A stretch of 31,628 bases of DNA from Chlorokybus atmophyticus (lineage: Eukaryota > Plantae > Mesostigma and Chlorokybus algae). Below are positions 1 to 31,628 of the stretch, piece after piece. The notes below the pieces were generated by a model. It saw only the letters and a list, made by a program, of their open reading frames with translations. It had not been told where the DNA came from and ran no database searches. Each line of letters starts with the position of its first letter. The stretch's first letter is position 1. Made by a program: the position numbers and the translations under genes. The stretch covers positions 1 to 31,628 of the forward strand of contig RHPI01001026.1 in assembly GCA_009103225.1 (NCBI GenBank), given 5' to 3'.

Positions 1-117
1 ACCCTAACCCTAACCCTAACCCTAACCCTAACCCTAACCCTAACCCTAACCCCTAACCCTAACCCTAACCCTAACCCTAACCCTAACCCTAACCCTAACC
101 CTAACCCTAACCCTAAC
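1..117 (-). repeat. Telomeric repeat array (CCCTAA)n / (TTAGGG)n at the left chromosome end
   Basis: About 19 tandem CCCTAA units from base 1, with one CCCCTAA variant near position 50. The C-rich strand on + at the window start is the orientation expected for a left end. Confidence 0.97.
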
Positions 118-700
118 TTACAGCACTTGTGCAAATGGGGTTGGTGATGGCGTACACGACTGCGTTTCAATGATTGGTGATGTCGATACCCAATATGACG
201 GAGGAGGAGCAGCTAGACAGGTATACATATGGTTTAAAGCCTTTGGGGCGTAAAGAAGTGAAGCTACGGGACCCGAAGACACTCGCGGAGGCTATGAGCA
301 ATGCGGAGCGTGTTGACGTGTTGTACTTCAAGTCTACCACAAGAAACATTGACTGGAGGCAAAGGCATGATGATCAGCCCCGAGGAGGCTTTCAACATGC
401 ATAGAGACGAGGAGAACCAAGTTTAGCACTTGCCAATGGAAGTGGAGCTGACTCTGGGCCTGCACCAATGGAGGTGGGTGCCATACACACGCATGGAAGT
501 GAGGCGAAGCACGGCGGACGTGGTGAAAGAGGTAAAGGTGTGCGCAAGTGTTATGCGTGTGGGTCGACGGAGCATTTGGCTTTTGGATGCCCCAAACGAA
601 GCACGCAAAGGCCAACACCAGATGGCAACCCTCGCCGCGATCGTCGCGTCAACACCATGGAGCAAAATGGCGTGGAGTAGGAAATTGACTTCCCCCAGTA
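117..700 (+). pseudogene. gag: Ty3/gypsy gag remnant, 5'-truncated (capsid C-terminal part and CCHC zinc knuckle)
   Basis: One frame from 117 reads LTALVQMGLVMAYTTAFQ*LVMSIPNMTEEEQLDRYTYGLKP...APMEVGAI...CYACGSTEHLAFGC (CX2CX4HX4C). In-frame stops at 171, 402 and 678. Confidence 0.9.
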
Positions 701-2712
701 GGTGAGGAGGCTATTGCTGGGGATAGGAAGGAGCCTCATGCACGAACGAATGCTGTGACATTTCCATTAACGAAGCAAGAGGAGATGGCTTTGAACGCGC
801 CTGTAACAGCCTGGGGCATTTTTTGTATTTTATTGTACATAAAGTACTTATTTGGCCTTTTTTGCTGGCTTGATGAGGGCTTTTATGAGCTTTATTAAGC
901 CCATGTGGCGCCTGCCCCTGCTGCCGCGCGCGACTCGCCTGCGACCTGCTCGACAGCAGCTAATTCGGCGACGTGACCCACCTGCCACGCGGTTGTGACA
1001 CAGCCGCTGATTGGACACGCGCTGTGCAGTGCCAGGTGACGCGGACTGCACAGTCTCACAGCCGCCGAAGGCCCAACGCGCGTGGCGGGGAGCCTGCACT
1101 TGGACCTGCCTTTAGATTTGGTAGTGAATAATGAAATGCCTGTTAATTAGGCTATTTCTTCCTAGTGCTTGTATAAATAGAAAAACCCTGTGTAATGCAA
1201 CCAACTTTGTTTTCTGCTCTCTGCTGTGAGTATGCTGGTGCATGCTTGAGGGAGTTGTGGTCCAAGGCACACTGCTGCGTTCTTGCTTGGCGTGAGAAGT
1301 AGTAGTGTTCGTGTGCGTGGGCGCGCTCGACGCGTGCGTGCGTGCGCGAGTGAAGGCAAGGTTCCGGTGTGAAGATTGTGCTCAGCTGCACGCATGTGTT
1401 GTATGACTTGTGTGCTGTGTATGTGAGCACGAGCATCGTTACAGCGCCAATGGTGGTGAGTTATGCAAACGAGGAGACAACAAAGTACTTTGGGCTTCGA
1501 GCACACATTTGCGATGACCAAGGACGATGGAGAGAGTGTAAGCTCATGATTGATAGCGGTGCCAACAGCAACTTCATGAGTATTGATATCGCGCGGCGTT
1601 ACGGTTGGCTTTCGTCATTACGAGGAGGTGAAGTGAAGCTCGCTGATGGAGAGTCAGTCACCCTCTGGAGGTGATGGCGCTGCGTTTATGACCGCAGAGT
1701 TGTGCTTTTGCATTGGGAAGATAAAGGAGATCATTCGATTTTGTTGCATCACCCTACGGAACGGGTTTGACGGGATATTGGGACTACCGTGGCTATGGCA
1801 ACATAATCCATCCATCAATTGGAGGAAGCGCGCGCTCACTATCGAACGAAATAGTGGAGAATCCATTCAAGCTGCGTCGGACGTCATCGAGGCGCGGCAC
1901 GCACAATCAAGTGGTACGACGATTGCTCTGATCTGTTATGTGCAATTGAGGAAGTTATTGTCTCAACGGAAGGCAAAGGCTGCATGGTTGTGTGTGGTGC
2001 GCGAAAACACTGCAAAGTCAGCACCAAAGCTGAGTGACGATGTTAAGACGGCTACGATGGACCCCGAGGTGTGTAAACTTGAAAAAGAATATCAAGATAT
2101 CATGGTGGACGAACTTCCATCTGGTCTACCACCTCCACGGAGCGTAGACCACCGTGTGGAGCTGATTGAGGGCGTGCACAAGCCACCATATCGACCCGTA
2201 TACAAGTTGTCACCTTTGGAGCTGGAAGAGGCCGAGAGGCAGGTTGCGGACTTGCTGAAAAGAGGCTACATCAGGCCTAGTAAGTCCCCCTATGGTGCAC
2301 CTATTTTGTTTGTACGAAAGAAGAACGGGAGCTTGCGCATGCGTGTCGACTAGCGAGCTCTCAACAACATCACGAAGAGGAATTGCTTTCCACTCCCACG
2401 TATCGACGAGTTGCTGGAGCAATTGCAAGGTGCGCAGTACTTCACAGCACTTGATCTTGCTGGAGGTTATCACCAAATCCGCATCGCGCCCGACGATGTG
2501 GAGAAAACAGCTTTTAACACACATTATGGGCACACGATTGGTTGGTCATGTCTTTCGGACTTACAAACGCGCCGACAACATTTCAAATGCTAATAAACAG
2601 CGTTTTCGCTGAGTTGATTGGTAAGGGAGTCCTCTTGTATCTCGACGACATTTTGGTGTACGCGAAAACAAAGGAAGAGCACGTGGCACTTCTACGGCGC
2701 GTGTTGCAGCGT
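689..2712 (+). pseudogene. pol: Ty3/gypsy pol remnant: aspartic protease and N-terminal reverse transcriptase, interrupted by a solo LTR and 3'-truncated
   Basis: Protease motif LMIDSGANSNF. RT motifs PSKSPYGAPILFVRKKNGSLR, FPLPRIDELL, DLAGGYHQIRI, MSFGLTNAPTTFQ and YLDDILVY. Frameshifts near 1664 and 2535 and a stop at 2351. Homology ends near 2712, before RNase H. Confidence 0.93.
802..1443 (+). mobile_element. Solo LTR (642 bp) with 5-bp target-site duplication GCGCC
   Basis: Begins TGTAACA and ends GTTACA, with GCGCC at 797-801 and 1444-1448. Removing it restores the pol frame (...EEMALNAPMVVSYANEE...). TATA-like GTATAAATAG near 1170. Confidence 0.92.
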
Positions 2713-2770
2713 ATGCCGATCGATTGTCATGTAGACGCATATTGTGTGCATGCGTGCATAGGTGCATGTG

Positions 2771-3271
2771 TGTCACGAATTGGGATAAACTGTAACAGAC
2801 CTCACTCATGGTAGTGACGTTTACTACCATAGCCTAGTGGTCGGGCCTTGATTGTTACAATGATATTGGAGCTTGACGTCTTTGGTTCAATTCCCGTAGG
2901 GGACTGAGGCAAATCTAAGGCAAAAACATTTGAGGCGGCTTGCCCAAGGCTAGGCGCGGGATCACAACCAACGCGCCGAGCCAGTTCAACCTAAGGCCGC
3001 GTGAGCGATTGCGCTGCAATGGCAGGTCGCGCGGTGAGAATGACCGTGCGGTTGGTCGGGACCATTCGTGGGCCGGATCCAACAGGTCGCGGGCAGACCG
3101 ATCGTGGTACGGCCGCGAACACGGCAACGTGAGCTAGTGCCTCATTGAATTATGAGGAACTCACGGGTTAAAATTGGGGAGGAATGTCACGAATTGGGAT
3201 AATTGTGACAGACCTCACTCGTGGTGGTGTCTTTACTACGATAGCCTAGTGGTCGGACCCCAATTGTTACA
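2771..3271 (+). mobile_element. TRIM-like miniature LTR retrotransposon (~500 bp, non-coding)
   Basis: Direct repeats at 2771-2859 and 3185-3271 (TGTCACG...TGTTACA, ~86% identical). Degenerate PBS-like TGATATTGGAGC at 2861 and purine-rich tract AAAATTGGGGAGGAA just before the 3' LTR. Flanks ATGTG and ATGTA form a 4/5 TSD. Confidence 0.82.
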
Positions 3272-4098
3272 ATGTACATCTAGAACAATATGTGTGCTAT
3301 TGTAAAGGTTTATATAGGAGAAGACTTAGCGGTGACGAAGCACAACACTTGCAAAAAAAAAGTACGTGCTCTGAATCATGGAGCTGAAGCCGGTTTACCG
3401 CCGTTGCTGCCACCAACCCTTAGGCTGCCTGGAGTAAGCGGGCTGCCGCCGCCTCTTGCCACTAGCACTATGTGCTATGGGCTGTTCATGGCAAGAACAG
3501 AAGCGGGCCGCTTCCGCCATTGACATGCCTTCCGTCGGCAAAGCTGCAAATTTGAACCGGACGAAAATCCCAGTTTCACCTCAACTAGCCGTTGTCCGCC
3601 AGTAGAAAGGGGGCAAACGGTCAGCTGGCCTATTTCTTTCAAGACAGATGTTTGCGCCGGAAGCAAACATTCTCCTATCGGGCACAAGATTGCACTTCCG
3701 GTCAAATACATCAATCATCCGGTTTTTTGCCAGACGGACTGGGAGCAAGGCGCGGCGACAGCACAACGTATTTCGTGGATTCTGCCCACACTGCGCTGTG
3801 AGGGAGAAACGTGGGATTTTCTCATTGCATTACAACCATGGGAGCACTGACCCCGGCGCCCACGTTGCAGCCGGCAGCGCGGCGTTGGGCCATGAGTGCT
3901 CTGGTTTTTATGTTGCTCTAAAGAAAGGCGGCTCTGTGGGTGACAGTCACCACCGTCGCCTGCCTGTGGGCATCAGCATTGCCGGGGCGGCTGTGCTCGA
4001 GTTCTTTCTGGGTGGCGCCGCCGGCTCAGCATTCCTGTGTGCGGAAGCGCAGTGCATGCGCAACGGTGTAGAGGCGATTGAGCTGAGCGTGCACAAGC

Positions 4099-7000
4099 AT
4101 GGCGCCGCCGGCCAGGCCGGGAGCGGTGCGGCTGAGGGTTGCGGACGAGGACGACCAGGAGGACAGCGCTGCAGCAGCGCCGCCGCAGCGCCGGCTTTTG
4201 ACGTCCGCCACCTCTAGGCCTGCTCGAGCCACGGCGCCGCCGCCCACGACAAGCATTGCCCCAGCTGCACGCGGCAGGAGTGCGCCCGCAGTGCGACTGA
4301 CCCTTGACGACTCTGATGAGGAATTGTGGGCAGCTGACCGCAGAGCCAGCGACAGGACCACAGGCCGCACCACCTCCACCTCACGTCTGCCAGCAGCCGC
4401 AGCGCCGGCACCAGCCTCCACCTGGCTTCCACGCAGGTTGGGGCTCGTCTACCGTGTTTCTTGCTGCTGGTCATGTCGTTTGCAGCATTGCGATTGCCAT
4501 TCTCTGGTCTTGCTTGCCTCTTAATTGCTTGTGTACTGGCATGTCATGGGGGAAGCATGTCTTGCAACTTGTAGACAGCTGGCACGTGGCATTTTTGCTC
4601 AATTTGCTTGTCGAAGCGCATTTGTCTCTCGTTATGTGTTTTGCTGAAACGGTGGTTGTCAAAGTCCCTCTATGGTACCTCTTGTCGACTGTTATGCATC
4701 CTGGGTGTTGGCTGCACTCTTGGCCTAATGTTGCCCAGGTTCATGTCTTCAGCTACTGCGAAAGTGACATTAGCTTGTGCCTGACCCTTTCTTGGTTGCA
4801 GCACTTTAGACTGGGATGACGACTACGGCACAGACCGGAAGAAATATGGCCTAGTGAATGAAAAGAAATATGGCAAGTATGACTACCCAGCCGAAGAAGA
4901 TGCCTTCACCGGCAAAGTTTCTGTGCGCGTAAAAGATCTGTATGGTTTTGATCATGACGACCTCTACAGTGATCGTTATGACATGTTTGATCTGGCCGGT
5001 GAGGGCAAGGGCAGCAATTTGGGAGTTGAAGGTGAAGAAGGCGAGCAGGATGAGACTGATGAAGCTGAAGCTGAAGAAGAGGCTGCAAGGGCCAAGAAGT
5101 CACAGAAGCAGGTTAGTTCAGGTCTCAGTTGCAACGCGTCTGAAACCGATGAGAACTTGTTTTTACACAAGGTCATTCTGCTTGACGTACTTTGGTTTGC
5201 ATATTGCAGGAGGTAGTGTGGACAGCAGAGCGCCCATATAGGAGAAATCAGTGGGTCATATGCGCCCTGTCTAGTGGTCTGGTGCTTCTGCTCCTTGGGC
5301 TCTGGGCGTGGCGTTACATTAAATACTGCTTGGATGACGGACGGTGGTTTCGATGCCTACATTTCTTGGCATTCCCTTTCATTGCTTTCTTCATGGCGTT
5401 TGCTTGCAACATCCTCTTCTTGTCGATAATCAACACATTCGGACCTGTTGCACATATTGAAAAGAATTCCAGATATTATTCCTCGATTGCACCCCCACCG
5501 TACTCCGGCCCAGATCCTTTGCCCATGATCACAGTACAGGTATTGAATCGCACTGCGTTGTGGTAGATTGCTATAGTTGCAGCAGAATAGTGCAAATCTA
5601 ATGTGCTGCACTTGTGCAGATGCCTGTCTACAAGGAGGGCTTTAGTGTGGTGCTACAGCCAACACTGGAGTCAGTCATGCAGGCAACAAGACGGTATGGT
5701 GCTAACTGGCTGCTGTATTGTGGGTTGTCATAGACATAAGTGGCTAATAGAATGTGCGATTGCTATGCTTCTGTTCCTGTGATATACTGCAATAGCAATT
5801 GCCTGTCAGGCTTTGCTGGTTTCAACGCTCACTGGCTGCATGTCGCAGATATGAAGAACAGGGTGGGCGTGTCAACATTTTTATCAATGATGATGGCCTG
5901 ATGGTTGTTCCGCGCAAGGAGCGCAACCGCCGGATAGCTTACTATCGCATGCACAATATTGGCTTTGTAGCACGTCCTGCTGAGGGCCGCAAGGGTCGAT
6001 TTAAGAAGGCCTCCAACATGAACTTTTGTCTGCACACTTCACAAAGGGTGAGGCTGCACAGGAGTGATGCTGCCACTGCCTACGCTGTTGCATTGCCGCA
6101 AAGCATTGAGTGTCCTCATTCATGCTGACCTGGTGCTTGTACCAGGTCATGGAACGCACGGAGCAGCTTGGGGGAGTTGCGTACATGGGCCAGGCTCTGC
6201 ACGATGTTCTTGAAGAAAGCAATCACTCTTTCATGATGGGTGGCGATGTTCGTGTAGGAGAGTTCATTCTGCTCATTGACTCAGACACTCGCATTCCGGA
6301 AGACTGTATGCTTCCGTCTGTAACTGAGTTGATGATGTCTCCTGAAGTGGCTTTCACCCAGCATCTGACCTCACCCATGCAGGTTGGTTTAGAGCATGGT
6401 TGCACTTGATGTCAACTTGAGATGAGCTGATCTATATGCTGGGTTGCGTTTTAATTCTGATGGTGGTGGCAGATTGTGGGCGACTACTGGGAAAATGCCA
6501 TCGCGCACTTCACCAACACAATCTACAAGGTGGCGGTTGTCATTGCATGCTCTGGTGGTGATCCGGCACCGCTTGTTGGTCACAATGCATTTCTGCGCTG
6601 GGCAGCTCTGCAGGTAATCCCAACCATCGGAAGTTGCACTGTTTCCAGTCAACAGTAGTGCCTCACGCATAGCAGTCGGGAAATTGTTGACATATGCGTC
6701 AGTATGCTCTTTGCAGCAAAACAGGTGCGTCATTTAATTAGTGATATTTAGTCAATGACGCAACGGAATGATGACTGCAGGAGGTTGGCTGGCAAGAGGA
6801 CGGAGTCACAAAATACTGGTCAGAGTCCCATGTGAGTGAAGACTTCGACATGGCCCTGCGGCTGCAGAGCAATGGTTACATTGGTCGCTACATCACGTTC
6901 ACGGGACCCAACTTCAAAGAGGGACTCAGCCTGACAGTTCATGACGAAATCACCCGATTTCAGAAGTATGCGTTTGGCAGTTCTGAGATGATTTTCAACC

Positions 7001-7915
7001 CAATCAAGCAGTGGCTGTACCGGGGTCCCGTCTCTCCTGTGATCCGGCGCTTCCTGGCTTGCAAGCAGGTGTGCAGCTGTCAAGTGGTGTCGGTTGGCTA
7101 TGCTTTTGCATCGAATTGGCTTGAAATGACAATGAACCCTGACGTGGTCTTGTCAGGTTCCGCTTTTTTACAAATACAATCTGTTTGGCTACCTGGGCAC
7201 ATACTTTGCGATGGCGACTGCTCCGTTCGCTGCTTTGTTCAACTACTTCATGTGGCAATTCTCGTAAGTAGCCATGTGTAACCAAGTGTTGTTACCACTG
7301 CGGCCAGGAAGGTGCTAACATGGAGGTTGGTGTTGCAGGTATAACACGTTGTGGCCTACAGAAGTTATTCACACCATCGATATTGTTTTATTTTCATTAA
7401 TTCTGTTTGGATTCATCTGCCCTCTTACATTGGCGATTTTGAAGTATCGTCTTAGTCACACGTCTCTGCTCCGCGGTGTTTTGACGGAGTTCCAGCACAC
7501 CGTTGCACTGATGGTCTTTTTCACTGGTATTGGTTACCATTTGCAGAACGCTGTCATCGCTCACCTATTCCAGGTACTATCGCATTGCTTTCAGTATGGG
7601 CTGTGTTTGCTTGCTTTTACTAGCGGTCACTTACTGAACTTGTCGCTTTGACAGTCCAAGATGGAGTGGTCGTCAACAGTCAAGGAGTTGAAAAAAAGCA
7701 ACTTCTTCCAGGAAGTGAAGGTGACCGTGGCTGGGTACAAGTGGATGTACATACAGGTTATCTTCTGGCTCATTGTGATTGGCGGCATGTGGAACGTACC
7801 AATTCCGTACCAGATCCGCAGTGTATATGCCATTGCGCCACTCGCTATTCTTCTCATCGGACACGCGTTGCTGCCTGTGGTACTGAATCCAGTGCTCATG
7901 AAGATTAAGTTCTAG
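4099..7915 (+). CDS. Family-2 (GT2) membrane glycosyltransferase, cellulose-synthase-like superfamily; 11 exons, ~839 aa
   Basis: Exons 4099-4436, 4802-5111, 5210-5539, 5620-5693, 5849-6047, 6146-6382, 6473-6613, 6781-7068, 7157-7263, 7339-7573, 7655-7915. All introns are GT-AG and phase-consistent, total 2520 nt. Motifs MPVYKEG, FINDDG, FKKASNMN, LLIDSDTR (DxD), GHNAFLRW, SEDFDMALRLQ and RFQKYAFG. Hydrophobic segments in exons 3 and 9-11. The start codon and exon 1 are the least certain parts. Confidence 0.88.
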
Positions 7916-8121
7916 TTGAGATGCAGAACTGTACATGGCGTGTACAGGATTACTGCCCCCTTGTTGTTTCAGTGTTGTTTCAGTAGTGCTGCACATGCAC
8001 CGTTGTCAACGACCCTGTCAGCACACTGACAGGAACCCACACTAGGTGACTGTTGTATGAAGTTAGTTGCACCTTAGTAGGCCTACTTGTATTTAGCTCG
8101 CATTGGCTGGCAGGACCTTGT

Positions 8122-8577
8122 GGGTGGGTAAATAATTACTTAGTTCCTGTGCGTCGCACCAATTTGTTTGTGATGGCTTGGCCAGAGGAACGCTGAGTTG
8201 GACACACGTGGTGCCGAACTGATTGTGTCAGTTTTATACTCATCTATGCTATGTGTGTATACCGCCACATGATAAAGCCACATGTTTCTGCGCATAGATA
8301 CAATAGTGACAGCCACAAGCAAGTGTCATTCAAGGACAGGTTCATACGCGGGTGGGTAAATAATTATTCAGTTTCCTGTGCGTCGCACCAATCTGTTTGT
8401 GATGGCTTGGCCAGAGGAAGCTGAGTTGGACACACGTGGTGCCGAACTGATTGTGTCAGTTTGATACTCATCTATGCTATGTGTGTGTACCGCCACATGA
8501 TAAAGCCACGTGTTTCTGTGCATAGATACAATAGTGACAGCCACAAGCAAGTGTCATTTAAGAATAGGCTCATACGC
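8122..8577. repeat. Tandem duplication, 2 x 228 bp
   Basis: GGGTGGGTAAATAATT...CATACGC at 8122-8349 and again at 8350-8577, with scattered substitutions. Confidence 0.93.
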
Positions 8578-10153
8578 AAGTTGCAATGTCTGTGCATAAG
8601 CACGCATGACAATGCATTCATATTCTTATAAGCTGTGCCACGCATGGCAGACAACATCAAGTTAACTCATGTCAGCCTCGACCAATGGCAACCACAGCCG
8701 CTTAGTCTTTCAATGGTACACACAGTGTAGGGTGTAGTCGTTGGCCTTGTGCTCGTTCTCACCTCTGCCTCTCCCTCCTTGCGCCCCTCTGCTGCTTTGC
8801 TCAAGTATACCTTAATGCAACTTCAGCATGCCTAAGCCCTTGCTTTGCCCGTCTTAGTCGTTTGCATTGGCACATGCTGTGTGTTGTTACTGTGGTCGTT
8901 GCGTTGTGTGGTTCATACTGTCCGAGATATTGGCCGTGCTGTTGCTTTGTTCTGCTTTGTCTTGCCGCAGTGGTGGAGACAAAAGATAATGTGTTGCATT
9001 TATTCACACATTCCCGCGCTCATGAATAATCATGCAAATGCAAGCATTATAGCTAGGCTAGTAAGCATGCAACAACTACAGATACGTATTGTATTGTGCT
9101 ACTCATTCGCTTATGATCACCCAGCCAAGCGCTAGCTTGGTAAAGGGTATTCACATCATGATGAAGCTAATAAACAAGGGTGTTTTCTTTAGCTTTGTGG
9201 TGTGTTATGATGGTGCAATATACCCTACCATGGTATGTGTCAATTTCATGAGACATTAATATATGGTAAGTAGAGAAGGGGAGTTTCTATCTCCGATTAT
9301 GTAAATGTAGACCATCATGCGGTGTTTTATAAGCAGTAAAATTGCATGCAATGGTGTAATAGTAGACTTCTCATTATTAAATCAAGCGCTCGTGTGCACC
9401 GCGGGGTTATTAAGCAAAGGCCTTTTCCCCGCCTGTGGCAGATGGAAAAAGGCTCTCCTGTGTAGAAAGCGTGTTTCATGCACACGTTTGGTTGACATTG
9501 GCAATAAGTCTATTAATGCACTACTATAGCAAGCTTTCACAAATAGCTTTCACAAACACCCCTAGTGAAAGGGGTACATCAGCTTGGTTGCCTAAGGGAA
9601 TGTTGTTTTGTTGGGTTTGTCGCAAATTGTACACGGTGATTAACTAAGGACTGAGGGACTGACAGGTGCCTGAGCCTGCCTGCCGCTGCCTGAAATGTTA
9701 CTTTTGGATTGTTGGGTTTGCCGTTAGCTTGAGTGGACTGACGCAGACGGCCGCGGGCCGAAAGTGGTTGTGAGTGGCACTGACCGGCCGAGAGTTGTCA
9801 ACCAGTTACCCTTTGGTCGATGTGTTCAGACGGCCGTTAGCCGGTAGTTATGGACAGCTGACAGCAATAGCCGGCAGTTTCTTTGCCGTTACACTGCTGT
9901 TAATGTGTGACCCTTACCGCTTGACAAAAGTTGGCAATTCTTGCCGGAAGCCAACACGAACATGCCATGCAGCTTGTACAAACCTTGGACTGATTGTTTG
10001 GTCTTGCACCTATAAGCCCACAATATATACAATGTACAGGCAGTGGTGAGAGTATGTCCACTTGCAACATAGCAGCCGACTTGCGTATGAAACTACCCTA
10101 TAACATTGAGTCTAGCTATCGCACTCATGCGCCGCTTGTCGACCCGTGGTGCC

Positions 10154-10377
10154 TCAGAACTCCTCCTCAACCCCCTCCTCATGTTCCTCCTCCGACAAGT
10201 CTTCTGCTTCAACATCGGAGTCATCTTCATCTGCAACCTCGCTCGCTGACAGTACAGCGGCTACTTCGTCCTTCAACTTGAATGTCAGCGCCTCGCCGTG
10301 CACGCGCATGCTGTCGGGCTTCGCGGGGTCGAGGGCTGGTGTGTCTCAAGCGGTTGAGCTGTAGCTGGTAGCAGCAC
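10154..10377 (-). pseudogene. Orphan 3' coding fragment with acidic tail, truncated by an LTR
   Basis: Minus frame reads DTPALDPAKPDSMRVHGEALTFKLKDEVAAVLSASEVADEDDSDVEAEDLSEEEHEEGVEEEF*. It abuts the LTR end at 10378, with one upstream TGA. Confidence 0.45.
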
Positions 10378-11051
10378 TGTGACGGTGCTCGTGCCTTGTC
10401 ATCTGTGAGTTGGTCCAATCCACAACCTTCTCACCAAGACACGGTATTCACACCGGAACCTTGCCCCCTCTGCCAAGCACACACGCGCGCCCCGCCACTC
10501 GCGTACGCACGCGCATGCGCTCGAAGCTACACACCGACTTGTGTAGCGCCTTGGATGGTCACACAAGCAAGCACACATCAGTGGACACACGCTAGCAACC
10601 CCTGCTAGCCACCACCAAGCGTGCACACAAGAAACTAGGAAGCTAAAGGTTGTATTGCAAATTGTAGAATGTCACTTTTATATCTACCAGTCTGCACATG
10701 CTACTGTCTAGACAATTCTAGCGCTAGACGGAACTAAAAGCTAAAATTATTCTTGCAGAATCTTGTAGTACACTTCTAGACCTTTCCAACGCACCAAAGA
10801 TCTCCTAATTTGCTGCTCATATGGTCAAGTTATACTACTTGGCGCCAGGCCCTTCCAGAAACCTGGTCGAGCCCTTCTCGACTGGCCCTCCGTTTTCTGG
10901 CACCTTCCGGACTGGTCTTGGGACCCCGGTCGATATCCGCGGCAGACTCATAACTCGCCGATATCCGCCACAAGTCATAAAAAACATGTACCTTGCAAAA
11001 TAAGGTCTAAAACGGCCATGAAAGTCACAAAATTTGGCCTTGACTGTTACA
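10378..11051 (-). mobile_element. LTR (674 bp) related to the 802-1443 LTR, with non-matching flanks
   Basis: Minus strand starts TGTAACAG and ends GCACGAGCACCGTCACA (other LTR: GCACGAGCATCGTTACA). It shares the 19-mer GGCAAGGTTCCGGTGTGAA (1355-1373 vs 10447-10465). Flanks are AGCAC and TTCAT. Confidence 0.82.
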
Positions 11052-12050
11052 TTCATGCAATGGATAGCCCTTCCATTTCACTAAGATCTTGCGCACGCCA
11101 TGCACAAACTTCTCACCAAGAATGTCTTCTACCTCCCACTCTGGTTCACCATCCGTGCCAACTTGGGGGCGGCCTTTCCGGCGGTTGTCCTCGATCACAC
11201 GGTTGGCCCGCTCCGTTGGCCCATTAGTTTGCGGGTAGAATGCCGTGCTGAACTTCAGTGTGGTACCCAGTGCACTATGCAGCGCCTCCCAAAACTTACT
11301 TTTAAAGCGCGGGTCGCGATCACTCATAATGCTTCGTGGTAATCTATGAGAACGAAACACATGCTTCACGAACAAGCGTGCGGCCTCCAGTGCCGTGCAA
11401 GATGCGCCACACGGTGCCAAGCGTACCATTTTGCTGGTTTTGACCACGAACACAAGCATAGCGTCGTACCCTTCTTTTGTCTTTGGTAGCCCCGTGATAA
11501 AGTCCATAACTTGCTCCCACTTGAACAATGGCACAGGGAGAGGTTGCAGCAACCCACCTGGCTTTTGGTTGCTTGCCTTCACCCCTTTGACATGCGTCGC
11601 ACAACGCCACGTAGTCGCGCACATTGCGATGCATCTCTCGCCAGTAAAAACGCTGCTTCAAGCTTGCCAAAGTCCTCTCCAACCCTTGGTGACTAGCAAT
11701 GGGCACGTCATGAGCTTCCTTTAGCAACTTCACACGGATATGCGCGACGTTGAGGATGTGCAAGCGCCCGTGGTGCCATAACAGCCTGTCGCGCATTGAC
11801 CAATGCCCACTTGTGTCCGTAGCTGCACTTTCCAGCTCTTGCAACACTTTCATACCCTCCGTGACTTCACGAAGCACTTGCCGAATCTGGTCGGTCCACT
11901 CGGGCTGCACTTGAGCGAGTGCCTCAATTGCATTAAAGCCGGCTCAGCGCGTCAGCAACACCATTTAATATACCGGGCTTGTACTTGATATCAAAGTCAA
12001 AAAGTTAAAAGAACTCCAGCCATTGTGCTTGTCTGCGACTTGGAGAGTCA
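11052..12050 (-). pseudogene. pol: Chromovirus (Ty3/gypsy) pol fragment: RNase H end, integrase and partial chromodomain
   Basis: SRRQAQWLEFF*LFDFDIKYKPG...VADALSR, then the zinc finger AHD...HQG...CDACQR. Integrase core MDFITGLP, SDRDPRF and PQTNGPTERANR, then the chromodomain WEVEDIL...LVKWKGYP. It has frameshifts and an internal deletion near 11186. Confidence 0.93.
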
Positions 12051-12452
12051 ATGCCCTTTTAAGGAGCACCGCCATAAGACTGTTCGCACATTGTTTAGCA
12101 ACATGACATAGGCTGCGTGTTTATCGCATAATCCATTAGTCATGTAGCAACACACACACATCGCAAGTCACGAGCCTTGTTATCGATTCAAATCAAGCTG
12201 TATATATGCATGTACACATATGCAATTCAACAAACAATCGTGTATGTGTGTGTGTGTGTGCGCGCGCGCGTGTATGTGTATTTTTATTAACAACGTCGGA
12301 TGGATTCATACTACAAATCAACTTGTATCATAGTATGTTTTTAGCTAGTATAATATTGTTTGTATCAACACCTCCGCTCGTAGCTTGCATTTGTAGGTTC
12401 AAATATACATAATGCGTAAGTGTACACATGTTTGTGATTTGCATTAAGCTCT

Positions 12453-12542
12453 GCGTTGTGAAGACGAAGAGCTCAAGAGCGTTCACATAAATAAGCAATA
12501 TTATTGCTTTATGTGAACGCGCTTTCTATTTCTACACAACGC
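12453..12542. other. Imperfect palindrome / hairpin (~90 bp)
   Basis: Core 12479-12520 is GCGTTCACATAA-ATA-AGCAATA-T-TATTGCT-TTATGTGAACGC. The outer arms GCGTTGTG and CACAACGC also pair. Confidence 0.75.
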
Positions 12543-13595
12543 CGTGCACTATATTATGCACTTCATTGTATTTTTACTCATGCCATGCACATATTGAGTA
12601 CGCACATGAGCTTTGTTAGCTACGTTGTTGATATAAGTGTTGTAAGAATCAACCCAATACGAAGCCTTTTTGTGAAGACAATGAGTCATTGTTGTCTTCC
12701 ATGCAAGGCAAGTGGCGGCTACTCTGCACACAAAGCCTGATACCATGTAAAATTATAGTTGATTGGTCAGTGCCACAACATGCAAGGTATGTTGCGCATT
12801 GAATCAATTTGCAACGCAGCACACCACACACATTGCTTGATGATGAGCTTGGTGAACAATGCATGTGTCATGCAGGTTGCATGTATCATGATCACTTGCA
12901 TTTCCTGTACACAGAGCAACAGCTAGCAGCACACGCAAGCACAAGCAATCACAAGCAGATGTAGGCCGACATCGCACATATCGTTACGCAACCCACGCGC
13001 ATGTAAACTACTCACCTAGTGCAACTATGTGCTGCTATCTGTTTGCTGTGCGGTGGGTATATCGCACACCTTGTGGTAGAGTTTAATACTAAAGAGGCCA
13101 AGCAAATGAAAGATGGCATACTAACATGTGAGTATAAAGAGTGTGAAGGTTTAGCCATTGCGTGCAGCACAATACTTGTAGTGCATCTGAGCGAATTGCG
13201 AGTTTGTGCGTAAATTTGCACACAAGGTCACAAGTTTAGTGATGTCCCTTTCGTTATTGCCAATTTTGTTGTAATAGCATTGTTGCAAGGAATATATTAC
13301 CAGCTTGCATTGATAGTTCTTGCTCGCATCTTGTATGGCAATACATTTTTAATCATAAGCAAGGTGATGCAGCGCGCTTGGACAAGGCATTTTCCAGCTT
13401 GGCCTGCTGTCCGCCCAGCCCAAATGGCACATAAGCATGCAACATTGTGTGTGCAACAATGTGCTGTACCCATCCAAAAATGCGGCACACATTCACACAC
13501 GGCCGAATGCTGTGTGCGCACGCGGGTGGGTGTGTTTTATGTTGTGAGGTGCTCTCACCAACACGCATAGGGGGAAGCCAGCGGTTTGCATGTAA

Positions 13596-15762
13596 CAGCG
13601 CAAGTGTGAGCGTAGGGTAGCACGAAAGGCGTCTCGATTGGAGTTGACACTTTAAGGGCGAGGTCTGTCTAAAGAGCGGACAGAGCCATTGCCCAATGCT
13701 TGCCGACTGCAGCAGGGTGCCCACTTGCATAATCGTTGATGTGGCACCTAGCAACATCAACGGGTCAAGCATATGTTAGGAAGGTAACGGACGAACATTA
13801 ACTCGCTAAATACATGCGCATGCATCTAGGATCAAAGGTTACATGCGGACGCATGGGCATGCACACACATGCACATGTGCACAGACACACACGCGTTCAT
13901 ACATGCACAAGCACGTGGACGCGCACATGCATGAACGCACTCCCTAACACAATAAGACACACATGTGCATGCGCACGCATCTTGAGCTACTCTCCTTTTG
14001 GCCGAGCAAACAACTTGGTTAGTGATGGCATCATCGACCTGTGCCCTTGTGCTTCAGCTGTTGAAGGTTCTCATCCCGCACGCAAAGTTTTCTCTTGCTC
14101 TCGGGGCGCTGTGCTGCATGCTTTCTTTACAGCTGTCCGCCCAACGGTTGCTCTCGGGGTGTATGTCAGGTGGTGTGAGTATGTTCTGCTCGTATACACT
14201 TCCTTAAGCAGGCAGGATTATGTCACAATCGACCACAGCAGCAGCAATAGCAGCAAGTGTGGTCGGTTTCAACATGAAAACAGCCAGCTTACCACTGCAT
14301 CCTCCACAGAACGAACTTGAGAACCAACTTGAGTACCAGCGCAAGTGTGAGTGTAGGGTAGCACGAAAGGCGTCTCGATTGGAGTAGACATCACGTTAAG
14401 GGCGAGGTCTGTCTAAAGAGCGGACAGAGCCATTGCCCAATGCTTGCCGACTGCAGCAGGGTGCCCACTTGCATAATCGTTAATGTGGCACCTAGCAACA
14501 TCAACGGGTTAAGCATATGTTAGAAAGGTAACGGACGGACATTCACTCATAAAATACATGCGCATGCATCTAGGACCAAAGGTTACATGCGGACGCATGG
14601 GCATGCACACACGTGTGGACGCGCACATGTGTGAACGCACTCCCTAACACAATAAGACACACACGTGCATGCGCACGCATCTTGAGCTACTCTCTTTTTG
14701 GCCGAGCAAACAACTTGGTTAGTGATGGCATCACTGACCTGTGAACTTGTGCTTCAGCTGTTGAAGGTGCTCATCCCGCACGCAAAGTTTCTCTTGCTCT
14801 CGGGGCGCTGTGCTGCATGCTTTCTTTACAGCTGTCCGCCCAACGGTTGCTCTCGGGGTGTATGTCAGGTGGTGTGAGTATGTTCTGCTCGTATACACTT
14901 CCTTAAGCAGGCAGGATTATGTCACAATCGACCACAGCAGCAGCAATAGCAGCAAGTGTGGTCGGTTTCAACATGAAAACAGCCAGCTTACCACTGCATC
15001 CTCCACAGAACGGATTTGAGAACCAACTTGAGTATCAGCGCAAGTGTGAGCGTAGGGTAGCACGAAAGGCGTCTCGATTGGAGTAGACATCACGTTAAGG
15101 GCGAGGTCTGTCTAATGAGCGGACAGAGCCATTGCCCAATGCTTACCGACTGCAGCAGGGTGCCCACTTGCATAATCGTTAATGTGGCACCTAGCAACAT
15201 CAACGGGTTAAGCATATGTTAGAAAGGTAACGGACGGACATTCACTCATAAAATACATGCGCATGCATCTAGGATCAAAGGTTACATGCGGACGCATGGG
15301 CATGCACACACATGCACATGTGCACAGACACACACGCGTTCATACATGCACAAGCACGTGGACGCGCACATGCATGAACGCACTCCCTAACACAATAAGA
15401 CACACACGTGCATGCGCACGCATCTTGAGCTACTCTCCTTTTGGCCGAGCAAACAACTTGGTTAGTGATGGCATCATCGACCTGTGCCCTTGTGCTTCAG
15501 CTGTTGAAGGTTCTCATCCCGCACGCAAAGTTTTCTCTTGCTCTCGGGGCGCTGTGCTGCATGCTTTCTTTACAGCTGTCCGCCCAACGGTTGCTCTCGG
15601 GGTGTATGTCAGGTGGTGTGAGTATGTTCTGCTCGTATATACTTCCTGCAAGATTATGTCACGATCGACCACAGCAGCAGCAATAGCAGCAAGTGTGGTC
15701 GGTTTCAACATGAAAACAGCCAGCTTACCACTGCATCCTCCACAGAACGAACTTGAGTATCA
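13596..15762. repeat. Tandem array of three ~700-740 bp units
   Basis: Units start CAGCGCAAGTGTGAG at 13596, 14337 and 15036. Unit 2 has a ~40-bp deletion in the CA/TG-rich tract. The same spurious ORFs recur in each unit. Confidence 0.95.
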
Positions 15763-16307
15763 CACTAGCTTGCTCCAAGCGCAGGGGTGCAATACAAGCA
15801 TGAGAGAGGAGCACTCAACGACGTAAATGCAATGTAGACAGTAAGTACGAACAGCTGGAAGCGCTTACTTCTTTATGATTGCCATGCACAATGTGCTTGA
15901 TGTGTAAATACAACACTTGCTACTTCTTACGCATGTGTCACACACTGTCTGCCAGCTGCTTTCCACCTTACTCTAGCGCTTCCTTCACCTTCAAGTTCGC
16001 AGCATCTGGCAGCCAGCTAGCACCATCAGCATGTCCGCCTTTATGGGCGAACTCAGCGTCGGTGCATAATTGTCAGCCCTCAACATAAGCCTGCCCTGCA
16101 CTGCTTAGTTCACTAGTATGCGCAAGCTAACAGCCACGAAGCTGCAACAAGCTTATGCTTGTCAAGCAGCGAGCAAGCCATCATGCCCGCACCCAAGCAT
16201 ACAAGCGAGCTTGCAGCTTACGCACTAGCTGTTGCTTACTCCAGCAAGCTGTTCCCCTCGCAGACATTGCCGCCCACGACATGCCGACGCTGCCTCTTTC
16301 GCCTGCC

Positions 16308-16800
16308 CTACACTTGCGACGAGTGCATCTGTTGTAAAGCTTCACGTCGCACAGTCAGATTCAGCAGAGCGCCATTGGGGTTTGCGTAGGGTTTTGTGCG
16401 GCCCGTTGGGGGAGGGCAGTGCAGGCTTTGACGCATGAAGGCGGCAGTGCGTTCAGAATTGCGGTTGGCTAGGAGCGAAGTGGCCTGCTCCTGCATGTCC
16501 CATCCTCTCCTTCTCCGCTCCATCAGGCCACTGACGATGGTGGCGTTAATGTTGTTCCTGAGCGCCAGCAGCTGCGTTGCTGCCTGCCATTCCTATGCCC
16601 TCTTCTTCATGCACCTCCTCCTCGTGCTCCAGTGCGGCTCCTTGCGCCTACGCTCCGTCCCTCCTCGCCTCCCCTCTGTTCTCGTAGACGGCAGTACTCT
16701 ACTGTTGATGTTGTTGTTATTGTTGTTGGTGGTGGTGGTCTCGTCGTCGTCGTCGCTGTGGTTGTGGTCAAGGTGGGCATTGTCTCTGCTGCAATGCTGC
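16308..16800 (-). pseudogene. Degenerate coding-like fragment (low-complexity N/T tract, then basic and helical sequence); function unknown
   Basis: Minus frame ...NNNNNNINSRVLPSTRTEGRRGGTERRRKEPHWSTRRRCMKKRA*EWQAATQLLALRNNINATIVSGLMERRRRGWDMQEQ... is open apart from one TAG. No family recognised. Confidence 0.3.
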
Positions 16801-17109
16801 GTGCATTCCTAAAGCCATATTGCAACCCATCATGTTGTTATATGGTATATGGTTTCTCTGCCTTTGCAACTAGTAGCTCATGACACTACCATGTGCACCG
16901 CAGTCTGTTTACTTTCGTATCTATGTCTCGCATGCGCAGGTTAAACAAAAGGTAAGTTGCCACTGCACTATGTGCCACTAAACATGCATGGCAAGTGCAT
17001 AATTCAATTGTTGATGTCTTGCTGCTCGATTGCTGCCTTGCAGGTTTGGTCTCACGGAGCACATGTCCACCTGGGCACACAGACTATCATATGACTTGAC
17101 GGCTGCTTA

Positions 17110-18073
17110 GGCATGTCGCACAATCCGGAAGGACACTTTTGGTGCAACGTTAATGGAGGTTTTGTCAATTTTTACCGCAGCTCATGATTTCGTTCAACAT
17201 TTGAAGTCATCCCACAGCTGTTTAGTTACTAGATCTCCACTAACCCGCGTCTGCGGGTCCTCCACCTCAAGGCGGCAAGATCTTGGAGTTCTAGTAACTC
17301 CACGCCATCGGCGCGCACTGAAAAGTGAAAAACCGAAGTGAAGTCATCCCACAGCTGTTTAGTTACTTGACCTCCACTAACCCGCGTCTGCGGGTCCTCA
17401 AGATCTTGAAGTTATATTAAATCCACGCCATCGGCGCGCACTGAAAATTAAAAATGCGAACTCACGATGAGCGCGTCCGCCGGGAATTGATTCCTCGTTG
17501 CGCGACTGTCAGGCACGCGAACTACCCACTACACCGCGGGTATAAGTAAATCTTGGATCTTGGAGTTCCATTAACTCCACGCCATCGGCGCGCACTGAAA
17601 AGTGAAAAACCGAACTCACGATGAGCGCGTCCGCCGGGAATTGATTCCCCGTTGCGCGAATGTCAAGCACGCGTGCTACCCACTACACCGCGGGTAGGCC
17701 TATACGTAAACGCAAGCCTCACGAACACTCAAGTCGTTGATAGTGCGGCGCGTTCCGCCGCGGCAAGGGTGATCCCGTTATAAGTTTTTACACGAGGATT
17801 GGTTTGTTTGCTGGGTGTGGCCTAGTTAGCAGCGTATCGAGCCCACAATGCCGGCTACCGGGGTTTAAACCCCGCTGCACGCCGCGAGAAATTCGCGGCT
17901 GAGTTTTTCGCCACACTGCGCGCCGAGCATGCGAGTTAATGGAACTCCCATAACCTGCAAAGCGCAAGATCTGCGATTTCAACTAAAATTCGGCGATTTC
18001 ACGTGATCTCATCACCTCCAAATCAGCCCCAACCACCTTCAAAAAGTGGCCCCCCGGATCTTGCGACACGCCC
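17110..18073. mobile_element. Non-autonomous PIF/Harbinger-type (Tourist-like) MITE, ~964 bp
   Basis: Imperfect ~32-bp TIRs: GGCATGTCGCACAATCCGGAAGGACACTTTT versus the reverse complement of the right end, GGGCGTGTCGCAAGATCCGGGGGGCCACTTTT. TTA lies on both sides (17107-17109, 18074-18076). The interior is built of duplicated blocks. Confidence 0.78.
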
Positions 18074-18883
18074 TTAGCGGTGCCAGTTCATCATTTGCAT
18101 GGCTCAAGCTTCACTCATGGAATGTAAGCTTGTCAAGTTGTGTTTAAAGCTCTCCCCGCTCCTTTGAGGAAGGCAAACTAGTGCACACTGGCTTGGAACT
18201 TACAATACTTGCACATATTCATCAATTTCTGTGTTAAACATACCGCATGTTCTCCCCTGCTTCATAGGCAATCCGCGCACATGTTGCTTCTTTGCGTATT
18301 GCATGCTTGCATGCTCACATGCTGACTACAATTGTGATGCATGCTGACTACAGCAGTAACTTGCAATGCTTTGCCGGTTGTGTGGCAGGGTGCGATTGGC
18401 AATACATCGTACACAGAGAATGGCAGCTCCCTTGCATTACCTCTCTCAACCATCAGGACAGGCACATGGCTAGTTGTGAAGTGCGCATTCTTTGCCACCT
18501 TGAAGGTTGCACCGCACACCCATTGACCATGCATTCAGCAGGCTGGCTCTAAGCGCAGTAGGTAACAACACATGCAAGAAAAGTGCAAAGCCTGCTGCTA
18601 TGCACGCATGCATGTGTTCATGTAAGCATGGGAGTGCGCGCACCAGCACACTCTGTGATGTGCTTTTGGTGTGCAGCCATCCAAGCCTACAAGTGTGAAG
18701 GCAAGCCACCCTCGCTGAGACAGTTGAGGGCGAAATTATTGCCTTGCAACCGTCGTAAGCTTGTTATCGATAATGAAACCAACACGTGTATTACAAATAG
18801 GTACTCACTCACATCAAGTGCAATATGCCTTGTTGTAGCTCGTTATTGGCGCTTGCTTAGCTCAGCCATATTGCAAGGCACAT

Positions 18884-19470
18884 GAGGTATGCAGTTCAGC
18901 AAATCCAAGTTAATGGAGCTCTAAGATCTTAAAAGAGGTGAGCCAATCCGAGTTACTGGAGCTCCATGATTTCACAAGATTTACATCTCGCTTAGTTCAG
19001 TCCTTGCTTCAGGCTTACGAGGTATGCAGTTCAGCCAACCCAAGTTAAAGGAGCTCTAAGATCTCAAAAGGTCAGCCAATTTAAGTTACCAGAGCTCCAT
19101 GATCTCAGAAGATTTAACATCTTGCTTGATTCAGTCCTTGTGACTGGCATAGGAGCTATGCCAGTTGGTTAACCCAAGTTAACTGAGCTTTAATATCTTG
19201 AAAGAGTTTAGCCAATCCGAGTTAATTAAGCTTCAGTGTATAACAAGATTTTACAGTTTGCTTAGCTCAGTCCTTGCTTTGGGTATAGGAGCTATGCTAG
19301 TTCAGCCCATTAAAGGTAACGGAGCTTCAAGATCTTTGAAGAGTACAGCCGATCTGATTTAAAGGAGCTCCATTATCTCACAAAATCTCATCTTGCTCAG
19401 CTTCGTCCTTACTTTATGCATAAGAGCTATGCTAGTGTAGCCAATCCAAGTTATTGGAATTTCATTATCA
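18884..19470. repeat. Degenerate tandem array, ~4.4 x ~135 bp, each unit with two copies of a CCAAGTTAATGGAGCTCCAAGATCT-like motif
   Basis: Units start GAG(G/C)TATGC at ~18884, 19019, 19152, 19290 and 19425. Confidence 0.85.
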
Positions 19471-20561
19471 TCCCACATTAACTTAATTTAAAAACCCAAT
19501 TCAGTAGCCTTGTTGTGGTTAACACGTTCTTGTTGCAAGGAATAAAAATTGTTATAGTTGATTGAACTTGACTTGAATCAAGGAAGGTCTATTATCTCGT
19601 GTGGTACGCATAGACTTGTGTTACACTTAGGCAAGAGAGTTTTAAGCCTTGCAAGAATGAAAGGTTTGCTAACTGATTCGAGTGAAGTTACGGCAGGTCT
19701 ATGTTCTTGTGTGTAGTAAAGGCTTCTCATCTTCAAGCCATGATAATCATCTTACAAGTGCTTGGTTGACCTTCCGATTGAATTAAAGGTCTCGAAACAT
19801 AGTCTTGTGCTGCATCACAAGGGAGCTTGAATAGGTGTATGTAACTCTTCAAGTTGGGGAATTATAACAACTTCCACAAGACCAACATCGCACGCAAGTC
19901 TCACCAAGTAGGGACTCTACTACAGGTCCCTTGTAATGCCGGTAGTACTTGCATAGCATGCAATCTGTAGAATTCTATCATGCTGCGACCGGTTCGACAG
20001 AGTGTGCATGCCTGTAGCATTTGAGTATACACACAAATAATTGTGTATGTTGTGTCACATTGATAAGCTTATTTCTTATATAAAGTAGTGGGAGCTTTGA
20101 AGATGTTCATTCAATTTAAGTTATTGTGGGTCTATTATTTTAGAATGCACAATTGTTGAAAATACTTGTTACTTGCTTTTAGCTTCATACTTGACAATGA
20201 ACACTGTAGCTTATTTTATTGGATCCTTAGTAACCCAAAGTCCGTAGCTTGTATGCAGAGTGTGCTTGTTTATCATGTTTTCTTATTTTTGGGGCATATC
20301 TATTATAGGGCCAAAAAGCAACACATGACGAATGAGACACGTAGAATACGCTGTACTGTAGATTTGTTTTTCATTCTTGAGACATGTATTGATGAATTTG
20401 CCTTGCACGTACGTTTAAAAGTGTATTAACATGTTTGGCCTTGCCTATTATTCATGACAAGCATGTCGGCATAGCCTAAGCAAGTGCCGCAAACTCCAAA
20501 GTTGCTGTAACGACTTGATACAAGTACGAGTGTAAAGGTGTAGCGTATGATATTGCTGCTA

Positions 20562-21560
20562 TTATGGATTGTTGGTGAGCAAGCTTGCTGCAAGCAAAAC
20601 CCATGTTAACTCACCTTGTAAAATAGGACACGCCATGAATGTGTTCTTCCGCAACCTCATGGTTTGTTCGATAGCTATGCGCGTAGGCGACCGCACGTCA
20701 CGCCACCAGCATTTATATACATGTTGCTTAAGAGGCAAGTAGTTGCCATACGGAGTCATGATCTTGTCAGTCAAAGGGTATGCTGCATCTCCAAGCAGGT
20801 AACCTATGGATGGAAGTTCGTGGTCCAGTAAATACTGACCGACCGGTGCAAGATGAACATAGTATAGTCATGGTTGTAGCTAGCACAGCCAACATGCAAG
20901 TTCAAGATGTTGGATATGTCATCACTGATGACGAAACAGTTGGAAGAGTAAAACTTCTTATAATTGCGATAGCTCTCATTTTTTTCTCGTATCTCCACAT
21001 GGGTGCCATCCACGGATCCAACGCAGCCCTTCATGCCGTTAAAGGGCGTTGCGTTGTGTAGACACGCATTTTAAAGTCAGACTGCACGGACGCAATACCC
21101 CTTCGCCCCGCAGGATGTCCCACGGTATTAGGCCACACAGATCCCTCCGGAAATCAAACATGAGCAGCATGATCAGCCATCATGATGCACATTTGCAAAG
21201 TGAACAATATGCAAGCAGCTCATCAAGAGAATATCTGATGTAATGAGCCATCATGTGCTGCACAATGGTCCCGCACATAATGGGAATCTCTTTAGCAATG
21301 GTGGAGATACCAAGGCCAAATAACTCATTGATGCCAGCAAAGTCAGCTGTAGTCGCTAGGTAATAAAGCACAGCAGCTACCGTACACTTAAGCTTGATGG
21401 CCTTGACCCAACGAGAGTCCTCTACTTCTACATTAGCACGGATGGCCTCACATGTCAGCTTGAATACTGCACGCTCTAAGCTAAAGTGCTTTTGTAACCT
21501 CTCCTCGCTAAAATGAGGAATCCAATTATCCCACCCGTAAATGACTGCAGCAAAGACGCA
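20562..21560 (-). pseudogene. PIF/Harbinger DDE transposase remnant (DDE_Tnp_4-like)
   Basis: N-terminal part FKLTCEAI...AAVLYYLATTADFAGINELFGLGISTI. Catalytic blocks GCVGSVDGTHVEI, YRNYKKFYSSN, HD, YLLGDAAYPLTDKIMTPY and RIAIE. Broken by stops and frameshifts. Confidence 0.88.
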
Positions 21561-23645
21561 AAGGAGCAGCACCAATAGCCATGATGCATGTCTGACTGGA
21601 TGCTGATAGCTGCTTAAACAGCAGCAGCACATGCACGGTACTAGCTAGAGCAACAAGCATCTTATGCTAATGCATAACAAAATCATATGATATGATTTAT
21701 CCAACTGCTCCTCCTCTTGACACATGACCAAAAGCGTTGCAATATGCCGCTGGGAGAGCATATTGATCCTGGCAGGATCAAACGTGTATGCAACTGCGCA
21801 AGCAGACCATGCACACCTACACATAGTCATGCACATCGCATCAGCCGTGAACAACATACATATGCCTTTACAAATCATCAACAATACAATTTCAGAATTA
21901 TAAAAACATGTATGAAATTACATTGGTATGTAAGAAATACCGCAAGTGCGAAGCACAATCGTTAACACGGATTCTCACATATTGAAAAGCCCACAAGGTT
22001 TCATAGTCAAAAGCACATGAAAGACATATGGGGTCAATTCATTTAATAAGTAAACATATTTCAACATGCGTCCGTCACCTCGCCAACGATTTGAAATATG
22101 CATATGTTGGGCACTGTTTGATCTGCTATATAGGCAACTGCCATGCGGGCAGAGGTGCTGGACCACATCAACCACCGGTTGGGCGCAATCCCACTGCGGG
22201 CGCTGTTCCTTTAAAGGTGCCGCACCAAGAGCCATTAAAGGCGTCACCTCCCTCCACCTCTCCAAGCCCCCGAGGAAGAATCTATGCCTCCGGAAGAAGC
22301 AGAGGACCCACATGCAGATTGCAAAAAAAGCCCCCCGGTATGGCAGCTTTCAGATAATGCTAGGATCGTTGCATGTCAATAGGTTTGGCATTGTGTGTGC
22401 AGCCTGACGGAGGTCGTTAGCAATGCAGACAGTCCATTCAACATGCTTGCTTGACTGCATATGTCACTGACATATTGTGTCATGCATGGTGCGTGGCAGA
22501 TGCACGACGGTAATGCTGGGTATCGGGATATGCCGGAGGGCGAGTACGATATGGAACACATCGAGGTAATGATAGCAGTGCATCTTGGTGAGCTATCATT
22601 CCTAGCCACTCCCATTAAAGCCACTGTGTGTGGTTAACGCTTTGTGGATATGACTTGCTATTGTGCAAATGACTGGTCTTGGCATGGTTTAGCAGGCAGC
22701 ATCGCAATGCCACAATTTTGTTGGTGCTGACATCAACAACCAGCACATCTACAACAAGATGCACACAAAGGCACGCGACGGGGTGTCATAAAATAGTGTG
22801 CGATTGTGGATGCGCGCGGGCGGCTAAAGGACCGATGGGATGTGAAGTACTATCCGCTTGTCACATCAGGTCCGGCAAAGTTGCGTGTTGCAAGGCTCAC
22901 AATGTATACAGGATACGCCGCTGCAAATGGACTATACACAATTAACCTCGAGCAAACTTACAAAAGGGGCTGATAGTGGATGTTGCGTTTATCAACGAGA
23001 CGGTCTGCTTTGCCAAGTCAGAAGAGTCGGACACCAAATATTCTGCTTGAAGTACGAGTCCGCGCGTGCAAATTAACAGCAAAGCCACGACAGCAAGGTA
23101 CAAGTGCAGCGTATATATGAGTATGAGTACAGCTGTAGAACACGGTGTCAATGGGGACATTGCTTTGCAGGTACCTCTCCTCACCATCCGCCTGCGAGTC
23201 ACATATGCATGCATCAAGTGATAATTTCAGCCGGCAGCCTTTAAGACGGTCCAGACAACCGCCTCCTACCATGATCCTGTCTGTGCCAAAACCACATGGT
23301 AATTGGCCTACTTTAGCCTTTCAAATAGCCTATTATAGGCTCTCCGAAACTCTTTGTTCCGTCTTTATGCAATGTCTACTTGCTGCACCAAACTCTCTAT
23401 TTGTTAATGTCACCTTAGTTTTTTGACACTCTGCTGCATCGCATAATCAGCTGCCAAGCCTCTAATATACCTGGAAACTTAAACCAGCCACTATCTGTTC
23501 AATGTCCGATGACATGCATGACAGCCACTTTGCCATTTACAGCCATGTCCGGTCCTTGCTGCCAGACAGGTCGATCATTCATACGCTCGCCACATAATCA
23601 GCATAACAGACCACCTGGTATTGGCAGTCAATTTCATGGTGTAGC

Positions 23646-24137
23646 CACTCCGCAAAGCCTAATCTTTACCTGCACACTTTGCATAATGCCTCAATATTGG
23701 ACTAGATACAGCCTGGTTAATGTCTGGTTATAAGCAAAATGGAGACTCCACCCACTCTGGCTCACATCTGCTGAAATTACCAGATACCTCTGCTCCGGAC
23801 CTGCTCACCGCTTAGACCCCGCACCAGACCACCTGGCACAGTAAACAGCCAAGTCCAGGCACTCTGCAAATCCTTATCTTTACCTGCACACTCCGCAAAA
23901 TGCCTCAATAATTCAATTAGACACAGCCTGGTCAATGTCTGGTCGCAAGCAAAATGGAGACTTTACCCACTCTGGCTCACATCTGCTGAAATTACCACAT
24001 ACCCCTGCTCCGGACCAGCTTTCCACTTAGATCGCACACCGCACTAGACCACCTGAAATTAACAAAACTTCCAAGTCCAAGTTTAGGCACTCTGCATAGC
24101 CTAATCTTTACTTGCACACTCTGCAAAATGCCTCAAT
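23646..24137. repeat. Tandem repeat, ~2.2 x 214-228 bp
   Basis: CACTC(C/T)GCA(A/T)AGCCTAATCTTTACCTGCACACT recurs at 23646, 23860 and 24088. The block GCAAAATGGAGACT...CCCACTCTGGCTCACATCTGCTGAAATTACCA occurs twice. Confidence 0.88.
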
Positions 24138-24651
24138 GCGACTAGAGAGACCCTAGTTTTGACCCAGTCATTATCTGCTCAGCACCTGGCGTGCTTTCGT
24201 CTTCGGACATTATGGTCCAGTTTGGATGATACCTGTTATGCTATTTTTGCTGGACCTTGGGTAGGTAAGGACCAGAGTGGTGTAAGAATACCACGAACTT
24301 ATCTGCTGGTCAACTTGGCAAACTTGTCCACAAGCACTATGGACGGATGGAAGTCCCAATAATGTCACCGGTGCGGCACCTCGTAGGGGAAGTTGCAGCT
24401 CAGCACCAAGGGAGGAAAGGATGATCTCCGGCCTCTACTCAGCTCCAGCCTAAGGCACGCACGTACGCCCCCCCAACACACCCACATGCACCACACCACA
24501 ACATCGCACCCCACAAGGGATGAGGGGAAGAGCCTCTTCAAAAGCTAACAACCAGGCACCCCACACACAGATGGCCCTCTTGTAAGGCAAACACACACGT
24601 ATTTCTTTGTCAATACTGATCCGATCCCTACTTAAGGATGGAACTTAACAA

Positions 24652-25825
24652 TTATACCACATGCTGCTCTCCCGACCTGGCACATAGGACGTCAAAGGCC
24701 ACCGTGGACGTGTCATTATGGGCTGACCTTGTCCCTACAATGGAACCAATAAACTTTACCTCGGGAGTATCAAACCACCTTGGGTTATTGTAGTAGTAAC
24801 ATTCCGGCCTCGGAATCACAAACTCAGACTCTCCTAGTACATATGTTCTTGCGGATTGCCCACATGCACTACTTGCCTCGCGACTGTCACACCTGTGGCA
24901 AATTGCACTACTGCAATACACATCCTGTGGTTTGCCAATGTGGCTCACAATCTTGTAACTGTCACTTCCTGTGGCAACGCACAATACAATAAAAAGGCTC
25001 ACATGCTTTAGGCACTAACCAGCTCTATGCTAGCCCAGCATCAATGCCTTGTGTAGTTCATCATACTCAAGGCCTCATTGGCTCAAGAGCGGACCACATG
25101 AGAGCACACGCCGTAAGCACTTACACTCGCTTTTGAAATGGAAAATCCCACTTGGTCCCTTTTTACTAAAGTAAGTAAGGGACAGAGAATGACTTTTGCT
25201 AGTCTTATAAGCGTGACAGGTGGACCCTAGTCCAACAACTATATATACCTAGTCTTCCCACCTAGTCAGCACCTGCTCTTGTCAGTTTTTACAGCTAGTC
25301 CACTCTATGTGACTCTGGCAGGTTAGACCTGAGCTAGGTAGTCACTAAGGAACTCTTTGGTGAGGTGTCGTTTCAACACTCGCCAGTTTCTGACTCAATT
25401 GTGCACATGTTGCATCGCATGTAACCAGACGATGTCACTTGTAGCATACCGGTGATGTGCTGCGCGCAGGTGCACGATGACGCCATGATATCATAGCATC
25501 TGCATAGTCAGGTGGCATGTGTGTGATGAATGCACATGTGCGGCTCTGCAGTTGCCTTCACGATTACAAGCACGCATCTCAACATCGCTCGTCGGTCAGC
25601 TCTTTGCATGAGAGCAACAACACTCACCCATGCTGCCACTGACGACGTGTCTAGTTTATCAACCTCGAGCAATTTCCAATGGTAAGTGACACAATGCGAC
25701 AATACAATCTGGAAGGGAGCCAACCGCATGCAAAACACACGGTACCGCAGCAGCTGCATAAACTCTATTACGCGTGTTGCACCGCACTCTGCACAATGGT
25801 GCGCATGCGCGAGCAACTCAACCAT
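24652..25825 (-). pseudogene. Possible decayed multi-exon gene of unknown family
   Basis: Exon-like 25708-25628 (CAG|IVLSHCVTYHWKLLEVDKLDTSSVAAW|GTGAGT) and 24968-24652 (SDSYKIVSHIGKPQDVYCSSAICHRC...YYYNNPRWFDTPEVKF...). The intervening coding-like segment contains stops. Confidence 0.3.
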
Positions 25826-26094
25826 GACTCACGATAGCCAGTTTGTGCACAGATGAAAACTGCCCAACAAGCCGAGATGCAAGCAACAGTCGTGCTCAGC
25901 AGGAAGCCAATCATACAGCGACACAGACCCGCCCGCAAGAACAGCCTAGAACAGTATGGTACTAGTTCGTGTGGGTATCAGTCAGCCACAATCACACCTG
26001 TACACGGTACACACAAACTCCTGATCACTCCCACAGACCGACAGGCCCACGCCTCAACTGTGCACCACCAACATCCTTGTGCTTCGCTTCCCTC

Positions 26095-27316
26095 TCATGG
26101 GTTCCCCGCGCTCCCGCTCTCACCCATATGGCGCGTAGCCGCGGCCTGCCAAAATGTGTGGTGAGACGAGCGGTCAGAGACACATGTGTGGTAAGAGTGT
26201 TGCTGTGTGGTGTAGTGGGCTTCTCTCACAGCAGCAGTCTCATCTGTCCCCTCACACGTCCCACTTACCAGCGCCTGATCTGCGAGTCCTGCCTCCTCGA
26301 TGAATCCCCCGCTCTGCACCGCCTCCGCCGCCGCAAGACGCACCGCAGCATCCTGACATAGTAAACCAATCTTGCTGTTGTTGTGTGTTCTGGTCACTAG
26401 AATGAGATCAGGGACAGTGCATGCAGCTCAGTGTCTTTGTTACCGTTTTCATGGGCACCCCGCTGTGGTACTCCGGCGGACCCACCGCATCCTCCACAGG
26501 GTACCTGTACACACACACGCGCACGTGTTGGCACAGATAAAGCTGTGTGCACCGAGTTGCTGTGTGCGTCATGAAGATGATCACTCGCTGAGGGTTGCAG
26601 GCGGGGAACTCGCCTCGCGCATGTCGGTCGGCCACAGACTGTTCACATGAGTAAGAACAGAGGGAAAATTTCAGATATACACACAACAACAACAACAACA
26701 GCAAGAACGACAAGTGTGTTATTGAGGCGCATGCAAAGAAGTGATTGAACTCTTGTGCACAAGTGCGTCCAAGTACGCTCGAACAACTCATGAATATGTA
26801 CACGTGCAGGTGCAGCAGCCTGCCAGTATGCACTGTACCGCCAGACACAGTTGCGTTTGAGAGTATTATTGTCATCACATTCACACAATTACATTCCCAC
26901 CCACCCACCTGCGCCTTTACCGCGAATCCCCCCTTCAATTTTCCCGCCCGTCTGATGCGCCTCAGCAGACTCGATCCAGGCAGCACCCGACTGCAAAACA
27001 GAGTGCGCATGTGCGTACACATGCATGAGTGTTAAGCACAGACATGCATGTGTGCAATGAGCATCCCGTGTGCGTGAGTGTACGTTTGGAGTCAGTCCAT
27101 TCAAGCATGCAGTGTGTGCTTGCACGCGCGCGCGCAAGGGACGGCATCATGCTAGCTGGTGGCATGCCAAACATCAGAAGCTACAGTTACTGAGAGTAGT
27201 AAGGCTTGCATACTTTGTACCATACCCCCCCAAAAACTCACCTTGGTCATGGGCACTCCGATAGGCAGGTACTGCGGCGGGCGCAGGTCGAGATTGACGT
27301 TGACATTGGAAGACAT
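26095..27316 (-). CDS. Two-repeat SMP (seed maturation protein / LEA-type)-like gene, copy A; 6 exons, apparent frameshift in exon 2
   Basis: Exons 27316-27242, 26990-26909, 26638 to ~26589, 26504-26444, 26352-26269 and 26145-26095. Repaired protein (~134 aa): ...PPQYLPIGVPMTKSGAAWIESAEAHQTGGKIE[K]GGFAVKAQSVADRH...PPEYHSGVPMKTDAAVRLAAAEAVQSGGFIEEAGLADQALAAATRH.... This resembles the SMP pattern PMT..AA.IQSAEA..GG...G.FA..AQSAA as I recall it. Intron 3 needs a GC donor or in-frame retention. Confidence 0.62.
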
Positions 27317-28210
27317 CTTGGCTGCTTGTGTACTCGCGCTCTCGCTCTCACCTTGAACCTCCACGAGATAACAACAACAACAACAGCGAACAGGAAAAAA
27401 ACACAGGAGGACAAGAAGAAAGAAGCCTCCTTGTTTGGTTTGGCTAGCCCATCCCCGGTGAAAGGGATGTGACAAGGCGTCAGTGATCTACGAGACTGAG
27501 TGCTGGGCTGAGCTGCTATACAGGTCCCGATGCTTCTATCAACGACATGCACAGTATTGCTGAGGTCAGCACACGCGCATATGGGACGTCAGCAGTGCAA
27601 AAGGAGACATGATGATGCAAACACAACCCGTAGACGTACACAAACCCTGTACATTTACACAGTTGCCACAAGTCACCAACGTGCATGCACTTGCTGGGAA
27701 ACGGAGATGCAGGCAGTCACCTGTTGCGCATGCATGCAAGAAGACGACGGGTATTCATCTACAATCAGTGCGCTTGGCAGAAGTAAACCTCCCAAAACAA
27801 CCTTCCCTCGAGGCAAGCAAGCATTGACGTGCCTTTTCACGCATCCATGTGACTGTGTGTGATTTGTGTGCATCGTGCACACTAGCTACATACCCGCTGC
27901 ACGTGCCAGATGCTTCGTGCTGCCGCAGTCACAAGCAAAAGTGGATTGGTTGGACACGCACAGAGTATGGAGTAATGCTTGAACAGAAGAGTCATAGAAC
28001 TATTCTTTGTTGTGCAGAGCTCGAGCTAGTGCCATGCCACTCACAATTAGTGGACTCATTCCTCTAGAGGCTGAGCCATTATCACTATACCACTTGTCCC
28101 TCTCAAAGTCCACAAGAGGACAAGACAACTGCACATGACATGTTTGTGTACCGGCACCCAGCACACGGCAGCCCCATTGTGCTGGGAATGCTTCCTTCAG
28201 CAATTCTCTC

Positions 28211-28669
28211 TCACACCACATCCTTGCACCAGACGAACCCAATGGCCACGGTGATAGGCGCGGACCACAGGTTGTCGTTGACCCAGGTGCATCCGGCAAT
28301 GCCGCCATACAGGATGGTTTCGAGCAGAGCAACGCCCGGTGGGTTCTCGGAAGCTTTGCGGCATATGACCTGCACGGCCTTTCCAGAGCTCTGATCGTTA
28401 GGCTGGACATTGAAGATGTTGGCTGTGTTTCCGTTGAAGCTGTATTCACTCTGGAAGTAGTAGCTGGAACATCCATCTGCCGCCAGTGACCGAGGCACTG
28501 GAATACACTCTGGGGAGCCGTCTGAGGTGCATGGAGAGGCGGGGATATTGTAGTAATAGGTGTTCGTCAACATGTTCACTGGCCTGCAGGTTCTCGTGGT
28601 GGTGGCATGAACACCCGCAAGTCCTGTTGTCACCATGATGACTGCTGCCAGGAGCAGCGCCGTCTTCAT
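28211..28669 (-). CDS. Small secreted cysteine-rich protein, copy A (152 aa, unknown family)
   Basis: Intact single coding exon: MKTALLLAAVIMVTTGLAGVHA (signal-peptide-like) plus a 130-aa mature region with 7 Cys. A probable 5'-UTR intron ends just upstream (TTGATGCAG), with a TATA box further upstream. A paralog lies in arm B. Confidence 0.85.
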   Translation of the reverse strand: MKTALLLAAVIMVTTGLAGVHATTTRTCRPVNMLTNTYYYNIPASPCTSDGSPECIPVPRSLAADGCSSYYFQSEYSFNGNTANIFNVQPNDQSSGKAVQVICRKASENPPGVALLETILYGGIAGCTWVNDNLWSAPITVAIGFVWCKDVV

Positions 28670-28956
28670 CGCCATCTGCATCAAGAGTAGATATCCACAC
28701 GTGAGCAAGTCGGTTTTCCCCGTGCAAACCGAAGGCCAAGCAGCTGACAGTACGCGTCTTGACATTGATAACTCATCAATGTCAAGACGCGTACTGTCAA
28801 GACGCATGCCAGCATGTGATCTACCACAATGACAGTGTGCAAGGCGAGCTTTACCGGTGCTAGAGGGAGCCTGGTGAGTGGCGGGCGCAGACCACAAGGT
28901 TGTCAACGGCAGTGTCTTGAGGCTCGAAGTATGCGTTGCTAGGAGACCTTCCCCTG

Positions 28957-28963
28957 TTTTATA
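28957..28963 (-). promoter_or_regulatory. Candidate TATA box of secreted-protein gene A
   Basis: GAG-TATAAAA-CAGGGG on the minus strand. The homologous site in arm B (29769-29775) reads TACAAAA. Confidence 0.5.
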
Positions 28964-30032
28964 CTCGACTGAGACTGAGGTCTTTCTTGGCCGGTTGCCG
29001 CGGCCTGACGACGCAGCACAGAGGGCATGGCGCAGATAAGCGGCGCCTTGCTCAGCTCTGTGCAAGATAGCCCGCCTGCCAAGTGTGGATGGCGCGCGCA
29101 GTGCCGCGGCCCGAAAGTTGTGGCTATTGCGGCATGACATGATGCTGCCGCCGGCATCTTACTCAGCTCGTAACCAGGTAGTTGCGCTGTCAGCAGGGAA
29201 ATATAATAGTATATTAGTACGTACATCCTATAGGCTGTGTATCACAGCCCGATAAGATAAGGCGTCGAGTTCGTCCACACAAAGCGACTCCGCGACGCAT
29301 CAATACGGTCGCCTTGCTTTTACCGCGCCAAACACGGTGTAGGGTATAGGCTACCACCACGTGCTGCCAAAAGATCCGCGTCAGCACCAGTCACGCCTAG
29401 CCGCACTATCAAGACTCAGTACCGCTCTCGTCGCATGCAACCAGTTGACAGCACAACACGTCACGTCAACTTCAACTCCTCCGAGAGCGTCTGAGCAGAA
29501 CAACACAACACACAGCAGTTAGGATAAGGTACTACTACATTTTCCCTGCTGACAGCAGCTTACTCACCTGGCGGCCGGCGGGCTTGCCTTGGGCTGAGGA
29601 AGATGACGCAGCAGCCGCAATAGGCCTCGTGCCGCGTCACAGCGCGCGCCATCCACTCCTTGCAGGCGGGCCATCATGCCCAGAGCTGAGCAAGGCGCCG
29701 CCATGCCCTCAGTGCTGCCGCGGCAGCCGTCGAGACGGACAGACGAAAAGGCCTCAGTCTCAGTCGCGTACAAAAAGGGGAAGGTTTCCTGGCAATGCAC
29801 ACAGCGAGCTTCAAGACACTGCCGTTGACAACCTGGTGATCTGCGTCCTCTACGCATCAGACTCCCTCTAGCACCTGTAAGTCTTGCCTTGCACACTGCC
29901 ACTGTGATGGATGACATACGTTCTGGCATACGTTTTGTAAGTATGTGGACATCAGCAACTGCTTGGCCTTCGGTTTGCATAGAGAAAACCGACTTGCTCA
30001 CTTGTGGATTTCTGCTCTTGATGCAGAACGCG

Positions 30033-30487
30033 ATGAAGACGGCGCTGCTTCTGGCAGCAGTCATCATGCTGACAACAGGACTTGCGGGTGTTCATGCTAC
30101 CACCACGAAAACCTGCAGGCCAGTGAACATGTTGAAGAACGTCTATTCCAGGGTCCGCGCCTCTTCATGCTCAGCAAGCACCACCGGACCGTGTATTGCA
30201 CTGCCTCCGTCACTGGTGGCAGATGGATGTTCCAGCTACTACTTCGAGGCTGCCTATAGCTTCAGCGGAAGCACAGCTAACGTCATTGAGGTCCAGCCTG
30301 ACGACCAGAGCTCCGGAAGGTCCGTGCAGGTCCTATGCCGCAAAAATAACGTGGCACCACCGGGCGTTGCTCTGCTTAAGCTACGATCTATGAAGGCACT
30401 GCCATATGCACCTGGTCCAACGACAACCTGTGGTCCGCGCCTCTCACCGTGGGCGTTGCGTTCGTCTGGTGCCCCACTGCGGTGTGA
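30033..30487 (+). pseudogene. Small secreted cysteine-rich protein, copy B, with a 1-nt deletion (pseudogene or sequencing error)
   Basis: Starts MKTALLLAAVIMLTTGLAGVHA. The frame is lost at CTT-AA-GCT (30378-30379). Restoring one base gives ...VALLxATIYEGTAICTWSNDNLWSAPLTVGVAFVWCPTAV*, collinear with copy A and with all 7 Cys kept. Confidence 0.85.
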
Positions 30488-31341
30488 GAGCTTTGCTGAA
30501 GCATCCCCAGCACAATGGCTGCCGTGTGCTGGAAGGTACACAAACGTGTCGCAGCTGTCTTGACCTTGTGGACTTTAGAGCGACAAGTAGTAGGTAGTAA
30601 CAAAAAGGGCTCAGACTCTTCCGTTAAGCATTGTACTCCAAACTCTGTGTGTCCAACCAATCCACTTCTGCTTGTGACTGCGACAGCACGAAGCATCTGG
30701 CATGTGCAGCGGGTATGTAGTTTGTGTGCACGATGCACACATCACACACAGTCGCATGGATGCGTGAAAAGGCACATCAATGCCTCGAGGGAAGGTTGTT
30801 TTGGGAGGTTGATTTCAGCGCACTGATTGTAGATAAGTACCCGCCGTCTCCTTGCATGCATGCGCAGGAGGAGGTAACAGTTGCCTGCATCTCCGTTTCC
30901 CAGCAAGTGCATGCACGTTGATGACTTGTGGCAACTGTGTAAGTGTACGGGGTTTGTGCACGTCTACGGGTTGTGTGTGCATCACAACGTCTCCTGTTGC
31001 ACTGCTGACGTCCCTATATGCGCGTGTGCTGACCTCAGCAGTACTGTGCATGTCGTTGACAGAAGCATCGTGATCGGCACCTGTTTGGGGTGTAGCAGCT
31101 CAGCCCAGCACTCAGTCTCGTACATCACTGACGCTTTGTTACATCCCTTTCATCGCACCATTGCAACCCAGCCCAGCCCAGCCCAGCATAGCATAGCGTC
31201 CCCATAAGCGAAGAAATGAGTGAGTGAGTGAGTGAGTGAGCAAGTGAGCTCAAGTACCTTCTGCACACCAGGGGTGGGCTAGCCAAACCAAAACAAGGAG
31301 GCTTCTTTCTTCTTGTCCTCCTATATTTTTCTTTTGTTCGC

Positions 31342-31342
<1 letters not shown>

Positions 31343-31384
<42 letters not shown>
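31343..31384 (+). repeat. (GTT)14 microsatellite upstream of SMP-like gene B
   Basis: 14 perfect GTT units. The homologous site in arm A (27370-27384) has only 5. Confidence 0.95.
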
Positions 31385-31434
31385 GCTTTGAGGTTCAAGG
31401 TGAGAGCGAGAGCGCGAGTACACAAGCAGCCAAG

Positions 31435-31515
31435 ATGTCTTCCAAGGTCAATGTCAATCCCGACCTGCGTCCGCCGGAGTACCTGCCTACCGGAGTGCCC
31501 AATGGCATGACCAAG
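31435..31515 (+). CDS. SMP-like gene copy B, exon 1 (rest lies outside the window)
   Basis: MSSKVNVNPDLRPPEYLPTGVPNGMTK|GTGCGT, homologous to exon 1 of copy A (MSSNVNVNLDLRPPQYLPIGVPMTK|GTGAG) with the same donor position. Confidence 0.7.
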
Positions 31516-31628
31516 GTGCGTTTTCCGGGCGGTACCATGATGGTACCGAGTATGCGAGCCTTTCTACTCTTAGTACTTGCAGCTTCTAACGTTTGGCATG
31601 CCACCAGCTAGCACGATGCTGTCCCTTG

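Follow-up and report, generated by a model that had tools for sequence, protein, structure and literature searches.

Close to a telomere in the 31,628-nucleotide stretch of Chlorokybus DNA that was analysed (the window), an inverted duplication was found that carries two copies of a small gene, designated A and B. In the reading that we favour, and that we hold to be somewhat probable, these genes belong to a secreted protein family confined to Chlorokybus, whose mature domain has been diversifying on a stable scaffold after the inverted duplication. The codon comparison of A and B supports, with moderate confidence, positive (diversifying) selection of modest strength on the mature domain. 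Both genes were located where a preliminary description of this DNA had placed two secreted paralogs (28211-30487). The features are as follows.

1-116, no strand: telomere repeat (CCCTAA)n at the very start of the window
27135-29110, minus strand: arm A (inverted repeat pairs I1-I14 and MAFFT alignment of the arms)
28211-28669, minus strand: gene A, an intact single-exon ORF of 152 codons plus stop (ORF and translation)
28490-28564, minus strand: hottest variable patch of A, codons 36-60 (sliding windows)
28604-28669, minus strand: putative signal peptide of A, residues 1-22 (read from the sequence)
29111-29639, no strand: central spacer of ~530 bp between the diverging genes, without alignment between the arms
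29640-31628, plus strand: arm B (inverted repeat pairs and MAFFT), extending past the window end
30033-30098, plus strand: putative signal peptide of gene B; the mature part starts after 30098
30033-30380, plus strand: first of two pieces of gene B, which keeps to the family frame for 116 codons (67.5% identical to A by tblastn)
30381-30382, plus strand: frame break of gene B, net loss of 1 nt (codon alignment with A)
30383-30487, plus strand: second piece of gene B, back in the family frame for 34 codons and the stop (alignment with A)

Gene A lies on the minus strand, its start codon beginning at 28669 and its stop occupying 28211-28213. Its product, 22 residues of signal peptide followed by a mature part of 130 residues that contains seven Cys, aligned end to end with the independently annotated Chlorokybus protein Chlat1 7453, with three one-residue gaps only. 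The signal peptide of A has one Lys and then a hydrophobic core, and its last residues, V-H-A, are small and precede a Thr run; residues 1-22 of A and B are a putative secretion signal, and secretion of both products is presumed on this basis. The hottest patch of A includes a one-codon indel and two fixed Cys. Upstream of the start of gene A, two more in-frame ATGs are present at distances of 2 and 4 codons, only the farther of which (4 codons) is found in gene B.

Gene B (30033-30487, plus strand) is a head-to-head copy of A with the frame broken at 30381/30382. Neither piece has an in-frame stop; in the second, the C-terminal core motif is conserved, the last two Cys are retained, and the family-frame stop lies at 30485-30487. 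As it stands, gene B runs out of frame past residue 117 to a stop at 30561-30563, giving a product without the last two of the seven Cys. An ordinary long-read homopolymer sequencing error is unlikely, since there is no homopolymer at 30381/30382. Copy B, its frame since lost, is probably a young pseudogene; the preliminary description mentioned the broken codon yet gave it no weight. In gene A, the -1 frame stays free of stops over 158 codons (28000-28476, minus strand), and gene B past the break (30383-30563) now reads in the frame equivalent to it, so that a gene caller could call B 'intact', with 176 residues and a foreign tail.

The last 4.5 kb of the window consist of the inverted, head-to-head duplication with one small gene copy per arm, arm A being made up of ~440 bp upstream, the gene and ~1.1 kb downstream. 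The spacer (29111-29639) showed 46-55% identity in a forced alignment of the arms. In the flanks, 179 of 1365 aligned bases differed between the arms (13.1% divergence; 87% identity), with a range of 78% to 94% identity per 100 bases and 25 indel events in the MAFFT alignment; the upstream flank alone was 18% diverged (82% identity). The earlier figure of ~95% flank identity had to be replaced by this overall value of 87%. Conservation of the ~80 bases before the start codons (28670-28746, minus strand; 29956-30032, plus strand) was 92-93% between the arms, similar to that of the signal peptide, as against 82% for the whole upstream flank. These bases may be a 5' leader or a local conversion tract. 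Trinucleotide microsatellites of the GTT/AAC type, unequal in length between the arms, were present at 27370-27440 and 31290-31370 and appear in ORF translations as poly-Val or poly-Asn. An Rfam scan of 26500-31628 gave no match.

The repeat (CCCTAA)n at the window start agrees with the motif that PMC8287931 gives for the telomeres of Chlorokybus atmophyticus and places the gene pair ~28 kb from the chromosome end; it passes directly into unique sequence. The secreted gene pair sits amid retrotransposon remains. Overlapping ORF pieces with an integrase zinc-binding domain, an integrase core and a chromodomain at 11025-11910 (minus strand) are, by these domains, assigned to a degraded Ty3/chromovirus-type retrotransposon. 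Nearer to the telomere, an exon-like ORF at 6832-7281 (plus strand) matched Glyco_trans_2_3 (E 4.8e-13) and probably belongs to a glycosyltransferase gene with several exons. Both arms keep a small ORF downstream of the secreted gene (27152-27316, minus strand, 54 codons; 31435-31611, plus strand, 58 codons), with start and stop common to both copies and two indels of exactly 6 nt each between them. With an NG86 omega of 0.98 and a dS of 0.137, it may represent another fast-evolving gene or merely open non-coding DNA.

Codon alignment of A with B, with X set at the break, yielded 128 comparable mature codons, comprising 73 identical, 6 silent-only and 49 replaced codons; over the whole gene, the silent-only codons numbered 8. 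The mature parts are identical at 79 of the 128 aligned residues (62%), the alignment being interrupted by a single codon indel and a single broken codon, in agreement with the earlier reading by hand (79 residues, ~61%, and the same two interruptions). The count of 49 replacements versus 5 silent changes given there stood for the replacements and was corrected to 6 for the silent-only codons; it overstates the case because replacement sites are ~3 times more numerous than silent sites. The mature part contains 79 base differences, distributed 31/31/17 over codon positions 1/2/3.

With NG86 counts, 67 of 291.5 replacement sites and 12 of 92.5 silent sites were changed in the mature part (pN 0.230; pS 0.130), pS being equal to the flank divergence of 0.131. 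Corrected values were 0.27-0.28 for dN and 0.13-0.14 for dS, with an omega of 1.93 (NG86), 1.97 (LWL85), 2.08 (YN00) and 2.0 (ML). The dN/dS ratio, expected beforehand to be well above 1, was indeed above 1 with all four estimators (1.9-2.1), with marginal statistical strength and for one pair only. dS corresponded to the local neutral divergence, that is, silent sites were not depressed and no old tracts appeared to have been imported. The signal peptides differ, as previously described, at 1 of 22 residues; their 22 codons contain this one replacement and two silent changes, corresponding to a dN of 0.02, a dS of 0.10-0.12 and an omega of ~0.2 (0.19-0.23).

Sliding windows over A codons 36-60 gave pN values of 0.38-0.48 versus pS values of 0.08-0.19, and the hottest patch, codons 41-60, a pN of 0.46-0.48 versus a pS of 0.08. 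Silent differences are spread unevenly along the gene, pS being 0.19 in all variable patches pooled versus 0.11 elsewhere (5 and 7 silent events, respectively). Across alignment choices, omega ranged from 1.8 to 2.9; it was 1.8-1.9 after realignment at the frame break and 2.5-2.9 with the codons within 3 of either indel removed.

In the GY94 pairwise likelihood-ratio test against omega = 1, which rests on one sequence pair, a 2dlnL of 4.28 (p = 0.039) was obtained for the mature part and p = 0.032 for the whole gene. Fisher's test of replacement versus silent sites, based on the NG86 counts, gave p = 0.025. Replacement sites also exceeded all flanking DNA (p = 2.7e-5); when only the upstream flank (18% diverged) served as reference, the difference was not significant (p = 0.06). 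dN was thus significantly greater than dS, at marginal strength and in a single pair of DNA sequences, the third copy (Chlat1 7453) being known as protein only.

As an internal control, the non-coding DNA of the arms was read as pseudo-codons in six frames and evaluated by NG86. The resulting omega was 0.46-0.96, a neutral baseline below 1 because transitions dominate. Among 1198 non-coding 128-codon blocks, which overlap one another, 7 (0.6%) matched or exceeded the observed pN/pS of 1.77. Transitions and transversions were in a ratio of 35:43 in the coding region versus 110:69 in the flanks (p = 0.02), revealing an excess of transversions in the gene. The coding region contains 2 indel events versus 8.3 expected from the flanks (p = 0.011), which implies that both frames were protected during most of the time since duplication. 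Positive selection, as proposed in the preliminary description, was partly upheld, its strength being modest: omega is ~2 (p 0.006-0.04, depending on the test), dN exceeds both dS and the flanks, and silent divergence in the hottest patch does not increase along with replacement divergence. The word 'extreme', which had been applied to the diversification, was too strong for an omega of ~2 in one pair with a broken B and flanks 13% diverged.

A word-indexed search of 5.8 billion clustered proteins returned Chlat1 7453 (Chrsp6S07462) of Chlorokybus as the sole relative. It has 187 residues as modelled, the 35-residue N-terminal extension of the model probably being spurious. In the mature part, identity was 70% between Chlat1 7453 and A, 66% between Chlat1 7453 and B, and 62% between A and B. 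Chlat1 7453 would be a paralog of A and B if all three belong to one genome, or possibly an ortholog if the strains differ. Exact-product look-ups for Chlat1 7453 and A returned no DNA of Chlat1 7453 or of other relatives, and no relative was found in a metagenome scan with the mature part of Chlat1 7453.

Comparison of the three copies revealed the scaffold. In the signal peptide, 19 of 20 aligned positions were invariant versus 70 of 128 in the mature part (p = 4e-4). The seven Cys, at A positions 28, 47, 55, 67, 103, 127 and 148, were invariant in A, B and Chlat1 7453 and probably form disulfide bonds, an odd number that leaves one of them without a partner; the earlier statement that the seven Cys and the cores ADGCSSYYF and NDNLWSAP are fixed was borne out in the A/B alignment. 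With Chlat1 7453 as the reference, 14 private residues were counted in intact A and 20 in broken B (p = 0.39), and 15 more sites differed in all three copies. As A is nearly as changed as B, the excess of replacements is not simply decay of B. The small number of coding indels, the lack of in-frame stops in both pieces of B, the fixed Cys and the fixed core motifs likewise argue that both copies were functional over a long time.

Relaxed constraint combined with chance would explain these data by near-neutral drift of one or both copies made redundant by the duplication, with B as a pseudogene and an omega of ~2 as a fluctuation around 1. We regard this as rather doubtful. It would fit the frame break of B, by which part of the B branch may be neutral, the likelihood-ratio p of merely 0.04, the p of 0.06 against the upstream flank alone, and the omega of 0.98 of the small downstream ORF in the same arms. 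However, an omega >1 is out of reach for neutral drift, and the neutral baseline from the same arms and with the same estimator is ~0.75, with the observed value matched by only the 0.6% of blocks given above. Invariance across the three copies extends to more than half of the mature positions, to the seven Cys and to the signal peptide, so that the remaining sites must exceed the mean omega of 2 by far. Likewise, the deficit of coding indels indicates that the frame was long kept, and intact A is nearly as changed as B.

A mosaic origin, in which gene conversion introduced patches from distant family members and the divergence is older than the duplication, was judged very unlikely. The mature domain of Chlat1 7453 is indeed closer to A and to B than these are to each other, the first five informative sites all place Chlat1 7453 with B, and the uneven distribution of silent differences would agree with imported tracts. 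Old tracts should, however, show matching silent divergence, a scenario that had been named beforehand as one that would contradict selection; with a pS of 0.08 versus a pN of 0.47, the hottest patch does not fit it, and the pooled patches have a pS of 0.19 versus 0.11 in the remainder, based on the 5 and 7 events stated above. Neither the runs test of A-like versus B-like sites (p = 0.10) nor the leading run (p = 0.19) was significant. An artefact, be it misalignment at indels, a false inverted copy created by assembly, or an overlapping frame restraining silent sites, is highly improbable and largely excluded. Although both hottest patches coincide with both indels, omega did not fall but reached the 2.5-2.9 given above once the codons next to the indels were omitted; arms differing by 13% and 25 indels are incompatible with a fold-back assembly error; and although the -1 frame of A is open at 28000-28476, the equality of pS and flank divergence shows that silent sites are not restrained, and other frames of the coding region gave values of 0.6-1.3.

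Neither Pfam nor NCBIfam assigned A, B or Chlat1 7453 to a family, the sole Pfam row being DUF6520 (E 0.2), and the literature on Chlorokybus secreted Cys-rich proteins contained no description of the A/B family. An exhaustive HMMER profile search (1.84 billion representatives) revealed Chlat1 7453 and five large bacterial-type repeat proteins; the latter match A residues 53-97 via a short FG-GAP-like motif. These matches were multi-repeat bacterial proteins with E 8.5e-9 to 2.5e-4, in addition to one GHL6-type and one DUF4347 hit. Judged by these searches, the A/B gene family appears to be restricted to Chlorokybus so far.

Two AlphaFold models, obtained with effectively no alignment depth, had pLDDT values of 67.6 and 70.5 and pTM values of 0.61 and 0.65. 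Both contain one short helix and seven beta-strands, and the predicted fold is, with moderate confidence, a beta-sandwich of uncertain kind. Foldseek against the PDB gave no match at E 0.001 or better and a PDB profile search by sequence nothing below E 0.1; in the ESM Atlas, no match was above 0.81 by features and TM was at most 0.52 by shape. A wide fold search (VIA) with the two models gave a best Z of 6.0-6.3, where typical chance maxima of the tool are 7-8, so that the earlier remark that the fold is not a recognised one still holds. The next-best fold matches were a pyocin fibre foot, the PCSK9 C-terminal domain and H-type lectins (Z 5-6, in the noise range). Many of these look-alikes of the models are binding modules, yet they are no evidence of function. 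In the predicted model, no enrichment of the variable sites in loops was detected.

For the favoured reading, diversification on a stable scaffold, the following course of events is proposed. The family would consist of a small secreted protein, rich in beta-strands and probably held by disulfides. A block of at least 2 kb containing the gene was duplicated in inverted, head-to-head orientation ~28 kb from the telomere. Since the duplication, silent and non-coding sites have diverged by ~13% and the mature replacement sites by ~23%, with up to 47% in one patch, while the signal peptide, all seven Cys and the beta-strand core have stayed fixed. The likeliest cause would be diversifying selection on exposed parts of a stable scaffold whose extracellular binding partner varies, and our preferred guess for the ligand would be a microbial molecule or a glycan in the soil biofilm inhabited by Chlorokybus. 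Copy B has since lost its frame.

Since Chlorokybus lives freely in soil and is not known to have a sexual cycle, we favour an extracellular binder facing microbes, on the defence or recognition side; our confidence in this role is low. The pattern of a conserved leader and signal, fixed Cys and patchy fast replacement resembles the familiar signature of secreted, surface-selected proteins, and the label of effector, recognition protein or surface antigen, when applied to A and B, is a guess. Going further, A and B might encode an extracellular recognition or defence molecule of an early-branching streptophyte alga, either binding like a lectin or inhibiting some microbial enzyme, with a Cys-stapled beta-sandwich not seen before; it would be engaged in an arms race with soil microbes, and the subtelomeric region would serve as a 'nursery' in which copies arise and disappear. 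We consider this unlikely as a whole.

An orphan pair with an omega of ~2 is, taken alone, not rare in eukaryotic genomes. Fast diversification of secreted proteins usually marks, at the molecular level, conflict or recognition among organisms, and such interactions are little known in the algae nearest the root of the land-plant lineage. The locus offers a testable candidate, with one intact gene, one decaying twin and one further copy elsewhere, and shows that in Chlorokybus, as in fungi and parasites, secreted genes are born and die near telomeres.

Among known structures, PliG (4dzg, 4dxz) was the best match of both models (Z 6.3/6.0, rmsd 2.7-2.9 Å, 84-85 residues). The PliG proteins are bacterial, periplasmic inhibitors of g-type lysozyme and share a similar size and an all-beta sandwich with the A model. 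Identity with PliG was rejected, the Z being under the noise level of 7-8 and sequence identity 9-10%, with no sequence or profile match. H-type lectins and the receptor-binding feet of phages and pyocins are small sugar-binding beta-sandwiches; SLL-2 (3wmp), HPA (2ccv), discoidin (2w94) and the R1 pyocin fibre (6cxb) gave Z 4.3-6.1 over 77-91 residues, the three lectins being at Z 4.3-5.4, in the noise range.

In a comparison with FG-GAP_2 (PF14312), A residues 62-93 covered most of a single blade, with 42% identity in 31 columns, and hhalign of A with the seven repeats of the large repeat protein P0003 gave 48% probability over 31 columns. The low E-values of the repeat proteins arise because seven weak repeat matches are summed. 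Membership in FG-GAP_2 was rejected, as Pfam gave no match to A even at E 10; unlike the beta-propeller of this family, the similarity in A is confined to one partial blade and the A model is a sandwich. The FG-GAP-like motif is a lead only.

A conserved signal combined with a hypervariable mature part is known from the conotoxins of cone snails, amphibian skin peptides, and vertebrate and plant defensin-like genes. As in these families, the A/B signal peptide (95% identical) and 5' leader (93%) are conserved, the mature part outpaces the silent sites, the Cys framework is fixed and the duplication is local. Unlike them, A is larger (130 residues) and predicted to be an 8-strand beta-sandwich instead of a knotted mini-peptide, and A and B have an odd number of Cys (seven), no pro-peptide and three known copies; there is no sequence relation between these families and A/B.

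Effector or avirulence genes of fungi and oomycetes encode small, secreted, Cys-rich proteins and lie in subtelomeric or repeat-rich regions. A and B resemble them as orphan, small, putatively secreted and Cys-rich proteins with an omega >1, encoded near a telomere amid retrotransposon remains, with one copy decaying. Their carrier, unlike those of the effectors, is a free-living photosynthetic streptophyte alga and no pathogen, and the comparison does not imply a host target. Were the change driven by biotic interaction, the A/B protein would more likely be on the defence or recognition side. We conclude that A and B are a new orphan among the rapidly diversifying, small, secreted, Cys-rich proteins encoded near chromosome ends.
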